Part shown: piece after piece, positions 1-64,000 of the stretch
Position numbering within the stretch: the stretch's first letter is position 1
How the letters are laid out: each line of letters begins with the position of its first letter
DNA from: Escherichia coli
GTDB lineage: Bacteria > Pseudomonadota > Gammaproteobacteria > Enterobacterales > Enterobacteriaceae
Assembly (NCBI RefSeq): GCF_050920415.1
Contig: NZ_CP169309.1
Length of the DNA: 64,000 nt
Direction: 5' to 3' (one strand)
The notes under the pieces: generated by a model
The model's database searches: none
Seen by the model: the letters and a program-made list of their open reading frames with translations, nothing else
What the model was told of the DNA's origin: nothing
Program-made: the position numbers and the translations under genes

Positions 1-797
1 GAGGCCAATGGCAGCGGGAAGTGCAGGGCTTTGGCTGTATCGGCAACCAGACCAAGATCCTTAACAAAAATATCGACGGCTGAATGCGGGGTGTAATCGC
101 CATCCACCACATGACGCATCCGGTTTTCGAACATCCAGGAATTTCCGGCAGCATTGGTCACGACGTCATACATCACATCCAGCGGGATCCCCGCACGGGC
201 TGCAAGTGCCATCGCTTCGGCTCCGGCAGCAATATGTACGCCCGCTAACAACTGGTGAATAATTTTTACGGTCGAACCTAGTCCCGGTTCTGCACCTATG
301 CGATAAACTTTTCCGGCAACGGCTTCCAGCACGGGTGCCAGTCGTTCAAAGGCAATATCGCTACCGGAGGCCATGACAGTCATTTCACCGTTAGCGGCTT
401 TTACTGCACCACCAGAAACTGGCGCATCCAGCATTTCCAGATCGAATCCAGCCAGAGCGGTAGCAATTTCTTGCGCATCAGCACTAGCGATAGTGGAAGA
501 AACCATTACTGCCGTACCGGGTTTCAGATGTTGTGCAACGCCTGTTTCACCAAACAGCACCTGTTTAACCTGGGCTGCATTGACCACCAGCACCAGCAGA
601 GCGTCCAGTTTTTCGGCAAACGTCGCGGCGTTATCAGAAACCCCGCAAGCACCTGCCTCTTTCAACGTAGCGCAGGCATTGCTGTTCAGGTCTGCGCCCC
701 AGGTAGAAAGACCTGCGCGGACACATGACAGTGCTGCTCCCATTCCCATTGACCCTAAGCCAACGATACCGACATGAAACTCAGATCCCGTTTTCAT
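1..797 (-). CDS. ygbJ: NAD-binding 3-hydroxyisobutyrate-dehydrogenase-family oxidoreductase (ygbJ-like), N-terminal part only; gene runs off the window start
   Basis: Minus-strand ATG at 797; N-terminus MKTGSEFHVGIVGLGSMGMGAA is a Rossmann GxGxxG dinucleotide-binding motif; position next to ygbI matches K-12 order. Confidence 0.8.
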   Translation of the reverse strand, partial: MKTGSEFHVGIVGLGSMGMGAALSCVRAGLSTWGADLNSNACATLKEAGACGVSDNAATFAEKLDALLVLVVNAAQVKQVLFGETGVAQHLKPGTAVMVSSTIASADAQEIATALAGFDLEMLDAPVSGGAVKAANGEMTVMASGSDIAFERLAPVLEAVAGKVYRIGAEPGLGSTVKIIHQLLAGVHIAAGAEAMALAARAGIPLDVMYDVVTNAAGNSWMFENRMRHVVDGDYTPHSAVDIFVKDLGLVADTAKALHFPLPLA

Positions 798-992
798 CTG
801 CTCTCCTTGTTAATTTAAGTGATATTTTGTTTGATATTGTGAATATAAGCGCTGGAAGATAACGATATGGTGAGCTGATTCACAAAAATTAACATTATGT
901 GTTATTTTATGTGAACTAAGCGTTAGTTGCGCCGCGCACGTTTCGCAGGCAAATAGCGTAGAATGTCAGCAGGACAAAGGAAGGAGCAAAAG

Positions 993-1760
993 TTGATACC
1001 CGTAGAGCGTCGCCAAATCATCCTTGAGATGGTAGCTGAAAAAGGCATTGTCAGTATTGCTGAACTAACGGACAGAATGAATGTGTCACATATGACCATT
1101 CGTCGGGATTTACAAAAACTGGAGCAGCAGGGAGCCGTTGTGCTGGTGTCCGGAGGCGTCCAGTCTCCGGGACGCGTGGCGCATGAACCTTCTCATCAGG
1201 TAAAAACTGCGCTGGCAATGACGCAAAAAGCGGCTATTGGCAAGCTGGCGGCAAGTCTTGTTCAGCCGGGAAGTTGTATCTATCTGGATGCGGGAACGAC
1301 CACGCTAGCGATAGCACAGCATCTGATTCACATGGAGTCACTGACTGTGGTCACAAACGATTTCGTTATTGCGGACTACTTGCTCGACAACAGTAATTGC
1401 ACAATTATTCACACTGGCGGTGCAGTGTGTCGGGAAAACCGTTCCTGTGTCGGGGAAGCCGCTGCGACCATGCTGCGCAGCCTGATGATTGATCAGGCTT
1501 TTATTTCTGCATCGTCATGGAGTGTGCGGGGGATTTCTACGCCAGCGGAAGATAAAGTCACGGTGAAACGGGCGATTGCCAGTGCCAGCCGCCAGCGAGT
1601 TTTGGTCTGTGATGCGACGAAATATGGTCAGGTGGCGACATGGCTGGCGTTACCATTAAGCGAGTTTGATCAGATTATTACAGACGACGGTTTGCCGGAG
1701 AGTGCCAGTCGCGCGCTGGCGAAGCAGGATCTCTCTTTGCTGGTAGCGAAAAATGAATAA
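993..1760 (+). CDS. ygbI: DeoR-family transcriptional regulator
   Basis: ORF 963..1760; HTH-containing N-terminus (IVSIAELTDRMNVSHMTIRRDLQKLEQQG). Probable TTG start at 993 preceded by AAGGAG gives 255 aa; ATG at 963 is the alternative. Confidence 0.85.
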   Translation: MIPVERRQIILEMVAEKGIVSIAELTDRMNVSHMTIRRDLQKLEQQGAVVLVSGGVQSPGRVAHEPSHQVKTALAMTQKAAIGKLAASLVQPGSCIYLDAGTTTLAIAQHLIHMESLTVVTNDFVIADYLLDNSNCTIIHTGGAVCRENRSCVGEAAATMLRSLMIDQAFISASSWSVRGISTPAEDKVTVKRAIASASRQRVLVCDATKYGQVATWLALPLSEFDQIITDDGLPESASRALAKQDLSLLVAKNE

Positions 1761-1783
1761 TGGCCTGCAATAACACCGGGTTA

Positions 1784-1820
1784 CTCATGCTTCACAGAAG
1801 AAGCATGAGACTACTTTATT
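1784..1820. terminator. Perfect 10-bp-stem hairpin (CTCATGCTTC-acagaa-GAAGCATGAG) followed by T-rich run, between convergent ygbI and pphB
   Basis: Inverted repeat read directly from sequence; T-rich tract downstream on + strand. Confidence 0.6.
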
Positions 1821-2467
1821 TTATAAAATGACAGCCGCCCGCTTTTCGGCGATCCGGTATCAATATAAATCTGGTTTGCGAACGTCTGGATGTTATCAAA
1901 CATCATATGACCGAAGATAAAGCAGTCGGCGCCGTTTATTTCCTGTAACTCGCCTTTGAGCGATTTCAGTACGCGATCAACAGGCCAGAGCAATTCTCTC
2001 TCCGCTATTTCTTTGCCAAAGAGATATTCATTCCCCGGATAATCTGCATGCGCGATGACATATTTTATTATGTCGTTAGTGATTTCAACAATATGCGGAA
2101 GATTATGAAAACGTAGCAACAGGTCTATTGCTTCTTTTTGTTCCGTATCACTTAACTCAAAGAACCAGTCGCCACCGCTGGCAAGCCACATATTGCCATC
2201 GCCGGTCGCGAACGCATCCAATGCCATCGCTTCATGGTTGCCTTTAACCGATGTAAACCAGGGCTGGTTTAGCAGGCGCAGCACGTTAAGACTCTCCGGC
2301 CCACGATCAATATTATCGCCGACAGAAATAAGTAAGTCGATTTCAGGGCAAAAAGAGAGTTGATGTAAGCGGGATTGTAATAATTGATAGTCACCATGAA
2401 TATCACCAACGGCCCATATATGGCGATAGTGATGGGCATTAATTTTTTGATAGCGTGTAGATGGCAT
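1811..2467 (-). CDS. pphB: Serine/threonine protein phosphatase 2 (calcineurin-like metallophosphatase)
   Basis: 218-aa ORF with GDIHGD and GNHE metallophosphatase motifs. Confidence 0.9.
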   Translation of the reverse strand: MPSTRYQKINAHHYRHIWAVGDIHGDYQLLQSRLHQLSFCPEIDLLISVGDNIDRGPESLNVLRLLNQPWFTSVKGNHEAMALDAFATGDGNMWLASGGDWFFELSDTEQKEAIDLLLRFHNLPHIVEITNDIIKYVIAHADYPGNEYLFGKEIAERELLWPVDRVLKSLKGELQEINGADCFIFGHMMFDNIQTFANQIYIDTGSPKSGRLSFYKIK

Positions 2468-2572
2468 GGTTTTACCCTGTAAAATAAGATTTCCTATTAT
2501 ACAGGGTATTTTTATTTGATTTGTCAGTTGTCGTTAATATTCCCGATAGCAAAAAACTATCGGGAATTGTTA

Positions 2573-5134
2573 TTACACCAGACTCTTCAAGCGATAAATC
2601 CATTCCAGCGCCTGACGCGGGGTAAGTGAATCCGGGTCAAGATTTTCCAGCGCTTCGACCGCTGGCGACGTTTCTTCCGGTACTGACAGCAAAGACATTT
2701 GCGTACCATCCACTTGCGTAGCGGCGGCGTTCGGCGAAATGCTTTCCAGTTCACGCAGTTTTTGCCGTGCGCGCTTAATCACCTCTTTTGGCACGCCCGC
2801 CAGAGCAGCAACCGCCAGGCCGTAGCTTTTGCTCGCCGCGCCATCCTGCACACTGTGCATAAAGGCGATGGTGTCGCCGTGCTCCAGTGCATCGAGATGC
2901 ACGTTGGCGACGCCTTCCATTTTCTCCGGCAGTTGAGTCAGTTCAAAGTAGTGGGTAGCAAACAACGTCAACGCTTTAATCTTATTCGCCAGATTTTCAG
3001 CGCACGCCCATGCCAGCGACAGACCATCGTAAGTGGACGTTCCGCGCCCAATCTCATCCATCAACACCAGGCTGTACTCCGTGGCGTTATGCAGAATATT
3101 GGCGGTTTCGGTCATCTCCACCATAAAGGTTGAACGCCCGGATGCCAGATCGTCAGCCGCGCCCACACGGGTAAAGATACGATCGATAGGTCCAATCTCG
3201 ACTTTTTGCGCCGGTACGTAGCTGCCGATATAGGCCATCAGCGCAATCAGTGCGGTCTGGCGCATATAGGTACTTTTACCGCCCATATTCGGACCGGTGA
3301 TGATCAACATGCGACGCTGCGGCGACAGGTTCAGCGGGTTAGCGATAAACGGCTCATTCAGTACCTGTTCAACCACCGGATGGCGACCTTCGGTAATGCG
3401 AATGCCCGGTTTATCAATGAAGGTCGGGCAGGTGTAGTTCAGGGTATAGGCTCGTTCCGCCAGGTTTACCAGTACGTCGAGTTCTGCCAGTGCGCTCGCG
3501 CTCTGTTGCAACGCTTCCAGATGCGGCAACAGCAGGTCGAACAACTCTTCATAAAGCTGTTTTTCCAGTGCCAGCGCTTTACCTTTCGAGGTGAGTACTT
3601 TGTCTTCATACTCTTTTAGCTCTGGAATAATGTAGCGTTCGGCGTTTTTCAGCGTCTGACGACGCATATAGTTGATGGGTGCCAGATGGCTTTGTCCACG
3701 GCTAATCTGAATGTAATAACCATGCACCGCGTTAAAGCCGACTTTCAGCGTGTCCAGGCCGGTACGTTCACGCTCGCGAACTTCCAGACGCTCCAAATAA
3801 TCTGTCGCGCCGTCAGCCAGCGCGCGCCACTCATCCAGCTCTTCGTTATAGCCTGATGCGATAACACCACCGTCGCGTACCAGCACCGGCGGTGTGTCGA
3901 TGATTGCTCGCTCCAGCAGATCGCGCAGCTCTGCAAACTCGCCCATTTTCTCACGCAGCGCCTGTACCGGTGCACTATCGACACTTTCTAACTGCGCGCG
4001 TAGTTCTGGCAGTTGCTGGAAAGCGTGACGCATACGGGCCAGATCGCGTGGGCGAGCAGTCCGTAAAGCCAGACGTGCCAGAATACGTTCCAGGTCGCCG
4101 ACCTGACGCAGTACCGGCTGCAGCTCAGCGGTGAAATCCTGCAATGCGCCAATAGTTTGCTGGCGCTCAAGCAACACGCGGGTATCGCGCACTGGCATAT
4201 GCAGCCAGCGCTTCAGCATACGACTCCCCATCGGCGTTACAGTGCAGTCGAGCACGGAAGCCAGCGTGTTTTCCGCACCGCCCGCCAGGTTCTGGGTAAT
4301 TTCCAGGTTACGGCGCGTCGCGGCATCCATAATGATACTGTCCTGCTCACGTTCCATAGTGATAGAACGAATGTGCGGCAGAGTCGTACGTTGAGTATCT
4401 TTCGCATACTGCAACAGACAACCGGCGGCACAAAGTCCGCGCGGCGCGTTCTCGACGCCAAAACCGACCAGATCGCGAGTGCCAAATTGTAGATTCAACT
4501 GCTGGCGCGCGGTGTCGATTTCAAACTCCCACAGCGGACGACGACGCAGGCCGCGACGACCTTCAATCAGCGACATTTCAGCAAAATCTTCTGCATACAG
4601 CAGTTCCGCCGGATTAGTGCGTTGCAGTTCTGCCGCCATCGTTTCGCGGTCAGCCGGTTCGCTCAGGCGAAAACGACCGGAACTGATATCCAGCGTCGCG
4701 TAGCCGAAACCTTTACTGTCCTGCCAGATAGCCGCCAGCAGGTTGTCCTGACGCTCCTGCAACAGCGCTTCATCGCTGATGGTGCCCGGCGTAACGATAC
4801 GCACAACTTTGCGCTCAACCGGACCTTTGCTGGTCGCCGGATCGCCAATTTGTTCGCAGATGGCAACGGACTCGCCCTGATTCACCAGTTTGGCGAGGTA
4901 GTTTTCCACCGCATGGTATGGAATCCCCGCCATCGGGATCGGCTCTCCCGCGGAAGCGCCGCGTTTGGTCAGTGAAATATCCAGCAGTTGTGACGCACGT
5001 TTTGCGTCGTCATAAAACAGTTCGTAAAAGTCACCCATCCGGTAGAATAGCAGGATCTCGGGATGCTGGGCTTTCAGCTTGAGATACTGCTGCATCATGG
5101 GCGTATGGGCATCGAAATTTTCTATTGCACTCAT
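2573..5134 (-). CDS. mutS: DNA mismatch repair protein MutS
   Basis: 853-aa ORF; Walker [10 protein letters not shown]; full-length MutS architecture. Confidence 0.97.
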
Positions 5135-5380
5135 GGGGTTATGTCCGGTTCCCTGATATTAAATGGGGTGTGATGGTTTTTATTTTCGTTGTAATCACAT
5201 AAGGCGCACATGATACCGGAGTTAATCATTTCAGGGGAAGAAGCGAACGGCGAGTTCTTGATGGTGATTCCGGGAAAGATGCTGTTTTGCAGCTTTTGCG
5301 TGATGCTTATGAAGCAAGTACGCAAAATTGTATCAGTTGGCGACCCCTTCTTCTTCAGAGCCATAGTCCCCTTTCAAATT

Positions 5381-5403
5381 AAGTTGTAATATAAATACAT
5401 CTT
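5381..5403 (+). promoter_or_regulatory. Candidate NsrR operator (11-1-11 inverted repeat AAGTTGTAATA-T-AAATACATCTT) upstream of ygbA
   Basis: Resembles NsrR consensus AAGATGCATTT-N-AAATGCATCTT; lies about 20 bp upstream of the ygbA start. Confidence 0.55.
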
Positions 5404-5420
5404 AAGAGTATGGAGGCAGC

Positions 5421-5774
5421 ATGTCTGGCAAGCGTATCTCTCGTGAAAAACTGACGATTAAAAAAATGATCGATCTTTATCAAGCGAAATGCCCGCAGGC
5501 GTCAGCGGAGCCGGAGCATTACGAAGCGTTGTTTGCCTACGCGCAAAAACGGCTGGATAAATGTGTGTTCGGCGAAGAGAAACCCGCCTGTAAGCAGTGT
5601 CCGGTGCACTGTTACCAGCCTGCAAAGCGTGAAGAGATGAAACAGATTATGCGTTGGGCCGGGCCGAGAATGCTGTGGCGTCATCCGATCCTAACCGTAC
5701 GCCATCTCATTGATGACAAGCGTCCGGTGCCGGAGTTGCCAGAAAAATATCGCCCGAAAAAACCTCGTGAATAG
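5421..5774 (+). CDS. ygbA: Nitrous-oxide-stimulated-promoter family small protein (cysteine-rich)
   Basis: 117-aa ORF with CPxxxxxxxxxC...CKQCPVHC cysteine pattern; position between mutS and fhlA. Confidence 0.85.
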   Translation: MSGKRISREKLTIKKMIDLYQAKCPQASAEPEHYEALFAYAQKRLDKCVFGEEKPACKQCPVHCYQPAKREEMKQIMRWAGPRMLWRHPILTVRHLIDDKRPVPELPEKYRPKKPRE

Positions 5775-5812
5775 TATACCGGACAGGCAGATCTGTCCGG
5801 CACCTCATGCAG

Positions 5813-7891
5813 TTAAACCAATGCCGATTTATCAATCCCCAGTCGTTTCATCCGTGATAGCAGTGTGGTGCGTTTTAGTCCCAGACGTTGCGCCGCGCCT
5901 TTCGGCCCGGCAACCACGCCGTTAGTCTCTTTTAATACACGCACAATTAGCTGATATTCATCTTCGCCCTCCTGAGCGACGACCGTTGCAGTCGGCGGCG
6001 TTTTAGGTTCCGGTAAAGCAATATCAGGCAATGACAGCTGCAGCACGTTGCCACGTGTCAGCAATACCGCGCGCTCAATGACGTTTTCCAGCTCGCGTAC
6101 ATTACCTGGCCACTCCATATTGCTCAACGCGCGCAATGTTTCGGCAGGAATGCTGTCGATATTACGCCCCAGACGGCGGGCAATTTTAAAAGTAAAGGCT
6201 TTCGCCAGCAGCGGAATATCTTCCGGACGCTCGCGTAGTGGCGGCAGGTGGATCGGGAATACGTTCAGACGGTAATAGAGATCGCTACGGAACTCGCGGT
6301 CGGCAACCATTTTTTTCAGATCGCGGTTAGTCGCGGCAATTAAACGCACGTCCGTCTGTATAATTTTATTACTGCCGAGACGTTCAAACTCCTGTTCCTG
6401 TAATACACGCAGCAACTTCGGTTGTAACTCCAGCGGCATATCACCCACTTCATCGAGGAACAGGGAGCTTTTATCCGCCAGTTCAAAACGACCGATACGC
6501 TGGGCGCTGGCTCCGGTAAACGCACCACGCTCATGGCCAAACAGATCGCTTTCCAACAATCCGGCAGGCATCGCCGCGCAGTTCATTTTTACCATGCGGC
6601 GATTATTACGCCCACTGAGATTATGGATCGCGCGGGCAATCAGCTCTTTACCAGTGCCAGTTTCACCGAGGATCAGAACTGTACTGTCACTTTGTGCCAC
6701 CATTTCAACTTGTTTAAGCACGCTGTACATGGCTTCACTGCGACCAATAATCTCGCCAAATTCACTATCAACATTGTTGAGCTGCTCGGTCAGGGCGAGA
6801 TTTTCATCAACCAGTCGTTCTTTCAGACGATGAATTTCCTGATAGGCAAGGGCGTTATCGACAGCGATTGCCACACGTTCGGCAATCTGGCGCAGTAAAT
6901 TCAGATTGGTCGTGGTAAACACTTTCTCTTCGCATTGCGCCAGTTTCAGCACGCCCAGCATGGTGTCGCCAGACATCAGCGGTAACAGGCACAAGGTTTG
7001 AATCTGGTTGCCCCAGGTGTCGAACAACATGCGTTCGTAGGGGGCTAAATTATCTCGCTCGTGGAGATTAATCAGCAGCATCTCTTTGCTTTTAAACACG
7101 CGTTCGGTGAGGGTTCCTGCTTCATCGACTTCGCTCTGTTCGTGAGCGGGATGCTGTTTATCAAGATAGTGAGTGGAGTAGATGTTGAGTTTGTTTTTAC
7201 GGTGGCTGCGTAAGACGATGCTGATATCGTCAATGTCGAAATAGTAATGGATTTCTTTGGCGACTTCGCTGACCAGTTCGTCCATATCCAGGCGAGAAAG
7301 CACCGCGTTGGTGATGGCAACCAGGATGCGGAAGTTATCGCGTTCCCGGCATAACAACTCATAGTCGACATTATTGACGACGCGGCTCTGGATTTGTTCG
7401 GTGACGACAGAAATGATCTGCGTAAAAGTTTGCAGGCGATTGAACTCTTTTTCACTCCACGGGCGATCGTCATAACGAATAAATTCACAGCCACCAAAAA
7501 TATGCCCTTCCGCCGCCAGTGGCATCAGGCAATAGTGACCAAATTTGGGGTATAGCCCACCAGCGGCCAGCTGCGGCCAGGTTTCACAAAATTCTTCGTA
7601 ACTGCAATGCAGTGTATCAGGGCGCGACAAAATGCTGCGCACCGGACCGTGTGCCAGAACAGTTTCGTCTTCATAATTTATGGGGGTGTCTTTTTCACGC
7701 GACGCGTAATAAGACGCACGTTGAGTATGCGCTTGCCACAACACAATAGCTGCATTGTCGGCGAGCGCAGAACGCTTTACCAATTGCGAAAGAGCCTCAC
7801 ACAGCGAGGCCAGATCGGGCTGCTGCAATAGTGTCCGAGTGATGTCGAACAACCCTTGTTGTCCGAGATCACTCATCGGTGTATATGACAT
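5813..7891 (-). CDS. fhlA: Formate hydrogenlyase transcriptional activator, sigma54-dependent enhancer-binding protein
   Basis: ORF 5813..7927 trimmed to the MSYTPMSDLGQQ start (692 aa); AAA+ sigma54 activator motifs GETGTGKE and GAFTGA; C-terminal HTH. Confidence 0.93.
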   Translation of the reverse strand: MSYTPMSDLGQQGLFDITRTLLQQPDLASLCEALSQLVKRSALADNAAIVLWQAHTQRASYYASREKDTPINYEDETVLAHGPVRSILSRPDTLHCSYEEFCETWPQLAAGGLYPKFGHYCLMPLAAEGHIFGGCEFIRYDDRPWSEKEFNRLQTFTQIISVVTEQIQSRVVNNVDYELLCRERDNFRILVAITNAVLSRLDMDELVSEVAKEIHYYFDIDDISIVLRSHRKNKLNIYSTHYLDKQHPAHEQSEVDEAGTLTERVFKSKEMLLINLHERDNLAPYERMLFDTWGNQIQTLCLLPLMSGDTMLGVLKLAQCEEKVFTTTNLNLLRQIAERVAIAVDNALAYQEIHRLKERLVDENLALTEQLNNVDSEFGEIIGRSEAMYSVLKQVEMVAQSDSTVLILGETGTGKELIARAIHNLSGRNNRRMVKMNCAAMPAGLLESDLFGHERGAFTGASAQRIGRFELADKSSLFLDEVGDMPLELQPKLLRVLQEQEFERLGSNKIIQTDVRLIAATNRDLKKMVADREFRSDLYYRLNVFPIHLPPLRERPEDIPLLAKAFTFKIARRLGRNIDSIPAETLRALSNMEWPGNVRELENVIERAVLLTRGNVLQLSLPDIALPEPKTPPTATVVAQEGEDEYQLIVRVLKETNGVVAGPKGAAQRLGLKRTTLLSRMKRLGIDKSALV

Positions 7892-7964
7892 TTTGTTCTT
7901 CCAGGAAAGCACCGCAAAGCGGTGCAAAAGGTCATTGACTAAATATAGGAGATTTAGAATTTTA

Positions 7965-8975
7965 TTAGCATATACGCGGAAGCGGTTCGGCGTGTGGTAA
8001 ATCGAGGGTTCGTTTCACGCCATACAGACCGGCAAGACGAACACCTTTACGTTCCACCACTTCACCAATCAGCGCCGCGTCTTTCCCCAGTGGATGGGAA
8101 TGTAACGCCGCCAGCACTTGCTCTGCTGCGTTGCGTTCAACGGCGATCACCAGTTTGCCTTCGTTGGCAAAGTTAAGGGCGTCCAGCCCCAGCAGTTCGC
8201 AAACGCCGCGCACGGCAGGTTTAACCGGCAGTGCCGCTTCTGAAATTTCAATACCACAACCGCAGGCTGCCGCGAACTCATGAACTACCGCGTTCACTCC
8301 ACCACGGGTGGCGTCACGCAGTGCCTTCACACCGGGAATATCACGCAGCGTCTGGATGAGCGGCGTCAGCACTGCGCAGTCGCTGACCAGTTCGCCATCC
8401 AGCCCCAGTTGCTCGCGCAGATTAAGAATAGTTGCTCCGTGGTCGCCGAGAGTTCCACTCACCAGCAGAACATCGCCTGCGGTTAGCGTCTGTGCGCCCC
8501 AGTGAATATTCGCCGGGATCGCGCCCATGCCAGCGGTGTTGATAAACAGTTTATCTGCCGCGCCGCGTTGCACCACTTTAGTGTCGCCAGTAACGATGGC
8601 AATGCCTGCCGCGCGGGCGGTTTCTGCCATGCTGGTCACCACGGCTTTTAGCGTCTCCATCGGCAATCCCTCTTCGAGGATAAAGCCACAAGAGAGATAG
8701 CGCGGAATAGCGCCACTGACCGCAACGTCATTCGCGGTGCCACAAATCGCCAGCTTGCCAATATTGCCACCAGGAAAGAACAGCGGGTCGATGACGTAGC
8801 TGTCGGTGGAGAACGCCAGCCGGTCGCCTTCTGCCACCAGCTGCGCCAGCTCAAGGCGCGCCTGGTCTTCCTGTTCTGCCAGCCACGGATTGGCAAAAGC
8901 TTCCATAAACAGGCTGTTGATTAATTGCTGCATCGCCTGGCCGCCGCTGCCGTGGGCGAGTTGGATATTATTCAC
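7965..8975 (-). CDS. hypE: [NiFe]-hydrogenase maturation protein HypE (carbamoyl dehydratase)
   Basis: 336-aa ORF; AIR-synthase-like fold; C-terminal PRIC. Confidence 0.95.
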   Translation of the reverse strand: MNNIQLAHGSGGQAMQQLINSLFMEAFANPWLAEQEDQARLELAQLVAEGDRLAFSTDSYVIDPLFFPGGNIGKLAICGTANDVAVSGAIPRYLSCGFILEEGLPMETLKAVVTSMAETARAAGIAIVTGDTKVVQRGAADKLFINTAGMGAIPANIHWGAQTLTAGDVLLVSGTLGDHGATILNLREQLGLDGELVSDCAVLTPLIQTLRDIPGVKALRDATRGGVNAVVHEFAAACGCGIEISEAALPVKPAVRGVCELLGLDALNFANEGKLVIAVERNAAEQVLAALHSHPLGKDAALIGEVVERKGVRLAGLYGVKRTLDLPHAEPLPRIC

Positions 8976-10093
8976 GCTTCACTCTCCTGCTGACGATACT
9001 GATACCACGCGGCGCATGCTCCTTCGGAGGAAACCATCAGCGCGCCAAACGCGGTTTGAGGATTACAGGTGTTACCAAACAGCGGGCATTGATGCGGCTT
9101 ACATTTGCCCGTCAATACTTCGCCACAACGTGCGCGCGGGTCATCGCAAACCTGCTGCGGTGCCGGGCGGAAATGCGCTTCGGCGTCAAATCGTTGATAG
9201 TCTGGCGTCAGGTGTACACCAGAAGATTCAATCACGCCTAAGCCGCGCCATTCGCTGTCGCCGTTGACGCAGAAGACATCCGCAATCGCCTGTTGCGCCA
9301 GCAGGTTACCGGCATCCGGCACCACGCGCCGATACTGATTTTCTACCTTGCTGTGGGCCGCTATTTTCTGCTCCACCAGCATGACCACGCCTTGTAGTAG
9401 ATCAAGCGGTTCGAATCCAGCAATCACCAGAGGACGATGAAAATCACTGGCGATAAAATTATAGGCGTCGGTGCCGATAACCATACTGACGTGACCCGGC
9501 GCGAGGAACGCATCGATACCGTTATCCGGCTGTTCCAGCAAACTGCGTAGCGTTGGGATCAGCGTAATATGCTGGCAGAAAAAGTAAAAATTTTGCACAT
9601 CGCGGGCTTTCGCCTGTTGCAGAGTGATGGCCGTCGTCGGCATGGTGGTTTCAAACCCTAAGCCGAAGAACACCACTTTACGAGTTGGATTCTCCTGCGC
9701 CAGTTTCAACGCATCCATTGGCGAGTAAACGATGCGAACATCGGCACCGCGCGCTTTTGCCTGTAACAGCGACCCCTGTTTCCCCGGCACGCGCATGGCG
9801 TCTCCAAAGGTACAGAAGATGACTTCCGGATGGCTGGCAATCTCCACGCAGGTGTCGATTCTTCCCATCGGCAGTACACATACCGGGCAACCCGGACCGT
9901 GGATAAACTCAACGTTTTCCGGCAGTAACTGGTCGAGGCCGAATTTAAAAATGGCGTGGGTATGACCGCCGCACACTTCCATAATCCGCAGAGGGCGTTC
10001 AGCGGTGTAAGAGAGATGTGAAGCACGTTCGCGCAGATGCTCAATTAACTGCATCACCTGTTCCGGCGCGCGATATTCATCAACAAAACGCAT
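8972..10093 (-). CDS. hypD: [NiFe]-hydrogenase maturation Fe-S protein HypD
   Basis: 373-aa ORF; conserved CGxH and GPGCPVC motifs; 4-bp overlap with hypE. Confidence 0.95.
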   Translation of the reverse strand: MRFVDEYRAPEQVMQLIEHLRERASHLSYTAERPLRIMEVCGGHTHAIFKFGLDQLLPENVEFIHGPGCPVCVLPMGRIDTCVEIASHPEVIFCTFGDAMRVPGKQGSLLQAKARGADVRIVYSPMDALKLAQENPTRKVVFFGLGFETTMPTTAITLQQAKARDVQNFYFFCQHITLIPTLRSLLEQPDNGIDAFLAPGHVSMVIGTDAYNFIASDFHRPLVIAGFEPLDLLQGVVMLVEQKIAAHSKVENQYRRVVPDAGNLLAQQAIADVFCVNGDSEWRGLGVIESSGVHLTPDYQRFDAEAHFRPAPQQVCDDPRARCGEVLTGKCKPHQCPLFGNTCNPQTAFGALMVSSEGACAAWYQYRQQESEA

Positions 10094-10365
10094 TATTTTT
10101 CCTCGCCATACAACAGCGCACCGACATCCGGCTCAACGTCAAACATGTTTTGTAAGGCGTCGAGAGTGTCGCGCGCTTCGGCTTCATTAATTACGCTCAT
10201 GGCAAAGCCAACGTGAACCAGTACCCACTGGCCCACGCGTGGCTGACCGTTTTCATCGCAGCTGCCGACTAACGTTAGATCGACGTCGCGCTGAATACCG
10301 CAGACGTCGACTTTCGCCTGGTTGCCGTCAATGGTGCGGATCTGGCCGGGAACGCCTATGCACAT
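10093..10365 (-). CDS. hypC: [NiFe]-hydrogenase maturation chaperone HypC
   Basis: 90 aa from the MCIGVPGQ start (Cys2); the supplied ORF has a 9-aa upstream extension. Confidence 0.9.
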
Positions 10366-11228
10366 CGCTGTGTCTCCAGCCAGTTCAGCCACTGGTCCAT
10401 CCCTTCGCCGCTGGTGGCGGAAATAAGGATGATTTCAATTTCTGGATTGACTTCGCGGGCGCAGGCGATGCACTTCTCAACGTCGAAATTGAGATACGGC
10501 AGCAGGTCAACTTTGTTGAGCAGCATCAGTGAGGCGGCGGCAAACATATGTGGATATTTCAGCGGTTTGTCTTCACCTTCGGTAACGGAAAGCACCGCCA
10601 CTTTGTGTTTTTCACCGAGATCGAAGCTCGCCGGACATACGAGGTTGCCAACGTTTTCGATAAACAGAATACCGTTATCGTCCAGTGGCAGGCGCGGCGC
10701 GGCGTCGGCAATCATCTGTGCGTCAAGATGGCAACCTTTACCGGTATTCACCTGAATCGCTGGCGTGCCGGTAGCGCGAATGCGCGCGGCATCGTTCACG
10801 GTTTGCTGGTCACCTTCAATAACTGCGCACGGAACGCTGTCTTTCAGGCGTATCAAGGTTTCCGTCAGCAGGGTGGTTTTACCGGAACCAGGGCTGGAAA
10901 CCAGGTTGAGTACCAACTGATTGCGGGCAGCAAAGCGCGCTCGGTTGCGTTCAGCCAGACGGTTGTTTTTGTCCAGCACGTCAATTTCGACTTCCAGCAT
11001 CCGACGCTGGCTCATGCCCGGCGCGTGAGTACCCGCTTCGCCATGACCGTAATGCAGGTCGCCTTCTTCAGTCTGGCTGGGGGTAAATTCAGGCGCTTTA
11101 ATGCCGGTGATTTTCATCTTCGGGCGTGCCGCCGGGGCAAATGGCGCGCTACGAAACGCGGAATGAGGGTTATGTTCATCACCCTCGATATACAGGTTGC
11201 CTTCACCGCAACCGCATGTTGTACACAT
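10356..11228 (-). CDS. hypB: [NiFe]-hydrogenase nickel-incorporation GTPase HypB
   Basis: 290-aa ORF; N-terminal [10 protein letters not shown] metal-binding motif; P-loop GSGKTT. Confidence 0.95.
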
Positions 11229-11231
11229 CGC

Positions 11232-11582
11232 TCACTCCTGGTCTATTTCTATCCGCCGAATCTGTAAACCGTCGTCTGCCACAATTTGTAGCATGTCGCC
11301 ATGACACTGTGGACAGCGTCGGACGCGCTGGGTTAATAGCGTCACATATTGTTGGCATGTTTCGCACCAGCATTCGGCCTCTTGTTCTTCGAGGTGCAGT
11401 TTACAACCTTCCGCCACGCTGCCGCGGCAAACCAGATCAAAACAAAAGGCAAGAGAGCTGGTTTCGACACAAGAAAATGCGCCAATTTTGAGCCAGACCC
11501 CAGTTACGCGTTTTGCGCCGTGTTTTGCGGCCTGCTGTTCGATCAATTCCAGTGCCCGTTGGCAGAGGGTTATTTCGTGCAT
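11232..11582 (-). CDS. hypA: [NiFe]-hydrogenase nickel insertion protein HypA
   Basis: 116 aa from MHEITLCQ; zinc site CxxC...CxxC; GGGAGG Shine-Dalgarno upstream. Confidence 0.92.
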   Translation of the reverse strand: MHEITLCQRALELIEQQAAKHGAKRVTGVWLKIGAFSCVETSSLAFCFDLVCRGSVAEGCKLHLEEQEAECWCETCQQYVTLLTQRVRRCPQCHGDMLQIVADDGLQIRRIEIDQE

Positions 11583-11613
11583 ATCGCCTCCCATTAACTA
11601 TTGCCAGCTACAA

Positions 11614-11628
11614 GCAATAATTGTGCCA
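11614..11628 (-). promoter_or_regulatory. sigma54 (-24/-12) promoter for hypA: TGGCAC-aatta-TTGC on minus strand
   Basis: Plus strand reads GCAATAATTGTGCCA; exact match to TGGCAC-N5-TTGC. Confidence 0.8.
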
Positions 11629-11654
11629 GTGTTGATTATCCCTGCGGTGAATAA

Positions 11655-11700
11655 TGTCGATGATGTCGAAATGACACGTCGACACGGCGACGAAATTCAT
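11655..11700. promoter_or_regulatory. Putative FhlA upstream activating sequence between the divergent hyp and hyc promoters (repeated TGTCGA/CGAAAT motifs)
   Basis: Repeated and inverted TGTCGA, TCGACA and CGAAAT(G/T) elements between two sigma54 promoters of FhlA-activated operons. Confidence 0.45.
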
Positions 11701-11741
11701 CTTTAGCTTAAAAATCGCTTTAATAACAATAAATTAAAAGT

Positions 11742-11757
11742 TGGCACAGAAAATGCT
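11742..11757 (+). promoter_or_regulatory. sigma54 (-24/-12) promoter for the hyc operon: TGGCAC-agaaaa-TGCT
   Basis: GG-N10-GC spacing exactly as consensus; about 37 bp upstream of the hycA start. Confidence 0.8.
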
Positions 11758-11793
11758 TAAAGCTGGCATCTCTGTTAAACGGGTAACCTGACA

Positions 11794-12255
11794 ATGACTA
11801 TTTGGGAAATAAGCGAGAAAGCCGATTACATCGCACAGCGGCATCGTCGCCTACAGGACCAGTGGCATCTCTACTGCAATTCGCTGGTTCAGGGGATCAC
11901 GTTATCGAAAGCGCGCCTGCATCACGCCATGAGCTGTGCGCCAGACAAAGAACTCTGTTTCGTCCTTTTTGAACATTTTCGCATTTACGTCACCCTGGCG
12001 GATGGCTTTAACAGCCACACCATCGAGTATTACGTCGAAACGAAAGAGGGTGAAGAAAAACAGCGGATTGCGCAGGCACAATTGAGCATTGACGGAATGA
12101 TAGATGGCAAGGTCAACATCCGCGATCGCGAACAGGTGCTGGAACACTATCTCGAAAAAATCGCTGGCGTTTACGACAGCTTATACACCGCCATTGAAAA
12201 CAATGTACCGGTGAATTTAAGCCAACTGGTAAAGGGACAAAGCCCGGCGGCATGA
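11794..12255 (+). CDS. hycA: Formate hydrogenlyase regulatory protein HycA
   Basis: 153-aa ORF, first gene of the hyc operon. Confidence 0.92.
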   Translation: MTIWEISEKADYIAQRHRRLQDQWHLYCNSLVQGITLSKARLHHAMSCAPDKELCFVLFEHFRIYVTLADGFNSHTIEYYVETKEGEEKQRIAQAQLSIDGMIDGKVNIRDREQVLEHYLEKIAGVYDSLYTAIENNVPVNLSQLVKGQSPAA

Positions 12256-12379
12256 GCTGAGGCTTTGCCCGTTTTGCAGGCGTTACGCCTGTTTGGGGAT
12301 GGGCGTGTCGATGAGTGTCGAAAATGACATTTCATCGGCATGTTTTCGTCAAAAATGACAATCACCTGAGGAATGCCTG

Positions 12380-12991
12380 GTGAATCGTTTTGTAATTGCT
12401 GACTCCACGCTCTGTATCGGCTGCCACACCTGTGAGGCCGCCTGTTCAGAGACGCATCGCCAGCACGGCCTGCAATCAATGCCGCGCCTGCGAGTGATGC
12501 TAAATGAAAAAGAATCTGCGCCGCAGCTCTGTCACCACTGTGAAGATGCACCCTGTGCGGTGGTCTGCCCGGTTAACGCTATCACCCGCGTTGATGGGGC
12601 AGTGCAGCTGAATGAAAGCCTGTGCGTAAGCTGCAAACTGTGCGGCATCGCCTGCCCGTTTGGCGCAATCGAATTTTCCGGCAGCCGTCCGCTGGATATT
12701 CCGGCAAACGCCAATACCCCGAAAGCGCCACCGGCACCGCCTGCTCCGGCGCGTGTCAGCACGTTGCTTGACTGGGTGCCGGGTATTCGCGCGATCGCCG
12801 TCAAATGTGACCTCTGTAGCTTTGATGAACAAGGTCCGGCCTGCGTGCGGATGTGCCCAACCAAAGCCCTGCATCTGGTGGATAACACCGATATCGCCCG
12901 TGTCAGCAAACGTAAGCGTGAGCTGACTTTTAACACGGATTTTGGCGATCTCACCTTGTTTCAGCAGGCTCAAAGTGGAGAGGCTAAATGA
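12380..12991 (+). CDS. hycB: Formate hydrogenlyase subunit 2, 4Fe-4S ferredoxin-type
   Basis: 203-aa ORF with multiple CxxCxxCxxxCP clusters; GTG start. Confidence 0.95.
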   Translation: MNRFVIADSTLCIGCHTCEAACSETHRQHGLQSMPRLRVMLNEKESAPQLCHHCEDAPCAVVCPVNAITRVDGAVQLNESLCVSCKLCGIACPFGAIEFSGSRPLDIPANANTPKAPPAPPAPARVSTLLDWVPGIRAIAVKCDLCSFDEQGPACVRMCPTKALHLVDNTDIARVSKRKRELTFNTDFGDLTLFQQAQSGEAK

Positions 12992-14814
12992 GCGCAATTT
13001 CCCTGATCAATAGCGGCGTGGCGTGGTTTGTTGCCGCCGCTGTTCTGGCATTTCTCTTTTCTTTTCAAAAGGCGTTAAGCGGCTGGATTGCCGGAATTGG
13101 CGGCGCGGTGGGTAGCCTGTATACGGCAGCCGCAGGCTTCACTGTGCTGACTGGCGCGGTTGGCGTGAGCGGCGCGTTGTCGCTGGTAAGCTACAATGTG
13201 CAAATCTCTCCGCTTAATGCGATTTGGCTGATAACCCTCGGCCTGTGCGGTCTGTTTGTCAGCCTCTACAACATTGACTGGCATCGCCATGCGCAGGTGA
13301 AGTGTAACGGCTTGCAGATCAATATGTTGATGGCTGCTGCCGTCTGTGCCGTCATTGCCAGCAATCTGGGCATGTTCGTAGTAATGGCAGAAATCATGGC
13401 CCTGTGTGCGGTGTTCCTCACCAGCAACAGCAAAGAGGGCAAACTGTGGTTTGTGCTGGGGCGTCTTGGCACTTTGCTGCTGGCGATTGCTTGCTGGCTG
13501 CTGTGGCAACGTTACGGCACGCTGGATCTGCGCCTGCTGGATATGCGCATGCAACAGCTGCCGCTTGGTTCCGATATCTGGCTGCTCGGTGTGATTGGTT
13601 TTGGCCTGCTGGCCGGGATTATCCCGCTGCACGGCTGGGTGCCGCAGGCACATGCTAACGCCTCTGCGCCAGCTGCGGCGCTGTTTTCCACGGTGGTGAT
13701 GAAAATTGGCCTGCTGGGTATTTTAACCCTGTCTCTGCTGGGCGGTAATGCGCCGCTGTGGTGGGGAATTGCACTTCTGGTACTCGGCATGATCACCGCG
13801 TTCGTCGGCGGTCTGTATGCGCTGATGGAGCACAACATTCAGCGTTTGCTGGCTTACCACACTCTGGAAAATATCGGCATCATCCTGCTGGGGCTGGGCG
13901 CTGGCGTAACGGGTATCGCGCTTGAACAACCGGCGCTGATTGCCCTTGGCCTGGTCGGTGGTCTGTACCATCTGCTTAACCATAGCCTGTTCAAGAGCGT
14001 ACTGTTCCTCGGGGCTGGGAGCGTCTGGTTCCGTACCGGTCATCGCGATATCGAAAAACTCGGCGGTATTGGCAAAAAAATGCCGGTTATCTCCATCGCC
14101 ATGTTGGTCGGTCTGATGGCAATGGCTGCGCTGCCACCGCTGAACGGTTTTGCCGGGGAATGGGTTATCTATCAATCCTTCTTCAAACTGAGCAATAGTG
14201 GCGCGTTTGTTGCTCGTCTTCTCGGGCCGCTGCTCGCCGTGGGGCTGGCAATTACCGGTGCGCTGGCAGTGATGTGTATGGCGAAAGTTTATGGCGTTAC
14301 TTTCCTTGGCGCGCCGCGTACCAAAGAAGCCGAAAACGCCACCTGTGCGCCGCTCCTGATGAGCGTAAGCGTAGTGGCACTGGCGATTTGCTGCGTGATT
14401 GGCGGTGTTGCTGCGCCGTGGCTGCTGCCGATGTTGTCTGCAGCCGTACCTCTGCCGCTGGAGCCTGCTAATACAACCGTTTCTCAACCAATGATCACGT
14501 TGCTGCTGATTGCCTGCCCACTTCTGCCATTCATCATTATGGCGATTTGCAAAGGCGACCGTCTGCCGTCGCGTTCCCGCGGCGCTGCCTGGGTATGTGG
14601 CTACGACCATGAAAAATCAATGGTGATTACCGCTCACGGTTTTGCCATGCCGGTGAAACAGGCATTTGCGCCAGTGCTGAAACTGCGCAAATGGCTGAAT
14701 CCGGTGTCGCTGGTACCAGGCTGGCAGTGCGAGGGGAGTGCGTTGCTGTTCCGCCGGATGGCGCTGGTTGAACTGGCGGTGCTGGTGGTGATTATTGTTT
14801 CACGAGGAGCCTGA
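12988..14814 (+). CDS. hycC: Hydrogenase-3 membrane subunit (NuoL-like antiporter module)
   Basis: 608-aa polytopic membrane ORF. Confidence 0.95.
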   Translation: MSAISLINSGVAWFVAAAVLAFLFSFQKALSGWIAGIGGAVGSLYTAAAGFTVLTGAVGVSGALSLVSYNVQISPLNAIWLITLGLCGLFVSLYNIDWHRHAQVKCNGLQINMLMAAAVCAVIASNLGMFVVMAEIMALCAVFLTSNSKEGKLWFVLGRLGTLLLAIACWLLWQRYGTLDLRLLDMRMQQLPLGSDIWLLGVIGFGLLAGIIPLHGWVPQAHANASAPAAALFSTVVMKIGLLGILTLSLLGGNAPLWWGIALLVLGMITAFVGGLYALMEHNIQRLLAYHTLENIGIILLGLGAGVTGIALEQPALIALGLVGGLYHLLNHSLFKSVLFLGAGSVWFRTGHRDIEKLGGIGKKMPVISIAMLVGLMAMAALPPLNGFAGEWVIYQSFFKLSNSGAFVARLLGPLLAVGLAITGALAVMCMAKVYGVTFLGAPRTKEAENATCAPLLMSVSVVALAICCVIGGVAAPWLLPMLSAAVPLPLEPANTTVSQPMITLLLIACPLLPFIIMAICKGDRLPSRSRGAAWVCGYDHEKSMVITAHGFAMPVKQAFAPVLKLRKWLNPVSLVPGWQCEGSALLFRRMALVELAVLVVIIVSRGA

Positions 14815-14816
14815 GA

Positions 14817-15740
14817 ATGAGTGTTTTATATCCGTTAATTCAGGCGCTGGTGTTATTTGCCGTTGCGCCGCTGCTCTCCGGTATTACCCGCGTGGCGCGC
14901 GCCCGCTTGCATAACCGTCGCGGGCCGGGCGTGTTGCAGGAGTATCGCGACATTATCAAACTGCTGGGTCGTCAGAGCGTTGGTCCCGATGCCTCCGGCT
15001 GGGTGTTCCGCCTGACACCGTACGTAATGGTTGGCGTCATGTTGACTATCGCTACCGCGCTGCCGGTAGTGACTGTCGGTTCTCCGCTGCCGCAACTGGG
15101 GGATTTGATCACTTTACTGTATCTCTTCGCCATTGCGCGTTTCTTCTTTGCCATTTCTGGTCTGGATACCGGTAGTCCGTTTACTGCTATTGGCGCGAGC
15201 CGTGAAGCGATGCTTGGCGTGCTGGTCGAACCGATGTTGCTGCTTGGTCTGTGGGTCGCCGCGCAGGTGGCCGGTTCCACCAACATCAGCAACATCACCG
15301 ACACCGTTTATCACTGGCCGCTGAGTCAGAGCATCCCGCTGGCGCTGGCGCTTTGTGCCTGTGCGTTCGCCACCTTTATCGAAATGGGCAAACTGCCGTT
15401 CGACCTGGCGGAAGCCGAGCAGGAGCTGCAGGAAGGTCCGCTCTCTGAGTACAGCGGCAGCGGCTTTGGTGTCATGAAATGGGGTATCAGCCTGAAACAG
15501 CTGGTGGTGTTACAGATGTTCGTCGGGGTGTTTATTCCGTGGGGACAAATGGAAACCTTCACTGCCGGTGGGCTGCTGCTGGCGCTGGTGATTGCCATCG
15601 TCAAACTGGTGGTCGGCGTACTGGTTATCGCGCTGTTCGAAAACAGCATGGCCCGTCTGCGTCTTGATATTACACCACGCATTACCTGGGCTGGTTTTGG
15701 CTTTGCATTTTTAGCGTTCGTCTCCTTGCTGGCGGCGTGA
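14817..15740 (+). CDS. hycD: Hydrogenase-3 membrane subunit (NuoH-like)
   Basis: 307-aa membrane ORF. Confidence 0.95.
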   Translation: MSVLYPLIQALVLFAVAPLLSGITRVARARLHNRRGPGVLQEYRDIIKLLGRQSVGPDASGWVFRLTPYVMVGVMLTIATALPVVTVGSPLPQLGDLITLLYLFAIARFFFAISGLDTGSPFTAIGASREAMLGVLVEPMLLLGLWVAAQVAGSTNISNITDTVYHWPLSQSIPLALALCACAFATFIEMGKLPFDLAEAEQELQEGPLSEYSGSGFGVMKWGISLKQLVVLQMFVGVFIPWGQMETFTAGGLLLALVIAIVKLVVGVLVIALFENSMARLRLDITPRITWAGFGFAFLAFVSLLAA

Positions 15741-15757
15741 TTAAAGAGAGTTTGAGC

Positions 15758-17467
15758 ATGTCTGAAGAAAAATTAGGTCAACATTATCTCGCCGCGCTGA
15801 ATGAGGCATTTCCGGGCGTCGTGCTGGACCACGCCTGGCAGACCAAAGATCAGCTGACTGTCACCGTAAAGGTGAACTATCTGCCGGAAGTGGTGGAGTT
15901 CCTCTACTACAAGCAGGGGGGCTGGCTGTCGGTGCTGTTTGGTAACGACGAACGCAAACTGAATGGTCATTACGCCGTTTATTACGTGCTGTCGATGGAG
16001 AAGGGCACCAAGTGTTGGATTACGGTTCGCGTCGAAGTTGACGCCAACAAACCAGAATATCCGTCCGTGACGCCGCGCGTTCCGGCGGCGGTGTGGGGCG
16101 AGCGTGAAGTGCGCGATATGTACGGTTTGATTCCGGTAGGGCTTCCGGATGAACGCCGTCTGGTGCTGCCGGATGACTGGCCGGATGAACTCTACCCGCT
16201 GCGTAAAGACAGCATGGATTATCGTCAACGTCCGGCACCAACTACTGATGCTGAAACCTACGAGTTCATCAACGAACTGGGCGACAAGAAAAACAACGTC
16301 GTGCCGATTGGTCCACTGCACGTCACTTCTGACGAACCGGGCCACTTCCGTCTGTTCGTTGATGGCGAAAACATTATCGACGCCGACTACCGCCTGTTCT
16401 ACGTCCATCGCGGCATGGAAAAACTGGCGGAAACCCGCATGGGTTACAACGAAGTGACCTTCCTCTCTGACCGAGTTTGTGGGATCTGCGGCTTTGCCCA
16501 CAGCACCGCTTACACCACATCGGTGGAAAACGCGATGGGTATTCAGGTGCCAGAACGTGCGCAGATGATTCGCGCCATTTTGCTGGAAGTGGAACGCCTG
16601 CACTCGCATCTGCTCAACCTTGGACTTGCCTGCCACTTCACTGGCTTTGACTCCGGTTTTATGCAGTTCTTCCGCGTGCGTGAAACCTCCATGAAAATGG
16701 CGGAGATCCTTACCGGTGCGCGTAAAACTTACGGTCTGAACCTGATCGGCGGGATTCGTCGCGATCTGCTGAAAGATGACATGATCCAGACCCGTCAACT
16801 GGCGCAGCAGATGCGTCGTGAAGTGCAGGAGCTGGTGGATGTGCTGCTGAGCACACCGAACATGGAACAGCGCACTGTCGGCATTGGTCGTCTGGACCCG
16901 GAAATTGCCCGCGACTTCAGTAACGTCGGCCCGATGGTCCGCGCCAGCGGTCACGCTCGCGATACCCGCGCTGATCACCCGTTTGTTGGTTATGGCCTGC
17001 TGCCAATGGAAGTCCACAGCGAGCAGGGCTGCGACGTGATTTCCCGTCTGAAAGTGCGTATCAACGAAGTCTATACCGCGCTGAACATGATTGACTACGG
17101 TCTGGATAACCTGCCGGGCGGCCCGCTGATGGTGGAAGGCTTTACCTACATTCCGCACCGTTTTGCGCTGGGCTTTGCCGAAGCGCCGCGTGGCGATGAT
17201 ATCCACTGGAGCATGACCGGCGACAACCAGAAGCTGTACCGCTGGCGCTGCCGTGCCGCGACCTACGCGAACTGGCCGACCCTGCGCTACATGCTGCGCG
17301 GCAACACCGTTTCTGATGCGCCGCTGATTATCGGTAGCCTGGACCCTTGCTACTCCTGTACTGACCGCATGACCGTGGTCGATGTACGTAAGAAGAAGAG
17401 CAAAGTGGTGCCGTACAAAGAACTTGAGCGCTACAGCATTGAGCGTAAAAACTCGCCGCTGAAATAA
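15758..17467 (+). CDS. hycE: Hydrogenase-3 [NiFe] large subunit
   Basis: 569 aa from MSEEKLGQ; N-terminal RxCGxC Ni-Fe ligand motif and C-terminal DPCYSCTDR; the C-terminal extension is the HycI cleavage substrate. Confidence 0.95.
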   Translation: MSEEKLGQHYLAALNEAFPGVVLDHAWQTKDQLTVTVKVNYLPEVVEFLYYKQGGWLSVLFGNDERKLNGHYAVYYVLSMEKGTKCWITVRVEVDANKPEYPSVTPRVPAAVWGEREVRDMYGLIPVGLPDERRLVLPDDWPDELYPLRKDSMDYRQRPAPTTDAETYEFINELGDKKNNVVPIGPLHVTSDEPGHFRLFVDGENIIDADYRLFYVHRGMEKLAETRMGYNEVTFLSDRVCGICGFAHSTAYTTSVENAMGIQVPERAQMIRAILLEVERLHSHLLNLGLACHFTGFDSGFMQFFRVRETSMKMAEILTGARKTYGLNLIGGIRRDLLKDDMIQTRQLAQQMRREVQELVDVLLSTPNMEQRTVGIGRLDPEIARDFSNVGPMVRASGHARDTRADHPFVGYGLLPMEVHSEQGCDVISRLKVRINEVYTALNMIDYGLDNLPGGPLMVEGFTYIPHRFALGFAEAPRGDDIHWSMTGDNQKLYRWRCRAATYANWPTLRYMLRGNTVSDAPLIIGSLDPCYSCTDRMTVVDVRKKKSKVVPYKELERYSIERKNSPLK

Positions 17468-17476
17468 GGAATCGCC

Positions 17477-18019
17477 ATGTTTACCTTTATCAAAAAAGTC
17501 ATCAAAACCGGCACGGCGACCTCGTCTTACCCGCTGGAGCCGATTGCGGTTGATAAAAACTTCCGTGGTAAGCCAGAGCAGAACCCGCAGCAGTGCATCG
17601 GCTGCGCAGCCTGCGTCAATGCCTGCCCGTCAAACGCCTTAACCGTTGAAACTGATCTCGCCACCGGTGAGCTGGCATGGCAGTTCAATCTCGGTCGCTG
17701 CATCTTCTGTGGACGCTGCGAAGAAGTCTGCCCGACGGCGGCGATCAAACTGTCGCAAGAGTACGAACTGGCGGTGTGGAAGAAAGAAGATTTCCTGCAA
17801 CAGTCTCGCTTCGCGCTGTGCAACTGCCGCGTCTGCAATCGTCCTTTCGCCGTCCAGAAAGAGATCGACTACGCCATTGCGCTGCTTAAGCACAATGGTG
17901 ACAACCGTGCGGAAAACCACCGCGAAAGCTTTGAGACTTGCCCGGAATGTAAGCGCCAGAAATGCCTGGTGCCGTCTGACCGTATTGAACTGACTCGCCA
18001 TATGAAAGAGGCCATCTGA
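17477..18019 (+). CDS. hycF: Formate hydrogenlyase Fe-S subunit (2x 4Fe-4S ferredoxin)
   Basis: 180-aa ORF with [12 protein letters not shown] and [12 protein letters not shown]. Confidence 0.95.
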
Positions 18020-18786
18020 TGAGCAATTTATTAGGCCCCCGTGACGCCAACGGCATTCCGGTCCCGATGACGGTGGATGAATCCATCGCCAGTATGAAGG
18101 CGTCGTTACTGAAAAAAATCAAACGTTCTGCCTACGTTTACCGCGTGGACTGCGGCGGCTGCAACGGCTGCGAAATTGAAATTTTCGCTACCTTATCGCC
18201 GCTGTTCGATGCAGAACGCTTCGGCATTAAAGTTGTGCCGTCTCCGCGTCATGCGGATATTTTACTGTTTACCGGCGCGGTCACCCGTGCAATGCGATCC
18301 CCTGCGCTGCGTGCGTGGCAGTCTGCGCCGGACCCGAAAATCTGTATCTCCTACGGCGCCTGCGGTAACAGCGGCGGGATCTTCCACGATCTCTACTGCG
18401 TGTGGGGGGGTACGGATAAAATCGTCCCGGTGGATGTCTACATTCCGGGGTGCCCGCCAACGCCTGCCGCCACGCTGTACGGCTTTGCAATGGCGCTCGG
18501 CCTGCTGGAGCAGAAAATTCACGCCCGTGGGCCGGGTGAACTGGATGAACAACCGGCAGAGATCCTGCATGGCGATATGGTGCAGCCGCTGCGTGTAAAA
18601 GTAGATCGCGAAGCACGCCGCCTGGCGGGTTATCGTTACGGTCGCCAGATTGCCGATGATTTCCTGACGCAGTTAGGGCAGGGTGAAGAGCAGGTTGCAC
18701 GCTGGCTGGAAGCGGAAAACGATCCGCGTCTGAACGAGATTGTCAGCCATCTGAATCATGTTGTTGAAGAGGCGCGTATTCGATGA
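18019..18786 (+). CDS. hycG: Hydrogenase-3 small subunit (NuoB-like)
   Basis: 255-aa ORF; CGGCNGC and GCPP motifs. Confidence 0.95.
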
Positions 18787-19193
18787 GTGAAAAGGTGGTG
18801 TTCAGTCAACTGAGCCGTAAATTTATTGATGAGAACGATGCTACGCCCGCCGAGGCGCAGCAGGTGGTCTATTATAGCCTGGCGATTGGTCACCACCTTG
18901 GGGTTATCGATTGCCTGGAAGCCGCGCTCACCTGCCCGTGGGATGAATATCTGGCATGGATTGCCACTCTGGAGGCGGGCAGTGAAGCCCGCCGTAAAAT
19001 GGAAGGCGTGCCGAAATATGGTGAGATCGTTATCGACATTAACCATGTGCCGATGCTGGCCAACGCATTCGATAAAGCCCGGGCAACGCAAACTTCGCAA
19101 CAGAAAGAATGGAGTACCATGCTGTTAAGTATGCTGCATGATATTTATCAGGAAAATGCCATCTATTTGATGGTGAGGAGACTGCGTGACTGA
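18783..19193 (+). CDS. hycH: Formate hydrogenlyase maturation protein HycH
   Basis: 136-aa ORF; 4-bp overlap with hycG. Confidence 0.9.
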
Positions 19194-19656
19194 CGTTTTA
19201 CTCTGTGTTGGCAATAGCATGATGGGCGATGATGGCGCAGGTCCGCTGCTGGCGGAAAAGTGCGCCGCCGCGCCGAAAGGTAACTGGGTGGTGATTGACG
19301 GCGGAAGCGCACCGGAAAACGACATTGTCGCCATCCGCGAACTGCGCCCGACACGACTGCTGATTGTCGACGCCACGGATATGGGGCTAAACCCCGGCGA
19401 GATCCGCATCATCGATCCGGATGACATCGCCGAGATGTTTATGATGACTACCCATAACATGCCGCTGAACTACCTTATCGACCAGTTGAAAGAAGATATT
19501 GGTGAAGTGATTTTCCTCGGTATCCAGCCGGATATCGTCGGTTTTTACTACCCGATGACCCAGCCGATTAAAGACGCCGTAGAAACCGTTTATCAACGTC
19601 TGGAAGGCTGGGAAGGGAATGGTGGATTTGCGCAGTTAGCGGTGGAAGAAGAGTAG
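19186..19656 (+). CDS. hycI: Hydrogenase-3 maturation endopeptidase HycI
   Basis: 156-aa ORF; GTG start overlapping the hycH end. Confidence 0.92.
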   Translation: MTDVLLCVGNSMMGDDGAGPLLAEKCAAAPKGNWVVIDGGSAPENDIVAIRELRPTRLLIVDATDMGLNPGEIRIIDPDDIAEMFMMTTHNMPLNYLIDQLKEDIGEVIFLGIQPDIVGFYYPMTQPIKDAVETVYQRLEGWEGNGGFAQLAVEEE

Positions 19657-19823
19657 TTCGTAGACAAACATATTCACGTTTTTGAATTTGGACGTGCTAT
19701 TGTGACGGTTAGACGGGTGTTTACATATTGTGAACACTCGTGTGATCAACTACTATAGAAAAATAAAACCGAAGGAACGGGTAGTCCAGGCTTAGTCATT
19801 CAGGCGCTGATAAGGAAGTTAAA

Positions 19824-20135
19824 ATGCACATCATTTCTAAAGCGCCATTTGAAGAGTCTGCGCGTAAATATCCTAACGACGCTCTGGCTCTACACTCATT
19901 GTATCGGGTTATTAAGGAAACGGATTTTTCTACGCCAGAAGAAATGCGAACGGCGTTTCCCAACCTCGACAATTTTAAATATCGCAATAAATGGTACGTT
20001 CTGGATGTAGGCGGGAACAATCTTAGGGTTATTGCCTACATAAACTTTGTTAATAAGCGGTTCTTTGTGAAGCACATAACGAATCATGCCGAGTATGACA
20101 AACTGACACGTTACTACAGAGAGAACAAAGAATGA
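19824..20135 (+). CDS. HigB-family type II toxin (RelE/ParE-superfamily mRNA interferase), accessory gene
   Basis: 103-aa ORF; FPNLDNFKY...VGGNNLRVIAY...HITNHAEYD pattern resembles HigB as I recall it; AAGGAAG Shine-Dalgarno; toxin-first order; 4-bp ATGA overlap with the downstream antitoxin. Confidence 0.75.
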   Translation: MHIISKAPFEESARKYPNDALALHSLYRVIKETDFSTPEEMRTAFPNLDNFKYRNKWYVLDVGGNNLRVIAYINFVNKRFFVKHITNHAEYDKLTRYYRENKE

Positions 20136-20551
20136 CTGCTAATGCTGCACGCGCTGTTAAAGCAACAAGAGAACTGGTCAATGCAGTCCCCTTTCTGGGA
20201 GGCAGTGACTCAGAAGATGATTATCGTGAAGCACTGGAACTGGTCGAATATTTGATTGAAGAAGATGACACCAATCCACTTATCGACTTTCTGGCGAGCC
20301 GTATTGCAGAATATGAAAACAACCACGAAAAGTTTGCAGAGTTCGATAAAGCCGTTGCAGCAATGCCGATTGGCGTGGCGTTACTTCGCACGCTGATTGA
20401 TCAACATAATCTGACCTATGCGGATTTGAAGAACGAAATCGGCTCTAAATCCCTGGTCAGTCAGATTTTGTCTGGACAAAGATCCCTGACGATATCCCAC
20501 ATTAAGGCACTTTCAGCCCGATTTGGCGTTAAGCCGGAATGGTTTCTTTGA
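20132..20551 (+). CDS. HigA-family antitoxin with C-terminal XRE-type helix-turn-helix
   Basis: 139-aa ORF; C-terminal SKSLVSQILSGQRSLTISHIKALSARFGV HTH; start overlaps toxin stop. Confidence 0.75.
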   Translation: MTANAARAVKATRELVNAVPFLGGSDSEDDYREALELVEYLIEEDDTNPLIDFLASRIAEYENNHEKFAEFDKAVAAMPIGVALLRTLIDQHNLTYADLKNEIGSKSLVSQILSGQRSLTISHIKALSARFGVKPEWFL

Positions 20552-20578
20552 TTTTTGACAGATGCCAAACGCCAGATT

Positions 20579-20658
20579 GCCCGATGTGCTGCGCTTATCG
20601 GGCCTACATGTCGCACGAACTATGTAGGCCGGATAAGGCGTTCACGCCGCATCCGGCA
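20579..20658. repeat. BIME: two REP elements in opposite orientation
   Basis: GCCCGATGTGCTGCGCTTATCGGGCCTACA and TGTAGGCCGGATAAGGCGTTCACGCCGCATCCGGCA are typical REP palindromes. Confidence 0.8.
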
Positions 20659-20665
20659 CGTTTGC

Positions 20666-23556
<2,891 letters not shown>

Positions 23557-23641
23557 CGGATTTTATCCTGTTATCAGTAGGGTAGAGGTAGTTGTTATCA
23601 GTCGACGTGACGGGAAATTGCCGATGCTGAAACGGAATTAA

Positions 23642-23653
23642 GAAACCGGTTTC
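23642..23653. promoter_or_regulatory. Perfect 12-bp palindrome GAAACCGGTTTC, candidate AscG (LacI-family) operator
   Basis: Perfect palindrome in the ascF-ascG divergent promoter region. Confidence 0.6.
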
Positions 23654-23715
23654 ACAAAATCATGAATAGTTGATACTGATTAAGCAAGAGAGTTAATTGC
23701 TCATTTTTTATATTT

Positions 23716-23729
23716 GTGAAACCGGTCAC
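23716..23729. promoter_or_regulatory. Second AscG-type operator-like site GTGAAACCGGTCAC
   Basis: Shares the AACCGGT core with the first palindrome, 74 bp away. Confidence 0.5.
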
Positions 23730-23815
23730 CTGAATATTTTTCCCGCTGCTTGCGCAAGGACAATCAGCCAACGGTGCAGTACACTGCGTTGATTGCGTGT
23801 AAAGGGATGAAAATG

Positions 23816-24826
23816 ATGACGACGATGCTGGAAGTGGCGAAGCGCGCCGGGGTTTCAAAAGCGACCGTTTCCCGCGTGCTTTCAGGTAATGGCTACGTCA
23901 GCCAGGAGACTAAAGATCGCGTGTTTCAGGCGGTGGAAGAGAGCGGCTACCGCCCAAATTTGCTGGCGCGCAATCTGTCAGCGAAGAGTACCCAGACGCT
24001 AGGGCTGGTAGTGACCAACACGCTTTACCACGGCATTTATTTTAGTGAATTACTGTTTCATACCGCGAGAATGGCGGAAGAGAAAGGGCGTCAGCTGCTA
24101 TTGGCAGATGGCAAACATAGCGCCGAAGAAGAACGCCAGGCGATTCAGTATCTACTGGATCTGCGCTGCGACGCCATTATGATTTACCCGCGCTTTTTAA
24201 GCGTAGATGAGATTGATGACATCATTGACGCACACAATCAGCCGATAATGGTGCTCAATCGCCGCCTGCGCAAAAACAGCAGCCATAGTGTCTGGTGCGA
24301 TCATAAACAGACCAGCTTTAACGCCGTGGCAGAGTTGATAAACGCCGGACATCAGGAGATTGCTTTCCTTACCGGTTCGATGGATTCCCCCACCAGCATT
24401 GAACGCCTTGCCGGATATAAAGACGCGCTGGCGCAGCATGGTATTGCACTCAATGAAAAACTTATCGCTAACGGTAAATGGACGCCTGCCAGCGGGGCCG
24501 AAGGGGTAGAAACGTTGCTCGAACGTGGGGCTAAATTTAGCGCGTTAGTTGCCAGTAACGACGATATGGCGATAGGTGCGATGAAAGCGTTGCATGACCG
24601 TGGTGTAGCGGTGCCGGGGCAAGTGTCGGTTATTGGATTTGATGATATCGCAATTGCCCCCTACACCGTTCCGGCGCTCTCCAGCGTAAAAATTCCGGTG
24701 ACTGAGATGATTCAGGAAATAATTGGGCGGCTGATATTTATGCTCGATGGTGGTGCTTACTCACCGCCGAAAACCTTCAGCGGAAAACTAATCCGCCGCG
24801 ACTCACTCATTGCTCTTTCGCGATAA
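23816..24826 (+). CDS. ascG: LacI/GalR-family repressor of the asc operon
   Basis: 336 aa from MTTMLEVAKRAGVSKATVSRV (HTH); supplied ORF has a 22-aa upstream extension. Confidence 0.9.
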   Translation: MTTMLEVAKRAGVSKATVSRVLSGNGYVSQETKDRVFQAVEESGYRPNLLARNLSAKSTQTLGLVVTNTLYHGIYFSELLFHTARMAEEKGRQLLLADGKHSAEEERQAIQYLLDLRCDAIMIYPRFLSVDEIDDIIDAHNQPIMVLNRRLRKNSSHSVWCDHKQTSFNAVAELINAGHQEIAFLTGSMDSPTSIERLAGYKDALAQHGIALNEKLIANGKWTPASGAEGVETLLERGAKFSALVASNDDMAIGAMKALHDRGVAVPGQVSVIGFDDIAIAPYTVPALSSVKIPVTEMIQEIIGRLIFMLDGGAYSPPKTFSGKLIRRDSLIALSR

Positions 24827-24839
24827 ACATTGTCATCAC

Positions 24840-24876
24840 ATGTCATCGTCACTAGTGTCGATGACATCGTTTTTTC
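24840..24876 (+). terminator. Rho-independent terminator after ascG
   Basis: ATGTCATCG-tcactagtgt-CGATGACAT hairpin followed by CGTTTTTT. Confidence 0.75.
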
Positions 24877-24975
24877 TGCATTGCAGAATTTAATTTCTTT
24901 AAATAACAATGAATTAAAAATTGGCATGATTTGTGAATGTATCGGCAGCATTAACTGTCATTGCTGGAGAATTTG

Positions 24976-25503
24976 ATGAACCGTTTCATCATTGCTGACG
25001 CGAGTAAATGTATTGGTTGTCGTACCTGTGAAGTGGCGTGCGTGGTTTCTCATCAGGAGAATCAGGACTGTGCATCGCTGACCCCGGAAACTTTTTTACC
25101 GCGAATCCATGTCATTAAAGGTGTGAACATTTCCACGGCGACAGTCTGCCGTCAGTGTGAAGATGCACCGTGCGCTAACGTCTGCCCGAATGGTGCTATC
25201 AGCCGTGATAAAGGGTTTGTTCATGTCATGCAGGAACGTTGCATTGGTTGCAAAACCTGCGTTGTGGCTTGCCCGTATGGTGCGATGGAAGTGGTAGTGC
25301 GTCCGGTGATTCGCAACAGCGGCGCAGGGCTTAACGTACGCGCTGACAAAGCCGAAGCTAATAAATGCGACCTCTGTAACCATCGTGAAGACGGCCCGGC
25401 GTGTATGGCTGCTTGCCCGACCCATGCGCTGATTTGTGTCGATCGTAATAAACTTGAACAACTGAGCGCAGAAAAACGCCGCCGCACGGCGCTGATGTTC
25501 TAA
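24976..25503 (+). CDS. hydN: Electron transport protein HydN (4Fe-4S ferredoxin-type)
   Basis: 175 aa from [15 protein letters not shown]; four CxxCxxCxxxCP-type clusters. Confidence 0.93.
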
Positions 25504-25655
25504 AAATCTTACAGAACTGTTCTGGCATCAAAGGAATTCCCGGAAATATTCGTAGAATACGGAGCGGGCGGTATCGCCAACCTGTGACTACCGGATGCGA
25601 CGCGGTCGTGTCCGGCTGGGCGGGTTACGCAATTCATGATGGCGGGAATAACTCA

Positions 25656-27908
25656 ATGGCAAAAAACACATCTTGCGGTGTCCAACTGCGTATTCGTGGC
25701 AAAGTGCAGGGCGTCGGTTTTCGTCCCTTTGTCTGGCAACTGGCACAGCAATTAAATCTTCACGGCGATGTCTGTAATGACGGCGATGGCGTGGAAGTCC
25801 GGTTGCTGGAAGATCCGGAAATGTTTCTTGTTCAATTGCATCAGCACTGCCCGCCGCTGGCGCGTATTGATAGCGTCGAATGTGAGCAGTTTATCTGGAT
25901 GCAGCCGCCCACTGAGTTCACCATCCGCCAGAGCGCGGGCGGCGTCATGAATACGCAAATTGTTCCCGATGCCGCAACTTGCCCTGCCTGTCTTGCCGAA
26001 ATGAATACTCCAGGCGAACGGCGTTATCGTTATCCGTTTATCAACTGTACCCACTGCGGCCCGCGTTTCACCATTATTCGCGCGATGCCTTACGACCGTC
26101 CATTTACCGTGATGGCGGCGTTTCCGCTTTGTCCGGCCTGCGATAAAGAATATCGCGACCCGCTCGATCGTCGCTTCCACGCCCAGCCGGTGGCCTGCCC
26201 GGAGTGTGGCCCGCATCTTGAATGGCTAAGTCATGGTGAACATGCAGAACAAGAGGCGGCATTACAGGCAGCTATCGCACAGTTAAAAATGGGCAACATT
26301 GTCGCCATCAAAGGGATTGGCGGATTTCATCTCGCCTGCGATGCGCGTAACAGTAACGCGGTGGCGACACTTCGGGCACGCAAACATCGCCCGGCGAAAC
26401 CGCTGGCGGTCATGTTGCCAGTGACAGAAGATTTACCAGACGCTGCCCGTCAGTTGCTCACCACGCCCGCCGCGCCGATTGTGCTGGTGGATAAAAAATA
26501 TGTTCCGGAACTTTGTGACGATATCGCCCCTGGCCTTAACGAAGTCGGGGTGATGTTGCCTGCGAATCCGCTCCAGCATTTGCTGTTACAGGAACTGCAA
26601 TGCCCGCTGGTGATGACCTCCGGCAACCTGAGCGGTAAACCACCGGCTATCAGCAACGAACAGGCGCTGGAGGATTTGCAGGACATTGCCGACGGATTCT
26701 TGATTCATAACCGCGACATCGTGCAGCGGATGGATGATTCAGTGGTGCGCGAAAGTGGCGAAATGTTGCGCCGCTCGCGGGGGTATGTACCGGATGCGCT
26801 GGCTTTGCCTCCGGGCTTTAAAAATATTCCTCCTGTGTTGTGTCTCGGTGCGGATCTGAAAAATACCTTCTGTCTGGTGCGTGGTGAACAGGCGGTGTTG
26901 AGTCAACATTTGGGCGATTTAAGTGACGATGGCATTCAGATGCAGTGGCGCGAAGCGTTGCGTCTGATGCAAAACATCTACGATTTTACTCCACAGTTTG
27001 TGGTGCATGATGCGCATCCGGGCTATGTCTCCAGCCAGTGGGCGCGTGAGATGAATCTGCCGACGCAAACGGTGCTGCATCACCATGCCCACGCGGCGGC
27101 GTGTCTGGCAGAACATCACTGGCCGCTGGATGGCGGTGATGTCATTGCTTTGACGCTCGACGGTATTGGTATGGGCGAGAACGGCGCTTTATGGGGCGGC
27201 GAGTGCTTGCGGGTGAACTATCGCGAATGCCAGCACCTGGGCGGTTTGCCTGCGGTGGCGCTTGTTGGTGGCGATTTGGCTGCAAAGCAGCCGTGGCGTA
27301 ACCTGCTGGCGCAGTGCCTGCGCTTTGTGCCGGAGTGGCAGAATTACTCTGAAACGGCAAGTGTGCAACAGCAAAACTGGAGCGTGCTGGCGCGGGCCAT
27401 TGAGCGTGGAATCAATGCTCCGCTGGCATCATCGTGTGGGCGGTTGTTCGATGCCGTATCGGCTGCGCTGGGCTGTGCGCCAGCCACGTTAAGTTATGAA
27501 GGTGAAGCGGCTTGTGCTCTGGAGGCGCTCGCAGCTTCGTGCCACGGAGTGACGCATCCGGTGACGATGCCGCTGGTGGACAATCAACTGGATCTCGCCA
27601 CTTTCTGGCAGCAGTGGCTGAACTGGCAGGCTCCGGTTAATCAACGCGCGTGGGCGTTTCATGATGCACTGGCGCAGGGTTTTGCCGCGTTGATGCGTGA
27701 GCAGGCCACGATGTGCGGTATCACTACGCTGGTATTTAGCGGTGGGGTTATTCATAACCGTTTGCTGCGTGCACGTCTGGCGCATTATCTTGCTGATTTT
27801 ACGTTGCTCTTCCCGCAGAGTTTACCTGCGGGGGATGGCGGGTTGTCTCTGGGGCAGGGGGTTATTGTTGCGGCCCGTTGGGTGGCGGGTGAAGTCCAGA
27901 ACGGATAA
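25656..27908 (+). CDS. hypF: Carbamoyltransferase HypF ([NiFe]-hydrogenase maturation)
   Basis: 750 aa from [10 protein letters not shown]; acylphosphatase domain, two CxxC zinc-finger pairs, YrdC and Kae1-like domains. Confidence 0.95.
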
Positions 27909-27930
27909 ACGTGTTGCATTTGGGCGCAGT

Positions 27931-27961
27931 GCCGGATGCGGCGTGAACGCCTTATCCGGCC
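27931..27961. repeat. REP element
   Basis: GCCGGATGCGGCGTGAACGCCTTATCCGGCC between convergent hypF and norW. Confidence 0.75.
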
Positions 27962-28001
27962 TTGTATTATCCCTCCAGGCATTTTGGGTACAGTAGCCCG
28001 C

Positions 28002-29135
28002 CTACATCGGCAAGGTTTTCAACATTCCAAACGCCTCTTTCATCCGATCCTCACTGACTACAAAGGCGCGAAGCTGGTCGGCATCGTCAACGCCGCGCGC
28101 CACCATTCCCTGGCTTTCGGTACAAATCTGCCAGCGCAAATCCTGACGCTGGGTTTCGCCTGCCAGATGCAGCGGTAATTCCGGCGTTTTGATTTTCACC
28201 AGCATCGCCGGTAGTTTCAGCGGCGTGTTATTGCCGAGAAGATTTTTTGCCAGCACCATCGCGCTAAGTTGAATCGGCTGGAGGAACGGCAATACCTGAC
28301 CGTTAATTTCTGCGCAATCGCCCAGCGCGTAAATATCGGCATTACTGGTTTGCAGATAGCTATCGACGCAAACGCCGCGATTAATCGTCAGCCCGGCGCG
28401 TCGTGCCAGGGCGGTTTCCGGGCGCAGTCCGGTGGCGGCAATTACCGCATCCACTTCGATGCTGCGCTGGCGGTCCAGCGTTGCCAGAATGCCATAATTC
28501 GTTTTTTCCAGCCCCTGCAACTGAGATTTCAACAGCAGATGAACGCCCATCTCCGTCAACCGATGCTGTAAGCGACTGCTTACTTCCGGTGGCATTAACG
28601 ACGCCAGAATACTGGCAGCGTTGTCGATTAGCGTGACCGCTTTGCCTGCCCGACAAAAATCCATCGCCAGCTCGCTACCAATCAAGCCACCGCCTACAAT
28701 CAACACCCGTCGGGCATCCCGCAGTTGTGTTTCACAGGCGCGATATTCTTGCTGACTATTTAACGTCAGCATTAACTCACGCCCAGGCACCGGCGGGACA
28801 AAGGCGCTGGCTCCGGTAGCCAGCACTAGCTTGTCGTATTGCCACTGATTATTCTGGCTTTTCACCACATGGGCTTCGGCATCGATATCCGTCACCCAGG
28901 TGTGCGGAAACAGGCGCAGATTAAACTGCTCGGCAAATTCACCCGCCGTCTGGCGGGTAAGGTCGTCGGCACGTTGCCCCTGACTGATCACATGGCTAAG
29001 ATCAGGTTTGTTGTACTCATCCATGCTGTCGGCGGCAATCAGGGTCAATGGAATACTGGCGTCCTGTTTGCGAATATTTTTCACCAGTTGGCGGGCGGCG
29101 AAGCCCGAACCAATGATCACAATGCCGTTGCTCAT
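28002..29135 (-). CDS. norW: NADH:flavorubredoxin reductase
   Basis: 377-aa ORF; FAD/NAD Rossmann motifs GSGFAA and GGGLIG. Confidence 0.95.
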
Positions 29136-30571
29136 TTTGCCTCCGATGCCAGTTCGTCAAAGACGTCTTTGCCAAGGGAGCATTCCGGGCACAGGAAGTT
29201 ATCCGGGACTTCACTCCACGGCGTTCCTGGCGCAACGTCCTGCATTGGCTCGCCTTTTGCCGGATCGTAAATCCACTGGCAGACGCTGCACTGCATCCGT
29301 GGGCCGAGGTCAGCCGTCGTGGTGGCACAGGTTTCTTCTTTAACCACCGTATTCACCGTGCTTTGCGGCAGCGGCGAAAGCGCCCACTGACGGGCAATTT
29401 CACGACCGTGTTCACGGCATAATTCCAGTGCATCCTGGTCCGGTCGCCATTTGGCTTTCAGGCTAAGCGACATTTCGAAACCCGCATCTTGCAGGCGCGT
29501 GGAAAGACGATCCACGGCACCGCCGCTCCAGCCGTGAGAGCCGAAAGCACTGGCGCGTTTGTTACGGAAGCGTAATCCGGTCATCTCCTCCACCAGCCCG
29601 GCGATTTTCGGCATCATCACGTTATTCATCGTCGAAGTGCCAACCAGCACGCCTTTTGAGCGGAAGACATTGGTCAAGATTTCGTTTTTATCGCTTCGGG
29701 CGACGTTGAAAATTTTCACCGCCACGCGCGGGTCGGTTTCCGCAATCCCCTGGGCGATAGCGTCAGCCATCATGCGGGTGTTATTCGACATGGTGTCGTA
29801 GAAAATGGTGATTCTGTCTTCCTGATAATCCGCCGCCCATTTCAGGTACAGCTCGACAATTTGCGTCGGGTTATCGCGCCATACCACGCCGTGAGAGGTG
29901 GCAATCATATCGACCGGCAAGTTAAAGCCCAGGATCTCGGTGATTTTCGGCGTTACCAGGCGGCTGAACGGTGTCAGGATATTGGCGTAGTAACGCTGAC
30001 ACTGCTCGAAAAGCTCGGTCTGATCCACTTCATCGTTGAAGAGATGCTCGTCGCAGTAGTGCTGACCGAAAGCATCGTTACTGAACAGCACCGCGTCGCC
30101 CGTCAGGTAAGTCATCATGCTGTCCGGCCAGTGCAGCATTGGCGTTTCGACAAAAATGAGCTGTTTGCCGTTGCCGATATCCAGCGTGTCACCAGTTTTC
30201 ACCACATTAAAATTCCACTCCGGATGATGGTGATGACCATTTATTGAGTCGATAGCGTTGGCAGTACAATAGATCGGCGTATCGGGAATTTGCGCCATCA
30301 GTTCGGTCAGCGCCCCGGCGTGGTCCTCTTCAGCATGGTTAATCACGATGTAATCGATATCCGCCAGATCGATTTCATTACGCAGGTTCTGCACAAATTC
30401 GCGGCTGAATTTATGGTCGACGGTGTCGATCAGCACGTTTTTTTCTTCACGAATGAGGTAGCTGTTGTAGCTGCTGCCGCGCAGCGTTTTATATTCCGTG
30501 CCGTGAAAATCACGCACTTCCCAGTCACGTTGACCAACCCAATGAATGTTATTTTTCACCACAATAGACAT
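29132..30571 (-). CDS. norV: Anaerobic nitric oxide reductase flavorubredoxin
   Basis: 479-aa ORF; metallo-beta-lactamase plus flavodoxin domains and C-terminal rubredoxin CxxC...CPxC. Confidence 0.95.
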
Positions 30572-30617
30572 AGCAACCTCAATTTATTCAGCGTGTTCTA
30601 AAAAGATGTCTTGCTAA

Positions 30618-30634
30618 TTGCAGATTGCGTGCCA
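30618..30634 (-). promoter_or_regulatory. sigma54 promoter of norVW: TGGCAC-gcaat-CTGCA on minus strand
   Basis: Plus strand TTGCAGATTGCGTGCCAG; GG-N10-GC spacing as consensus. Confidence 0.8.
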
Positions 30635-30689
30635 GTTTTTTATCTGATTGTTTTTACTATACAAATAAAATTATGCTCATTAATGAGTA

Positions 30690-30745
30690 GTCAAAATGAC
30701 TATCAATCAAATGGTCGATATGACAATATCTATAGTCAAATTGAC
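30690..30745. promoter_or_regulatory. Three NorR enhancer sites (GT-N7-AC inverted repeats)
   Basis: GTCAaaaTGAC (30690-30700), GTCgatatGAC (30714-30724), GTCAaatTGAC (30735-30745); centres 24 and 21 bp apart, upstream of the norV sigma54 promoter and overlapping the norR promoter. Confidence 0.8.
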
Positions 30746-30757
30746 AGTGAGGCAAAG

Positions 30758-32272
30758 ATGAGTTTTTCCGTTGATGTGCTGGCGAATATCGCCATCGAAT
30801 TGCAGCGTGGGATTGGTCATCAGGACCGTTTTCAGCGCCTGATCACCACGCTGCGTCAGGTGCTAGAGTGCGATGCGTCTGCGTTGCTACGTTACGACTC
30901 GCGGCAGTTTATTCCGCTTGCCATCGACGGGCTGGCGAAGGATGTTCTCGGTAGACGCTTTGCGCTGGAAGGGCATCCACGGCTGGAAGCGATTGCCCGC
31001 GCCGGGGACGTGGTGCGCTTTCCCGCAGACAGCGAATTGCCCGATCCCTATGACGGTTTGATTCCAGGGCAGGAGAGTCTGAAGGTTCACGCCTGTGTTG
31101 GTCTGCCCTTATTTGCCGGGCAAAACCTGATCGGCGCACTGACGCTCGATGGGATGCAGCCCGATCAGTTCGATGTTTTCAGCGACGAAGAGTTACGGCT
31201 GATTGCTGCGCTGGCGGCGGGAGCGTTAAGCAATGCGTTGCTGATTGAACAACTGGAAAGCCAGAATATGCTGCCAGGCGATGCCACGCCGTTTGAAGCG
31301 GTGAAACAGACGCAGATGATCGGCCTGTCGCCAGGCATGACGCAATTGAAAAAACAGATTGAGATTGTGGCGGCGTCCGATCTCAACGTCCTAATCAGTG
31401 GTGAGACGGGAACGGGTAAGGAATTGGTGGCGAAAGCGATTCATGAAGCCTCGCCGCGGGCGGTGAATCCGTTGGTCTATCTCAACTGTGCCGCACTGCC
31501 GGAAAGTGTGGCGGAAAGTGAGTTGTTCGGGCACGTGAAAGGGGCGTTTACTGGCGCTATCAGTAACCGCAGCGGGAAGTTTGAAATGGCGGATAACGGC
31601 ACGCTGTTTCTGGATGAGATCGGCGAGTTGTCGTTGGCATTGCAGGCCAAGCTGCTGAGGGTGTTGCAGTATGGCGATATTCAGCGCGTTGGCGATGACC
31701 GCAGTTTGCGGGTCGATGTGCGCGTGCTGGCGGCGACTAACCGCGACTTGCGCGAAGAGGTGCTGGCAGGGCGATTTCGTGCTGACTTGTTTCATCGCCT
31801 GAGTGTGTTTCCGCTTTTGGTGCCGCCGCTGCGTGAGCGGGGTGATGACGTCATTCTTCTGGCGGGGTATTTCTGTGAGCAGTGTCGTTTGCGGCTGGGG
31901 CTCTCCCGCGTGGTATTAAGTGCCGGGGCGCGGAATTTATTGCAACACTATAGTTTTCCGGGGAACGTGCGCGAACTGGAACATGCTATTCATCGGGCGG
32001 TGGTGCTGGCGAGAGCCACCCGCAGCGGCGATGAAGTGATTCTTGAAGCGCAACATTTTGCTTTTCCTGAGGTGACGTTGCCGCCGCCAGAAGCGGCGGC
32101 GGTGCCCGTTGTTAAGCAAAACCTGCGTGAAGCGACAGAAGCGTTCCAGCGTGAAACTATTCGCCAGGCGCTGGCACAAAATCATCACAACTGGGCTGCC
32201 AGCGCACGGATGCTGGAAACCGACGTCGCCAACCTGCATCGGCTGGCGAAACGTCTGGGGCTGAAGGATTAA
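30758..32272 (+). CDS. norR: NO-responsive sigma54-dependent transcriptional activator NorR
   Basis: 504 aa from [12 protein letters not shown]; GAF domain, AAA+ GETGTGKE and GAFTGA motifs, C-terminal HTH. Confidence 0.93.
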
Positions 32273-33234
32273 ATAATCCCGGCCTGATAGAAATCCTGCA
32301 GGTTAATTGCGCCGGTAAGTTTGCCGTTTTCATCCACCACTGGTGCGGCGGTGATTTTGCGCTTCATCAGGATCTCTTTGGCGTCGATGGCGCGACTTTG
32401 CGATAGCAACGTCGTGCCGCCTGCCGTCATCGCTTCATTAACTGGCGTGGTGAGTGCACCGCCGCCAACCAGCCAGCGACGTAAATCCCCGTCGGTAAAG
32501 ACGCCTTTCACCAGTCGTTGATCGTCGCACACTGCTACCAGTCCCAGACCGGTGCGACTGAGTTCCAGCATCGCATCCATCACGCTGGCGGTTAACGCCA
32601 CCTGCGGGATGGCGTCATCACGGCGCATCAGATGATGCACTTTGTTCAGCAAGCGAGCGCCCAGTGCCCCAGCTGGGTGGGAGCGGGCAAAATCTTCTTC
32701 ATTAAATCCGCGCGCCTGCATGACCGCCATCGCCAGCGCGTCGCCCATCATCAGGGTATTGACGGTGCTGGAGGTCGGTGCAAGATGCATCGGGCAGGCT
32801 TCGCGTTCTACAGAGATATCCAGCACCGCTTTCGCCGCCAGGCCCAGCGGTGATGTCGGTTTACCGGTCATCGCCAGCAGCGCGATAGATTTGTCTTCCA
32901 GACGCGGAATAATCAGATCCAGTTCCTTTGCGCCACCGGAGTAAGAGATAAACAGCATCACATCGCGGCTTTCAATCATCCCCAGATCGCCGTGCAGTGC
33001 CTCTGCCGGATGGACAAAAAAAGCCGGTGTGCCGGTACTGGCAAGCGTTGCGGCGATTTTCTTACCAATGTGGCCCGATTTGCCAATTCCCGAAACCACC
33101 ACTTTGCCTTCGCAGTGCAGGATGATATTGGCGGCGCGAACAAAATCATCGCCCAGACGTTCTGGTAAACGGCTTGCTTCCTGCAACTCCAGCATTAACG
33201 TCTGACGTCCCGCGTTCAGTAGTGCTTCACTCAT
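32269..33234 (-). CDS. gutQ: D-arabinose 5-phosphate isomerase (SIS + CBS domains)
   Basis: 321-aa ORF; SIS motif VSGIGKSG; 4-bp overlap with norR end. Confidence 0.93.
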
Positions 33235-34000
33235 TGCTCTCTCCGGTTATGATCACGTCGATCCCTTTTTCTTCCAGCGCCTGACGAAACGCTGGATCGA
33301 TACCTGCGTCGGTAATCAGTTTATCGACGCTTTCAAGACTACAAACCACGTTGGGGCTTTTACGGCCAAACTTCGATGAGTCAGCCATCAAAATAACTTC
33401 GCGCGCGGCATTACACATCGCTTTACTGACGGTATAGACCTCGTTGAAGGTGGTTACGCCTGCATTGAGATCGATGCCATCGGTGCCCATAAACAATTTA
33501 TCGAAGCTGAAATGTTCGAAGGCGTTCTCTGCCAGCTGCCCGTGAAATGAGGCCGATTTTTTACGAAATGTGCCGCCTGGCATCAGGATAGTTTGTTCGT
33601 TATCCAGTTCGGATAGCGCATTGACGATGTGCAGGCTGTTGGTCATTACTGTGATGTTATTAAAGCGCGAGAGCAGGGGGACCATCTGCAAAACGGTGCT
33701 GCCAGCATCAAGAATGATCGAATCGCCATCATGGATAAAACTAACGGCAGCTTCTGCAATCAGCTCTTTCTTGTGGGTGTTGATGAGTGTTTTATGATCG
33801 ATAGGCGGATCGGATTCCTCTTTATTCAACACCACTCCGCCATAAGTACGAATGACGGTTCCTGCATGTTCCAGAATGACCAGATCTTTGCGAATGGTTG
33901 TGCCTGTGGTGTCAAAGTATTGCGCCAATTCTTCAACCGAGCATTTACCCTGCTTTTGCAGATACTCCAGAATGGCGGCCTGACGCTGACGAGGTTTCAT
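33227..34000 (-). CDS. srlR: DeoR-family glucitol operon repressor
   Basis: 257-aa ORF; N-terminal HTH, DeoR C-terminal domain. Confidence 0.93.
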
Positions 34001-34066
34001 GGGCGTGATTACCTGATTTAGGTTTCAAAATGATAACTTCGCAAGCAAGTAACATTCACAACGAAA

Positions 34067-34426
34067 TTATCCACGTTTCAGTTTAAGCGCCAATGATAGA
34101 GCATTCTGTGATAGTGGATCATGGGGAAAGATCACATCGGGCTGTAAATCAGCAGAATGCATGCCCGTAATTGCGGGAATTTTTTGCGGTCGGGCGAAGA
34201 CAGTCAGTCCTTTCATAAACAAGGTGTCGACGATGCGCTGCTGATCGTCCAGGGCGATGGCGACCACGACCCGCGGTTTAAAGCGCCCGCTGGAACGGCC
34301 CACGCCAACCCGCCCTTGCTGGCATAGTGTGTCGAAGGCACGGTTAAAACGAGAAATTTGCCAGCCGCCTAAGGCCAGTTGCGCACACCAGGCGATAACG
34401 GCGACGGTGATGAGTGCGGATACCAT
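34067..34426 (-). CDS. gutM: Glucitol operon activator GutM
   Basis: 119-aa ORF with N-terminal hydrophobic segment. Confidence 0.9.
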   Translation of the reverse strand: MVSALITVAVIAWCAQLALGGWQISRFNRAFDTLCQQGRVGVGRSSGRFKPRVVVAIALDDQQRIVDTLFMKGLTVFARPQKIPAITGMHSADLQPDVIFPHDPLSQNALSLALKLKRG

Positions 34427-34457
34427 AACTTTTCCTTAATGTAGTGGCGGAAGTCCT

Positions 34458-34487
34458 GTAGGCCTGATAAGCGTAGCGCATCAGGCA
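34458..34487. repeat. REP element
   Basis: GTAGGCCTGATAAGCGTAGCGCATCAGGCA. Confidence 0.75.
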
Positions 34488-34500
34488 TTCTATTAGTCTC

Positions 34501-34525
34501 GCGGAGATCCTTAACGGATCTCCGC
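34501..34525 (-). other. Perfect 10-bp-stem hairpin immediately downstream of srlD, no U-tract (intra-operon stabiliser or attenuator-like)
   Basis: GCGGAGATCC-ttaac-GGATCTCCGC. Confidence 0.6.
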
Positions 34526-34531
34526 TGTTGA

Positions 34532-35686
<1,155 letters not shown>

Positions 35687-35696
35687 GTTTCAGCCT

Positions 35697-37234
<1,538 letters not shown>

Positions 37235-37274
37235 TTATTGTTTTATTACCAAATGGCAACCTAATCTAATCAGA

Positions 37275-37338
37275 TTGAAAGATTTAAAAGTGTTATTTTG
37301 ATCTCAAAATGAAAGATAAATATTTTAATTTGAAAGTT
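37275..37338. promoter_or_regulatory. srl promoter region: three direct TGAAAG-containing repeats plus a CRP-like site (TGTTA-N6-TCTCA, 37291-37306)
   Basis: TTGAAAGAT (37275-37283), ATGAAAGAT (37309-37317), TTGAAAGTT (37330-37338); candidate DeoR-family (SrlR) direct-repeat operators. Confidence 0.4.
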
Positions 37339-37471
37339 TGTATAAAAGGATAGTGAGGCGGATGAGTTGAGTTATGTAAAGTCTGTATCGGGCAGTGACT
37401 ACCGCTTCCTTGTGCAGGGCGGGATGCTTTACCATACTTGCCCCTGGTTGAATTTGTTAAATGGACCCCTC

Positions 37472-38557
37472 ATGTTCAAGCGTCGTTATGTAACATTGCT
37501 TCCCCTTTTTGTGTTGCTTGCCGCCTGTAGCAGCAAGCCAAAACCTACTGAGACTGAAACGACCACCGGAACGCCGTCTGGCGGCTTCCTGCTTGAGCCG
37601 CAGCACAATGTGATGCAGATGGGCGGCGATTTCGCTAACAACCCGAATGCCCAGCAGTTCATCGACAAAATGGTGAGCAAACACGGTTTCAATCGTCAGC
37701 AGTTGCAGGAAATTCTCTCCCAGGCGAAACGTCTGGATTCGGTATTGCGGCTGATGGATAACCAGGCACCAACCACATCGGTGAAACCGCCATCAGGTCC
37801 GAACGGCGCATGGCTGCGTTATCGCAAAAAATTTATTACGCCGGACAACGTGCAAAACGGCGTGGTTTTCTGGAATCAGTATGAAGACGCGTTGAATCGT
37901 GCGTGGCAGGTGTATGGTGTACCGCCGGAAATTATCGTCGGGATTATCGGCGTCGAAACTCGCTGGGGACGCGTGATGGGGAAAACCCGTATCCTCGATG
38001 CGCTGGCAACGCTGTCATTTAACTACCCACGCCGCGCGGAGTATTTCTCTGGTGAGCTGGAAACCTTCTTGCTGATGGCGCGCGACGAGCAGGACGATCC
38101 GCTCAATCTGAAAGGCTCGTTTGCCGGTGCGATGGGCTACGGTCAGTTTATGCCATCGTCTTATAAACAATATGCGGTAGATTTCAGCGGCGACGGGCAT
38201 ATCAACCTGTGGGATCCGGTTGATGCCATCGGTAGTGTGGCGAACTATTTTAAAGCGCACGGCTGGGTGAAAGGTGATCAGGTTGCGGTGATGGCAAACG
38301 GTCAGGCTCCAGGCTTACCGAATGGCTTCAAAACCAAGTACAGCATTTCACAACTTGCTGCAGCTGGACTAACGCCACAGCAGCCGCTGGGCAATCATCA
38401 GCAGGCCAGCTTACTGCGCCTGGATGTTGGCACCGGTTACCAGTACTGGTACGGTTTGCCGAACTTCTACACTATCACCCGTTACAATCACAGCACCCAT
38501 TACGCAATGGCCGTCTGGCAGTTAGGACAAGCCGTGGCACTGGCGCGCGTTCAGTAA
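37472..38557 (+). CDS. mltB: Membrane-bound lytic murein transglycosylase B (lipoprotein)
   Basis: 361 aa from MFKRRYVTLLPLFVLLAAC (lipobox LLAAC). Confidence 0.93.
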   Translation: MFKRRYVTLLPLFVLLAACSSKPKPTETETTTGTPSGGFLLEPQHNVMQMGGDFANNPNAQQFIDKMVSKHGFNRQQLQEILSQAKRLDSVLRLMDNQAPTTSVKPPSGPNGAWLRYRKKFITPDNVQNGVVFWNQYEDALNRAWQVYGVPPEIIVGIIGVETRWGRVMGKTRILDALATLSFNYPRRAEYFSGELETFLLMARDEQDDPLNLKGSFAGAMGYGQFMPSSYKQYAVDFSGDGHINLWDPVDAIGSVANYFKAHGWVKGDQVAVMANGQAPGLPNGFKTKYSISQLAAAGLTPQQPLGNHQQASLLRLDVGTGYQYWYGLPNFYTITRYNHSTHYAMAVWQLGQAVALARVQ

Positions 38558-38566
38558 CTCTTTGCA

Positions 38567-38598
38567 AGAGGGGGGTTAAACTTCCCTCTGTTTTCTTA
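38567..38598 (+). terminator. Rho-independent terminator after mltB
   Basis: AGAGGG...CCCTCT stem followed by GTTTTCTT. Confidence 0.65.
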
Positions 38599-38835
38599 CT
38601 GTTTATTCGAATGACGTAATTGCTTGATTTTTTTCGACAGCGATATCGCATATCCCAGGCAGACAACGCCTAACGCAGCCTGACCGAAGTCGAAAGGTTC
38701 AAGGTAGCCAGAAGATAAAATTTTACATATCACTGAAACCAGTGCACCGATGCCACCAATGATGACCCAAATACGCATTTGCGTGGTTTGTTTAAGCGCG
38801 TTTTGTGGCGTGTTATCCGTTTTCTTTGTTGCCAT
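38596..38835 (-). CDS. Hypothetical small membrane protein (79 aa, two predicted TM helices)
   Basis: ATG at 38835 preceded by AGGGAGAG Shine-Dalgarno; MATKKTDNTPQNALKQTTQMRIWVIIGGIGALVSVICKILSSGYLEPFDFGQAALGVVCLGYAISLSKKIKQLRHSNKQ; the longer 165-aa track ORF would overlap the pncC start. Confidence 0.5.
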   Translation of the reverse strand: MATKKTDNTPQNALKQTTQMRIWVIIGGIGALVSVICKILSSGYLEPFDFGQAALGVVCLGYAISLSKKIKQLRHSNKQ

Positions 38836-39017
38836 TGCTATTCTCTCCCTGTGAATACATATCAATGTGAACGCGGCATGGTAGCGCTTTTTCTTTACCG
38901 ACTGGTCGCAACAGTCTTTTTCCGGAACGCAACTCGTAAAATGAATCGCTCGTCCCCATCTTCTGCGGGAAAGTGCTATCTTGTCCGGCATATATTTTTT
39001 GACTGACTGAGGTTGTG

Positions 39018-39511
39018 ATGATTGACAGTGAACTGATGCAGTTAAGCGAACAGGTAGGGCAGACGCTGAAAGCCCGTGGCGCAACCGTAACAACTGCCGA
39101 GTCTTGTACCGGCGGTTGGGTAGCGAAAGTGATTACCGATATTGCCGGTAGTTCCGCCTGGTTTGAACGCGGATTTGTCACCTACAGTAACGAAGCCAAA
39201 GCGCAGATGATCGGCGTACGCGAAGAGACGCTGGCGCAGCATGGCGCGGTGAGCGAACCCGTCGTGGTGGAAATGGCGATAGGCGCACTGAAAGCGGCTC
39301 GTGCTGATTATGCTGTGTCTATCAGCGGTATCGCCGGGCCGGATGGCGGTAGTGAAGAGAAACCTGTCGGCACTGTCTGGTTTGCTTTTGCCACTGCCCG
39401 CGGCGAAGGCATTACCCGCCGGGAATGCTTCAGCGGTGATCGTGATGCGGTGCGTCGTCAGGCTACTGCGTATGCATTGCAAACCTTGTGGCAACAATTT
39501 CTACAAAACAC

Positions 39512-39515
<4 letters not shown>
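39018..39515 (+). CDS. pncC: NMN amidohydrolase (CinA-like)
   Basis: 165-aa ORF (ATG at 39018; GTG at 39015 alternative). Confidence 0.92.
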
Positions 39516-40656
<1,141 letters not shown>

Positions 40657-40672
40657 TCGTCTTGTTTGATAC

Positions 40673-40706
40673 ACAAGGGTCGCATCTGCGGCCCTTTTGC
40701 TTTTTA
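40673..40706 (+). terminator. Rho-independent terminator after recA
   Basis: AAGGGTCGCA-tc-TGCGGCCCTT hairpin followed by TTGCTTTTT. Confidence 0.75.
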
Positions 40707-40723
40707 AGTTGTAAGGGTATGCC

Positions 40724-41224
40724 ATGACAGAATCAACATCCCGTCGCCCGGCATATGCTCGCCTGTTGGATCGTGCGGTACGCATTCTGGCGGTGCGCGA
40801 TCACAGTGAGCAAGAACTGCGGCGTAAACTCGCGGCACCGATTATGGGCAAAAATGGCCCGGAAGAGATTGATGCCACGGTAGAAGATTACGAGCGTGTT
40901 ATTGCCTGGTGCCATGAACATGGCTATCTCGATGACAGCCGATTTGTTGCGCGCTTTATCGCCAGCCGTAGCCGCAAAGGTTATGGACCTGCGCGTATTC
41001 GTCAGGAACTGAATCAGAAAGGTATTTCCCGCGAAGCGACAGAAAAAGCGATGCGTGAATGTGACATCGACTGGTGCGCACTGGCGCGCGATCAGGCGAC
41101 GCGAAAATATGGCGAACCTTTGCCAACTGTCTTTTCAGAAAAAGTTAAGATCCAGCGTTTTCTGCTCTATCGCGGCTATCTGATGGAGGATATCCAGGAT
41201 ATTTGGCGAAATTTTGCCGACTGA
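40724..41224 (+). CDS. recX: RecA regulator RecX
   Basis: 166-aa ORF immediately downstream of recA. Confidence 0.93.
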
Positions 41225-41351
41225 ACGCATACGGTATTTTACTTCCCAGTCAAGAAAACTTATCTTATTCCCACTTTTCAGTTACCAGCCCGGCGGTTAA
41301 GACACGCTGTAGCTGGTGGCGATATTTCGTTAGCTTGATTTCAGGATAATT

Positions 41352-43982
41352 ATGAGCAAGAGCACCGCTGAGATCCGTCAGGCGTTTCTCGACTTTTTCC
41401 ATAGTAAGGGACATCAGGTAGTTGCCAGCAGCTCCCTGGTACCCCATAACGACCCAACTTTGTTGTTTACCAACGCCGGGATGAACCAGTTCAAGGATGT
41501 GTTCCTTGGGCTCGACAAGCGTAATTATTCCCGCGCTACCACTTCCCAACGCTGCGTGCGTGCGGGTGGTAAACACAACGACCTGGAAAACGTCGGTTAC
41601 ACCGCGCGTCACCATACCTTCTTCGAAATGCTGGGCAACTTCAGCTTCGGCGACTATTTCAAACACGATGCCATTCAGTTTGCATGGGAACTGCTGACCA
41701 GTGAAAAATGGTTTGCCCTGCCGAAAGAGCGTCTGTGGGTTACCGTCTATGAAAGCGACGACGAAGCCTACGAAATCTGGGAAAAAGAAGTAGGGATCCC
41801 GCGCGAACGTATTATTCGCATCGGCGATAACAAAGGTGCGCCATACGCATCTGACAACTTCTGGCAGATGGGTGACACTGGTCCGTGTGGCCCGTGCACC
41901 GAAATCTTCTACGATCATGGCGACCACATTTGGGGTGGCCCTCCGGGAAGTCCGGAAGAAGACGGCGACCGTTACATTGAGATTTGGAACATCGTCTTCA
42001 TGCAGTTCAACCGCCAGGCAGATGGCACGATGGAACCGCTGCCGAAGCCGTCTGTAGATACCGGTATGGGTCTGGAGCGTATTGCTGCGGTGTTGCAACA
42101 CGTTAACTCTAACTATGACATTGACCTGTTCCGCACGCTGATCCAGGCAGTAGCGAAAGTCACTGGCGCGACCGATCTGAGCAATAAATCACTGCGCGTA
42201 ATCGCTGACCACATTCGTTCTTGTGCGTTCCTGATCGCGGATGGCGTAATGCCGTCCAACGAAAACCGTGGTTATGTACTGCGTCGTATCATTCGTCGCG
42301 CAGTGCGTCACGGCAATATGCTGGGCGCGAAAGAAACTTTCTTCTACAAACTGGTTGGTCCGCTGATCGACGTTATGGGCTCTGCGGGTGAAGACCTGAA
42401 ACGCCAGCAGGCACAGGTTGAGCAGGTGCTGAAGACTGAAGAAGAACAGTTTGCCCGCACTCTGGAGCGCGGTCTGGCGCTGCTGGACGAAGAGCTGGCG
42501 AAACTTTCTGGCGATACGCTGGATGGCGAAACTGCTTTCCGTCTGTACGACACCTACGGTTTCCCAGTTGACCTGACGGCTGATGTTTGTCGTGAACGCA
42601 ACATCAAAGTTGACGAAGCTGGTTTTGAAGCAGCAATGGAAGAGCAGCGTCGTCGTGCGCGCGAAGCCAGCGGCTTTGGTGCCGATTACAACGCAATGAT
42701 CCGTGTTGACAGTGCATCTGAATTTAAAGGCTATGACCATCTGGAACTGAACGGCAAAGTGACTGCGCTGTTTGTTGATGGTAAAGCGGTTGATGCCATC
42801 AATGCAGGCCAGGAAGCGGTAGTCGTGCTGGATCAAACGCCATTCTATGCGGAATCTGGCGGTCAGGTTGGCGATAAAGGCGAACTGAAAGGCGTTAACT
42901 TCTCCTTTGCGGTGGAAGATACGCAGAAATACGGCCAGGCGATTGGTCACATCGGTAAACTTGCTGCGGGTTCTCTGAAAGTGGGCGACGCGGTGCAGGC
43001 TGATGTTGATGAGGCTCGTCGCGCTCGTATTCGTCTGAATCACTCCGCAACGCACCTGATGCACGCTGCGCTGCGCCAGGTTTTGGGTACTCATGTATCG
43101 CAGAAAGGTTCACTGGTTAACGACAAAGTGCTGCGCTTCGACTTCTCACACAACGAAGCGATGAAACCAGAAGAGATTCGTGCGGTTGAAGACCTGGTGA
43201 ACGCGCAGATTCGCCGTAACTTGCCGATCGAAACCAACATCATGGATCTCGAAGCGGCGAAAGCGAAAGGTGCGATGGCTCTGTTTGGCGAGAAGTATGA
43301 TGAGCGCGTACGCGTGCTGAGCATGGGCGATTTCTCCACCGAGCTGTGTGGCGGTACTCACGCAAGCCGCACCGGTGATATTGGTCTGTTCCGCATCATC
43401 TCTGAATCGGGTACTGCTGCAGGTGTTCGTCGTATCGAAGCGGTAACCGGAGAAGGCGCTATCGCCACCGTTCATGCAGACAGCGATCGCTTAAGCGAAG
43501 TCGCACATCTGTTGAAAGGCGATAGCAATAATCTGGCTGATAAAGTGCGCTCAGTACTGGAACGTACGCGTCAGCTGGAAAAAGAGTTACAACAGCTTAA
43601 AGAACAAGCTGCCGCACAGGAGAGCGCAAATCTTTCCAGTAAGGCAATTGATGTTAATGGTGTTAAGCTGTTGGTTAGCGAGCTTAGCGGTGTTGAGCCG
43701 AAAATGTTGCGTACCATGGTTGACGATTTAAAAAATCAGCTGGGGTCGACAATTATCGTGCTGGCAACGGTAGCCGAAGGTAAGGTTTCTCTGATTGCAG
43801 GCGTATCTAAGGACGTCACAGATCGTGTGAAAGCAGGGGAACTGATTGGTATGGTCGCTCAGCAGGTGGGCGGCAAGGGTGGTGGACGTCCTGACATGGC
43901 GCAAGCCGGTGGTACGGATGCTGCGGCCTTACCTGCAGCGTTAGCCAGTGTGAAAGGCTGGGTCAGCGCGAAATTGCAATAA
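41352..43982 (+). CDS. alaS: Alanine--tRNA ligase
   Basis: 876-aa ORF with class II aaRS catalytic domain, editing domain and C-terminal DHHA1-like region. Confidence 0.97.
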
Positions 43983-43996
43983 TATAAGCGTCAGGC

Positions 43997-44023
43997 AATG
44001 CCGTGGACTCGCTTCACGGCATT
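43997..44023 (+). terminator. Hairpin downstream of alaS (AATGCCGTG...CACGGCATT), weak U-tract
   Basis: 9-bp perfect stem; no strong T-run. Confidence 0.4.
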
Positions 44024-44216
44024 CGCATTAACGCTATCGACAACGATAAAGTCAGGTTGAAGTTGTGTATATCGGCTAAACTTAGGTTTAACAGAATGTA
44101 ATGCCATGACTGCTTACATGTAATGTGTTTGTCATTGCTTACTTTTTGGCGTTATATGATGGATAATGCCGGGATACAGAGAGACCCGACTCTTTTAATC
44201 TTTCAAGGAGCAAAGA

Positions 44217-44402
44217 ATGCTGATTCTGACTCGTCGAGTTGGTGAGACCCTCATGATTGGGGATGAGGTCACCGTGACAGTTTTAGGGGTAAAGGGCAAC
44301 CAGGTACGTATTGGCGTAAATGCCCCGAAGGAAGTTTCTGTTCACCGTGAAGAGATCTACCAGCGTATCCAGGCTGAAAAATCCCAGCAGTCCAGTTACT
44401 AA
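44217..44402 (+). CDS. csrA: Carbon storage regulator CsrA
   Basis: 61-aa [51 protein letters not shown]. Confidence 0.98.
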
Positions 44403-44626
44403 TCTTTCCGCGTCTCATCTTTATCGGTGAGACGCACCCTCAAAATTCCTCCTTCACTCCATTGTTTTTTCGCTTTACTCCCGTTCATTCAACTTTAGTC
44501 TCCATTTTTTGCATTACTGCTATCTGTCAGACCTCCGTTTTTCTGTTGATAAAACACTCTTTTTGACGTTTTTACAGACTAATTGAGCGTGAAGTGTGCA
44601 AACGATAAAAGTGTGGGAAAAATTGT

Positions 44627-44654
44627 TTGACTTATAAGTCTCAGAAAGTAATAT
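44627..44654 (+). promoter_or_regulatory. Candidate sigma70 promoter of the serV-argVYZQ tRNA operon
   Basis: -35 TTGACT (44627-44632), 16-bp spacer, -10 TAATAT (44649-44654). Confidence 0.6.
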
Positions 44655-44716
44655 GTGCGCCACGCAGCGACGATGAGCGATAAACAAGTTCTTCGAAGCA
44701 CTCGTAAGAGGCGTGT

Positions 44717-44809
44717 GGTGAGGTGGCCGAGAGGCTGAAGGCGCTCCCCTGCTAAGGGAGTATGCGGTCAAAAGCTGCATCCGGGGTTCGAATCCCCGCC
44801 TCACCGCCA
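44717..44809 (+). tRNA. serV: tRNA-Ser (anticodon GCU)
   Basis: 93-nt cloverleaf GGTGAGGTGGCCGAG...CGCCTCACCGCCA, long variable arm, anticodon loop CTGCTAA, encoded CCA. Confidence 0.95.
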
Positions 44810-44812
44810 TTT

Positions 44813-44889
44813 GCATCCGTAGCTCAGCTGGATAGAGTACTCGGCTACGAACCGAGCGGTCGGAGGTTCGAATCCTCCCGGATGCACCA
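44813..44889 (+). tRNA. argV: tRNA-Arg (anticodon ACG)
   Basis: 77 nt GCATCCGTAGCTCAGCTGGATAGAGTACTCGGCTACGAACCGAGCGGTCGGAGGTTCGAATCCTCCCGGATGCACCA. Confidence 0.95.
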
Positions 44890-45088
44890 TATTCTACGAA
44901 ATCTTCAGCGATGAAGGTGTCGAAGAGGTGGCGGTACTAACTGCAAGCACCAGGGAGGATAACGTTGCTTTAGCAACGGCCCGAAGGGCGAGCCGTAAGG
45001 CGAGTAATCCTCCCGGATGCACCATCTCTTACTTGATACGGCTTTAGTAGCGGTATCAAAAAATCTGCAGTAAAGTAAGTTTCCCGAT

Positions 45089-45165
45089 GCATCCGTAGCT
45101 CAGCTGGATAGAGTACTCGGCTACGAACCGAGCGGTCGGAGGTTCGAATCCTCCCGGATGCACCA
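45089..45165 (+). tRNA. argY: tRNA-Arg (anticodon ACG)
   Basis: Identical 77-nt sequence to the first copy. Confidence 0.95.
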
Positions 45166-45362
45166 TATTCTACGAAATCTTCAGCGATGAAGGTGTCGAA
45201 GAGGTGGCGGTACTAACCGCAAGCACCAGGGAGGATAACGTTGCTTTAGCAACGGCCCGAAGGGCGAGCCGTAAGGCGAGTAATCCTCCCGGATGCACCA
45301 TCTCTTACTTGATACGGCTTTAGTAGCGATATCGATATCAGCAGTAAAATAAATTTCCCGAT

Positions 45363-45439
45363 GCATCCGTAGCTCAGCTGGATAGAGTACTCGGCTACGA
45401 ACCGAGCGGTCGGAGGTTCGAATCCTCCCGGATGCACCA
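45363..45439 (+). tRNA. argZ: tRNA-Arg (anticodon ACG)
   Basis: Identical 77-nt sequence. Confidence 0.95.
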
Positions 45440-45637
45440 TATTCTCCGAAATCTTCAGCAATGAAGATATCGAAGAGGTAGCGGAATTAACCGCAGGCAC
45501 CAGGAGGGATAACGTTGCGCCAGCAACGGCCCGAAGGGCGAGCCGCAAGGCGAGTAATCCTCCCGGATGCACCATCTCTTACTTGATATGGCTTTAGTAG
45601 CGGTATCAATATCAGCAGTAAAGTAAGTTCTCCCGAT

Positions 45638-45714
45638 GCATCCGTAGCTCAGCTGGATAGAGTACTCGGCTACGAACCGAGCGGTCGGAGGTTCGAATCC
45701 TCCCGGATGCACCA
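45638..45714 (+). tRNA. argQ: tRNA-Arg (anticodon ACG)
   Basis: Identical 77-nt sequence. Confidence 0.95.
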
Positions 45715-45994
45715 TATTCTCCGTAATCTTCAGCGATGATGGTATGGAAGAGGCGATGGTAATCACCGTCTGCTCCAGGGAGGATAACGTTGCGGCAGCA
45801 ACGGCCCGAAGGGCGAACGCCAGTGAGTCATCCTCCCGGATGCACCATCTTCTCCAAAAAATCCCCTTCAAAAATATCTCATTTCTAAATAGCTACTTTA
45901 TCCATTTCCTGAATATTCTTCTCCTTCGCCATCAGCGACAAAATCAAGCAATTACGCTAAAGTAGCGTCATATTTTTCGACTTGCGAGAAGACC

Positions 45995-46561
45995 ATGTAC
46001 GAGCGTTATGCAGGTTTAATTTTTGATATGGATGGCACAATCCTGGATACGGAGCCTACGCACCGTAAAGCGTGGCGCGAAGTATTAGGACACTATGGTC
46101 TTCAGTACGATGTTCAGGCGATGATTGCGCTTAATGGCTCGCCCACGTGGCGCATTGCTCAGGCGATTATTGAACTGAATCAGGCCGATCTCGACCCGCA
46201 TGCGCTGGCGTGTGAAAAAACAGAAGCAGTCAGAAGCATGTTACTCGATAGCGTCGAACCACTCCCCCTTGTTGAAGTGGTGAAAAGCTGGCACGGACGT
46301 CGACCAATGGCTGTAGGAACGGGGAGTGAAAGCGCCATCGCTGAGGCACTGCTAACGCACCTGGGATTACGCTGTTATTTTGACGCCGTCGTTGCTGCCG
46401 ATCACGTCAAACATCATAAACCTGCGCCAGACACATTTTTGTTGTGCGCGCAGCGTATGGGCGTGCAACCAACGCAGTGTGTGGTCTTTGAAGATGCCGA
46501 TTTCGGTATTCAGGCGGCCCGTGCTGCAGGCATGGACGCTGTGGATGTTCGCTTGCTGTGA
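45995..46561 (+). CDS. yqaB: HAD-family sugar phosphatase (fructose-1-phosphate phosphatase)
   Basis: 188-aa ORF; HAD motif I FDMDGT. Confidence 0.92.
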   Translation: MYERYAGLIFDMDGTILDTEPTHRKAWREVLGHYGLQYDVQAMIALNGSPTWRIAQAIIELNQADLDPHALACEKTEAVRSMLLDSVEPLPLVEVVKSWHGRRPMAVGTGSESAIAEALLTHLGLRCYFDAVVAADHVKHHKPAPDTFLLCAQRMGVQPTQCVVFEDADFGIQAARAAGMDAVDVRLL

Positions 46562-46986
46562 GTGAAGTTTTATCGCTTTTCTCGTTGTTTGCCAGTAGTT
46601 TCCTCAGCGCTACACTATTACCCGGTAATTCCGAAGTCGTGCTGGTTGCAATGTTGCTTTCCGGGGTAAGTCATCCCTGGGTTTTAGTTTTAACAGCAAC
46701 AATGGGTAATAGCCTTGGAGGGTTAACTAACGTTATCCTTGGGCGTTTCTTTCCATTGCGTAAAACATCGCGCTGGCAAGAGAAAGCTACCGGCTGGCTG
46801 AAACGCTATGGTGCAGTCACGCTATTATTAAGCTGGATGCCCGTGGTTGGCGATTTACTGTGTCTGTTAGCGGGATGGATGCGCATCTCCTGGGGGCCAG
46901 TAATCTTTTTTTTGTGCCTTGGTAAAGCGTTACGTTATGTTGCAGTTGCAGCAGCGACCGTTCAGGGCATGATATGGTGGCACTAA
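46558..46986 (+). CDS. yqaA: DedA/SNARE-associated-family inner membrane protein
   Basis: 142-aa membrane ORF; 4-bp overlap with yqaB. Confidence 0.9.
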   Translation: MSEVLSLFSLFASSFLSATLLPGNSEVVLVAMLLSGVSHPWVLVLTATMGNSLGGLTNVILGRFFPLRKTSRWQEKATGWLKRYGAVTLLLSWMPVVGDLLCLLAGWMRISWGPVIFFLCLGKALRYVAVAAATVQGMIWWH

Positions 46987-47031
46987 TTGTAGGCCTGCAC
47001 ACATGGTCACCATTACAGTTATGCTAATTAA

Positions 47032-48615
<1,584 letters not shown>

Positions 48616-48623
48616 CAGAAAAG

Positions 48624-48696
48624 AAAAAGGCCACTCGTGAGTGGCCAAAATTTCATCTCTGAATTCAGGGATGATGATAACAAATGCGCGTCTTTC
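48624..48696 (-). ncRNA. micA: MicA (SraD) small RNA, sigmaE-dependent, Hfq-binding
   Basis: Minus-strand sequence GAAAGACGCGCATTTGTTATCATCATCCCTGAATTCAGAGATGAAATTTTGGCCACTCACGAGTGGCCTTTTT matches MicA as I recall it, including the terminal hairpin plus U-tract. Confidence 0.9.
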
Positions 48697-48702
48697 ATAT
48701 AC

Positions 48703-48731
48703 TCAGACTCGCCAGGGAAGAAAGAGTTCAG
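48703..48731 (-). promoter_or_regulatory. sigmaE-type promoter of micA (-35 TGAACTC, -10 TCTGA)
   Basis: Minus-strand CTGAACTC...GTCTGAG just upstream of the MicA 5' end. Confidence 0.7.
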
Positions 48732-48764
48732 AAAATTTTTAAAAAAATTACCGGAGGTGGCTAA

Positions 48765-49280
48765 ATGCCGTTGTTAGATAGCTTCACAGTCGATCATACC
48801 CGGATGGAAGCGCCTGCAGTTCGGGTGGCGAAAACAATGAACACCCCGCATGGCGACGCAATCACCGTGTTCGATCTGCGCTTCTGCGTGCCGAACAAAG
48901 AAGTGATGCCAGAAAGAGGGATCCATACCCTGGAGCACCTGTTTGCTGGTTTTATGCGTAACCATCTGAACGGTAATGGCGTTGAGATTATCGATATCTC
49001 GCCAATGGGCTGCCGCACCGGTTTTTATATGAGTCTGATTGGTACGCCAGATGAGCAGCGTGTTGCTGATGCCTGGAAAGCGGCAATGGAAGACGTGCTG
49101 AAAGTGCAGGATCAGAATCAGATCCCGGAACTGAACGTCTACCAGTGTGGTACTTATCAGATGCATTCGTTGCAGGAAGCGCAGGATATTGCGCGTAATA
49201 TCCTGGAACGTGACGTACGCATCAACAGCAACGAAGAGTTGGCGCTGCCGAAAGAAAAGTTGCAGGAATTGCACATCTAG
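48765..49280 (+). CDS. luxS: S-ribosylhomocysteine lyase (AI-2 synthase)
   Basis: 171-aa ORF; HxxEH metal motif (HTLEHL). Confidence 0.97.
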
Positions 49281-49293
49281 TCAATTGAAGAGG

Positions 49294-49324
49294 CCGGGCA
49301 GGTGATATCACCGCCCGGTTTTTA
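49294..49324. terminator. Strong near-palindromic hairpin (CCGGGCAGGTGATATCACCGCCCGG) plus T-run; luxS terminator, directly abutting the stop codon of the accessory HD/kinase gene on the opposite strand
   Basis: 25-nt near-perfect palindrome followed by TTTTTATT. Confidence 0.8.
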
Positions 49325-50437
49325 TTACCTGTCAGTCACCCGATATTCCACGCTATGTGCTTCATCAGGTTGAGGAACTTCCAGCCTTGAGGCCATCCGC
49401 ATCACGACCGCTTCAGGAACGGCATACTCGCGCCTGGCATTTTGCTGCTTCCATTGCGCCCACGGTACTTCCAGATAAACGATTTTTACTCGTGCACCGT
49501 AAGCCGTAAACAGACTGATGAGCTGGCTACGCAACTGGCGGGTAATGTTCGTTGCATTCCAGATGAACGGCTTCTTCTGGCGTAAAAAAACGCGCGCTTC
49601 TTCTTTTGCCTGTTGCACAATACGCCCGGTGGCGGTTTTGTCGTCCGGACTGGCATTGATTCGCCGCCGCATATCATCAAGGCTGATAACGTTCACTCTC
49701 TGGCACTGTTCACTGATAAAGCGATCTTTGCCCATACCCGGTAAACCACACAGCAAAATAACCTCAAAAGATTCAGCCTCCCAGGGAACAAAATCAGGAG
49801 AACTTTGTTCATGGGTCAGGTAATGCCAGCGTGCGGAATCCGAAGCGAATGAACGCACTTTTCCCCAGCATTGTTGCTCCTGGCAAAATAGCTCGAACAG
49901 ATCGATGCGTTCCAGCATTGATTGCTGATCATGACAATGGCGACCAAGCAGATCGGCACGAGCAAGCAAAGCGAGCAGACGCGTGTCGATACGCATTGCA
50001 GCCGTGAGCAGCAAACGCTCCGGTTCCGGACGTTCCAGTAACCATAGCGGTAACCCATGCAGACGCACCAGTGCAACAATTTGCTCGCGTAGCACGAACG
50101 GCGTCGGGATATCGCGCCATAAAATTTGTCGGGCCGTCAATTCACCCCGACGAGCATGACCAGGAGACTGAATACGTCCGTTTTCCTGCACGGTAGTACT
50201 GCGCTTTTCAACGTCATGCAATAACGCCGCCGCCCATAAAATTTCCTGCTGCTGAGCGGGGAGTTGCTGAAACTCAGCCATCGCAACGAGTGCGTTCAGC
50301 ACCATTTCAGTATGCACACCAACGTCGCCTTCACCATGATGCTCCGGGTCTTGCGGCGTGTTATGCATATCCTCAACCCAGCTAAAACGCTGGCGTAGCG
50401 TCGACCAGCGTTTGTCGTCGGTAAGTTGCCAAATCAT
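49325..50437 (-). CDS. HD-domain phosphohydrolase fused to P-loop polynucleotide-kinase-like domain; putative RNA end-healing enzyme, accessory gene
   Basis: 370-aa ORF; HD motif (H..., LLHDVEK around residues 33-80); Walker A GLPGMGKD (res 231-238) and Walker-B-like VISLDD; ATGA start/stop overlap with the upstream ligase gene. Confidence 0.7.
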
Positions 50438-51141
50438 GACTGTTCTCCATAAGCGAACTCATGGGCCATCCGCGCCCGTCGCCAGTGGCGTTTCCAGTGC
50501 TCGGTGGTTTTGACATGATTTTTGCGTACATACTTGAAGACGTTATGCGAAAAGTCAGCGACGGAAAACGCATCACTATTCCGGCTGACAATGCCTTCCA
50601 GCGTACAGGGTTGCCCGGTTTGCGTATCCCAGGGATCGAACGCGCCGCGCGCATTGGTCAGCGCCAGAAAATCACGTTGCCAGCTTTTTTCATCATTCCC
50701 CGGCTGCGGGCCGGAGATTTCGGGAACGCAGGGGAAATCAAACAGAGCGGCGTAAAACTGCACCTCTTCCCAGCTCAGCCACATATCCTGGCAGCGAACG
50801 GCAAACAGATAAAAATCCTGCTCCAGGGCGCGATATTCAATCGAATGAACGGCATAAAGATTTTCACCAAACAACTCCAGATCGCCGAGATCGTTTTTCA
50901 GCAGTTGCCAGCGTTGGCGAATTTTATAGGTCCATGCCGATTGTGTAGGCGCGGCATGGGAACGGGCAAACACGCCGTAGCGGTTAAGGCAGTTATTTTC
51001 ACCGTCGAGTTTTTCTGTGTGCACCAATTGCGTGATGGCCTGTAAATCCTGCCAGTAATCGGTGTTAATACGGTCATCGCTGGTGGTGCCAGGGGAGAAA
51101 GGATAATGCCAGGTTCTCCCGTATTTACGTTGGGTATTCAT
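50434..51141 (-). CDS. ATP-dependent RNA-ligase-family protein (covalent nucleotidyltransferase), accessory gene
   Basis: 235-aa ORF; motif I KLDGEN (Lys44), motif III-like FGENLYAV, motif IV EGIVSR, motif V FKYVRK. Confidence 0.7.
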
Positions 51142-51361
51142 AATAATCCATTATTTTTTGTGTAATAAACGTACGCCCGCGAGGGTGCGAGTTATGGGGT
51201 TAAAAAAAATGTGAGTATCACCCGCGAAAGCGAGGGCGAAGAAAAAAGAGAGTTAACAACCTGAGCGAATGCTCAGAACCGGTTAATGGTGAATGGAAGA
51301 GTTTGGGGCGGCGAAAAGATACACCGTTTGAGATGATAAAACAACCGTTTACAGAATGAGC

Positions 51362-51389
51362 AAATAAAAAGGGAGCCGCAGCTCCCTTT
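51362..51389 (-). terminator. Rho-independent terminator after emrB
   Basis: Minus-strand GGGAGC-tgcg-GCTCCC hairpin followed by TTTTTATTT. Confidence 0.8.
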
Positions 51390-51396
51390 GACAACC

Positions 51397-52935
51397 TTAG
51401 TGCGCACCGCCTCCGCCGCCACCTGCGCCAAATGGCGGTTTAGCAAACCACACCAGCCCCAGCAGGACGAGGAATATCCCGGCTGACATCCAGAAGATCT
51501 CATTGGCGGAAATAATCAGCCCCTGATTGGTGATCTGCTGGGCAATCCAGCCTGATGCCTGTTGTTGCGTCATCCCCAGCCCTTCCAGTTGGCTGTACAT
51601 CGCCTGAGCGTTCGGGTTAAACGGGTTTACCGACTCGGTTAACTGTGCGTGGTGCATCGACTCGCGGTTAGTCCACATGGTGGTGGTGATGGATGTGCCG
51701 ATAGACCCCGCCAGCGTTCGCGTAAAGTTAGAGAGGCTCGATGCCGCCGCCAGTCGTTCCGGTGGCAAACCAGACAGCGTAATGGTGGTCAGCGGCATAA
51801 AGAAGCAGGCCACTGCGAAGCCCTGGATAAACTGCGGCCAGGCCGACGCACCAAAATCCATACCCGGTTCAAAGGTATAGGCACGCCAGTAGAAGCAGAC
51901 GGCATACATAATAAAGCTGAAGGTTACCAGCCGCCGCATATCCAGTTTATGCGCGAAGCGGCCGATAATCGGCGACAGGATCACCGGAATAATCCCTACC
52001 GGCGCAGAGGCCAAACCTGCCCAGGTCGCCGTGTAACCGTAGACCTCCTGCAACAACTGCGGCAGCAGAACAATCGCGCCGAAGTAGAGCATATACGCGA
52101 GGCTGATACACAAGCAGCCGATGGTGAAGTTGCGCGACTTAAACAACGACAGATCGACTATCGGGTTATCGTCGGTCAGCTCCCAGACAATCAGGAAGCA
52201 GATAGCCACCACCGCCACCACGGTGAGGATGATTATTTCCTGCGATGAGAACCAGTCCAGCTCTTTACCGCGGTCGAGCATAATCTGCAGGCTGCCGATA
52301 CCAATCACCAGCAGTGCCAGCCCCACGGCATCAATCCGCCGCCGTTCGGTGCGGGTTTCGCGTCCGCGCAGGGTTTGCAGTGTCATCAACACCACCGCCA
52401 CGCCAATCGGCACGTTGATGAAGAATATCCAGCCCCAGTGGTAATTATCGCTGATATAACCGCCGAGGATCGGGCCGCAAATTGGCGCGACAATCACCGT
52501 CATCGACCACAACGCCAGCGCGATCGAGCGTTTTGCTGGCGGGTAGTTATTCAGCAATAGACTTTGCGAAAGCGGGATCAACGGCCCGGCGACAATTCCC
52601 TGAATCACGCGGAAGAAGATCAGCATATTCAGGCTGCTGGAGACACCACACGCCCACGACGCAATAGCAAAGGCGATGGTCGACCAGAGGAACAGCTTCA
52701 CTTCCCCAACGCGCTTTGCCAGCCAGCCGGTAAGCGGGATCGAGATGGCATTCGCCACCCCGAAAGAAGTGATTACCCACGTTCCCTGGCTGAGCGATGA
52801 GCCCAGATTCCCGGCGATAGTGGGGATCGCCACGTTAGCAATGGTGGAGTCCAGCACCTGCATGAATGTCGCCAGTGACAGCGCAATCGTCATAATGACC
52901 AGTTGCGCGCCTTCCAGCGGTTTTTGCTGTTGCAT
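51397..52935 (-). CDS. emrB: Multidrug efflux MFS transporter EmrB (14-TMS DHA2 family)
   Basis: 512 aa from MQQQKPLEGAQLVIMTIALSLATF; C-terminal glycine run. Confidence 0.95.
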   Translation of the reverse strand: MQQQKPLEGAQLVIMTIALSLATFMQVLDSTIANVAIPTIAGNLGSSLSQGTWVITSFGVANAISIPLTGWLAKRVGEVKLFLWSTIAFAIASWACGVSSSLNMLIFFRVIQGIVAGPLIPLSQSLLLNNYPPAKRSIALALWSMTVIVAPICGPILGGYISDNYHWGWIFFINVPIGVAVVLMTLQTLRGRETRTERRRIDAVGLALLVIGIGSLQIMLDRGKELDWFSSQEIIILTVVAVVAICFLIVWELTDDNPIVDLSLFKSRNFTIGCLCISLAYMLYFGAIVLLPQLLQEVYGYTATWAGLASAPVGIIPVILSPIIGRFAHKLDMRRLVTFSFIMYAVCFYWRAYTFEPGMDFGASAWPQFIQGFAVACFFMPLTTITLSGLPPERLAAASSLSNFTRTLAGSIGTSITTTMWTNRESMHHAQLTESVNPFNPNAQAMYSQLEGLGMTQQQASGWIAQQITNQGLIISANEIFWMSAGIFLVLLGLVWFAKPPFGAGGGGGGAH

Positions 52936-52951
52936 CACACGCACCTCTGGA

Positions 52952-54124
52952 TTAGCCAGCGTTAGCTTTTACGATATCGTCGATCAGTTTATTGACAGGT
53001 GCCAGGCTGATTTCACGCGCGGTGCTTACCGCGACCGGTGTGGAACGTACTTTATTTGCCAGTACCTGACCGTCACGGTTAGTGGTATTGACGCTCACCA
53101 GCGTGGATAAACCGATACGCAGCGGGTATTGTTCCAGCTGTTTCTGGTCCAGTTCAATACGAACAGGCAGACGCTGAACGACTTTGATCCAGTTACCGGT
53201 GGCGTTTTGCGCCGGAAGCAGCGAGAACGCGCTACCTGTGCCCATATCCAGACCAACCACTTTACCGGTGTATTTCACATCATCGCCGTAAATATCGGTG
53301 GTGATGGTGACCGGCTGACCGATACGCATATTGGCAATCTGCGTCTCTTTAAAGTTGGCATCCACCCACATATTGGTGGCTGGAACGACCGCCATCAGCG
53401 GCGTCGTTGGGCTAATTTGTGCCCCAGGCTGTACCGCGCGGCGGGAGACATAACCGGTCATCGGACTGACAATACGGGTACGCTCCAGCGCCAGCCAGGC
53501 GTTACGTACTTCGGTGGCAGCCTGTTGCACGGCAGGCTGATCTTCCAGTTTAGTCCCCAGAATCATCGCCTGATTGGCATTGTATTGTTGAATGGCGACA
53601 TCCAGTTGCGCCTGGGCACTGGTCACCGCGTCGCGGGCGTGTTGCAGCTCTTCGCGACCAATCAGGTTGGCATTGCCCAGCGGCACACGGCGGTTGTAGT
53701 CGCTTTGTGCTTTCGCGAGGGCGATTTTTTGCACCTCAATATTCGCCTGCAACTGTTTGCTGTTAATCATCAGCTGGTGGGTTTGGCGCACGCTGGAAGC
53801 CAGTGCCGTTTTGGCTTTTTCAAACGCCTGGCGAGCATCTGTCGGGTCGAGAGTGACCAGCACATCGCCTTCTTTTACAAAATCGGTGTTATCGGCCCAG
53901 ACTTTCGTCACGCTGCCAGACACCTGAGACATAATTTGAATCTGATTTCCTGCCACGTATGCGTCATCGGTTTCTTCGAAATGACGCAGTACCAAAAACC
54001 AATAAATCCCTATCGCTACGGCAATAATTATAAAGAGCAAGGTGAGAAGGAGGAGCAGACGCTTACGTTTGCCGCTCTTCTTTACCGGTTGCTGCGGGGT
54101 TTGAGTCTCCGCATTTGCGCTCAT
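52952..54124 (-). CDS. emrA: Multidrug efflux periplasmic adaptor (membrane fusion protein) EmrA
   Basis: 390 aa from MSANAETQTPQQPVKK; single N-terminal TM then coiled-coil/biotinyl-like domains. Confidence 0.95.
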   Translation of the reverse strand: MSANAETQTPQQPVKKSGKRKRLLLLLTLLFIIIAVAIGIYWFLVLRHFEETDDAYVAGNQIQIMSQVSGSVTKVWADNTDFVKEGDVLVTLDPTDARQAFEKAKTALASSVRQTHQLMINSKQLQANIEVQKIALAKAQSDYNRRVPLGNANLIGREELQHARDAVTSAQAQLDVAIQQYNANQAMILGTKLEDQPAVQQAATEVRNAWLALERTRIVSPMTGYVSRRAVQPGAQISPTTPLMAVVPATNMWVDANFKETQIANMRIGQPVTITTDIYGDDVKYTGKVVGLDMGTGSAFSLLPAQNATGNWIKVVQRLPVRIELDQKQLEQYPLRIGLSTLVSVNTTNRDGQVLANKVRSTPVAVSTAREISLAPVNKLIDDIVKANAG

Positions 54125-54172
54125 ATTGTTCTCCACGATCTTCTTAACTCATCGGCTGAGCCGACCTGCTTG

Positions 54173-54203
54173 CCAAAAAGGCCAGCATGTTGCGATGCTG
54201 GCC
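54173..54203 (-). other. Hairpin with U-tract between mprA and emrA (intra-operon attenuator/partial terminator)
   Basis: GGCCAGCAT-cgcaac-ATGCTGGCC followed by CTTTTTGG on the minus strand. Confidence 0.55.
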
Positions 54204-54250
54204 AGTCATTTTTTCTTTTATAAATCTGGATTTTTGAGCGAGATGACGCG

Positions 54251-54781
54251 TTAGCTCATCGCTTCGAGAACCACACCGTCTTGTTCCATCTGGTCGAGAC
54301 GGGAGAGCAATTTGCGGGTGATTTGCTCGAGTTGATCTTTTTCTGTTGTGCTGAGCGCGGACCAGAGTTGATGCAGGCAGTTATGCTGCGGTGGTAAAAC
54401 CTCGCGCAAAAACTCGTGACCTTTTTCCGTTAATTGCAGATGCAGGCAGCGGCGATCGTTATCGCTTTCACGACGTTCGATCCAACCGCGTTTTTCCAGT
54501 TCATCGGCAATACGCGTCGCGTTGGTACGGGATGATCCAAGAGCACAACTCAATTCAGAAGGCTGAATACTGTGGTTTTCCTGAGACTCCAGCGTAATCA
54601 ACGCCATAAACAACGTCTCGTTAATCCCCTGAGCCTTCAGCATTTTATTGCGGTTCTCCAGCAGCTTGCTTTGCATGTGCATGCAAAGACGAGTCAGAAG
54701 GATCTCCTGATAAGGAAAATCTTCGTGGCGGCTGGCGCGAAATTTTAGCATTTGTTCAATGGGCGTAAACGAACTATCCAT
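54251..54781 (-). CDS. mprA: MarR-family transcriptional repressor of emrAB
   Basis: 176-aa ORF with winged-helix MarR core. Confidence 0.95.
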
Positions 54782-54871
54782 TTGGGTATGACCTCATTAA
54801 TTTCAGCCGATATAGTAACGACAGTGACAAATAAAGTAAATGTATTGTTTTAGAAAAATGATTCTTGTGGG

Positions 54872-55207
54872 TTATATAATCGCCATCACTTTCCAGGCGA
54901 GCCCATAGGCCAGCGCACTAAGCAGTGTTGGGATGATAATGCTGCGTGTTTTATAGAAACTGGCACCCAGTACCGCGAAGCCGACCAGAGTGGGCACGAA
55001 ACGGCGTGTATCGTGCATCACTTCTGGTGCGGTAGAGACAACCAGCAGAGCGCATATCGAGGCGATGCCAATGGTGTCGAGCAAAATACCTACCGCGCCA
55101 CGTTTGGTTGGGCGGGCATTACCCACACGCAGGCGCAGCGGCAAATAGCGGAAGCAATAATTCGCCGCGCCAACCAGTAACCCAAGCAGCAGAACCTCAT
55201 AGCTCAT
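54872..55207 (-). CDS. ygaH: Branched-chain amino acid (L-valine) exporter small subunit (AzlD-like)
   Basis: 111-aa membrane ORF overlapping ygaZ end. Confidence 0.9.
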
Positions 55208-55934
55208 CGGGCGCTCCTTGCCAGAATGCCTGGATTAACGCAGTGAGGCAGCCACAGACAATGCCTGCCAGAATGGCGACGGGAATAGAAAATAGCGTTA
55301 CGCCTGCAAGGGCACCAACTAACGCTGCGGTAACGCAAAGAGATTGTTTGCGCTGGAAAGAGGCGAGCAGGAAACTCATAAAGAGTGCCGGAAGCATAAA
55401 ACCTAATGCTGCTTCAACGGCGGGATATCCTTGCAGCAAGCCGCTGCCGGAGAATGCCCCTATTACCGTACCAAATACCCACGATGACCATGAACTGAAG
55501 GCAATGCCGATCATCCAGTTCTCGCTCCAGCGGCGATTATTGCGTACCAGTTTTGCGGTTGCGGCGGCAAAAACCTCATCCGTCAGGCCAAACGCCCACA
55601 GGGCAGTTTTCGATTTTTGCAGACGCTGAATAATACGGCTACGCAGTGACGGGCCATACAAAACATGGCGAACATCCATTGCCATGACGGTCAGTGCAGC
55701 AACCCACAAACTACTCCCGGCTGCCAGCATCGCGGTAATGACGAACTGGCTCGCGCCTGCATAAATGATGCAGGAGAAAAAAACGCTTTCGAGAGGAGAG
55801 AATCCCAGACGGGTCGCATTCAGACCGAACGCAAAGGCCACCGGAATATAACTAATAACAATCGGTAAACTGTCTTTGCATCCTTCCATGAAGGTCGCCG
55901 AACCAGGAGCAGGCTGTGGAGTAGGGCTTTCCAT
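55197..55934 (-). CDS. ygaZ: Branched-chain amino acid (L-valine) exporter large subunit (AzlC-like)
   Basis: 245-aa membrane ORF. Confidence 0.9.
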
Positions 55935-56057
55935 AGAGTGTACGCTTAACGATTGTTAATATTATAAATAGACTGAATGAATATCTTAACCTTATCAGAC
56001 TGATGGGCTTCTTAACACCCTTATAAGTGTAAAGCCACGAAAACGGTTGCTGATTGC

Positions 56058-57242
56058 TTAATTTGCGGCTTCCTGACGATGAAAACCTCGCCACCAGACC
56101 AGTAAGTTAACCAGGGCAATCGTCGCGCCAGCCAGACAAACGCCAGCCCAACCGCCATGTTGCCAGGCTGAGGCTGAAATTAGCGAACCGGCGGCACCGC
56201 CAATGAAGTAGCTGGTCATGTAACCTGCGGTCAGGCGATTACGCGCATCAGGGTGTATTCGATAAATTACCGTCTGGTTAGTGATATGCACGCCCTGCAC
56301 GGTGAGATCCAGCACCAGGATGCCGATAATCAGCGCCAGTACGGAAGTGTGACCAAACCAGATCGCCAGCCATGAAAGTAACAGCAGCAGCAGACCGAAA
56401 GTTGTGGTGTGGTGCGATTTGCCCTTATCGGCAAATCCGCCCGCCGGACGAGCGCCCAACGCTCCGGCTGCTCCCGCAAGTCCAAACAGACCAATGACGC
56501 CATCGCTGTAATTAAAAGGCGGAGCGGCGAGCAAAAAGGCCATCGAGGTCCAGAGAATGCTGAAGTTGGCAAAGGTCAGGCAGCCCAGCAACGCGCGGGT
56601 GCGCAGAATTTTATCGCTGATAAACATGCTGAAAACGGAACCAAGCAACTGTGGGTAGTTGAGGTGGGTTTCTGATTTCATTTGTGGCAGACCACGCCAT
56701 AATGCCAGCGCCATCAGTGCCATTAACACCGAGGCAACCCAAAAGACGGTGCGCCAGCCGCCGAGGTTTGCCAGCAACCCGGCAACGGTTCGTGCCAGCA
56801 AGATCCCCAACAGCAGCCCGCTCATAATGGTGCCGACCACTTTGCCGCGTTTGTCCGGTGAAGCCAGCGTCGCTGCCAGCGGAACCAGAATTTGTGCCAC
56901 GACCGAGAATAAACCGGTTAATGCCGTACCGAGGATCATCATCGCCAGCGACTGACTGCTGGCGGTAATCAACATACCGCCCGCTGCCAGTAAGGTCATC
57001 GAGACAATCAGGCGGCGGCGTTCAAACATATCACCGAGGGGAACAAGAAACAGCAGACCTGCGGCATACCCCAACTGCGCGGCGGTAACAATAAAGCCCG
57101 CCGAACTGGCGGAAAGGGAAAAGTTACGCGCGATGGTGTCGAGCAATGGCTGGGCGTAATAGTTACTGGCTACCGCCAGACCGGTGGCGATAGACATCAG
57201 CACGATCAGCGCCGGGCTAAGCTCATGATTAGGTTTAGTCAT
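56058..57242 (-). CDS. ygaY: MFS transporter, intact (K-12 ortholog is a pseudogene)
   Basis: Uninterrupted 394-aa 12-TMS-like ORF. Confidence 0.85.
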   Translation of the reverse strand: MTKPNHELSPALIVLMSIATGLAVASNYYAQPLLDTIARNFSLSASSAGFIVTAAQLGYAAGLLFLVPLGDMFERRRLIVSMTLLAAGGMLITASSQSLAMMILGTALTGLFSVVAQILVPLAATLASPDKRGKVVGTIMSGLLLGILLARTVAGLLANLGGWRTVFWVASVLMALMALALWRGLPQMKSETHLNYPQLLGSVFSMFISDKILRTRALLGCLTFANFSILWTSMAFLLAAPPFNYSDGVIGLFGLAGAAGALGARPAGGFADKGKSHHTTTFGLLLLLLSWLAIWFGHTSVLALIIGILVLDLTVQGVHITNQTVIYRIHPDARNRLTAGYMTSYFIGGAAGSLISASAWQHGGWAGVCLAGATIALVNLLVWWRGFHRQEAAN

Positions 57243-57343
57243 TATTTTTGTTCATCAGGTGATGATTAAGCTGGAAATCAATAATAGCGGATGTTGATGA
57301 ATATGGGATGAAAGATAGATTGTTGAAATGTGCGGTGTGGTTT

Positions 57344-57424
57344 GTAGACATGATAAGACGCGCCAGCGTCGCATCAGGCATTGTGTACAGAGCGGCGGAT
57401 GAGGCAAAAACGCCTTATCCGCCC
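57344..57424. repeat. REP-type palindromic elements (pair) between ygaY and proX
   Basis: GTAGACATGATAAGACGCGCCAGCGTCGCATCAGGCA and GCGGATGAGGCAAAAACGCCTTATCCGCCC. Confidence 0.7.
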
Positions 57425-57433
57425 GAGTAAAAA

Positions 57434-58426
57434 TTACTTCTGCGCTGCCAGCGCCTCATTCACCCAGCCATCGAACTGCTGCTGGTGGGCTTTGATCCAG
57501 CCATCAACGTGGCCCTGAATATCGCCTTCTGAGGCTTTGCCGTCATGCATAATGGCGTTCTGGGCGTTAATATCTGCCACTGGTAACTGCATAATGGCAA
57601 ACAGTTTCGCTGCTGCCGGGTTTTTCTCGGCCCAGGCTTTGTTGGCAACGATATGCATGGTACTGACCGGGAAGCCGTAATTCGCGCCATTCGGCAGTTT
57701 GGTATCGGCATTTTTATCGCCCGGCAGTGCGGAGAACGGCACCTGCAACCAGACCACATCTTTCCCCGGTTTCAGTTCGTTACTCACCCAGTACGGCGTC
57801 CAGGTGTAGTAAAACACCGGCTTACCCTCTTTGTAACGACTGATGGTGTCAGCCATCATCGCTGCGTAGTTCCCCTGATTATGCGTCACGGTATTGGTCA
57901 GTCCATACGCGGCAAGCTGGTGGTTGATCGCACCTTCGCAGCCCCAGCCTGGGTTACAGCCGGTTAAATCCGCTTTACCGTCGCCGTTGGTATCGAACAG
58001 TTTGGCGATCTTCGGATCTTTAAGTTGCGCGATGTTGGTAATTTTATACTGGTCGGCGGTTTTCTTATCGATCAGGTAACCCTGTGCCGCGCCGTTAACA
58101 AATACTCCTTCACGATAAAATTTCTTATCGCCACCGGCAGCTTCGTACATGTTGTCATGCAGTGGCGTCCAGTTCACTGCGGTGAAGGTTGCATCGCCGG
58201 AAGCAAGCGAGGTGTAGCCAACGTTGTAATCCACTTCGCTGGGTTTATTGACGGTATAACCTAATTTCTCCAGCGCGCGGCTGACCAGCAGCGTCTGGAA
58301 AGTTTCTTCGGTGATGGTGCTCTGAACCGGATTAACAGTAATGCCTTTGCCCGGCAGGTCGGCAGCAAAAGTTTGTGTAGAGATAAGCGTGGCAAACGCT
58401 GTCGCAAAAAGTACGCTATGTCGCAT
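57434..58426 (-). CDS. proX: Glycine betaine/proline ABC transporter periplasmic binding protein
   Basis: 330 aa from [26 protein letters not shown] (signal peptide). Confidence 0.95.
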
Positions 58427-58483
58427 TGTTATTCCTTTTTTTGGCAGGGTGATAATGCCCGGCGTCACCGGGCAAGTGCAGAG

Positions 58484-59548
58484 TTACTTAATGAATGGGC
58501 GGGTCAGCAGACCGACAGGTCCAGTGGTGTACCAGCGACGGTTGCCGCGACTGCGTGAGTCGCGCCCAACGGCCTGCGTCAGGCGGTCGAGGATAATGGC
58601 GAGGATCACAATCCCGACGCCGCCAACGGTGGCAAGCCCCATATCCAGACGACCGATACCGCGAAGTACCATCTGACCCAGCCCGCCGACGGCAATCATC
58701 GAGGCGATGACCACCATAGAAAGGGCCAGCATCAGCGTCTGGTTAACGCCCGCCATTATGGTCGGCATCGCCAGCGGTAACTGAACTTTGAACAGCATTT
58801 GACGCGGGCTGGCACCGAATGAGCGCGAGGCTTCAATTAAATCCGCCGGAACCTGATTAATACCAAGAATCGTCAGACGGATAATCGGCGGCAGAGCAAA
58901 GATTATAGTCACCACTACGCCCGGCACGTTGCCGATACCAAACAGCATGACGATTGGCACCAGATAAACAAACGCTGGCGTGGTCTGCATGGCATCAAGC
59001 AGTGGACGAATAATTTTCGCCGCTCGCGGACTTCTCGCCAGCCAGATCCCCAACGGCAAACCTATGACGATACAGAACAGCAGGGCGGTTAACACCAGCG
59101 CCAGGGTAACCATGGCCTGCGACCAGGCACCGATTGCGCCGATGGCAATCAGCGAAACCAGAGTCGCCACGCCCATTCCGACCCCGGAAATCTGCCAGGC
59201 GATGAGAGCGAAAACGATAATCGCCACCGGCGCGGGCATACCCAGCAGCAATTGCTGGAAACCGTTGAGGATGTAATCAACCGGAACGCGCACGCCCTGA
59301 AAGACGGGACGAAAATGGGTAACGACCCAGTCGATCCCTTCAGTGACCCAACTGTCGAGCGGGATTAGCGTTTTATGGAACGGATCGAGAATATTAAAAT
59401 GCTCGACGTTTGGCGCAGGCGTACTGGTCAGCCAGTCAGCGCCACCGCCGTCAGTCGGTGCAGTCGCCGGTGTACCCCAGGCGTCTGCAGATTGTGCAGC
59501 ACTGTCCGCCGCTGGCGTGGTATCCCACGGATTATTTTGATCAGCCAT
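58484..59548 (-). CDS. proW: Glycine betaine/proline ABC transporter permease
   Basis: 354-aa membrane ORF; 8-bp overlap with proV end. Confidence 0.95.
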
Positions 59549-60743
59549 TATTTACCCCCTCACGATCTAAAGCGCGCAGCAGCATTCCTTTCGAAATGAT
59601 GCCGACATACTGTTGGTCCTCGTCGACCACGGGCACCGCACAGGGCGCTTGTCCGACATGAGAGAGCAACTCGCTAAGAGGCGTTTGCGCATCGACTGCT
59701 AATGGCGCATCAATCAGCGCCGCATCAAGACCTTGCTGCTGCGTTAACGCGGTTTTAAGCGAATCGATAGACACAGCGCCGACAAACTTATTACCGCGTT
59801 CGATAACGTAGCCATATTCGCGGTCTTCATCCTGCAATAATTTCAATGCCGAACGTGGGCCGAAGCCAGGGGTTTTACGAATTAAGCCATTCGGTGTCCG
59901 ACGGGCAATATCTTTCGCACTGAATACCTGACTAATATCAACGCCACGGAAGAAGGTACGGACATAATCATTCGCCGGATTATTGAGAATTTCATCCGGT
60001 GTGCCAACCTGCACCACTTCACCATTTTGCATAATGGCAATTCGGTCGCCAATACGCATAGCTTCGTCGAGATCGTGGGAAATAAAGACAATGGTACGTT
60101 GATGTTTCGCCTGTAATTTTACCAGCTCATCCTGCATCTCAGTGCGAATTAATGGATCAAGCGCCGAGAAGGCTTCGTCCATTAATAATATATCCGGATT
60201 AATTGCTAATGCGCGGGCTAATCCGACGCGTTGACGCATCCCACCAGAGAGTTCGTCCGGGTAGCTATGGGCATAATTTTCCAGCCCGACCTGACGCAGT
60301 GCATCAAGGGCTTTTTCCCGGCGTTCTTCGGCATTAATTCCGGCCAATTCCATACCGAATGCAGTATTGTCCAGCACGGTCATATGCGGCATTAAGGCAA
60401 AGGACTGGAAGACCATCGCAATCTTTTTTCTGCGCACCTCACGGAGTTCGGCGTCGGATATTTTGGCAATATCCACACCATCAATCAGCACTTGCCCGCG
60501 GGTGGGTTCAATCAGGCGATTGAGAAGGCGTACCATTGTGGATTTACCCGAACCGGATAATCCCATGATGACAAATATCTCGCCTTCTTCAATGGCCAGA
60601 CTGGCGTCTTTTACGCCAAGCGATAGCCCGGTTTTTTCCAGAATTTGTTCTTTTGAAAGTCCTTGTTCGATATATTTGAACGCTCGCTGAGGATGCTCGC
60701 CAAATATTTTATAGAGATTTTTAATTTCTAATTTAATTGCCAT
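59541..60743 (-). CDS. proV: Glycine betaine/proline ABC transporter ATP-binding protein with tandem CBS domains
   Basis: 400-aa ORF; Walker [13 protein letters not shown] signature LSGGMRQR. Confidence 0.96.
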
Positions 60744-60811
60744 GCAATAGAAAGATTCCTGTTATTTGTTTATGTCGATACATTACCCAATGGAAATAGT
60801 CACTTTTTTCT

Positions 60812-60839
60812 ACCCTAACATACTGAGAATCTGAGGCAA
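60812..60839 (-). promoter_or_regulatory. proU P2 promoter (-35 TTGCCT, 16-bp spacer, -10 TAGGGT)
   Basis: Minus-strand TTGCCTcagattctcagtatgtTAGGGT about 70 bp upstream of the proV ATG; AT-rich region further upstream. Confidence 0.75.
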
Positions 60840-61098
60840 CCCCTGATGGCAAATGTGGCATGAATATTGATGCGAGCAAATCGCCGGAATTTCCCATGAT
60901 ATAAGGGCTGAGAGCAAATCGAGAAAGTTGATATTTTTTTGTCATAGATAGCGAAAAAACGCCTGAATATTGTGGTTTCAGGCGAATAATGCAACAGAGT
61001 ATCAGTGTAGATCACCACAAAATATTTGCGTGATAAAAAGCTATTTGGCGGGAATTATTTCCCCTGCTGAAGTTGGTGAAATTTTGAAAAATAACCGG

Positions 61099-62067
<969 letters not shown>

Positions 62068-64000
62068 TTAAAGCGCGCAGGAGACGCAGCCTTCAATTTC
62101 AGTACCTTCCAGCGCCATCTGACGCAGGCGGATGTAGTAGAGCGTTTTGATACCTTTGCGCCAGGCGTAAATCTGCGCTTTGTTGATATCGCGAGTGGTG
62201 GCGGTATCGGGGAAAAACAGTGTCAGCGACAGTCCTTGATCGACATGGCGAGTCGCTTCGGCGTAGGTGTCGATGATCTTTTCTGCGCCGATTTCGTAAG
62301 CGTCCTGATACAGCGCCAGATTCTCGTTAGTCATAAACGGGGCAGGGTAGTAAACGCGTCCTGTTTTGCCTTCTTTGCGTATCTCTACTTTCGCCACAAT
62401 CGGATGAATACTCGACGTGGCATGGTTGATATAAGAGATGGAACCGGTTGGCGGCACCGCCTGGAGATTTTGGTTGTATATGCCATAGCGCATCACGTCG
62501 TCGCGCAGTTGCGCCCACATTTCGCGGGTAGGTAACGTGATGCTGCTACGAGCAAACAACTCGCCAACTTTCGCCGTTTTCGGTTGCCAGTTACCTTGCA
62601 GATATTGGCTAAAATATTCACCGCTGGCATAGCGTGACTGTTTGAACCCGGCGAAGGTTTCACCGCGTTCGCGCGCCAGCAACATTGAGGTACGCAGCGC
62701 GTGCCAGGTGATGGTGTAGAAATAGAGATTGGTGAAATCCAGTGCTTCCGGCGAACCATAGGCGATGCCTTCTCGCGCCAGATAACCGTGTAAATTCATC
62801 TGCCCCAGACCGATAGCGTGTGAGGCGGCATTTCCGGCTTCGATGGACGGCACGCTGCGAATATGACTCATATCTGACACCGCAGTTAAACCGCGCACGG
62901 CAGTCTCTACCGTGCGGGCAAAGTCGGGGGAATCCATGGTGTGGGCAATATTCAACGAACCTAAATTGCAGGAAATATCATGGCCTGTGCGGGCATAGTC
63001 GAGATTCTCGTCATACTCTGAGGCGCTGTTAATCTGTAAAATTTCTGAGCAGAGATTGCTCATATTTATACGCCCGGCAATAGGGTTAGCACGGTTAACC
63101 GTGTCTTCATACATGATGTAGGGATAGCCGGATTCAAACTGGATCTCCGCCAGCCGCTGGAAGAAATCACGGGCGTTGATGTATTTTTTACGGATGCGTT
63201 CATCGGCTACCAGTTCGGCATAGTGTTCGCTGATGGCGATATCGGCAAACGGCTTGCCATAAACTCGCTCAACGTCATAGGGCGAAAACAGCGCCATCTG
63301 CGCATTCTCTTTTGCCAGATGGAAGGTGATATCCGGGATAACCACGCCCAGCGACAGTGTTTTAATGCGGATTTTCTCGTCGGCATTTTCCCGTTTCGTA
63401 TCGAGAAAACGCAGAATATCGGGATGATGGGCATGTAAATAGACTGCGCCAGCACCCTGACGCGCGCCGAGCTGGTTGGCATAAGAAAATGCGTCCTCCA
63501 GCATTTTCATCACCGGAATCACGCCAGAGGATTGATTTTCAATACGTTTAATTGGTGCGCCCGCTTCCCTCAGATTCGACAGCAAAAATGCCACGCCGCC
63601 GCCGCGTTTCGACAGTTGTAGTGCGGAATTTACTGCCCGGCCAATCGACTCCATATTGTCTTCAATACGCAGCAAAAAACAGGAAACCAGTTCGCCGCGC
63701 TGCCGCTTACCGCAGTTGAGGAATGTCGGTGTTGCAGGCTGAAAGCGTCCTGACAGCATCTCATCGGTCAGTTGCGTAGCCAGTGTTTTATCGCCTTGTG
63801 CCAGCGTCAGCGCCACCATCGTGACTCGATCGGCAAAATCTTCCAGATAACGCTTACCGTCGAATGTCTTCAACGTATAGCTGGTGTAAAACTTCCATGC
63901 TCCGAGGAATGTCTGAAAACGAAAACCGCTGGCGTGTGCGTGGGCAAACAGTGTAATGACAAAATCGCGAGAGTAGCGATTAAGGACGCTTTCATCATAG
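62068..64000 (-). CDS. nrdE: Class Ib ribonucleotide reductase alpha subunit, C-terminal ~640 aa; N-terminus lies beyond the window end
   Basis: Minus-strand frame stays open to position 64000; catalytic motifs NLCSEI and C-terminal CxxC (EGCVSCAL). Confidence 0.93.

Follow-up and report, generated by a model that had tools for sequence, protein, structure and literature searches.

An NsrR operator upstream of ygbA in Escherichia coli, conserved across Enterobacterales and most likely lying over the ygbA core promoter

Background

Is the imperfect inverted repeat just upstream of ygbA in this Escherichia coli strain a binding site for the repressor NsrR, and does it place the gene under nitric oxide (NO) control? 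The window –the whole 64-kb stretch of DNA analysed here– is a chromosome segment of a non-K-12 E. coli strain. Its mutS-ygbA intergenic region spans 286 bp and is 100% identical to that of strain MFDS1022581 (NZ_CP169399.1). The genes and the translation signal that frame the question are the following:

2573-5134, minus strand: mutS, divergent from ygbA across the 286-bp intergenic region
5411-5415, plus strand: Shine-Dalgarno sequence GGAGG of ygbA, read from the sequence and conserved within Escherichia
5421-5774, plus strand: ygbA, 117 aa, the regulated gene (open reading frame; RefSeq annotation; Pfam PF11756, YgbA_NO)
5813-7927, minus strand: fhlA, the next gene after ygbA

The match of the YgbA protein to the Pfam family YgbA_NO is strong (140 bits, E = 4e-41). 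The gene of the repressor, nsrR, is absent from the 64-kb window and was found in 5,425 of 5,426 complete E. coli genomes.

Control of ygbA by NsrR has been described before. In PMC1274295, hmp, ytfE, and ygbA are recorded as genes repressed by E. coli NsrR (YjeB), with gATGyAT-N5-ATrCATc as its motif. Both PMC1274295 and PMC5320621 trace the repression of ygbA in E. coli to Bodenmiller & Spiro 2006, and the latter also cites a K-12 ChIP-chip study that located NsrR at the ygbA promoter (Partridge 2009). In a Salmonella nsrR mutant, the ygbA mRNA was 31.8-fold up (PMC2884951). For E. coli CFT073, PMC5320621 counts ygbA among the genes most strongly induced by nitrate/NO and includes its allele of the site among 27 predicted 11-1-11 sites (Table 4). 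The NsrR ChIP-seq of the same strain gave no ygbA peak, which the authors consider a probable false negative.

Results

The operator and its half-sites

The initial annotation had read the sequence at 5381-5403 as AAGTTGTAATA-T-AAATACATCTT, an inverted repeat of 11-1-11 architecture. The reading is exact: the arms occupy 5381-5391 and 5393-5403 on either side of a single T at 5392. The 11-1-11 architecture holds as well: when the right arm is reverse-complemented, it reads AAGATGTATTT, and 8 of its 11 positions agree with the left arm. The 3' end of the operator lies 17 nt upstream of the ygbA ATG (5421). The elements are:

5381-5403, no strand: NsrR operator, 23 bp, imperfect 11-1-11 inverted repeat, supported by sequence, matrix, and conservation
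5381-5391, no strand: left, promoter-distal half-site AAGTTGTAATA, the weaker half (7.7 bits)
5393-5403, no strand: right, promoter-proximal half-site AAATACATCTT, the stronger half (15.0 bits), matching AAATGCATCTT at 10 of 11 positions

The left half-site presents 3 mismatches against the consensus, and at positions 9 and 11 it does not carry the base that NsrR prefers.

Significance of the motif match

We built a palindromic weight matrix from 16 ChIP-seq-positive 11-1-11 sites of CFT073, taken from Table 4 of PMC5320621. The ygbA site was left out of the training set, so the matrix is independent of the ygbA locus. When the window was scanned with this matrix, as had been proposed for checking the site, 5381-5403 ranked first among 63,978 positions with 22.6 bits, a score bracketed by those of the training sites (13.6-31.4 bits). 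Exact enumeration gave P = 9.5e-9 per position, which corresponds to 6e-4 expected sites per window and 0.05 per 5.2-Mb genome at this score; against a background of 60% AT, P was about 1e-7 per position. A simpler search agreed with the matrix: allowing up to 3 mismatches, the ygbA site is the sole match to AAGATGYATTTNAAATRCATCTT in the 64 kb, and 100 dinucleotide-preserving shuffles of the window gave 0 matches at the same tolerance.

The runner-up of the window, AAATGACATTTCATCGGCATGTT at 12322-12344 (17.0 bits), is located in the hycA-hycB intergenic region, 35 nt upstream of the hycB GTG. This site was included in the training set of the matrix, and its score is therefore not independent. 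In CFT073, it is the second-strongest NsrR ChIP-seq peak, with 16-fold enrichment, and hycB goes down with nitrate, according to PMC5320621.

Conservation across species

A YgbA protein scan with one genome per species yielded 80 ygbA loci from other Enterobacterales species, including Escherichia, Citrobacter, Salmonella, Klebsiella, Enterobacter, Kluyvera, Raoultella, Lelliottia, Leclercia, Pluralibacter, Phytobacter, and Rahnella. At every one of them (80/80), the best matrix match within 300 nt upstream of ygbA sits 12-21 nt from the start codon, and in 79 of the 80 this upstream site is also the top match of the whole ~6.3-kb locus. The exception is L056, where the site scores 3.8 bits.

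We aligned the window and the 80 loci on the site and computed the information per column over these 81 sequences. A conserved island of 23 bp, AA..GTA..AT..ATGCA.CTT, emerged with 1.1-2.0 bits per column, and most flanking columns carry ~0-0.3 bits. Above that level in the flanks are columns -17 to -15, those of the Shine-Dalgarno sequence, and the 3-4 AT-rich columns that directly adjoin the site on either side. Within the right arm, the species hardly differ at columns 15-19 and 21-23. The footprint over 80 species is a small increment on previous knowledge: it marks the operator boundaries sharply.

The only badly degraded site among the 80 loci is that of L056 (Enterobacteriaceae bacterium UBA5654), AAGAGGTAACATTCAAGCCTCTT at ~2960-2982, which retains the outer AAG...CTT and the TAnnAT. 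This lineage may no longer be under NsrR control, or the sequence may come from a poor-quality metagenome-assembled genome.

The 23-bp sequence upstream of ygbA is deeply conserved and very likely a real NsrR binding site. The first rank in the matrix scan, the recovery at 80 of 80 loci, and the published derepression together support what the initial annotation had suggested, namely an NsrR-type operator consistent with ygbA being NO-responsive.

A putative promoter under the operator

A sigma-70 promoter scan of 5050-5500 called no promoter, and we therefore inferred the ygbA promoter from cross-species conservation. The candidate elements are:

5364-5369, plus strand: putative weak -35 element TAGTCC, with a 17-nt spacer to the -10 (conserved island)
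5387-5392, plus strand: putative sigma-70 -10 hexamer TAATAT, at site positions 7-12 (conserved TAnnAT)
5399, plus strand: predicted ygbA transcription start, A5399 ± 2 nt, placed from the -10 geometry, 7 nt past the -10

TAGTCC-17-TAATAT agrees with the sigma-70 consensus at 7 of 12 positions (-35, 3/6; -10, 4/6), and the scan threshold was 9/12. Conservation of the TAnnAT pattern is close to complete: T7, A8, and T12 are present in 81/81 sequences and A11 in 79/81, with TAATAT, TATTAT, TAGAAT, and TAAAAT as the -10 forms found across species. NsrR preference does not explain A11 and T12 in the ygbA footprint; among the 32 training half-sites, 28 have T at position 11, and position 12 shows no preference (7/9/9/7). 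With T in place of A11, the site would score 26.1 bits in the NsrR matrix, at the expense of the -10 hexamer. Upstream, columns -17 to -15 read T/C, T/A/G, and G (G in 74/81), a TTG-like sequence at a 17-nt spacer. This -35 island is invariant within Escherichia, and it is the only conserved island beyond the operator, the Shine-Dalgarno sequence, and the AT-rich columns adjoining the site. Site position 19, the predicted start A5399, is A in 77/81 sequences.

On the basis of the conserved TAnnAT and the TTG-like bases 17 nt upstream of it, the operator most likely overlies the -10 hexamer and the transcription start. With the start at its predicted position, the operator would span about -18 to +5. 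The overlay would also account for the imbalance between the arms (7.7 vs. 15.0 bits): the left arm is probably degenerate because it doubles as the putative -10 hexamer.

Proposed mechanism and alternative readings

We are highly confident that 5381-5403 is an NsrR operator that controls ygbA; it most likely overlies the core promoter, so that RNA polymerase would be excluded until NO releases the repressor. A dimer of holo-NsrR, an Rrf2-family iron-sulfur repressor, would bind the 23-bp 11-1-11 repeat. With the repeat lying over the putative core promoter, the bound repressor would sterically block the access of RNA polymerase, an occlusion deduced from the putative -10, -35, and start. NO would then nitrosylate the Fe-S cluster and take NsrR off the DNA, and ygbA would be transcribed. 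The model for this chemistry is the [4Fe-4S] NsrR of Streptomyces coelicolor, a dimer in its complex with 11-bp inverted repeats, whose DNA binding is lost when the cluster reacts with NO (PMC4432287, PMC4861436, PMC5411485, and PMC9338935). By analogy, E. coli NsrR is assumed to have the same cluster type and the same nitrosylation chemistry.

Some of the same features could come from a sequence that is no more than an AT-rich core promoter for ygbA and resembles an NsrR site by coincidence: the TAnnAT at positions 7-12 is conserved, the region is AT-rich, and the left half-site alone reaches only 7.7 bits. We find this very unlikely. The right half, AAATRCATCTT, contributes 15 bits downstream of the -10, where there is no sigma-70 constraint, and is nevertheless near-invariant in 80 species; the match keeps a P of about 1e-7 per position even against the 60% AT background; and published nsrR mutants derepress ygbA. 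There is also little to recommend a palindrome bound chiefly by some other regulator (an Rrf2 protein such as IscR, or FNR, or Fur), with an indirect effect of NsrR, and we give this reading very low probability. The consensus sequences of IscR, FNR, and Fur are not known to resemble AAGATGYATTT, and what the site matches is a matrix built from NsrR ChIP-seq peaks. The argument for another regulator is the NsrR ChIP-seq peak missing at ygbA in CFT073, but the K-12 ChIP-chip result cited in the same paper has NsrR at ygbA (PMC5320621).

The position of the site invites a different question, that of its target. According to the initial annotation, one intergenic region holds both the site and the mutS promoter, which is correct as geography, the site and mutS sharing a single 286-bp region. 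It would be extremely unlikely, though, that the site is also, or instead, a bidirectional operator placing the divergent mutS under NO control: it lies 247 bp from the mutS ATG vs. 17 nt from the ygbA ATG, and mutS is not among the NsrR targets in the consulted passages of PMC5320621. Of the 80 ygbA loci, only 25 show a MutS N-terminus in their upstream flank, and in the 55 species without a detected MutS start the distance from ygbA to the site is kept. We therefore assign the site to ygbA rather than to the ygbA-mutS pair. As for the repeat acting at the RNA level, it is able to pair (MFE -8 kcal/mol) and might form a hairpin in a ygbA leader transcribed from farther upstream, but the chance of this seems to us vanishingly small. 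The fold of 5371-5425 is no better than that of shuffled sequences (z = -0.95; 29 of 200 shuffles as good), and the sole Rfam match in 5000-5900 was at chance level (VIS1, E = 0.54). Moreover, Escherichia alleles change at position 4 without regard to its partner, position 20, so that no compensatory pattern is seen, and the predicted transcription start falls inside the repeat.

Variation within E. coli

An NsrR operator serving ygbA can also be followed within the species. The intergenic region is a mosaic. Its ygbA-proximal 100 bp (5341-5440) are unusually polymorphic: they reach at least 99% identity to the window in only 13 of 5,418 genomes, so that the window carries a rare allele, and about half of the genomes (2,532 of 5,418) are in the 80-90% identity band. 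The mutS-proximal two thirds of the intergenic region (5135-5335) are almost invariant between the window and K-12, and near-invariant across Escherichia.

Our sample of operator alleles came from K-12, eight other E. coli genomes, and five genomes of the Escherichia lineage that the species scan had supplied. Positions 4 (A/T), 17 (A/G), and 20 (T/C) vary, with every combination present, and L007 and L090 each carry one rare change, at positions 16 and 19, respectively. Positions 4 and 20, which mirror each other in the repeat, carry little information in the NsrR matrix, and position 17 is an R in the consensus. All the sampled variants score 18.2-23.3 bits. The E. coli alleles vary mainly at positions where the NsrR motif is tolerant, so that purifying selection on the operator stands out from its fast-changing surroundings.

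Larger changes were observed upstream of the site in two genomes. Strain AHM8C160RI (L090; NZ_CP104598.1, 1-264) has a gene for an InsQ/TnpB-family protein upstream of ygbA, and homology to the normal intergenic sequence restarts only ~27 nt ahead of the operator, right before the putative -35. Escherichia sp. E1V33 (L003) likewise has its upstream sequence replaced. Both genomes keep the -35, the operator, and the Shine-Dalgarno core. The mutS-ygbA intergenic junction may be a recombination or insertion hotspot; in Salmonella, the fhlA-mutS interval harbors SPI-1.

Small open reading frames in the intergenic region

RefSeq/PGAP annotates a 59-aa 'hypothetical protein' (WP_000611939.1) at 5210-5389 on the plus strand, which overlaps the left half-site of the operator and ends there. 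This is most likely a spurious call. As a gene, the frame lacks a coding signature (16 synonymous vs. 60 non-synonymous codon differences, similar to off-frames), its length changes from 43 to 59 aa depending on the allele, and it is unannotated in the ST131, ChlosBP-23-1, and curated K-12 records.

On the minus strand, an open reading frame covers 5131-5229, with an extension up to 5364, and its end overlaps the mutS start codon in an ATGA. It has a conserved 32-aa form in Escherichia and 77 aa in the allele of the window, and a 6-aa frame, MDIITP, occupies the same position in Enterobacter, Lelliottia, and Leclercia. Its synonymous to non-synonymous ratio (27:52) is only mildly better than that of other frames. 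It could be an upstream open reading frame translationally coupled to mutS, or it could reflect mere conservation of the mutS ribosome-binding region.

Discussion

The ygbA operator of this strain is a correct rediscovery: both the NsrR control and the 11-1-11 site at this locus were already published. Little new biology is added, since NsrR control of ygbA was part of that published knowledge. What the case does illustrate is that a reader working without tools can spot a true regulatory site, and it places ygbA of this strain in the NO-stress regulon. The overlay of the operator on the -10 and the pattern of allelic variation are only mildly new points.

A more tentative idea, which we think is probably wrong but worth stating, is that the operator is dual-coded with the -10. 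A11 and T12 would be fixed for RNA polymerase, contrary to the T that NsrR prefers at position 11, the left half-site would be deliberately weak, and the alleles at positions 4, 17, and 20 could set strain-specific NO thresholds. If true, such allele-set thresholds could account for the missing CFT073 ChIP-seq peak.

Regarding known operators, the closest is the ygbA NsrR site of K-12 and CFT073 itself (Bodenmiller & Spiro 2006; Partridge et al. 2009; Mehta et al. 2015, PMC5320621), which is identical to that of the window in locus, position, and architecture. The K-12 site reads AAGATGTAATATAAATACATCTT, and the window differs from it at site position 4 (T, where K-12 has A). The CFT073 site reads AAGTTGTAATATAAATGCACCTT, as the reverse complement of the Table 4 entry in PMC5320621, and here the window differs at positions 17 and 20. 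The three alleles are equivalent for the matrix (22.2-22.6 bits).

The E. coli ytfE, hcp, and hmp operators have the 11-1-11 repeat in common with ygbA, with the consensus AAGATGCATTT-N-AAATGCATCTT. Like that of ygbA, they lie a short distance upstream of NO-stress genes, and NO or nitrite derepresses them. The main difference is in quality: the ytfE operator is near-perfect (31.4 bits), whereas the ygbA site has a degenerate left arm.

More distantly, the S. coelicolor NsrR operators (hmpA1, hmpA2, and nsrR) are likewise 23 bp long, with two 11-bp inverted repeats separated by 1 bp. They are bound by the holo-dimer, NO abolishes the binding, and a crystal structure of [4Fe-4S]-NsrR with DNA exists (PMC4432287 and PMC9338935). 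However, their sequence is significantly different from the E. coli consensus, and half-sites are not used by S. coelicolor NsrR, whereas E. coli NsrR reportedly uses them (PMC4432287).

Follow-up and report, generated by a model that had tools for sequence, protein, structure and literature searches.

In Escherichia coli, the hyc operon (hydrogenase-3) and the hyp operon (hydrogenase maturation) begin back to back, and the question raised by this arrangement is whether one block of activator sites, placed between two outward-facing sigma-54 promoters, serves both of them. A sequence-only reading of this DNA had proposed such a shared FhlA enhancer and had placed it at 11655-11700. The region is a textbook case of formate-regulon control and was mapped in the 1990s. 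Here, it has been analysed within a 64-kb stretch of E. coli DNA (the window, to which all positions refer) and compared with the equivalent loci of related genera.

Locus, genes and comparative set

The spacer between hypA and hycA measures 211 bp and contains both promoters as well as the central block, hereafter UAS1 (Table 1). The 601 bp around it are 100% identical to E. coli strain 2017-02-2CC, in whose annotation mutS–ygbA–fhlA–hypEDCBA and hycABCDEFGHI lie on opposite strands, and the same 601-bp stretch is found in 5425 of 5426 complete E. coli genomes. With respect to K-12 MG1655, two of the 211 bases of the spacer differ, both outside the motifs: position 11717 (G here, T in K-12) and position 11749 (G here, A in K-12), which falls within the N5 spacer of the hyc promoter. 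The spacer between hycA and hycB shows no difference from K-12. Since these spacers are identical or nearly identical to those of K-12, published work on that strain carries over directly. The locus is thus the divergent region, already known, that controls the hyc and hyp operons within the E. coli formate regulon. It is the same locus as the K-12 hyc-hyp region of Lutz et al. 1990, Schlensog 1994, Hopper 1994 and Leonhartsberger 2000. The system is already known, and the region is an ordinary one.

The comparative set comprised 80 hycA loci from Escherichia, Salmonella, Citrobacter, Enterobacter, Lelliottia, Klebsiella, Raoultella, Kluyvera, Kosakonia and others. In each of the 80, hypA and hycA are transcribed divergently, and 79 have 188-223 bp between the two genes; for the remaining locus (L012) a spacer of 93 bp was computed, probably due to a mis-anchored hypA start. 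Conservation is expressed as the mean majority frequency per segment in an alignment of 38 species. Measured in this way, both promoters, the core of UAS1, an IHF-like site and a second block located in the hycA-hycB spacer (UAS2) are conserved across the 38 species and the spacers between them are not, the flanking spacers having values of 0.26-0.60.

Table 1. Features of the hyp-hyc control region, and of the hydN-hypF promoter region, in the window.
Feature	Position	Strand	Basis or details
hypA CDS	11232..11582	minus	ORF MHEITLCQRA...; first gene of hypABCDE-fhlA
hypA Shine-Dalgarno (GGAGGC on minus strand)	11586..11591	minus	GCCTCC invariant or nearly so in 38 species
hyp sigma-54 promoter, TGGCACAATTATTGCT	11613..11628	minus	-24 GG at 11627/11626; -12 GC at 11615/11614
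UAS1 core (predicted), 30-bp imperfect palindrome with four TGTC/GACA half-sites	11654..11684	strandless	matrix, repeats, conservation
Extra half-site, GACGAAATT (reverse complement AATTTCGTC)	11689..11697	plus	7/8 match to published half-site CATTTCGT
IHF-like site, TAACAATAAATTA	11724..11736	plus	12/13, one mismatch to WATCAANNNNTTR
hyc sigma-54 promoter, TGGCACAGAAAATGCT	11742-11757	plus	-24 GG at 11743/11744; -12 GC at 11755/11756
Conserved hycA 5' leader, TTAAACGGGTAACCTGACA	11774..11793	plus	conservation 0.77
hycA CDS (FhlA antagonist)	11794..12255	plus	ORF, annotation, PF11046
UAS2, second FhlA-type block	12305..12360	strandless	TGTCGA at 12307; TGTCGAAAATGACA at 12316-12329; CGTCAAAAATGACA at 12347-12360
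hycB start (GTG)	12380	plus	ORF list
hydN-hypF region	array 24829-24870; A/T block 24901-24920; sigma-54 motif TGGCATGATTTGTGAA 24922-24937		matches K-12 ChIP-seq site

Scans for sigma-70 promoters and intrinsic terminators around the locus gave results at chance level, and no ModE-type TATAT-N7-TAYAT was seen by eye upstream of hyc. The leader of hycA is conserved across genera though it carries no strong Shine-Dalgarno sequence. At the far end of the operon, between hycI and ascB (approximately 19699-20944; 20300-21545 in locus L001), there are two extra genes, one hypothetical and one encoding a helix-turn-helix protein; because this interval is presumably empty in K-12, they fit the offset of approximately 0.8 kb in the position of norV and hydN relative to that strain.

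The two sigma-54 promoters

Each promoter faces its own gene. The hyp motif (TGGCACAATTATTGC, minus strand, 11628..11614) is an exact TGGCAC-N5-TTGC, the sole exact match in the window. The hyc motif, read in the canonical register (11742-11756), is TGGCAC-N5-ATGC, with one mismatch (ATGC for TTGC); the form TGGCAC-N6-TGCT, in which it had previously been worded, corresponds to the same bases. In both promoters the distance from the start of GG to the start of GC is 12 nt, which is the canonical -24/-12 spacing, and the -12 element lies 32 nt from the ATG of hypA and 38 nt from that of hycA. Judging from the -12 elements, transcription would start near 11602 in hyp and near 11768 in hyc.

A table of K-12 sigma-54 ChIP-seq sites (PMC4591121) gives CTGGCACAATTATTGCT for hypA and TTGGCACAAAAAATGCT for hycA. 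The hyp promoter described here is identical to the first of these sites, and the hyc promoter has a single difference from the second, at 11749, an N position. In Salmonella, the orthologous hyp and hyc promoters are among the sigma-54 sites obtained by ChIP-chip, and FhlA dependence is attributed there, from ChIP-chip together with expression arrays, to hyc, hyp, hydN-hypF and fdhF. Furthermore, the promoters are the best-conserved parts of the hypA-hycA spacer, with values of 0.90 for hyp (11 of 15 columns invariant across the 38 species) and 0.87 for hyc (10 of 16).

If pattern matching alone were taken into account, the motifs could be read as chance matches in an A/T-rich spacer. The sigma-54 pattern, allowing one mismatch at most, is matched 8 times in the window when 7.3 matches are expected, which is chance level; and, with a matrix built from 186 sigma-54 promoters, the highest score in the window belongs to hyp (19.0) and the third-highest to hyc (15.5), but shuffled sequence already attains a mean of approximately 15, with 19.5 as the highest value among 20 shuffles. 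However, the motifs are invariant in 38 species while the adjacent spacer bases vary, sigma-54 has been located at them by ChIP in two species, and the cluster of hexamers between them is unique in the window. Chance matching, to which we would leave a negligible probability, is ruled out by conservation and the published ChIP data, and it is this context, rather than the pattern by itself, that makes the promoters real. Thus, the outward-facing pair proposed by the sequence-only reading holds, with the motifs at the coordinates it had given, the expected genes hypA and hycA on the flanks, and the support of K-12 and Salmonella ChIP and of the 38-species alignment.

Some further observations concern these motifs. 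Taken together, the two promoters (11602-11628 and 11742-11768) make up an imperfect inverted repeat of 27 nt (78%), which runs beyond the -12 elements to a common AGCTGGCA near the inferred starts, and this extension past -12 is conserved in Escherichia only. Elsewhere in the window, the second-best sigma-54 matrix score belongs to the norV promoter (TGGCACGCAATCTGCA, 30619-30634, minus strand), identical to the K-12 ChIP-seq site, and the fourth to a motif inside hycC (TGGCGCGTTTGTTGCT, 14199-14214, plus strand), the counterpart of which is an intragenic K-12 ChIP-seq site, GTGGCGCGTTTGTTGCC (PMC4591121). An isolated strong match (TGGCATGAATATTGAT, 60856-60871) scores 14.4.

The central block

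The repeats that had been reported between the promoters were all located at their given positions within 11655-11700: TGTCGA at 11655 and 11664, TCGACA at 11679 and CGAAAT at 11667 and 11691. The presence of at least three TGTCGA/TCGACA hexamers per 46 bp occurs in one place in the 64 kb, and was equalled in 7 of 300 shuffles. The core is made up of TGTCGA at 11655, TGTCGAAATGACA at 11664-11676 and TCGACA at 11679-11684, in a near-symmetrical layout (11655-11684) that can be written as TGTCGA-tga-TGTCGaaaTGACA-cg-TCGACA.

Two descriptions of FhlA sites are available for comparison: an enhancer consensus, CATTTCGTACGAAATG, given in PMC4987338, which cites Leonhartsberger et al. 2000, and a 14-column matrix obtained from 13 characterised sites, roughly TGTC-RAWRAT-GWCA, reported in PMC7658346. 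The full 16-bp consensus is absent from UAS1 (best 9/16) and, as a whole, from UAS2, and its best scores in the window fall at unrelated places; therefore, half-sites and the 14-mer matrix were used. Both CGAAAT elements match a half-site of the consensus in 7 of 8 positions. With the matrix, the segment 11655-11668 scores 16.0, the second-best value of approximately 128,000 window positions, in a scan that is partly circular because the matrix was probably trained in part on these K-12 sites. The most conserved element of UAS1, TGTCGAAATGACA, is missed by the 14-mer matrix because its spacer is 5 bp long; this 13-mer variant with a 5-bp spacer is also seen at UAS2 in many species, so a difference of one base in the spacing appears to be tolerated.

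Conservation sets the limits of the block. The segment 11654-11683 has a value of 0.83, with a centre (TGWCGAAATGACAYGTC) that is nearly invariant in the 38 species, and the segment 11684-11702 a value of 0.26; Escherichia, Salmonella and the C. amalonaticus/C. sedlakii group are the only ones to retain this second segment. The second CGAAAT and the extra half-site at 11689..11697 lie within it and are specific to Escherichia and its close relatives. The assignment of the block to FhlA is favoured by the matrix and half-site matches, but the limits of 11655-11700 were drawn too wide, only 11654-11683 being conserved. It is likely that the central block, with its core at 11654-11684, is an FhlA enhancer, a prediction in which dependence on sigma-54 and FhlA is taken from the literature. 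For annotation purposes, the enhancer core should be corrected from 11655-11700 to 11654-11684.

A full-text search of the literature returned no paper describing FhlA footprints or naming the hyp enhancer, and a search with the site sequences themselves returned unrelated papers only. The single terminator-like match (11692..11677) was discarded, since it corresponds to the palindrome within UAS1 and lies in DNA that is not transcribed. Outside the control region, a TGTCGAAA half-site lies within hypA (11462-11469, minus strand), approximately 115 bp into its coding sequence, probably by chance, and an isolated strong match to the FhlA matrix (TGTCGATGGTGTCA, 36143-36156) scores 14.7.

The IHF-like site

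Between UAS1 and the hyc promoter, in the conserved A/T block directly upstream of the -24 element, there is a conserved IHF-like site (11724-11736) that the sequence-only reading overlooked. Its conservation value is 0.79 in the 38 species. A perfect WATCAANNNNTTR is found 18-19 nt before TGGCA in 24 of 79 loci, with no other perfect match in those spacers, and there are four perfect matches in the whole 64 kb. IHF has been given as an activator of the hyc and hyp genes (PMC2636881). On the hyp side of UAS1 there is no IHF site. As predicted from its sequence and position, the putative IHF site belongs to the architecture of the hyc promoter.

UAS2, an FhlA-type block in the hycA-hycB spacer

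A further element that had been overlooked is UAS2, a second FhlA-type block identical to that of K-12 and separated from UAS1 by approximately 650 bp. It contains the best FhlA-matrix score in the window (TGTCGAAAATGACA, 17.4 of a possible 17.6) and a second match that scores 12.1 (CGTCAAAAATGACA). Its left part nearly duplicates UAS1 (TGTCGATGAGTGTCGAAAATGACA versus TGTCGATGA-TGTCGAAA-TGACA). The half-site TGWCGAAA occurs 11 times in the window, with 3.6 occurrences expected, and three of them are within UAS1 and UAS2. UAS2 is also better conserved than UAS1 (0.86 and 0.97, with 24 invariant columns), and its elements TGTCGA, GTGTCGA and TTTCGTCAAAAATGAC are invariant in 38 of 38 species, even in those with a spacer of 67-83 bp.

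UAS2 lies in transcribed sequence, approximately 20-75 nt before the GTG of hycB, and it might accordingly be kept because it acts as RNA, for instance in controlling the translation of hycB or the processing of the hyc transcript, its likeness to FhlA sites being secondary. In favour of such a role, 13 of the 17 positions of its right half (TTTCGTCAAAAATGAC) are invariant, including spacer bases that are degenerate in the FhlA matrix, and the block fills nearly the whole gap in the species with the 67-83 bp spacer. However, UAS2 nearly duplicates UAS1, which is untranscribed, and carries a near-maximal match to the FhlA matrix; moreover, a scan of 11000-12800 against Rfam, with E-values up to 1, gave no RNA family. 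In Kosakonia, 16-17 nt are inserted between UAS2 and the Shine-Dalgarno sequence of hycB and the block is retained, so UAS2 need not stand at a constant distance from the ribosome site. A purpose at the RNA level is, in our opinion, improbable, and UAS2 is treated below as an FhlA-type block.

Just 3' of the hycA stop codon, at 12277-12298, a hairpin (CAGGCG-TTA-CGCCTG) followed by TTTGGGG was observed; it is present in Escherichia-type spacers only and was not called by the terminator scan.

Spacing of the elements across species

The distances between promoters and enhancer core were analysed in approximately 73 loci, after dropping seven in which the promoter or the core pattern was not found, and the rows of Kosakonia quasisacchari, K. 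pseudosacchari and a related soil MAG were discounted, the automatic anchor having fallen on the wrong GACA. In this set, the hyp -24 element lies 45-47 or 56-58 bp from the core, and the core 48, 59-62 or 70-71 bp from the hyc -24 element, with promoter-to-promoter distances of 95, 105-106 or 117-119 bp (115 bp in one locus). The two partial distances may change with an equal total, as occurs between Escherichia (47/70) and Kluyvera or Klebsiella (57/61). All the steps measure approximately 10-12 bp, about one helical turn; therefore, the enhancer would keep the same helical face to both promoters. This constancy is suggestive of some role of UAS1 at hyp too, given that, with the distance between UAS1 and hyp quantised in this way, the lack of any relation between them would be unexpected.

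Which block serves which promoter

Schlensog et al. 1994, Hopper et al. 1994 and Leonhartsberger et al. 2000 are said to have found that FhlA binds both regions, and in these same Böck-lab papers the site between hypA and hycA reportedly activates hyc and that between hycA and hycB reportedly activates hyp; on this account FhlA presumably binds inside 11655-11700 and also outside it, at UAS2.

Measured from the inferred starts, the UAS1 core extends from about -84 to -114 with respect to hyc and from about -52 to -82 with respect to hyp, a position that is canonical for hyc (approximately 100 bp upstream) and atypically close for hyp. UAS2 is located at about -703 to -758 from hyp and at +537 to +592 from hyc. 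The central block does not stand as the only enhancer of both promoters, UAS2 being outside the spacer and better conserved. With the assignment reportedly made in the Böck-lab papers, UAS1 is likely to be primarily the enhancer of hyc and is not demonstrably shared, UAS2 being the main enhancer of hyp. The sharing of UAS1 by both operons, as had been put forward from the sequence, is probably not the main mechanism.

The two outward sigma-54 promoters drive hypABCDE-fhlA on the minus strand and hycABCDEFGHI on the plus strand. Following this assignment, FhlA activated by formate would occupy UAS1, and a bend induced by IHF would bring the bound FhlA to the sigma-54 holoenzyme waiting at Phyc, which would be opened by FhlA at the expense of ATP. 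UAS2, reportedly the main enhancer of Phyp in the Böck-lab papers, would act by looping over approximately 700 bp.

A different distribution of functions, in which UAS1 is the single FhlA enhancer common to the two divergent promoters and UAS2 is auxiliary or has another purpose, is possible and, to our judgement, rather doubtful. It would be in agreement with the location of UAS1 between the promoters, where it is the sole conserved non-promoter element on the hyp side, with the changes of its distances to both of them in steps of about one helical turn, and with its structure as a near-symmetrical 30-bp palindrome, which therefore has no intrinsic direction. Nevertheless, the 52-82 bp that approximately separate UAS1 from the inferred hyp start, where there is no bend site, are short for sigma-54 looping, and the more strongly conserved UAS2 needs a function, which in the published account is reportedly that of hyp enhancer. 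Moreover, only a small number of independent indel events, perhaps four or five, underlie the quantised distances, and a constraint on the spacing between the two promoters could by itself yield them.

A more complex organisation can also be conceived, in which UAS1, UAS2 and both promoters are parts of one phased nucleoprotein complex. FhlA oligomers would bridge UAS1 and UAS2, looping out hycA, and the resulting assembly would be read by both promoters; we regard the complex, and equally this bridging, as unlikely. If true, it would explain the sliding of the core by whole turns, the promoter spacings of 95, 106 and 118 bp and the near-invariance of UAS2. The reading that we retain is that UAS1 would act mainly on hyc and UAS2 mainly on hyp.

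Comparison with other FhlA and sigma-54 promoters

Another FhlA-dependent promoter in the window is that of hydN-hypF (24829-24937). Like hyc, it has an array of TGTC/GACA half-sites, an A/T block with an IHF-like site and TGGCA, and the A/T blocks of the two are nearly identical (AAATAACAATGAATTAAAAA in hydN-hypF, TTTAATAACAATAAATTAAAAG in hyc). However, hydN-hypF has a single promoter and not a divergent pair, the spacing of its half-sites is different (TGTCGATGACA, with a 3-bp spacer) and its -12 element (TGTGAA) is weaker.

Half-sites of the TGWCGAA(A) type (TGACGAAA) are also found upstream of K-12 fdhF and hyfA. The K-12 fdhF upstream region resembles the present one in having such half-sites (TTTCGTCA three times, and CGTCAAAACTGACG) approximately 100 bp upstream of a sigma-54 promoter, but it differs in that fdhF has no divergent partner, and no obvious IHF consensus was found beside its -24 element.

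For the sharing of an enhancer there is a precedent in zraP-zraSR, which, as reportedly described by Leonhartsberger et al. 2001, has back-to-back sigma-54 promoters with central ZraR sites that serve both. Like hyc-hyp, it consists of a divergent sigma-54 pair with the activator sites in the middle; the difference is that hyc-hyp has a second block, UAS2, outside the spacer.

Implications

The discovery value of this analysis is small, as the region was already known and has been reconfirmed by genome-wide sigma-54 ChIP. The quantisation of its distances in helical turns across genera constitutes a small new comparative observation. In addition, the conserved FhlA-type block between hycA and hycB matters for the engineering of hyc and hyp for hydrogen production, since constructs in which hycA and its downstream spacer are deleted or replaced would lose UAS2.

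Follow-up and report, generated by a model that had tools for sequence, protein, structure and literature searches.

The analysed window, a stretch of 64,000 nucleotides, is a piece of the Escherichia coli chromosome in which the genes hycE, hycF, hycG, hycH and hycI are followed by a small cassette and then by ascB and ascF on the opposite strand. The cassette is accessory (Table 1). It is lacking in K-12, whose hycI-ascB spacer aligned with the window for 2-3 nt beyond the hycI stop codon and resumed at about position 20560. REP-type palindromic elements, which are common to K-12, lie 3′ of the cassette (window 20560-20680), and a sub-threshold Rfam match of the naRNA4/REP-like type was recorded at 20627-20671 (39.6 bits, with a gathering score of 59.5).

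The cassette consists of a toxin gene and an antitoxin gene on the same strand, with the toxin gene first and the two overlapping by ATGA, which is the organisation of a higBA type II toxin-antitoxin operon. The toxin belongs to the RelE-like Pfam family PF09907 (82 bits against a cut-off of 27, E 3.8e-23) and matched the K-12 HigB structure 5IFG_A over residues 1-100 (E 7e-22). The antitoxin matched K-12 HigA (5IFG_B) over residues 9-138 with about 50% identity (E 3.1e-35). Like the K-12-type HigA (YgjM), to which it is homologous over its full length, it has an N-terminal helical toxin-binding domain and a C-terminal Xre-type helix-turn-helix (HTH) domain, placed by Pfam (HTH_3) at residues 85-138. 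Its recognition helix is SKSLVSQILSG. By these matches the two proteins are clear paralogues of HigB and HigA of K-12 (YgjN and YgjM). Neither protein matched any NCBIfam model. Structural work on K-12 HigA is represented by the PDB entries 5IFG, 6IRP, 6JQ4, 6KML and 6KMQ. In the literature searched we found nothing on this cassette or its operator, and no report pairing hycI with higB.

Table 1. Features of the higB-higA cassette and of the region upstream of higB, in window coordinates
Feature	Position	Strand	Description
Accessory higB-higA cassette	19659-20559 (~900 bp)	+	Between the hycI stop codon and the REP element before ascB
Palindrome extension ACGGGTGTTTACA / TGTGAACACTCGT	19713-19741		Allele-specific; 13-nt arms, 11/13 paired
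Candidate operator O1, core GTTTACA-TAT-TGTGAAC	19719-19735		17-bp palindrome; arms 6/7, 3-nt spacer
Putative -35 element TTGTGA	19728-19733	+	Inside the right arm of O1 (positions 10-15 of O1)
Putative -10 element TACTAT	19751-19756	+	Last 6 nt of the 21-nt linker after O1
Position of O2, decayed, AGAAAAATAAAACCGAA	19757-19773		Orthologues carry O2 here; O2-type sequence for this position: GTTCACATAATGTAAAC
Shine-Dalgarno sequence AAGGAAG	19812-19818	+	5 nt before the higB ATG; read from the sequence
higB-like toxin gene, 103 aa	19824-20135	+	Pfam HigB_toxin, PF09907
higA-like antitoxin gene, 139 aa	20132-20551	+	C-terminal HTH_3; its ATG overlaps the higB stop codon (ATGA)

Within the cassette, higB is preceded by an upstream region of 166 nt. 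This window-type upstream region was found in 343 of 5,426 complete E. coli genomes. A second promoter type, in which a gene for a hypothetical protein of 253 aa (no Pfam matches) is inserted between hycI and higB, was found in 748 genomes.

The hycI-ascB spacer is a hotspot of structural polymorphism and occurred in four forms (window 19657-20560; loci L026-L029 and L002). These were the window type, the arrangement hycI-hypothetical gene-higBA, an orphan higA from which higB had been deleted to its last codons, and a K-12 scar that joins the beginning of the hypothetical gene directly to its end. In the orphan form higA is intact, higB is cut to about 10-30 codons and the operator-promoter region is deleted (L028 1226-1645, L029 1530-1949 and L004 944-1360; also L009, L010 and L040). 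By a rough estimate based on ranks, at least 1,000 E. coli genomes carry it. Orphan higA genes were also found in Kluyvera georgiana, in Serratia sp. DD3 and in one viral contig. That only the antitoxin has been kept suggests that it has a role independent of the toxin, for example in anti-addiction or regulation.

The palindrome upstream of higB

The preliminary description had noted imperfect inverted repeats upstream of the toxin gene, around a possible -35/-10 pair. The inverted repeat was confirmed: GTGTTTAC (19717-19724) and GTGAACAC (19730-19737) are complementary at 7 of 8 positions and are separated by a 5-nt spacer. The further remark that GTGAACAC is itself near-palindromic is true (6/8), though nothing was found to support its significance. 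The palindrome alone was no better than chance (p about 0.15), its score being equalled in 14.5% of dinucleotide shuffles and in 18% of the 167-nt tiles of the window. Since the symmetry is not significant, the case for the site rests on conservation.

Orthologous cassettes outside E. coli were compared. A scan with the HigA protein, taking one genome per species, recovered cassettes whose HigA is 74-82% identical from Leclercia, Mangrovibacter (three species), Kluyvera, Citrobacter, Phytobacter, Yokenella, Pluralibacter and one further enterobacterium, and the genomic context was different in every case. Further cassettes, from a virulence plasmid of Klebsiella, a plasmid of Fukatsuia and several contigs of IMG/VR, were obtained by searching plasmids and viral contigs. 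In all 16 non-E. coli cassettes (HigA 66-82% identical) the sequence GTTYACA-TAT-TGTAAAC was found at the same place with unrelated flanks. The relatives share a fixed module, in which this site (O1) is followed by a 21-nt linker, made up of 15 variable nucleotides and a -10 hexamer, and immediately afterwards by a second site (O2), GTTYACA-TAA-TGTAAAC. The centres of O1 and O2 lie 38 bp apart in 16/16 of these loci, and a Shine-Dalgarno sequence and an ATG follow about 20 nt after O2. The same layout was recognised by eye in a 17th relative, L039.

Outside the fixed O1, -10 and O2 module the upstream regions of the relatives could not be aligned. Apart from a -10 hexamer, nothing upstream of higB except the palindrome was strongly conserved in this set of 11 genera, plasmids and viral contigs. 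An alignment of 18 sequences anchored on O1 gave an information content per column of 1.89 bits for O1 and 1.42 bits for the -10 hexamer, against 0.28 bits for the 25 nt of 5′ flank and 0.36 bits for the first 15 nt of the linker. The 17-mer starting at 19719 was the best conserved 17-mer of the 166-nt upstream region. Its mean best match in 17 related loci was 15.4/17, whereas shuffled controls reached 9.57 +/- 0.20 (maximum 10.1 of 300). A log-odds matrix was also trained exclusively on 26 non-E. coli sites. With this matrix the site at 19719 scored 28.0 bits, close to the training mean of 28.4, and the next best match in the 64 kb scored 5.6. It is conservation, and not symmetry, that raises the observation above chance.

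The core of O1 comprises two 7-bp half-sites with centres 10 bp apart, GTTTACA and, on the other strand, GTTCACA. Both variants occur in orthologues, so that the imperfection of the palindrome is itself the conserved Y of the half-site. The stretch 19719-19735 also conforms to the operator scaffold of the HigA family, GTT-NN-CA-N3-TG-NN-AAC, with its 7-nt arms, 3-nt spacer and invariant GTT..CA and TG..AAC. In the window the palindrome can be extended to arms of 13 nt, and in the common E. coli allele these pair at 12/13 positions. The extended arms were rejected as part of the family operator because the outer portions are unconserved outside E. coli. Two direct repeats, TATTGTGA (19698/19726) and ACATATT (19668/19723), were considered as extra half-sites. 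They were rejected since the major E. coli allele has both in altered form, the second promoter type lacks them and their scores fall below -7 bits.

Within E. coli, the two promoter types are 97.7% identical in their coding sequences and 53% identical upstream, outside O1, in an optimised global alignment. The stretch GTGTTTACATATTGTGAAC is identical at 19/19 positions between them, and the O1 core was the same in both sequences read of the second type. Six window-type alleles differed by about a dozen substitutions in 166 nt. These spared the O1 core and the -35 and -10 elements with one exception, allele EFF60, in which TGTGAAC is replaced by TATGAAC; the O1 core was thus unchanged in 5/6 of these promoter sequences, and TACTAT was invariant in all six.

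A further motif, TTGTGAA(A/T)TGCA, precedes O1 by 20-30 bp in several orthologues and also in paralogues of the pXJW type (L005, L030, L035, L032 and L045). Its counterpart in the window is TTGTGAC at 19700-19706 (within 19698-19706), which is unconserved in the second E. coli promoter type.

A -35/-10 pair could be placed as the preliminary description had supposed, with each hexamer matching the consensus at 4/6 positions (8/12 together) and a spacer of 17 nt. The pair fell below the threshold of the consensus promoter scan (9/12), which called no + strand promoter in 19657-19823. The putative hexamers were assigned from their register with the orthologues, which have TTGTAA at the place of the -35 element and TATAGT, TATCAT, TATAAT or TAGAGT at that of the -10 element. 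As in other members of the family, the upstream site overlaps the putative -35 element and the putative -10 element ends 21 nt after the site; the promoter itself is a predicted one. Transcription is predicted to start near 19763, which would give a leader of about 60 nt.

The proposed second operator

No second site was found directly after the -10 element of the window at a centre-to-centre distance of 38 bp. The scan of the upstream region with the matrix returned nothing but O1, the next best score being -7.4 bits. The second E. coli promoter type retains just ACACATAA from the left half of O2. Downstream of the decayed O2, GAAGGAAC (19771-19778) is a remnant of the ancestral ribosome-binding region, and between it and the new Shine-Dalgarno sequence AAGGAAG the E. 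coli leader contains about 45 nt more than those of the orthologues. Because O2 is missing in E. coli, the chromosomal module is best described as a single-operator derivative. Its regulation may have been weakened or rewired by the loss of O2 together with the longer leader.

O2 was present in all non-E. coli promoters associated with a Q-type recognition helix, with the exception of a viral contig, L038 (~1060-1090, HigA 75% identical). Here O1 is absent and only O2 is present, as GTTTACATAATGTGAAC following TATAGT, a mirror image of the situation in E. coli. In L039 (~905-1200), a 67%-identical relative, both operators are intact and higB appears to have been disrupted early by stop codons or a frameshift.

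The HigA recognition helix and the proposed regulation

Paralogous cassettes keep the scaffold GTT-NN-CA-N3-TG-NN-AAC, and base pairs 4-5 of their half-sites change together with one residue of the recognition helix. In the window clade, including the 67% relative, the helix SLVSQIL accompanies GTTYACA. The plasmid pXJW9B263 type has SLVSRIL with GTTTCCA or GTTGACA, and the K-12 type has SMVSRVL with GTTGCCA or GTTGACA. A plasmid of S. entomophila has SNVSNIL with GTTTTCA, and L047 has SMVSLIL with GTTTGCA. Thus YA goes with Q at the residue following VS (Gln111 in the HigA of the window), TT with N, TG with L, and any of TC, GC and GA with R. The spacing of the two sites in these paralogues is 38 bp, K-12 excepted (29 bp). 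The scaffold and the covariation can be seen at L003 2960-3030 (- strand) and at L032, L034 and L043-L047. Such covariation of site and protein over five specificity classes is what would be expected if HigA reads the palindrome. We take the variable residue to align with Gln33 in helix 3 of the phage 434 repressor, a base-contacting position, and consider this a lead.

The system most closely comparable is higBA of K-12 (ygjNM), which is likewise toxin-first, encodes the same protein families and has the scaffold of 7-nt arms and a 3-nt spacer. Upstream of K-12 higBA we read ATCC-GTTGCCA-ATC-TGGCAAC-GGAT, then TATCAT, then ATTGCCA-ATT-TGTCAAC. In both systems one site overlaps the -35 element, and in K-12 the -10 element TATCAT abuts the second site. 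The two differ in the half-site (GTTYACA, against GTTGCCA in K-12), in the helix (VSQ against VSR) and in chromosomal place, K-12 higBA lying between fadH and rlmG and the cassette of the window between hycI and ascB. They also differ in operator number. Unlike K-12, with two sites 29 bp apart, the window has the upstream site only, and its close relatives have two sites 38 bp apart. A 124-bp fragment carrying the K-12 higBA promoter was active only in the absence of the locus and was shut off by HigA supplied in trans; the inverted repeats there were indicated as putative binding sites, and Lon was required for induction, via loss of the antitoxin (PMC2814082).

The orthologous cassettes of the Klebsiella plasmid pCR-HvKP4-VIR and of Leclercia, Kluyvera, Mangrovibacter, Yokenella, Phytobacter, Citrobacter and Pluralibacter resemble that of the window in their HigA (74-82% identical), in an identical recognition helix, in an O1 of the same sequence class and in its distance to the -10 element. 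Unlike the window, they retain O2 over the start site, and a short leader of about 20 nt separates O2 from the ATG. No experimental characterisation of these cassettes was apparent in the literature searched. In HigB-HigA of Rts1 and Proteus vulgaris, a dimer of the HTH antitoxin binds two inverted repeats, O1 and O2, which overlap the -35 and -10 elements. The cassette would resemble that system in regulatory logic. The HigA of Rts1 is of another lineage, in which the protein is much smaller, and its operators are unrelated in sequence.

Several explanations other than an operator for HigA were weighed. An imperfect palindrome that arose by chance in AT-rich intergenic DNA, with no function, would agree with the symmetry statistics given above and with the empty promoter scan. 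It is, however, at odds with the match of the 17-mer across 17 related loci, with the standing of 19719 as the sole match to the foreign-site matrix in 64 kb, and with the identity of the site in two E. coli promoter types that are otherwise strongly diverged. On the strength of this conservation we regard chance as effectively refuted and extremely improbable. The palindrome could also act as RNA, as a hairpin in hyc read-through transcripts that serves as a 3′-end stabiliser or as an attenuator between hycI and higB. Folding of 19657-19775 gave a 13-bp hairpin on the palindrome (-33.8 kcal/mol, z = -3.85, with 0/200 shuffles folding as well) in which both mismatches are G.U on the + strand, and the common E. 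coli allele raises the stem to 12/13 Watson-Crick pairs. However, any operator palindrome folds once it is transcribed. The stem is not followed by a U-tract, the terminator scan was empty in 19657-19823, and Rfam returned no matches in the upstream region of higB. Among the orthologues the outer stem is unconserved, those with GTTCACA would have a C.A mismatch on the + strand, and the sites lie in unrelated upstream contexts without hycI. An RNA element in place of a DNA operator thus seems very unlikely.

Binding by a host factor other than HigA, such as CRP, is suggested by the three occurrences of TGTGA in 19698-19745 (at 19701, 19729 and 19741), which recall CRP half-sites. A CRP-type site is unsupported, since TGTGA-N6-TCACA was not seen by eye on either strand. 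The upstream copy of TATTGTGA is unconserved in the major E. coli allele. The conserved unit, GTTYACA-N3-TGTRAAC, accompanies the cassette on plasmids and in unrelated genera, and in the paralogues its half-site co-varies with the recognition helix of HigA, and we consider a host factor highly improbable. The main residual uncertainty is whether O1 is a relic, its autoregulation having become ineffective after the loss of O2 and the remodelling of the leader, in a cassette that is decaying. Such weakening would agree with the loss of O2, which affects both E. coli promoter types, and with the many deletion derivatives at the locus, including orphan higA and complete loss. Against it, O1 and the -35 and -10 elements have been maintained in two heavily diverged promoter lineages, and both genes of the operon remain intact, with 97-98% conservation. 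In many systems one operator over the -35 element is enough for repression, and the relative L038 also has one site only, in its case O2. On balance a relic is unlikely, though it deserves more weight than the preceding explanations.

We suggest instead that 19719-19735 is, with good probability, the operator of the cassette's own HigA, acting by autorepression and as the only operator in E. coli. A HigA dimer, alone or with HigB, would contact each GTTYACA half-site through one HTH recognition helix, the centres of the half-sites being one helical turn (10 bp) apart. Because the putative -35 element lies inside the right arm of O1, bound HigA would occlude this part of a sigma-70 promoter, block RNA polymerase and so autorepress higB-higA. 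When the labile antitoxin is lost the operon would be derepressed, as in K-12 higBA. In the relatives the second site, directly after the -10 element, would in addition cover the transcription start; with O2 decayed, control in E. coli would rest on O1 alone. Read-through transcripts from hycI may also allow the operon to be expressed independently of the higBA promoter.

The proposal in the preliminary description of an operator that overlaps the toxin-antitoxin promoter and is bound by the HTH antitoxin is supported by comparison, through conservation, overlap with the -35 element and covariation with the helix, together with the repression observed for the K-12 paralogue. As to where the operator lies, the palindrome does appear to sit over the promoter, but its core is GTTTACA-N3-TGTGAAC and not the outer GT...AC, and the second operator of the relatives is missing.

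The recognition helix is common to the chromosomal and orphan HigA of E. coli and to higBA of Klebsiella virulence and resistance plasmids. In K. pneumoniae pCR-HvKP4-VIR (L030, 593-1320), HigA is 77% identical, has an identical recognition helix and is preceded by a full promoter with O1 and O2. Cassettes of this type are found on about 500 plasmids, mostly from Klebsiella and including the hypervirulence plasmid. About 2,000 plasmids, again mostly from Klebsiella, encode a HigA-like protein with about 50% identity. In the one such locus read, on K. pneumoniae plasmid pKp_Goe_414-3 (L033, 300-1302), the HigA-like gene directly follows genes for a RelE/ParE toxin and a small HTH antitoxin, giving three genes without HigB. 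Cross-talk between Klebsiella plasmid higBA and the chromosomal or orphan HigA of E. coli is conceivable. More speculatively, the YgjM-type HigA family might use a readable code, in which two variable base pairs are set mainly by one residue (Q, R, N or L) and co-resident paralogues are thereby insulated. As a corollary, the chromosomal or orphan HigA of E. coli could cross-repress or neutralise Klebsiella plasmid higBA, in the manner of anti-addiction genes. We offer this tentatively and consider it rather doubtful at present.

The site is thus best placed as a HigA-family operator-promoter, which would extend a known mechanism to a new clade and overturns nothing. It provides a precise candidate operator (19719-19735) and promoter for a second, uncharacterised higBA module. 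Some 1,091 E. coli genomes, roughly one in five of those that are complete, carry this module, and a close version lies on hundreds of Klebsiella plasmids. The E. coli module would be a natural single-operator variant for studying the role of operator number in toxin-antitoxin autoregulation, and the covariation of half-site and helix suggests how related antitoxin repressors may avoid cross-talk.

What the first reader, a model, noticed from the sequence alone, without database searches (positions are those of the whole stretch)
19824..20551. HigB/HigA-like toxin-antitoxin module inserted between the hyc operon and ascB
A 103-aa ORF with a HigB-like pattern (FPNLDNFKY, VGGNNLRV, HAEYD) is followed, with a 4-bp ATGA overlap, by a 139-aa ORF whose C-terminus is an XRE-type helix-turn-helix. 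The toxin-first order is the HigBA hallmark. From my memory of the K-12 gene numbering (b2716 ascB, b2717 hycI consecutive), this pair is absent from K-12 at this position. It is a paralog rather than the canonical higBA locus and is flanked downstream by a BIME (20579-20658).
Basis: partly seen in the sequence, partly recalled or inferred. Interest (0 to 1): 0.6.

Follow-up and report, generated by a model that had tools for sequence, protein, structure and literature searches.

The report
SehAB-like HigBA toxin-antitoxin pair
Two small overlapping genes between hycI and ascB are an intact, strain-variable toxin-antitoxin pair of the HigBA family whose toxin most resembles Salmonella SehA; it is an ordinary kind of element that has not been studied at this E. 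coli site.

Summary
A 103-aa ORF (19824-20135) and a 139-aa ORF (20132-20551) overlap by ATGA and fill a 1009-bp hycI-ascB gap. That gap is 158 bp in K-12.

The toxin matches Pfam HigB_toxin PF09907 (4.6e-23). The antitoxin has a C-terminal HTH_3 domain. Both align end to end with the solved K-12 HigB and HigA, at 39% and 46% identity.

The closest studied relative of the toxin is Salmonella SehA, at 58% identity without gaps. All ten residues probed in SehA are identical in the window toxin, and K-12 HigB differs at five of them.

A two-palindrome operator and promoter conserved across genera is partly retained here.

The site is polymorphic among 5,426 complete E. coli genomes. About 20% carry both genes, about 26% carry only the antitoxin, and 54% carry neither. 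A strain identical to the window here also has an intact canonical higBA, so this pair is a true paralog. Relatives at 79% identity sit on P1-like phage-plasmids.

Verdict: a real but ordinary element, a new member of a known kind. PGAP already annotates it. I found no experimental study of it.

The parts
19657..19823 (+). Allele-specific upstream region of the module, holding the promoter, operator and leader
   Evidence: This 167-nt stretch occurs in only 342 of 5426 E. coli genomes, mostly at 93% identity. CFT073-type strains have a different upstream sequence that shares only the operator and the -10 block.
19719..19735 (.). Candidate operator O1, the imperfect palindrome GTTTACA-TAT-TGTGAAC (inferred antitoxin binding site)
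   Evidence: It is the only 100%-identical block between the window-type and CFT073-type upstream regions. It is conserved as GTT(C/T)ACATATTGT(A/G)AAC in most of the 13 upstream regions aligned, which come from 9 other genera and a plasmid (alignment A3). Binding has not been tested.
19728..19756 (+). Predicted sigma-70 promoter: -35 TTGTGA (19728-19733), 17-nt spacer, -10 TACTAT (19751-19756)
   Evidence: The T1, A2 and T6 positions of the -10 and the TATTG core of the -35/O1 are invariant in A3. The hexamers match 8 of 12, below the 9 of 12 needed by the consensus scan, which reported nothing on the + strand. This part is inferred.
19812..19818 (+). Shine-Dalgarno sequence AAGGAAG for the toxin gene
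   Evidence: Read directly from the sequence. It lies 5 nt upstream of the ATG at 19824.
19824..20135 (+). Toxin gene, 103 aa, HigB_toxin family, SehA-like subfamily
   Evidence: Pfam PF09907 at 4.6e-23. K-12 HigB structure 5IFG_A at 7e-22 and 39% identity. SehA at 58% identity with no gaps. All ten residues probed in SehA are identical. Between the window and CFT073 alleles there are 7 synonymous and 1 nonsynonymous codon differences.
20132..20551 (+). Antitoxin gene, 139 aa, with an N-terminal dimerisation and toxin-binding domain and a C-terminal XRE HTH
   Evidence: HTH_3 at 7.9e-9 over residues 85-138. K-12 HigA structure 5IFG_B at 3e-35 and 46% identity. SehB at 45% identity. Between alleles there are 10 synonymous and 3 nonsynonymous codon differences.
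20132..20135 (+). ATGA stop/start overlap (translational coupling)
   Evidence: Seen in the sequence. The same 4-bp overlap occurs at sehAB and in the closest loci of other genera; nearly all 83 fetched loci carry the antitoxin just downstream.
20561..20662 (.). REP/BIME flanking the module; not part of it
   Evidence: It is repeated a median of 37 times per genome in 5425 of 5426 genomes and is present at the same site in K-12. A sub-threshold match to naRNA4 falls at 20627-20671.

Best explanation
This is an intact chromosomal type II toxin-antitoxin operon of the HigB(PF09907)/HigA family. It belongs to the 103-aa subfamily that includes Salmonella SehAB.

One promoter (-35 at 19728-19733, -10 at 19751-19756) drives the toxin gene first. 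The antitoxin gene follows and is translationally coupled through the ATGA overlap.

By homology with K-12 HigA and SehB, the antitoxin dimerises through its N-terminal domain, binds and neutralises the toxin, and represses the operon through its C-terminal HTH. The likely operator is the palindrome that overlaps the -35.

When the antitoxin is depleted, free toxin slows growth by lowering translation capacity. I commit to the SehA-type route as marginally the most likely molecular step. In that route the toxin does not cut RNA itself. [quoted passage not shown]

Shown here: gene structure, family membership, closeness to SehA, conservation of the residues needed for SehA toxicity, purifying selection, and a conserved operator and promoter.

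Inferred, not shown: toxicity, neutralisation, autoregulation and the molecular target.

I put the toxin-antitoxin identity at about 0.95. The confidence given for this explanation refers to the RNase III step.
For: - Family: Pfam HigB_toxin and HTH_3, plus full-length matches to the solved K-12 HigB-HigA complex.
- Closeness to SehA: 58% identity over all 103 residues with no gaps, against 39% to K-12 HigB. An NJ tree puts the window toxin and SehA in one large clade, with K-12 HigB as a distant outlier.
- SehA identity: the SehA sequence was confirmed as Q8ZKT3_SALTY. Peptides derived from the primers in PMC7160566 Table 2 agree with it.
- Residues: those whose alanine substitution abolishes SehA toxicity are Y53, D61, H88, Y91, K93, T95, Y97 and Y98 (PMC12817084). 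All are identical in the window toxin. K-12 HigB lacks D61, K93, Y97 and Y98.
- Antitoxin: the eight SehB residues needed for repression and dimerisation (Y32, L42, L52, I60, S107, L121, L129, F140) align with identical residues here.
- Operator and promoter: conserved in most of the 13 aligned upstream regions.
- Coding constraint: synonymous changes far outnumber nonsynonymous ones between alleles.
- Architecture: in the closest loci of other genera the antitoxin starts at the same 4-bp overlap, and nearly all 83 fetched loci have it just downstream.
Against: - Nothing here was tested experimentally.
- The RNase III mechanism rests on one 2026 paper from one laboratory. That paper did not assay ribosome-dependent cleavage in vitro.
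- H88 and Y91 are invariant across the whole family, K-12 HigB included. They resemble the acid-base pair of ribosome-dependent RelE-type RNases.
- K-12 HigB cleaves only translated mRNA in vivo (PMC2814082).
- The antitoxin is no closer to SehB (45%) than to K-12 HigA (46%).
- 58% identity does not guarantee the same target.
- The second operator copy (O2) is conserved in other genera but degenerate in this allele, so regulation may differ.
- About 1,400 genomes have lost the toxin and kept the antitoxin, so the toxin is dispensable.
Confidence: 0.45

Rival explanations
1. The operon and its regulation are the same, but the toxin is a classic ribosome-dependent mRNA endonuclease like K-12 HigB (YgjN). 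It enters the ribosomal A site and cuts translated mRNA, which stops translation directly.
For: - The toxin is in the same Pfam family as K-12 HigB and matches it over its full length.
- K-12 HigB cleaved translated mRNA only, in a RelE-like pattern (PMC2814082).
- Basic and acid-base type residues K52, K56, R68, H88, E90, Y91 and D92 are invariant in the alignment that includes K-12 HigB.
- SehA was tested only on naked RNA in vitro, and a ribosome-dependent RNase would not cut naked RNA.
Against: - Identity to K-12 HigB is only 39%, against 58% to SehA.
- For SehA, sequencing of RNA 5' ends found no excess of 5'-OH ends in mRNAs, and toxicity depended on rnc.
- Residues specific to the SehA clade and needed for its toxicity (D61, K93, Y97, Y98) are present here and absent from K-12 HigB.
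Confidence: 0.4
2. The pair is a decaying, functionally silent remnant. It would be an addiction module left behind by a phage-plasmid or other mobile element, kept only because losing the antitoxin first is lethal, and with no present cellular role.
For: - The site is highly polymorphic. 54% of genomes lack the module, and about 26% keep only the antitoxin after at least two different deletions.
- Copies at 79% identity sit on P1-like phage-plasmids and in a Cronobacter phage.
- Operator O2 is degenerate in this allele.
- The canonical higB shows the same pattern of a truncated toxin next to an intact antitoxin in many strains (Dataset S1 of PMC3464220).
Against: - Both ORFs are intact here and in about 1,090 genomes.
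- Synonymous differences outnumber nonsynonymous ones, 7:1 and 10:3.
- Promoter, Shine-Dalgarno sequence and operator O1 are retained.
- All residues critical for toxicity are conserved.
Confidence: 0.1
3. The module's biological role is abortive-infection defence against phage, like the HigB-containing PD-lambda-2 system. This concerns the role and can coexist with either molecular mechanism.
For: PADLOC profiles PD-Lambda-2_A (1.9e-15) and the N-terminal part of PD-Lambda-2_B (1.4e-14) match the two proteins. Several toxin-antitoxin systems do defend against phage (PMC9519451).
Against: PD-lambda-2 needs an HTH-peptidase fusion and a third gene. Here the antitoxin covers only positions 9-115 of the 402-position B profile, and no third gene follows: the next features are a REP element and ascB. 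No defence island surrounds the pair. The neighbours are hyc and asc.
Confidence: 0.1

Closest known systems
Salmonella Typhimurium SehA/SehB (STM4031/STM4030.S; PMC12817084, PMC7160566)
   Same: - The toxin-first operon has the same 4-bp overlap.
- Both toxins are 103 aa and are 58% identical with no gaps.
- All ten residues probed in SehA are identical.
- Both antitoxins have an N-terminal dimerisation domain and a C-terminal HTH, and all eight residues probed in SehB are conserved.
- Each upstream region has two palindromes of 7-nt arms separated by 3 nt.
   Different: - The chromosomal site differs. sehAB lies in the fdhE-yiiD region next to another toxin-antitoxin pair.
- The antitoxins are only 45% identical.
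- The palindrome sequence differs: GTTTTCA-N3-TGAAAAC at sehAB against GTT(C/T)ACA-TAT-TGT(A/G)AAC here. Cross-regulation is therefore unlikely.
- The window toxin falls in a sister sub-lineage with Klebsiella, Kosakonia, Cronobacter and Leclercia proteins.
E. coli K-12 HigB/HigA (YgjN/YgjM; PDB 5IFG, 6KML, 5YCL; PMC2814082)
   Same: Same Pfam family, gene order, protein lengths and domain layout. The alignments run full length without gaps.
   Different: Identity is only 39% for the toxin and 46% for the antitoxin. The locus is different (rlmG-fadH), and both loci coexist intact in the strain that is identical to the window. K-12 HigB lacks R54, D61, K93, Y97 and Y98.
Copies on P1-like phage-plasmids of Enterobacter, Leclercia and Citrobacter, and in Cronobacter phage JK004
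   Same: The same two-gene module, with the toxin 77-79% identical. PGAP annotates them the same way. Both operators are conserved upstream.
   Different: They sit on extrachromosomal phage-plasmids among tail and baseplate genes, where a maintenance (addiction) role is the natural reading. The window copy is chromosomal and has a degenerate O2.
PD-lambda-2 anti-phage system (PMC9519451)
   Same: Its first gene encodes a HigB-like protein, and its second begins with a HigA-like HTH domain.
   Different: In PD-lambda-2 the B protein carries a C-terminal peptidase and is itself the toxic component. A third gene, related to a P4 antitoxin, is required for defence. Neither the peptidase nor a third gene is present here.
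Proteus vulgaris Rts1 HigB/HigA (the founding HigBA pair)
   Same: Toxin-first gene order, a toxin of the RelE superfamily, and an antitoxin with an HTH.
   Different: The toxin family differs. From my own knowledge, the founding HigB belongs to Pfam PF05015. PF05015 gave no hit for the window toxin even at E<=10. SehA is only 25% identical to it. The domain order of the antitoxin also differs (PMC7160566).

Membership tests
HigBA family, K-12 type (PF09907 toxin + HigA) | The toxin belongs to the HigB_toxin (PF09907) RelE-like family | tested here: met
   Pfam at 4.6e-23 over residues 22-93. 5IFG_A at 7e-22 over residues 1-100.
HigBA family, K-12 type (PF09907 toxin + HigA) | Inverted gene order: the toxin gene comes before the antitoxin gene in one operon | tested here: met
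   Toxin at 19824-20135 and antitoxin at 20132-20551 on the same strand, with an ATGA overlap.
HigBA family, K-12 type (PF09907 toxin + HigA) | Antitoxin with an N-terminal dimerisation and toxin-binding domain and a C-terminal XRE helix-turn-helix | tested here: met
   HTH_3 over residues 85-138. Alignment of residues 9-138 to the K-12 HigA structure at 3e-35.
HigBA family, K-12 type (PF09907 toxin + HigA) | The toxin arrests growth and the cognate antitoxin neutralises it | not testable with these tools
   This needs expression assays. The only indirect support is intact ORFs, more synonymous than nonsynonymous change and conserved toxicity residues.
HigBA family, K-12 type (PF09907 toxin + HigA) | Translation-dependent cleavage of mRNA | not testable with these tools
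   Shown for K-12 HigB (PMC2814082) but disputed for the closer relative SehA (PMC12817084).
HigBA family, K-12 type (PF09907 toxin + HigA) | The antitoxin represses the operon at a palindromic operator in the promoter | tested here: inconclusive
   A conserved palindrome overlaps the -35, and a second follows the -10 in other genera. Binding was not tested, and O2 is degenerate in this allele.
SehAB subfamily | The toxin is closer to SehA than to other characterised HigB proteins and has the same length and register | tested here: met
   58% identity over 103 of 103 residues with no gaps, against 39% to K-12 HigB. Both fall in the same clade of the tree.
SehAB subfamily | The residues required for SehA toxicity are present: Y53, D61, H88, Y91, K93, T95, Y97, Y98 | tested here: met
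   All are identical at the same positions.
SehAB subfamily | Toxicity depends on RNase III, and the toxin binds its dsRBD | not testable with these tools
   This needs an rnc deletion strain, pull-down experiments and an RNase III assay.
SehAB subfamily | Orthologous locus (fdhE-yiiD region) and a SehB-type operator GTTTTCA-N3-TGAAAAC | tested here: not met
   The chromosomal site differs and so does the palindrome sequence. The antitoxin is only 45% identical to SehB. The pair is therefore a paralogous relative, not the ortholog.
PD-lambda-2 defence system | The B component is a HigA-like HTH fused to a C-terminal peptidase | tested here: not met
   The antitoxin is 139 aa and covers only positions 9-115 of the 402-position profile. 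It has no peptidase domain in Pfam.
PD-lambda-2 defence system | A third gene related to a P4 antitoxin is required for defence | tested here: not met
   The antitoxin stop is followed by a REP/BIME element and then the 3' end of ascB.
Proteus/Rts1-type HigB (PF05015) | The toxin matches the HigB-like toxin family PF05015 | tested here: not met
   PF09907 was the only Pfam family reported for the toxin, even at E<=10.

The most novel reading that the evidence does not exclude
The hyc-linked toxin, like SehA, is not a nuclease. It is a protein inhibitor of RNase III that throttles ribosome production. On this reading about one in five E. coli strains carries an RNase III-targeting toxin. The roughly one in four strains that keep only the antitoxin would hold it as immunity (anti-addiction) against the 77-79% identical toxins on P1-like phage-plasmids.
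Probability: 0.3. Interest if true: 0.55.

Novelty: new member of a known kind. Interest (0 to 1): 0.3.

Why it matters
The pair adds an unstudied paralog to the E. coli toxin-antitoxin inventory, which is mostly defined from K-12. One widely cited survey of uropathogenic strains scored and deleted only the K-12-type higBA locus in CFT073, where the toxin is already truncated. It left the intact hyc-linked pair untouched.

If the SehA report is right, this pair gives E. coli genetics direct access to a toxin that inhibits RNase III. The natural alleles at this site (complete, antitoxin-only, absent) would allow tests of toxin loss and of cross-immunity with phage-plasmid copies.

If the SehA report is wrong, this is simply one more ribosome-dependent mRNA interferase.

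Tried and rejected
- NCBIfam gave no family for the toxin and only a chance hit for the antitoxin.
- The consensus promoter scan found nothing on the + strand, and the repeat finder reported no inverted repeat upstream. The operator and promoter became visible only through cross-genus alignment.
- The scan of GTDB genomes did not return Salmonella LT2, because the peptide patterns built from my alignment exclude SehA (IPSLDNFK, DVSGN). I recovered SehA by searching with a sequence recalled from memory used only as a probe. I then confirmed it by exact look-up (Q8ZKT3_SALTY) and against primer-derived peptides.
- The SehA paper has no supplement held as text.
- A literature search on higB, hycI and ascB together, and a search on the RefSeq protein accessions, found nothing about this locus.
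- I considered that the CFT073 higBA deletion of Norton and Mulvey had already tested this pair. I rejected this because their primers encode CYIREVMTHKEYD, which is the canonical locus.
- I considered membership of PD-lambda-2 and rejected it.
- I considered a simple insertion into a K-12-like empty site. This is not supported, because K-12 keeps remnants of the neighbouring ORF. However, the CTGA repeat at the module's borders fits either an insertion or a deletion.
- The 251-aa and 142-aa neighbours in CFT073 have no Pfam or PADLOC match.
- I did not run structure prediction, because a full-length match to solved structures makes the fold secure.
- I did not check how well the RNase III dsRBD is conserved between E. 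coli and Salmonella. I assume it is very high from general knowledge.

Full report
**Observation**

The window holds two same-strand ORFs, at 19824-20135 (103 aa) and 20132-20551 (139 aa). The toxin stop and the antitoxin start overlap as ATGA, and a Shine-Dalgarno sequence AAGGAAG lies 5 nt before the first ATG. The pair fills a 1009-bp gap between the hycI stop (19656) and the ascB stop (20666, minus strand). In K-12 MG1655 the same gap is 158 bp and has no gene. The downstream REP/BIME is real, since it is repeated a median of 37 times per genome in 5425 of 5426 E. coli genomes. It is also at this site in K-12, so it is a neighbour of the module and not a part of it.

**Family**

The first protein matches Pfam HigB_toxin PF09907 (4.6e-23) and no other family. 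The second has an HTH_3 domain at residues 85-138. Both align over their whole length with the crystallised E. coli K-12 HigB and HigA (5IFG: 7e-22 and 3e-35). Identity is 39% for the toxin, without gaps, and 46% for the antitoxin.

Strain MFDS1022581 is 100% identical to the window across this locus. It also has an intact canonical higB-higA between rlmG and fadH. The window pair is therefore a true paralog.

**The closest characterised relative is SehA**

A 2026 paper on the Salmonella HigB-like toxin SehA (PMC12817084) lists the residues it probed: Y53, R54, K56, D61, H88, Y91, K93, T95, Y97 and Y98. The window toxin has every one of them at the same position.

I recovered the SehA sequence in three steps. 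A sequence recalled from memory served only as a search probe. An exact look-up then showed that it is Q8ZKT3_SALTY, present on more than 1000 contigs. Peptides encoded by the published sehA primers (PFNEAM, HIVSHAE, AYYRGNKE-stop) agree with it.

The window toxin is 58% identical to SehA over all 103 residues, without gaps. A neighbour-joining tree puts both in one large clade of 103-aa toxins. K-12 HigB is a distant outlier at 34-42% identity to the clade's members. It differs at positions 54, 61, 93, 97 and 98.

The antitoxin is 45% identical to SehB, which is no closer than its 46% identity to K-12 HigA. All eight SehB residues shown to be needed for repression and dimerisation align with identical residues here. 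Those residues were chosen because they are conserved across homologs, so this is weak evidence.

sehAB lies at a different chromosomal site, in the fdhE-yiiD region. The window pair is thus a paralogous relative of sehAB and not its ortholog.

**Regulation**

Upstream regions of the module were aligned from the window, CFT073, nine other genera and a plasmid. Most of them share two copies of a palindrome, GTT(C/T)ACATA(T/A)TGT(A/G)AAC.

- The first copy, O1, overlaps a -35-like hexamer.
- A -10 hexamer follows 17 nt later. Its T1, A2 and T6 positions are invariant.
- The second copy, O2, starts right after the -10.

In the window, O1 is 19719-19735, the -35 is TTGTGA at 19728-19733, and the -10 is TACTAT at 19751-19756. 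O2 is degenerate in this allele, and about 30 extra nucleotides precede the Shine-Dalgarno sequence.

O1 is also the only block that is 100% identical between the window-type and CFT073-type upstream sequences. sehAB has the same layout with a different palindrome, GTTTTCA-N3-TGAAAAC.

This layout is typical of repression by the antitoxin. Binding itself is inferred and was not tested.

**Mechanism**

Two characterised relatives point in different directions.

- K-12 HigB cleaves only translated mRNA in vivo, in a RelE-like pattern (PMC2814082).
- SehA showed no RNase activity when the protein was alone. [quoted passage not shown] Wild-type SehA, but not the Y53A or Y91A variants, inhibited cleavage of the 16S leader in vitro. 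It caused pre-16S rRNA to accumulate, lost its toxicity in an rnc mutant, and shut translation down more slowly than RelE.

The window toxin is much closer to SehA and carries the clade-specific residues needed for SehA toxicity. I therefore rate the SehA-type route at about 0.45 and ribosome-dependent mRNA cleavage at about 0.40.

Three caveats apply. The SehA work is a single study. It did not test ribosome-dependent cleavage in vitro. H88 and Y91 are invariant in the whole family and resemble a catalytic pair.

I put the toxin-antitoxin identity itself at about 0.95. Supporting it, between the window and CFT073 alleles the toxin gene shows 7 synonymous and 1 nonsynonymous codon differences, and the antitoxin gene shows 10 and 3.

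**Population picture**

Among 5,426 complete E. coli genomes, 2,508 carry at least part of the module, always as one chromosomal copy. Of these, 1,091 cover at least 80% of it, meaning both genes. The remaining roughly 1,400 carry only the antitoxin. The window's own upstream 167 nt occurs in only 342 genomes.

| Structural allele | Example |
|---|---|
| hycI-toxin-antitoxin-ascB | the window |
| hycI-ORF251-toxin-antitoxin-ORF142-hydN, with the asc genes gone | CFT073 |
| hycI-ORF251-antitoxin-ascB | WP3-W18-CRE-03 |
| hycI-61-aa remnant-antitoxin-ascB | SF-173 |
| hycI-ascB | K-12 |

The two antitoxin-only forms arose by different deletions. Both deletions end within a few bases of each other, at about codon 93 of the toxin gene. 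Each leaves the antitoxin with its ribosome-binding region.

The K-12 spacer keeps the first and last bases of ORF251. It then joins, at a CTGA microhomology, to the sequence that follows the antitoxin. K-12 is therefore at least partly a deletion derivative. For the module itself, the CTGA repeat fits either a deletion or an insertion.

**Origin**

In other genera the closest loci keep the toxin-first order and the 4-bp overlap, and nearly all 83 fetched loci carry the antitoxin just downstream of the toxin. None of them lies next to hycI.

Related toxins occur on 1,002 plasmid records. Copies at 79% identity sit on P1-like phage-plasmids of Enterobacter, Leclercia and Citrobacter, among tail and baseplate genes. 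A 77% copy is in Cronobacter phage JK004. Horizontal origin and a maintenance role on those elements are the natural readings.

**Comparison with known systems, and novelty**

The pair meets the sequence and architecture criteria of the K-12-type HigBA family and of the SehA-like toxin subfamily.

It is not a PD-lambda-2 system. The PADLOC matches cover only the shared HigB and HigA-like parts. The peptidase fusion and the third gene that define that system are absent.

It is not the Rts1/Proteus type of HigB.

RefSeq already annotates the two genes as 'HigB family toxin' and 'helix-turn-helix domain-containing protein' or 'HigA family antitoxin'.

I found no paper on this locus. The CFT073 higBA deletion of Norton and Mulvey targeted the canonical locus. 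According to PMC7232551, CFT073 has only an orphan higA at that locus. The founding 2013 sehAB paper is marked as retracted in the library.

**Verdict**

This is a real and correctly recognised toxin-antitoxin pair. It is a new, uncharacterised member of a known kind. The useful correction is that its nearest studied relative is SehA, so its molecular target is an open question that can be tested directly. Interest is modest.

Noticed in passing
L002 1086-1841 (CFT073); remnants in K-12 at L005 4416-4573: In CFT073-type strains a 251-aa ORF sits between hycI and the module. It has no Pfam or PADLOC match. The 158-bp K-12 hycI-ascB spacer keeps its first and last bases, which suggests an internal deletion at a GATGTGC-like microhomology.
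   Followed up: partly
L003 1967-2040 and L004 2004-2032: About 1,400 complete E. coli genomes keep only the antitoxin. Two different deletions, with different 5' ends, both stop within about 6 nt of each other near codon 93 of the toxin gene. The antitoxin start region is left intact in both.
   Followed up: partly
L002 2823-3448 (CFT073): In CFT073 the asc genes are missing. A 142-aa ORF with no known domain lies between the antitoxin and hydN, and an 83-nt stretch matching the ascB 3'-end/REP region of K-12 remains further on.
   Followed up: no
window 19757-19811: The second operator copy (O2), conserved right after the -10 in other genera and on phage-plasmids, is degenerate in the window allele. 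About 30 extra nucleotides precede the Shine-Dalgarno sequence. Autorepression may be weaker or different here.
   Followed up: partly
window 20627-20671: A sub-threshold Rfam match to naRNA4 (39.6 bits against a gathering score of 59.5) falls on the REP element next to ascB. This is consistent with a REP-derived sequence and not with a separate gene.
   Followed up: no
L087-L089 2165-2790 (Salmonella): About 1.2 kb upstream of sehAB, beyond an esterase-like gene, Salmonella strains carry a second small cassette that differs between strains. One form is an HTH protein with a 103-aa protein, and the other is a PIN/RHH (VapBC-like) pair. That site is therefore also a toxin-antitoxin hotspot.
   Followed up: no
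literature (PMC3464220 Table S3 and Dataset S1; PMC7232551): The canonical higB is truncated while higA stays full length in many E. coli strains, the same decay pattern as at the hyc-linked locus. The published CFT073 higBA deletion removed that canonical remnant and not the intact hyc-linked pair.
   Followed up: yes
literature (PMC3868539): The 2013 PLoS Pathogens paper that first described sehAB and its role in virulence is flagged as retracted in the library. Later SehB and SehA papers cite it for basic facts.
   Followed up: no

Follow-up and report, generated by a model that had tools for sequence, protein, structure and literature searches.

E. coli REPs and BIMEs have been listed for decades, and how polymorphic they are is well documented; the elements described here are ordinary, already known ones. 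The REPs of E. coli are grouped into the classes Y, Z1 and Z2 (Gilson, Bachellier, Hofnung; PMC2817692), and the locus studied here is like them in its consensus sequences, imperfect palindromes of 25-40 nt, extragenic location at gene 3' ends, alternating doublets, many copies and polymorphism between strains. BIME-1 is composed of Y and Z1 around an L motif with an IHF site, and BIME-2 of alternating Y and Z2 units that bind gyrase strongly. REPINs, which are defined mainly in Pseudomonas, consist of two inverted REPs and a spacer and can form one long hairpin (Bertels & Rainey 2011, PMC3116915). A transcribed REP hairpin makes the mRNA upstream of it more stable and dampens read-through; gyrase and Pol I bind to BIMEs, and the RAYT transposase mobilises REPs (PMC2817692; PMC3116915). 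For the insertion element IS621, the natural target is ATCAGGCCTAC and the target loop of the wild-type bridge RNA encodes exactly ATCGGGCCTAC (Durrant et al. 2024, PMC11208160).

The window, i.e., the whole 64-kb stretch of DNA that was analysed, is part of an E. coli chromosome (hyc-asc-hyp-nor-srl...proX) and is 100% identical to strain MFDS1022581 (NZ_CP169399). Relative to K-12 it runs in reverse orientation, at about 2.80-2.86 Mb, with the gene order hycE-I, ascBF, ascG, hydN, hypF, norWV, norR and the srl operon, followed further on by a tRNA cluster, micA and proX. A cluster of five tRNA genes at 44717-45711 on the plus strand (serV-argVYZQ in K-12) and the MicA sRNA at 48625-48696 on the minus strand are both expected for the region. 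Alleles and loci were counted in 5426 complete E. coli genomes. For the outgroup view, one genome per species was scanned for HycI, giving 80 loci.

REP units and their arrangement

REP units were sought with a head/tail motif scan (GCCKGATG ... TTATCMGGC, at most 2 mismatches), with consensus searches allowing at most 3 mismatches against a background of dinucleotide shuffles, and by BLAST, for which the three E. coli REP consensus sequences listed in PMC11208160 served as queries. The three approaches concur on six REP units at four sites in the 64 kb, with 0.00 matches expected by chance for each consensus. The REP palindromes named in the original prediction are genuine: they form two inverted doublets, i.e., BIMEs, at 20579-20658 (Z1-like on the plus strand, Y on the minus strand) and 57344-57424 (Z2 on the minus strand, Y-like on the plus strand) and two single REPs in the window strain, at 27931-27961 and 34458-34487. 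That list of four sites also proved complete, with no further significant REP in the window by motif scan, consensus searches or BLAST. Two weak motif-scan matches, at 13604 and 59974, were rejected, being recovered by neither consensus BLAST nor mismatch searches. The K-12 MG1655 record holds no REP repeat_region features and the units carry no official names here, so they are given by position:

20563-20578, plus strand: 16-nt leader TGCCAAACGCCAGATT, which precedes REP1 in every allele
20579-20603 (20579-20607 with the CTAC tail), plus strand: REP1 of the hycI/higA-ascB BIME, a Z1-like variant (GCCCGATG...), unit GCCCGATGTGCTGCGCTTATCGGGC
20604-20627, no strand: BIME spacer with the palindromic REP tails; its 20 nt at 20606-20625 read ACATGTCGCACGAACTATGT
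20628-20657 (20624-20658 with tail), minus strand: REP2 of the hycI/higA-ascB BIME, Y, 0 mismatches
27931-27960, plus strand: single REP at hypF/norW, Y, 0 mismatches
34462-34486 (34458-34487 with tail), minus strand: single REP at srlD-gutM, consensus Z1, 0 mismatches
57348-57379, minus strand: unit 1 of the proX REP doublet, Z2, 2 mismatches
57394-57423, plus strand: unit 2 of the proX REP doublet, degenerate, Y-like

Five of the six units have 0-3 mismatches to the consensus cores and the sixth (57394-57423) is degenerate. The GTAG/CTAC tetranucleotide is present at 20604-20607, 20624-20627, 34458-34461 and 57344-57347; it is missing from the degenerate unit and gone at 27961, the start of an IS621 scar described below. 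All six units are extragenic, between annotated or predicted coding sequences, in keeping with the earlier claim that REP/BIME elements mark intergenic junctions. Two junctions are convergent (higA/ascB and hypF/norW), one lies within the srl operon (srlD-gutM) and one is 3' of proX, upstream of the MFS gene ygaY. REP2 begins 7 nt past the ascB stop codon (20666-20668, minus strand), the hypF/norW Y REP 23 nt past the hypF stop codon and the proX BIME 10 nt past the proX stop codon. K-12 has orthologous REPs at all four junctions. Queries containing a Y REP (3.5 kb and 551 bp) matched a median of at least 32 and at least 28 places per genome, respectively, with at least 40 places in more than 1400 records.

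We assign the four sites, with a probability of about 0.9, to standard E. coli Y/Z1/Z2 REPs, arranged as two inverted doublets of BIME/REPIN type and two singles in short 3'-end spacers. Within this family there are differences from the described types. The hycI-ascB doublet is not a textbook BIME-1/RIP, because it pairs Y with a GCCCGATG...CGGGC variant of Z1 across a 20-nt spacer and has no IHF site; the IHF consensus (WATCAANNNNTTR) is absent from all four REP sites. The proX BIME at 57344-57424 resembles BIME-2 in having a Z2 and a Y-like unit, but it comprises one doublet only and its Y-like unit lacks the tail tetranucleotide. In both doublets two inverted REPs flank a spacer and can fold into one long hairpin as in REPINs, whereas the arms here come from different REP classes.

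Compared with shuffles, RNA folding gave z = -3.4 on both strands of the hycI-ascB BIME, z = -5.1 at srlD-gutM and z = -4.6 in the proX 3' region, and the single hypF-norW REP in its context folded no better than shuffles (z about -1.4). Across the spacer of the hycI-ascB BIME a 16-nt arm pair is 94% complementary, and a simple terminator scan found no terminator-like site at this BIME. At 34501-34525, directly 3' of srlD and beside the Z1 REP, a separate hairpin has a stem of 10 bp without mismatches and a loop of 5 nt (GCGGAGATCC TTAAC GGATCTCCGC); K-12 shares it except for one substitution in the left arm and another in the loop.

By analogy with published REP work, the transcribed hairpins would keep exonucleases from the 3' ends of upstream mRNAs and lessen read-through where genes converge. 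The copies would be spread and maintained by a RAYT (TnpA-REP) transposase encoded elsewhere in the genome; the 64-kb window itself holds no RAYT (TnpA-REP, yafM) gene. REPs within 15 nt of a stop codon have been reported to interfere with translation termination, and the REPs of ascB (7 nt) and proX (10 nt) fall within this distance, at which they may also dampen termination.

The proX-ygaY doublet (57347-57424) might be more than a 3' UTR element, i.e., a putative nucleoid-associated ncRNA of the naRNA4 type, a type defined by expression as an RNA associated with HU. The Rfam naRNA4 model (RF02564) matches it over its full length with 63.5 bits (gathering score 59.5) on the minus strand, which is the strand transcribed from proX. 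We regard such an RNA as unlikely. The score is only 4 bits above threshold; the model amounts to a BIME unit of Y plus Z2, so that any BIME-2 unit scores; and the naRNA4 that has been described originates from another REP cluster, one with several units. The match is read as recognition of the Y-plus-Z2 BIME unit rather than as evidence for a specific RNA gene.

The hycI-ascB BIME is older than the higBA cassette

The BIME at 20579-20658 adjoins, as predicted, a toxin-antitoxin (TA) pair, which we identify as higBA, an accessory type II pair carried on a cassette of about 0.9 kb:

19824-20135, plus strand: higB, Pfam HigB_toxin, 3.8e-23
20132-20551, plus strand: higA, Pfam HTH_3, 1.5e-9

DNA matching the pair (query 19824-20551) occurs in 2508 of the 5426 complete E. 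coli genomes, at one chromosomal locus. In 1091 of these 2508 genomes higB is intact; the remainder carry higA with a 3' fragment of higB, i.e., an orphan antitoxin. A plasmid search found no donor: the closest plasmid homologues are 70-73% identical, over the coding region only. The stretch from hycI to the next conserved gene exists in many forms:

K-12: hycI - BIME - ascB
window: hycI - higBA - BIME - ascB
95JB1: hycI - hyp252 - higBA - BIME - ascB
Nissle, ST131: hycI - hyp252 or fragment - higBA or higA alone - REP1 only; asc absent
KKa019: BIME without the Y REP
A19, EC01: IS621 within the BIME

A hycI gene facing ascB is the common arrangement across Enterobacteriaceae. In 31 of 77 Enterobacteriaceae species representatives, REP-like units are found no further than 400 bp 3' of hycI, making this junction a long-standing REP site, and higBA is downstream of hycI in none of the 80 species-representative loci. 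In E. whittamii, E. albertii, Escherichia sp. MOD1-EC7003 and E. coli E69, the gene after hycI is hyp252. At the empty site (E69, E. albertii), the hyp252 stop TGA is directly followed by TGGCAAACGCTAAATT and then by REP1-spacer-REP2. Because these empty sites already have the complete doublet, and because none of the 80 representatives has higBA, the BIME is older than the cassette.

In Nissle and 95JB1, the hyp252 stop is separated from the 16-nt leader by a block of about 0.9 kb (CTTTTTGCAG ... higB higA ... TTTGACTGA) that has ACTGA at either side. The right boundary of the cassette corresponds to the junction of window positions 20562 and 20563, 16 bp left of REP1, and the cassette is bounded by the 5-bp direct repeat ACTGA; a repeat of this length is short enough for coincidence. 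The point of insertion was 16 bp left of REP1, where hyp252 has its stop codon. The empty-site junction (in K-12, CTGA joined to TGCCAAAT) is also that of K-12 and Escherichia sp. E1V33, which have lost an internal part of hyp252 between GGGATGT(G/T)C repeats, from which it follows that K-12 never had the cassette here or lost it precisely. Loss of higBA by deletion in K-12 was considered and rejected, since the empty-site junction is present and the only deletion is internal to hyp252.

The left junction of the window is a rarer variant, in which hyp252 is missing and a different 162-bp region (19659-19820) lies upstream of higB; what this region shares with the common form is confined to an operator-like palindrome of 19 bp, GTGTTTACATATTGTGAAC (19717-19735). 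Among the loci compared, this window-type upstream region (19657-19823) was seen only in the window strain and KKa019. Escherichia sp. MOD1-EC7003 carries, at the exact higBA insertion point, a 30-bp insert, CTTTTCACGACGAAGAATCAGTCAGACTGA (about 6268-6297 of its locus), which could be what is left of a deleted cassette or else a part of the hyp252 3' end that was duplicated.

The original prediction had further suggested that the BIME may be relevant to how the TA insertion arose. A BIME could have mediated the acquisition of higBA, for instance by REP-REP recombination or by RAYT-type mobilisation of a REP-flanked segment, and the position of the cassette, 16 bp from REP1 in every allele including the B2 strains that retain REP1 only, speaks for such a role, as does a region evidently prone to recombination (inversion, IS621 insertion, loss of the Y REP and endpoints of asc deletions by REP1). 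The comparison of strains argues the other way. The same BIME, in the same place and with the same structure, is present in strains and Escherichia species that lack the TA pair: K-12, GF66.1, E69, Escherichia sp. E1V33 and E. albertii are all TA-less and show no cassette-linked rearrangement of the BIME, which is intact and unmoved in TA-less alleles and outgroup species. The breakpoint falls outside the REP, the left junction is the hyp252 stop codon with neither a REP nor a REP fragment, and the flanks have only ACTGA in common. Spacer orientation and TA state also assort independently: all four combinations exist, with TA and the window orientation in the window, TA and the K-12 orientation in 95JB1, no TA and the K-12 orientation in K-12, and no TA and the window orientation in GF66.1, so the spacer flip is unrelated to the cassette. 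The original prediction had itself given unchanged junctions in strains without the TA pair as grounds for rejection, and this is what the comparison found. Mediation by the BIME is therefore very improbable. The palindromes and their place beside HigB/HigA stand, and the proposed role in the insertion does not, given a cassette boundary 16 bp outside REP1 and no REP at the left junction. The result is a clear negative: the BIME has no visible part in the higBA insertion and neither brought nor shaped the pair, and the best reading of the cassette is that it was inserted at the hyp252 stop.

The rearrangements of the BIME itself (spacer inversion, IS621 insertion and Y REP loss) are independent of TA state. 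In KKa019 the Y REP is cleanly missing and the spacer is followed by the ascB 3' flank (about 2545-2600 of its locus), either by loss of the REP or as a never-filled site. B2 strains and E. whittamii lack the asc operon, and their sequence changes directly after REP1 (about 5340-5400, 4305-4365 and 6270-6320 of their loci), which places the endpoint of the deletion or replacement against the REP.

Spacer orientation in the hycI-ascB BIME

Minute hairpin-loop inversions and quasipalindrome template-switch mutations are known from chloroplast non-coding DNA and from E. coli mutation studies; we found no earlier description of one for the hycI-ascB BIME. The spacer flip reported here, together with an exact IS621 target and an IS621 scar, makes a small addition to what is known of these elements, a modest extra beside the negative result above. 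The window spacer at 20606-20625 is the reverse complement of the K-12, 95JB1 and E69 spacers: in inverted orientation 18 (K-12), 17 (95JB1) and 19 (E69) of 20 positions match, against 10, 9 and 9 in direct orientation. As in the known minute inversions, a short segment between short inverted repeats is flipped, here with arms that are more complementary (T to A in the REP1 tail).

We call the window orientation A and the K-12 orientation B. Orientation was counted with spacer-centred queries of 55-56 nt; 110-nt junction queries were unsuitable, as megablast spans the flipped spacer at about 90% identity. An uninterrupted A spacer was found in 448 genomes and a B spacer in 2847. Orientation A is derived, because the outgroups have B. 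The A spacer is identical, including two extra substitutions, in the window, GF66.1, A19 and EC01, which suggests a single origin, probably followed by recombination into different backgrounds.

Once the BIME had formed, the spacer that its palindromic REP tails enclose was inverted. Point substitutions that built up over time, or exchange for an unrelated sequence, would explain the difference between A and B without any inversion, and indeed 1-3 mismatches remain even in inverted orientation and the match is partly trivial, the arms being palindromic. Such an origin is nonetheless scarcely credible given the excess of inverted over direct matches (18-19 against 9-10 of 20 positions). The central TCGCACGAAC, which is not palindromic, complements GTTCGTGCGA exactly, and the A spacer occurs at one place per genome, which means that it was not copied from another BIME. 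As for how the inversion arose, its breakpoints lie inside the 16-nt palindromic arms and the mechanism is for that reason not readable from the sequence; template switching, short-inverted-repeat recombination and a recombinase are the candidates.

IS621 at the REP tails

Insertion of IS621, a member of the IS110 family, into REPs was reportedly described by Choi and colleagues in 2003. In the A form, the REP1 tail (20597-20607) is ATCGGGCCTAC, i.e., exactly the target encoded by the bridge RNA, and the K-12 form is ATCGGGCCTTC. The window holds three ATCNGGCCTAC sites, against 0.07 expected by chance, all of them unoccupied target 11-mers:

20597-20607: unoccupied IS621 target in the REP1 tail
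20624-20634, minus strand: unoccupied IS621 target
34458-34468, minus strand: unoccupied IS621 target, identical to the natural target ATCAGGCCTAC

Full IS621 copies sit at the orthologous CT cores in four strains, A19, EC01, A39 and RX24. In A19 and EC01, a 1279-bp IS621 is found exactly at the CT core of the REP1 tail and is followed by the A spacer. These insertions are like known IS621 in their position exactly at the CT core of ATC[A/G/C]GGCCT/AC (slash, insertion point) in REP tails, in the length of the element (1279 bp) and in a transposase annotated as IS621 family. The window differs in having no intact copy; one of its REPs bears a scar of 16 nt from the left end, and at two others the target is unoccupied. 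REP tails are insertion sites for IS621 in other strains and were so in the past of the window strain, and the hycI-ascB BIME is a natural landing site for the element.

With a query joining the IS621 right end to the A spacer, IS621 was found at the BIME core in 198 genomes, always beside an A spacer. A left-junction query is not locus-specific, as it also matches IS621 at other Z1-type REPs. The B-spacer query matched at full length in 2847 of 2848 genomes, and no IS621 was detected at the core of B alleles; the sole partial match is unlike the product of an insertion at this core, which matches the A-spacer query over 14-56. Occupancy is thus about 31% of A alleles (198/646) against 0 of about 2848 B alleles, in genomes that are related and with clonal spread not corrected for. 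These numbers raise the tentative idea, to which we give slightly less than even odds, that the 20-bp inversion acts as a natural IS621 switch, in which the REP1 tail changes from ATCGGGCCTTC to ATCGGGCCTAC and the locus becomes an insertion hot spot. If so, very small differences in REP spacers would determine the landing places of bridge-RNA elements in natural populations. The locus offers a population-level illustration of IS621 specificity, in that one base by the CT core, set by the flip, separates an often occupied allele from one without IS621 among these genomes.

The order of events could also be the reverse, with the A spacer made by IS621, either by its recombinase acting on the inverted sites ATCGGGCCT (plus) and ATCCGGCCT (minus) or as the leftover of an insertion and excision. 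The flipped 20 nt are exactly the segment between two inverted CT cores, and IS621 is found only beside A (198 genomes), with a single partial match of a different kind among the 2848 B genomes. However, known IS621 recombination pairs a donor with a target via the bridge RNA and not two targets (PMC11208160), and 448 genomes have an A spacer without IS621. Moreover, any symmetric breakpoint in the 16-nt palindromic arms yields the same product, so template switching or short-inverted-repeat recombination would explain the flip equally well. We consider an IS621-made spacer improbable.

At the hypF-norW junction, K-12 has a Y REP and a Z2-like REP. In the window the Y REP is followed by TGTATTATCCCTCCAG (27961-27976, plus strand), after which the K-12 sequence resumes past the second REP. 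This segment is the first 16 nt of the IS621 left end after the CT core and is joined to the Y REP at the CT core. Because a full IS621 sits at precisely this position in A39 and RX24, the window allele is a deletion scar, in which most of IS621 and the neighbouring REP were lost. The scar allele occurs in 1 of the 5426 genomes, the window's own strain; this IS621 deletion, by which a REP was lost, is thus unique to it. The surrounding hypF/norW flanks (27700-28250) reach at least 99% identity in only 19 genomes, against about 93% in more than 5400 E. coli genomes, a pattern that points to a divergent or recombinant segment in the window strain.

Follow-up and report, generated by a model that had tools for sequence, protein, structure and literature searches.

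The question raised by this locus is what the palindrome and the related second site between the divergent genes ascF and ascG do, and whether the two act together. The locus was analyzed within a window of 64 kb (the whole stretch of DNA studied), which is E. coli chromosome with 100% identity to strain MFDS1022581 across the queried stretch and about 95.5% identity to K-12. Positions 23557-23815 of the window are exactly the 259 bp that separate the start of ascF at 23556 (minus strand) from the annotated start of ascG at 23816. A preliminary description had read the two sites as operators of the LacI-family regulator AscG and had raised the possibility of DNA looping between them. That interpretation was partly supported: it was essentially right yet incomplete, with a CRP box missed and looping overplayed. 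The region very probably corresponds to the control region already known for the asc (arbutin/salicin/cellobiose) system of E. coli, in which AscG would act both by promoter occlusion and by anti-activation.

The genes flanking the region are listed here with their coordinates in the window.

20666-22090, minus strand: ascB, 6-phospho-beta-glucosidase, 474 aa, intact (Pfam Glyco_hydro_1).
22099-23556, minus strand: ascF, PTS EIIBC beta-glucoside transporter, 485 aa, intact (Pfam PTS_EIIB and PTS_EIIC).
23816-24826, plus strand: ascG, LacI/GalR-family repressor, 336 aa, intact (annotation and Pfam).

Pfam analysis placed a LacI helix-turn-helix (PF00356) at residues 3-48 of AscG and a Peripla_BP core (PF13377/PF00532) at residues 60-330, and no domain was found past the sugar-binding core in the search of the protein. 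AscG is 98% identical to its K-12 counterpart, with the DNA-binding domain (residues 1-60) the same residue for residue and every one of the 8 amino-acid substitutions in the regulatory domain. Because the DNA-binding domain is that of the K-12 protein, binding data obtained with K-12 AscG should carry over directly to the present strain. The gene order ascB-ascF / ascG-hydN-hypF is also that of K-12, and the present allele is about 5% diverged at the DNA level. The intergenic region itself carries 14 substitutions relative to MG1655, all of them elsewhere than in the two sites and their flanks; both boxes and the putative promoter hexamers described below are the same base for base. The stretch 20560-26760 (ascB-ascF-ascG-hydN-hypF) is about 90-98% identical to K-12, typically 95%, a divergence that we judge high for E. 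coli core genes and that may reflect a divergent or recombinant allele. Identity of at least 99% over the intergenic region and ascG was found in just 5 of about 4,700 E. coli records. To the left of about 20560, homology to MG1655 collapses. Between hycI and ascB, at 19824-20551, lie one gene for a HigB-family toxin and one that is antitoxin-like, with an HTH; MG1655 is without them, and the present strain thus differs from K-12 by a HigB/HigA-like pair inserted beyond ascB.

The palindrome GAAACCGGTTTC was found at 23642-23653, just where it had been described, and is perfect over its 12 bp. It forms the core of the following element.

23639-23656, no strand assigned: AscG operator 1, TAAGAAACCGGTTTCACA, holding the 12-bp perfect palindrome 23642-23653; dyad centre 23647/23648.

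The half-sites read AGAAACC and GGTTTCA and together match 13 of the 14 positions of TGAAACCGGTTTCA. The AscG consensus in the abstract of Ishida, Kori and Ishihama from 2009 is reportedly TGAAACC-GGTTTCA. Operators of the LacI/GalR family are normally even palindromes with a CG centre; site 1 is such a palindrome, within the range of 14-20 bp and with a central CG pair, and the second site has these properties for one half alone. The centre of operator 1 lies 92 bp from the ascF ATG, with the cognate regulator gene divergent and adjoining, and falls within the positional norm of the family (30-140 bp upstream of the regulated gene). The AscG binding sequence from PascF is given as TGAAACCGGTTTCT in PMC8667592 (Table S3), and its reverse complement occupies positions 23641-23654. 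In that work, AscG repressed strongly when the operator was placed at +1 of a test promoter and almost not at all when it was placed at -61. Judged by its sequence, site 1 is therefore the already characterised AscG operator of the ascFB beta-glucoside operon. No second match to the 12-mer with one mismatch or fewer was found anywhere in the 64-kb window. Perfect 12-bp palindromes as a class are ordinary there (18 observed against 20.8 +/- 4.4 expected from Markov-1 simulations), and the idea that the palindrome is a statistical oddity was dropped.

Two smaller features were observed around operator 1. The base that flanks the palindrome at 23641 is an A/G polymorphism within Escherichia (AAGAAACC versus AGGAAACC), and its G form agrees with the cross-genus consensus TAGGAAACC. 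A third AscG-like half-site, TGAAACGG, lies at 23628-23635, on the side of operator 1 that faces ascF and some 14 bp away from it; its 'GTTTCA' is kept in Escherichia, Citrobacter, Kluyvera, Leclercia and Aeromonas and is not kept in Enterobacter or Klebsiella/Raoultella.

The second string, GTGAAACCGGTCAC, was likewise found in place, at 23716-23729. It lies within two overlapping elements.

23715-23730, no strand assigned: CRP box, TGTGAAACCGGTCACC, TGTGA-N6-TCACC, matching 9 of 10 positions of the core consensus TGTGA-N6-TCACA; centre 23722.5.
23715-23732, no strand assigned: AscG box 2, made up of TGTGAAACC and GGTCACCTG; dyad centre 23723/23724, 76 bp from operator 1.

AscG box 2 consists of one perfect 9-bp AscG half-site (TGTGAAACC) and the central CG; its other half is a CRP half-site, and the dyads of the two elements are offset by 1 bp. 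The two sites have in common a perfect 14-nt inverted repeat, ACCGGTTTCACAAA (23645-23658) and TTTGTGAAACCGGT (23713-23726). When the 259-bp region was dinucleotide-shuffled 1000 times, separated inverted repeats never exceeded 10 nt, and it is thus the relation between the two sites, not the palindrome itself, that exceeds chance. The distance of 74 bp given in the preliminary description is measured from start to start of the strings as they had been delimited; in register (GAAACCGGT to GAAACCGGT, or between the CCGG centres) it is 76 bp. The assignment of the second site as an AscG half-site stood, and fell short in overlooking the CRP box. According to the abstract of Ishida et al. 2009, AscG reportedly interferes both with RNA polymerase and with the binding of CRP, whose box overlaps. 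PMC3505978 gives two AscG binding sites for ascFB, citing Ishida et al. 2009, and the reading of the sites as AscG operators in a divergent control region thus agrees with published work for both of them. As for CRP, ascF is a known target recovered by genomic SELEX, and ChIP-seq in ETEC H10407 gave GGTGACCGGTTTCACA, the reverse complement of site 2, as a CRP site for ascG/ascF with high confidence; the 16-mer of the present strain is identical to it.

The two elements were compared across species in a scan of one genome per species, which yielded 80 loci with an AscG orthologue (66-98% identity) from Escherichia, Citrobacter, Enterobacter, Lelliottia, Leclercia, Klebsiella, Raoultella, Kluyvera, Phytobacter, Pseudocitrobacter, Aeromonas, Sodalis and other genera. 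At all 80 loci ascF is divergent from ascG, with a spacer of 192-266 bp in 79 and of 459 bp in one. The operator is likewise present in 80 of 80; its commonest 18-mer is TAGGAAACCGGTTCCACA, and most Aeromonas loci have the perfect 18-bp palindrome TGTGGAACCGGTTCCACA. A CRP-like box (at least 8 of 10 positions) stands at the expected place in 78 of the 80 loci, as against just 16 such matches among 18,577 other positions, and its distance to the operator centre is 73-75 bp in 74 loci and 65 bp in 4 more. On the other hand, the N6 spacer of the box takes 36 forms across the loci. The AACCGG spacer, which creates the second AscG box, was found only in three Escherichia-type loci and in the window, and at the remaining 77 loci the spacer of the CRP box is unrelated, the nearest being AACCGA in Kluyvera. 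Given this pattern, the ancestral and conserved design is one AscG operator and one CRP box at a fixed distance, and the dual AscG/CRP box is an Escherichia feature. Site 2 is primarily the box through which CRP acts on the ascF promoter; in Escherichia an AscG half-site is present there as well. Since the CRP-like box is in place in 78 of 80 loci and the AscG-like spacer is restricted to Escherichia, the seemingly degenerate half of site 2 is the other CRP half-site and not a sign of decay. Within the genus, both boxes are invariant in 7 diverse Escherichia sequences, and substitutions spare both boxes and both ascF hexamers. By itself, the lack of substitutions in the boxes (none in about 40 bp, with about 2.2 expected at 5.4% divergence) does not reach significance, so the argument for constraint rests on the cross-genus data.

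An ancestral CRP box with a freely variable spacer invites the explanation that site 2 is a CRP box and nothing else, that it resembles an AscG box only incidentally and that AscG represses through operator 1 alone. All loci outside Escherichia work with one operator, and box 2 has one good AscG half-site only, for which reason its affinity for AscG may be low. However, the identity of box 2 to operator 1 spans 14 nt and extends 3 nt beyond the CRP core, to a length not reached in the 1000 shuffles, and none of the Escherichia sequences examined departs from the spacer while nearby intergenic positions vary. The two AscG sites given for ascFB in PMC3505978 argue in the same direction. We therefore consider an incidental resemblance unlikely and retain the reading of site 2 as a CRP box that doubles as an AscG box in Escherichia.

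A scan of 23500-23870 for promoters (threshold 9 of 12 hexamer positions) and terminators returned none of either. The ascF and ascG promoters listed below were consequently read from blocks conserved across genera.

23682-23687, minus strand: putative ascF -35 hexamer, TTGCTT; lies in a 'tcTTG' block conserved across genera in the operator-anchored alignment and invariant in Escherichia.
23659-23664, minus strand: putative ascF -10 hexamer, CATGAT; separated by 17 bp from the -35 hexamer, in an 'ATgatT' block that all genera have 3 nt upstream of the operator.
23757-23785, plus strand: putative ascG promoter, with -35 AGGACA (23757-23762), a 17-bp spacer and -10 TACACT (23780-23785); corresponds to 'GacAa' and 'AGTACACT' blocks in 81 sequences.

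The conserved ascF -35 and -10 blocks sit between the CRP box and the operator, and the substitutions found within Escherichia cluster in the 17-bp spacer that separates them. The ascF hexamers match consensus at just 7 of 12 positions, which explains why this promoter was missed by the consensus scan. So weak a core promoter fits dependence on an activator, although it does not prove it. The hexamers suggest an ascF transcription start near 23652, relative to which operator 1 would be centred at about +5.5; for the CRP box the position would be about -70.5, a value that, based on the putative hexamers only, compares with class I positions of -61.5, -71.5, -82.5 and -92.5.

Some further features of the region concern its promoters and leader. 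Together with the AscG operator, the segment GGTGCAGTACACTGCG at 23773-23788 is the most conserved intergenic block from Escherichia to Aeromonas, and it overlaps the putative ascG -10 hexamer. It has a palindromic look (GCAGT-AC-ACTGC), with one arm position that varies between C and A, uncompensated. An RNA hairpin was rejected on account of this variation, and a sigma-54 promoter was rejected on hand inspection because the GG/GC spacing is one base off. The segment is left as a -10 region plus conservation that a -10 hexamer alone leaves unexplained. The ascG promoter has been reported as induced in vivo in EHEC. In the ascF leader, a direct repeat, TGTTATCAGT, occurs at 23569-23578 and 23593-23602, 24 bp apart, and a 24-bp deletion in E. 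coli E272 takes out exactly one repeat unit, resembling slippage between the repeats.

These elements can be combined into a scheme for the control of ascFB. The weak ascF promoter would depend on cAMP-CRP bound at 23715-23730, from where, in a class I geometry, it would recruit RNA polymerase. An AscG dimer on the operator at 23639-23656, spanning the predicted start, would block RNA polymerase. In Escherichia, the AACCGG spacer and the left CRP half-site together make up a perfect AscG half-site with its central CG; because of this half-site, a second AscG dimer could occupy the CRP box and keep the activator off it. The net result would be repression by two routes, promoter occlusion and anti-activation. 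The parts of the scheme that concern CRP activation and operator 1 draw on identity to experimentally characterised sequences and probably apply here, and the hexamers, the start site and AscG occupancy of box 2 are what we infer for the present strain. Since the AscG half-site and the CRP site are on the same base pairs, binding of the two proteins at box 2 should be mutually exclusive.

The proposed arrangement is much like that of the lac promoter, with a weak, activator-dependent promoter, an upstream CRP site of class I and a CG-centred operator of a LacI-family repressor over the start. In lac, CRP binds at -61.5 and the LacI operator O1 lies at +11, so that the CRP-to-operator distance is 72.5 bp as compared with 75 bp in asc. 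The two systems differ in several respects: the C-terminal tetramerisation helix of LacI is absent from AscG, and no looping was detected with the AscG core domain; the auxiliary AscG site overlaps the CRP box, whereas those of lac lie far upstream or downstream; and, according to PMC3505978, no inducer is known for AscG. There is also a likeness to the CytR/CRP system, in which a LacI-family repressor at or beside a CRP site represses partly by neutralising the activator. CytR, however, binds cooperatively with CRP as an anti-activator, whereas the AscG half-site and the CRP site share their base pairs, with dyads 1 bp apart.

The spacing of the boxes, 76 bp from centre to centre, bears on the looping that had been raised in the preliminary description. 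Two AscG dimers on the two boxes would interact and loop out the DNA between them in the manner of lac or gal, and LacI is known to form stable loops at operator spacings of 75.5-77.5 bp. AscG, however, stops right after its sugar-binding core in the Pfam analysis and is without the C-terminal extension expected of a bidentate tetramer or dimer of dimers. In a looping assay, the chimera LLhA/Q55A, in which the LacI DNA-binding domain is joined to the AscG core (and which is thus not native AscG), depended on operator spacing by less than 2-fold, and the GalR and TreR chimeras differed from it in this respect. Nor is the second operator conserved alongside the first, as box 2 is restricted to Escherichia-type loci and absent from all other orthologous loci. 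What is conserved is the distance of 74-75 bp from CRP box to operator, and this spacing of about 75 bp is best understood as promoter geometry, not loop geometry. DNA looping at ascF-ascG is thus not supported, and we regard it as very unlikely. Least credible of all is a reading of the palindrome not as a protein-binding site but as a product of chance or a structural element (a hairpin, a terminator or an RNA element): 12-bp palindromes do occur at the chance rate in the window (18 against about 21 expected), but the hairpin/terminator reading was dropped after the scan of 23500-23870 found no terminator, the sole Rfam match at a permissive E-value was meaningless (13.6 bits against a gathering score of 86, hence not near threshold), and the sequence is kept beside a LacI-family gene in 80 of 80 loci and is identical to an experimentally used operator, two findings that in effect already refute this reading. 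Occlusion and anti-activation by AscG at a CRP-dependent promoter remains the preferred explanation.

Since AscG is intact and matches K-12 throughout its DNA-binding domain, the asc operon is presumably repressed in the present strain as it is in K-12. The identity of both boxes and of the putative hexamers, together with the intact repressor, suggests that nothing in the locus predicts behaviour unlike that of K-12. The locus was found in 4,699 of 5,426 complete E. coli genomes, with the intergenic region and ascG contiguous in 4,698. A check for IS insertions had been suggested in the preliminary description; the sole clear disruption among the 4,699 genomes with the locus is an IS621 insertion in strain WL164. 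Natural activation by IS elements is therefore rare among sequenced genomes, and IS disruption of ascG was rejected as a common natural exit from crypticity. Megablast found no match to the ascF-ascG locus in the other 727 of the 5,426 complete genomes, in agreement with a report of ascG as an accessory gene that is less frequent in ExPEC.

The restriction of the AACCGG spacer to one lineage, as found in the comparison of loci, allows a tentative suggestion about the origin of box 2, which we hold as possible but doubtful. The box may be a lineage-specific gain, in which the CRP-box spacer was rewritten to AACCGG and anti-activation was thereby added to an older mechanism of occlusion. This extra lock could help to make asc 'cryptic' in E. 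coli, and relatives with a single operator would possibly be normally inducible; the link between the second AscG box and crypticity is speculation.

The AscG operators and the CRP box are already known and published, and they are unchanged in the present strain. For a well-studied E. coli locus such as this one, the results therefore have little import beyond correct annotation, and their comparative value is modest, lying in the conservation of the operator and CRP geometry (about 75 bp) from Aeromonas to Escherichia. The sole new angle is the lineage-restricted AscG half-site laid over the spacer of a CRP box. It could serve as a simple case, open to test, in which a half-site for a repressor evolves within an activator site, in the spacer where sequence is unconstrained.

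Follow-up and report, generated by a model that had tools for sequence, protein, structure and literature searches.

The hydN-hypF locus of Escherichia coli raises the question of whether a σ54 element with a good -24 half and a deviant -12 half can be the promoter of an operon of the formate regulon. An earlier note on this DNA had posed the matter as a choice between a non-canonical promoter and a promoter lying elsewhere. We are highly confident that the element at positions 24921-24937 is the σ54 (-24/-12) promoter of the hydN-hypF operon and that the operon belongs to the formate regulon. It is the σ54 promoter already documented for hydN-hypF; the observation made on this stretch is correct and the biology is known. 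The comparison of orthologous loci adds a possibly new detail, which is that hydN promoters never combine both consensus halves of the element.

The ascG-hydN intergenic region

The window, a 64,000-nucleotide stretch of E. coli chromosome, contains in order the hyp/hyc, ascFBG, hydN-hypF and norVW genes. A 401-bp query around the element matched all but one of the complete E. coli genomes searched (5,425 of 5,426), and ascG followed by hydN is annotated at the matching place. In an identical genome the annotated genes follow one another as hypDCBA, hycABCDEFGHI, a higB-like toxin pair, ascBF, ascG, hydN, hypF, norWV and norR. The pair, a toxin gene of the higB family with an antitoxin gene of the helix-turn-helix type, lies between hycI and ascB at approximately 19824-20551 of the window. 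To our knowledge, K-12 lacks this toxin/antitoxin pair in its gene order.

The ascG stop is at 24826 and the hydN ATG at 24976, leaving an intergenic region of 149 bp. The hydN-hypF transcription unit is found at 24976-27908 on the plus strand, with hydN at 24976-25503 and hypF at 25656-27908 according to the RefSeq annotation of the identical genome, and the two genes are co-transcribed (PMC11841067). The hydN start codon (ATG, 24976-24978, plus strand) is preceded by a GGAG Shine-Dalgarno sequence at 24966-24969, and the CTGGAGA block near the start shows almost no variation among orthologues. A 64-codon minus-strand open reading frame (24757-24951) that overlaps the intergenic region was dismissed; the region is poorly conserved and is wholly different in strains without ascG.

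The -24/-12 element

The σ54 core promoter, hydNp, has the sequence TTGGCATGATTTGTGAA at 24921-24937 on the plus strand, 39 bp 5' of the hydN ATG and exactly where the earlier note had placed its candidate. The GG at 24923-24924 corresponds to -25/-24 and the G at 24935 to -13. Relative to the consensus TGGCACG-N4-TTGCW, the -24 half is TGGCATG, a good match in a motif where C or T is common at the position that differs. Its TGGCAT (24922-24927), which the note had judged good and which we confirm, places the GG within TGGCAC/T, a criterion of σ54 (-24/-12) promoters. The -12 half is GTGAA instead of TTGCW, and departs from it twice, with G for T at -15 (24933) and A for C at -12 (24936). It had been described as GTG in place of TTGC, which is essentially right; the precise form is GTGA for TTGC. 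The GG-N10-G spacing and the G at -13 are retained, and the GC expected at -13/-12 is absent owing to the A at -12. Bound ChIP-seq sites without the GC amount to 9 of 133 (approximately 7%), and so hydNp is a deviation within the σ54 family and is not excluded from it.

A consensus search of the whole window with up to three mismatches gave 110 matches, compared with 138 ± 11 in shuffled sequences. Since matches to the consensus were no commoner than expected by chance, a weight matrix was used instead. The matrix was derived from the 135 σ54 ChIP-seq motifs of Bonocora et al. 2015 (PMC4591121), in sets of 133-134 sites from which hydN was omitted, the second version also omitting a near twin inside rplD. 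The five best matrix matches in the window, hypA, hycA, norV, OA04 and hycC, are all published ChIP-seq sites, which shows that the matrix works. Two of these strong matches are without known promoter function: the published intragenic site in hycC (IS31; 14198-14214, plus strand), which ends in GCT here and not in GCC, and the published site OA04 (GTGGCATGAATATTGAT; 60855-60871, plus strand).

With this matrix hydNp scores 11.6-12.6 bits and ranks 10-14 among the 127,968 positions of the window; its rank is 31 when the matrix is made from the 41 intergenic-sense sites alone. There are 16 window positions that score as high as hydNp, which corresponds to approximately 0.02 expected on the plus strand of the intergenic region. 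The only positions that are penalised are -15 (-3.3 bits) and -12 (-2.9 bits), and the score falls in the lower tail of bound sites. The transcription start is predicted to be at 24948 on the plus strand, 19 bp 3' of the motif centre, following the rule of PMC4591121.

Published σ54 binding and expression

The ChIP-seq, SELEX and expression data discussed here stem from K-12 and Salmonella, which are different strains from the source of the window. The K-12 hydN site, CTGGCATGATTTGTGAA, has the same 16-nt core as the element of our strain. It is the intergenic σ54 ChIP-seq peak OS26, with a fold above threshold (FAT) of 11, a predicted start 27 bp before the hydN start codon, and an EcoCyc status of experimentally confirmed (PMC4591121). 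Genomic SELEX performed in vitro with the σ54 holoenzyme alone detected a peak assigned to hydN-hypF (PMC8743547). The Salmonella hydN site (TGGCACGATTCGTGTA / TGGCACGATTCGTGTATA) was enriched 23-fold in ChIP-chip, and Salmonella hydN-hypF was 13-fold upregulated, in a σ54-dependent manner, with a constitutive activator supplied; the natural activator is named as FhlA in a table that cites Maier et al. 1996 (PMC3844500). A 2025 review states that formate-FhlA enhances hydN-hypF expression (PMC11841067). The reading of this region as a σ54-dependent hydN-hypF promoter, which the earlier note took from reports, is borne out by the OS26 peak, the EcoCyc entry, the SELEX peak, and the ChIP-chip enrichment and 13-fold dependence in Salmonella.

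The occupancy of the four FhlA promoters in K-12 is uneven, the FAT values being 201 for hypA, 91 for hycA, 41 for fdhF and 11 for hydN (PMC4591121). Among these four, hydN is the only one lacking the -12 C and also the one with the lowest occupancy. The hycA promoter (11741-11757, plus strand) is a σ54 promoter of the same FhlA/formate regulon and is bound in ChIP-seq, as is hydN. It differs in having a canonical -12 (AATGCT), a matrix score of approximately 18 bits compared with 12, and an approximately 8-fold higher occupancy (FAT 91 versus 11). The FhlA-dependent σ54 promoter of K-12 fdhF likewise differs from hydN in its canonical -12, GATGCA, and in its FAT of 41 compared with 11.

Other σ54 promoters share the departure from GC. 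The glnHp2 (TTTTCA), pspA and pspG (TTGTA) and ygeW (TTGTT) promoters resemble hydN in combining a perfect or near-perfect TGGCA with a non-GC -12, and all are bound in ChIP-seq. However, they keep the T at -15 and mostly have T in place of C, in contrast to hydN with A at -12 and G at -15. A closer likeness is the IS41 site in K-12 rplD (CTGGCATGATTCGTGAA), which differs from the K-12 hydN 17-mer by one spacer base. IS41 is bound in ChIP-seq and is therefore an independent case of a GTGAA -12 bound by σ54 in vivo, although, unlike hydN, it is intragenic, has a FAT of 1, and has no known enhancer or regulated transcript.

Search for another promoter

It is formally conceivable that the real hydN-hypF promoter, σ70-dependent or served by another σ54 site, lies elsewhere, and that the element is a non-productive σ54 binding site. 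Many σ54 ChIP sites are not known promoters (PMC4591121), and the near twin in rplD (IS41, CTGGCATGATTCGTGAA) is bound at a low level without known function. There is also a physiological argument. HypF is required by all hydrogenases, including those made without formate, and hence some FhlA-independent expression of hypF must exist. A crude σ70 and terminator scan of 24700-25100 gave one weak σ70-like match, at 24861-24889. However, this match is at the level of chance, one found compared with 0.8 expected. The matrix scan of the 600 bp upstream of hydN found no other credible σ54 site above 8.2 bits, the next best plus-strand match being one of 8.1 bits inside ascG. The EcoCyc listing of the hydN promoter as experimentally confirmed (PMC4591121) and the 13-fold σ54 dependence of the Salmonella operon (PMC3844500) also weigh against a promoter elsewhere, as does the position of the element, which in 80 species is at a fixed distance from the ATG and helically phased with a conserved enhancer-like palindrome. 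We consider a promoter elsewhere to be very improbable. The alternative posed at the outset is thereby divided: a non-canonical promoter with a conserved -12 stands, and a location elsewhere does not. With no other credible σ54 site and no above-chance σ70 site, there is no need to seek a hidden promoter.

A spacer of 152 bp (25504-25655), long for an operon, separates the hydN stop codon from hypF. Simple scans of this spacer, among them a crude one of 25380-25700, found no σ70-like promoter, credible σ54 site or terminator, and so give no support to an internal promoter.

Conservation of the element

The comparison covered orthologous hydN loci of 80 species, a single locus for each, in approximately twenty enterobacterial genera; with the window's own locus this makes 81 sequences. 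A σ54-type 17-mer is present in all 80 loci and starts 51-56 bp from the ATG. The invariant positions in the 81 sequences are T2, G3, G4, T11, T14, G15, A17 and the T that follows, and the columns of the spacer between enhancer and promoter vary freely and are essentially unconserved. The form TGGCA[C/T]G-N4-[A/G]TG[A/T]A is common to Escherichia, Salmonella, Citrobacter, Intestinirhabdus, Enterobacter, Lelliottia, Kosakonia, Cedecea and Huaxiibacter, and TGGCATGATTTGTGAA is the same in all six E. coli lineages compared, among them K-12, O157, Nissle and E24377A. The alignment indicates that the deviant -12 is real and has been kept across enteric genera, and that it is neither a local defect nor a peculiarity of one strain.

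The strain itself has an unusual intergenic region. The ascG-hydN intergenic allele is rare, being found with at least 99% identity in 2 of 5,426 genomes, and most genomes have 90-95% identity to it. The A at 24947, beside the predicted start, is a 1-bp insertion found in no other of the 81 orthologous sequences and in none of the six E. coli strains compared. Compared with K-12, position 1 of the 17-mer, which is weakly informative, shows a C to T change, and the remaining core promoter is unchanged.

The conservation bears on the least favored explanation, that hydNp is a chance resemblance within an A/T-rich intergenic region. The three-mismatch consensus is indeed no commoner in the window than in shuffled sequence. 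However, the matrix rank, ChIP-seq and SELEX are all contrary to it, and the key bases are invariant in the 81 sequences while the adjoining spacer columns vary. Conservation and published binding together refute a chance resemblance, to which we give practically no credence.

The upstream region

A probable FhlA enhancer is predicted at 24830-24867, without assigned strand. It is composed of a 24-bp palindrome, GTCATCGTCA-CTAG-TGTCGATGAC (24842-24865), which can be extended to ATGTCATCG/CGATGACAT (24840-24867), and an extra half-site-like sequence, TTGTCATCAC, at 24830-24839. The centre of the palindrome is approximately 94 bp 5' of the predicted start, within the range of approximately 70-150 bp for the enhancer of an AAA+ activator. 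In 52 of the 81 sequences the palindrome is perfect, and 74 show no more than one mismatch; 11 of the 28 columns of the block are invariant, and the adjacent spacer is unconserved. The distance from the palindrome to the GG of the -24 is approximately 70 bp in 50 loci and approximately 60 bp in 31; the computed values, 68.5-71.5 and 58.5-61.5 bp, are too low by half a base. The two classes are one helical turn apart, and a face-of-helix constraint is indicated, as would apply to a looping enhancer. In Nissle, E. albertii, Salmonella and Cedecea, for example, a gene other than ascG lies upstream and the palindrome is still present; it therefore belongs to hydN.

A CGTCA-N4-TGACG core is common to the hydN palindrome, the upstream region of K-12 fdhF (perfect) and the hycA-hycB spacer (one mismatch). 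In fdhF the perfect CGTCA-AAAC-TGACG is approximately 105 bp from the predicted start, so that the core is approximately one helical turn further out than the hydN palindrome. However, this motif is over-represented in coding sequence (23 matches compared with 7.8 in mononucleotide shuffles), and the shared core alone is therefore weak evidence. To the quoted FhlA consensus, CATTTCGTACGAAATG, the palindrome has a loose fit only, CAT-CGT ... ACG-ATG. The sequence TGTCGATGA is common to the hydN palindrome and the hyc-hyp enhancer region; when the hyc-hyp enhancer was searched with the whole 12-nt half-site of the palindrome, the only matches had three mismatches and lay outside the enhancer. 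The hycA enhancer is at a similar distance, approximately 90 bp 5' of the predicted start, but is composed of TCGAAATG/ACGAAAT-type motifs and not of the long GTCATCGTCA palindrome of hydN.

Within the window, two sequences away from hydN resemble the hydN/fdhF palindrome core. The sequence CGTCAAAAATGACA at 12347-12360, in the hycA-hycB spacer, is a candidate FhlA site. The perfect CGTCACTTCTGACG inside hycE (16321-16334) may be a chance occurrence, given the general excess of this motif in coding sequence.

Between the palindrome and the promoter there is a predicted IHF-like site, TAACAATGAATTA, at 24904-24916 on the plus strand, with one mismatch to WATCAANNNNTTR. It is moderately conserved among hydN orthologues. 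The site is part of an A/T-rich block, TTTAAATAACAATGAATTAAAAATTGGCA in hydN, that is nearly identical to TTTAATAACAATAAATTAAAAGTTGGCA of hycA, and the two promoters are alike in having this block and an IHF-like site before TTGGCA. Hopper et al. 1994 are said to have reported IHF binding at hyc.

The same region probably also contains the ascG terminator. The palindrome with the T-run that follows it (24840-24875) and a second, short hairpin, TTCTGCATTGCAGAA, that leads into a T-rich tail (a terminator-like site at 24874-24888, plus strand) are predicted to fold as two RNA hairpins with a free energy of -20.9 kcal/mol (z = -3.8). This structure would insulate hydN from read-through, and a single sequence may double as terminator and enhancer. 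The T-run after the palindrome is missing from most other genera. When both strands of 24700-25100 were compared with Rfam, the only two matches had E values of approximately 0.9 and were far under the gathering scores, and no known RNA element is present.

A mechanism for activation of hydN-hypF can be proposed from these features. RNA polymerase with σ54 would bind hydNp as a closed complex through the consensus -24 TGGCAT and the weakened -12; σ54 binding in vivo and in vitro, and σ54-dependent expression of the orthologous operon, are backed by the cited data and our analysis. Formate-activated FhlA would bind the conserved palindrome approximately 94 bp upstream of the start, and an IHF-type bend at approximately -38 would bring FhlA to the polymerase. 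Hydrolysis of ATP would then open hydNp approximately 12 bp downstream of the -12 element, at the predicted start. The alignment shows that the element is conserved at a fixed position and that the palindrome is conserved and helically phased.

The missing -12 C

One point against this explanation is that the -12 C, which is kept in 96% of σ54 promoters, is absent from hydNp; promoters without the C correlate with activator-independent transcription (Schaefer et al. 2015, PMC4551910). The orthologous promoters come in two flavours. In the first, found in 52 of the 81 sequences, a perfect TGGCA is combined with G[A/T] at -13/-12. In the second, found in the other 29, an imperfect -24 (TGGAAC, TGGCTC, TGGCGC or TGGCGT) is combined with a canonical ATGCA. 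The second flavour occurs in Klebsiella, Raoultella, Kluyvera, Trabulsiella, Superficieibacter, Pseudocitrobacter and Pluralibacter, the Klebsiella-type hydN promoter being TTGGAACGTATTATGCA. Its matrix scores are 15-19 bits, level with those of hycA or norV. Among the orthologues the scores of the -24 and -12 half-sites are inversely correlated (r = -0.87), and none of the 81 promoters has both consensus halves, TGGCA and GC, compared with 44 of 133 ChIP sites. Quick neighbour-joining trees indicate only two to three independent switches between the flavours, so that the association by itself is weak. Within the 52 sequences of the first flavour, A and T have replaced each other at -12 at least five times, and neither C nor G occurs there; at -15, A and G have replaced each other at least 10 times, and the consensus T does not occur.

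The weak -12 of hydNp appears to be a trait that selection has kept and not a defect, and it fits with the low σ54 occupancy of hydNp relative to the other formate-regulon promoters. A refinement of the preferred explanation, and not a replacement for it, is that hydNp is the real promoter and its weak -12 is functional: a loosened fork-junction lock, or a lower occupancy, would give a lower induced level, a small activator-independent basal level, or both, and HypF would be supplied while FhlA is inactive. This is possible, though we would not call it probable. It is favored by the repeated changes at -12 and -15 that avoid the consensus base, by the lack of any orthologue with both TGGCA and GC when a third of ChIP sites have them, and by hydN being the least occupied of the four FhlA promoters. 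On the other hand, the flavours have switched independently only two to three times in the quick trees, the 15-19 bits of the second flavour show that strength varies between levels, the pattern is partly accounted for by a simple binding threshold, and hydN goes unmentioned in the main text of the σ54 bypass study (Schaefer et al. 2015, PMC4551910). We put forward only tentatively that the missing -12 C is a selected and ancient property of hydNp that tunes occupancy or the tightness of the closed-complex lock, possibly with a low and partly FhlA-independent supply of HypF.

The comparative gain from this locus is modest. The promoter, the IHF-like site and the helically phased palindromic putative enhancer are conserved across some twenty enterobacterial genera, and the two halves of the hydN σ54 element co-vary. 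The effect of the -12 sequence on the occupancy and leakiness of σ54 promoters has so far been addressed mainly with engineered glnAp2 variants. If the co-variation reflects selection, then hydNp would offer a case from nature in which to study how the -12 sequence sets both.
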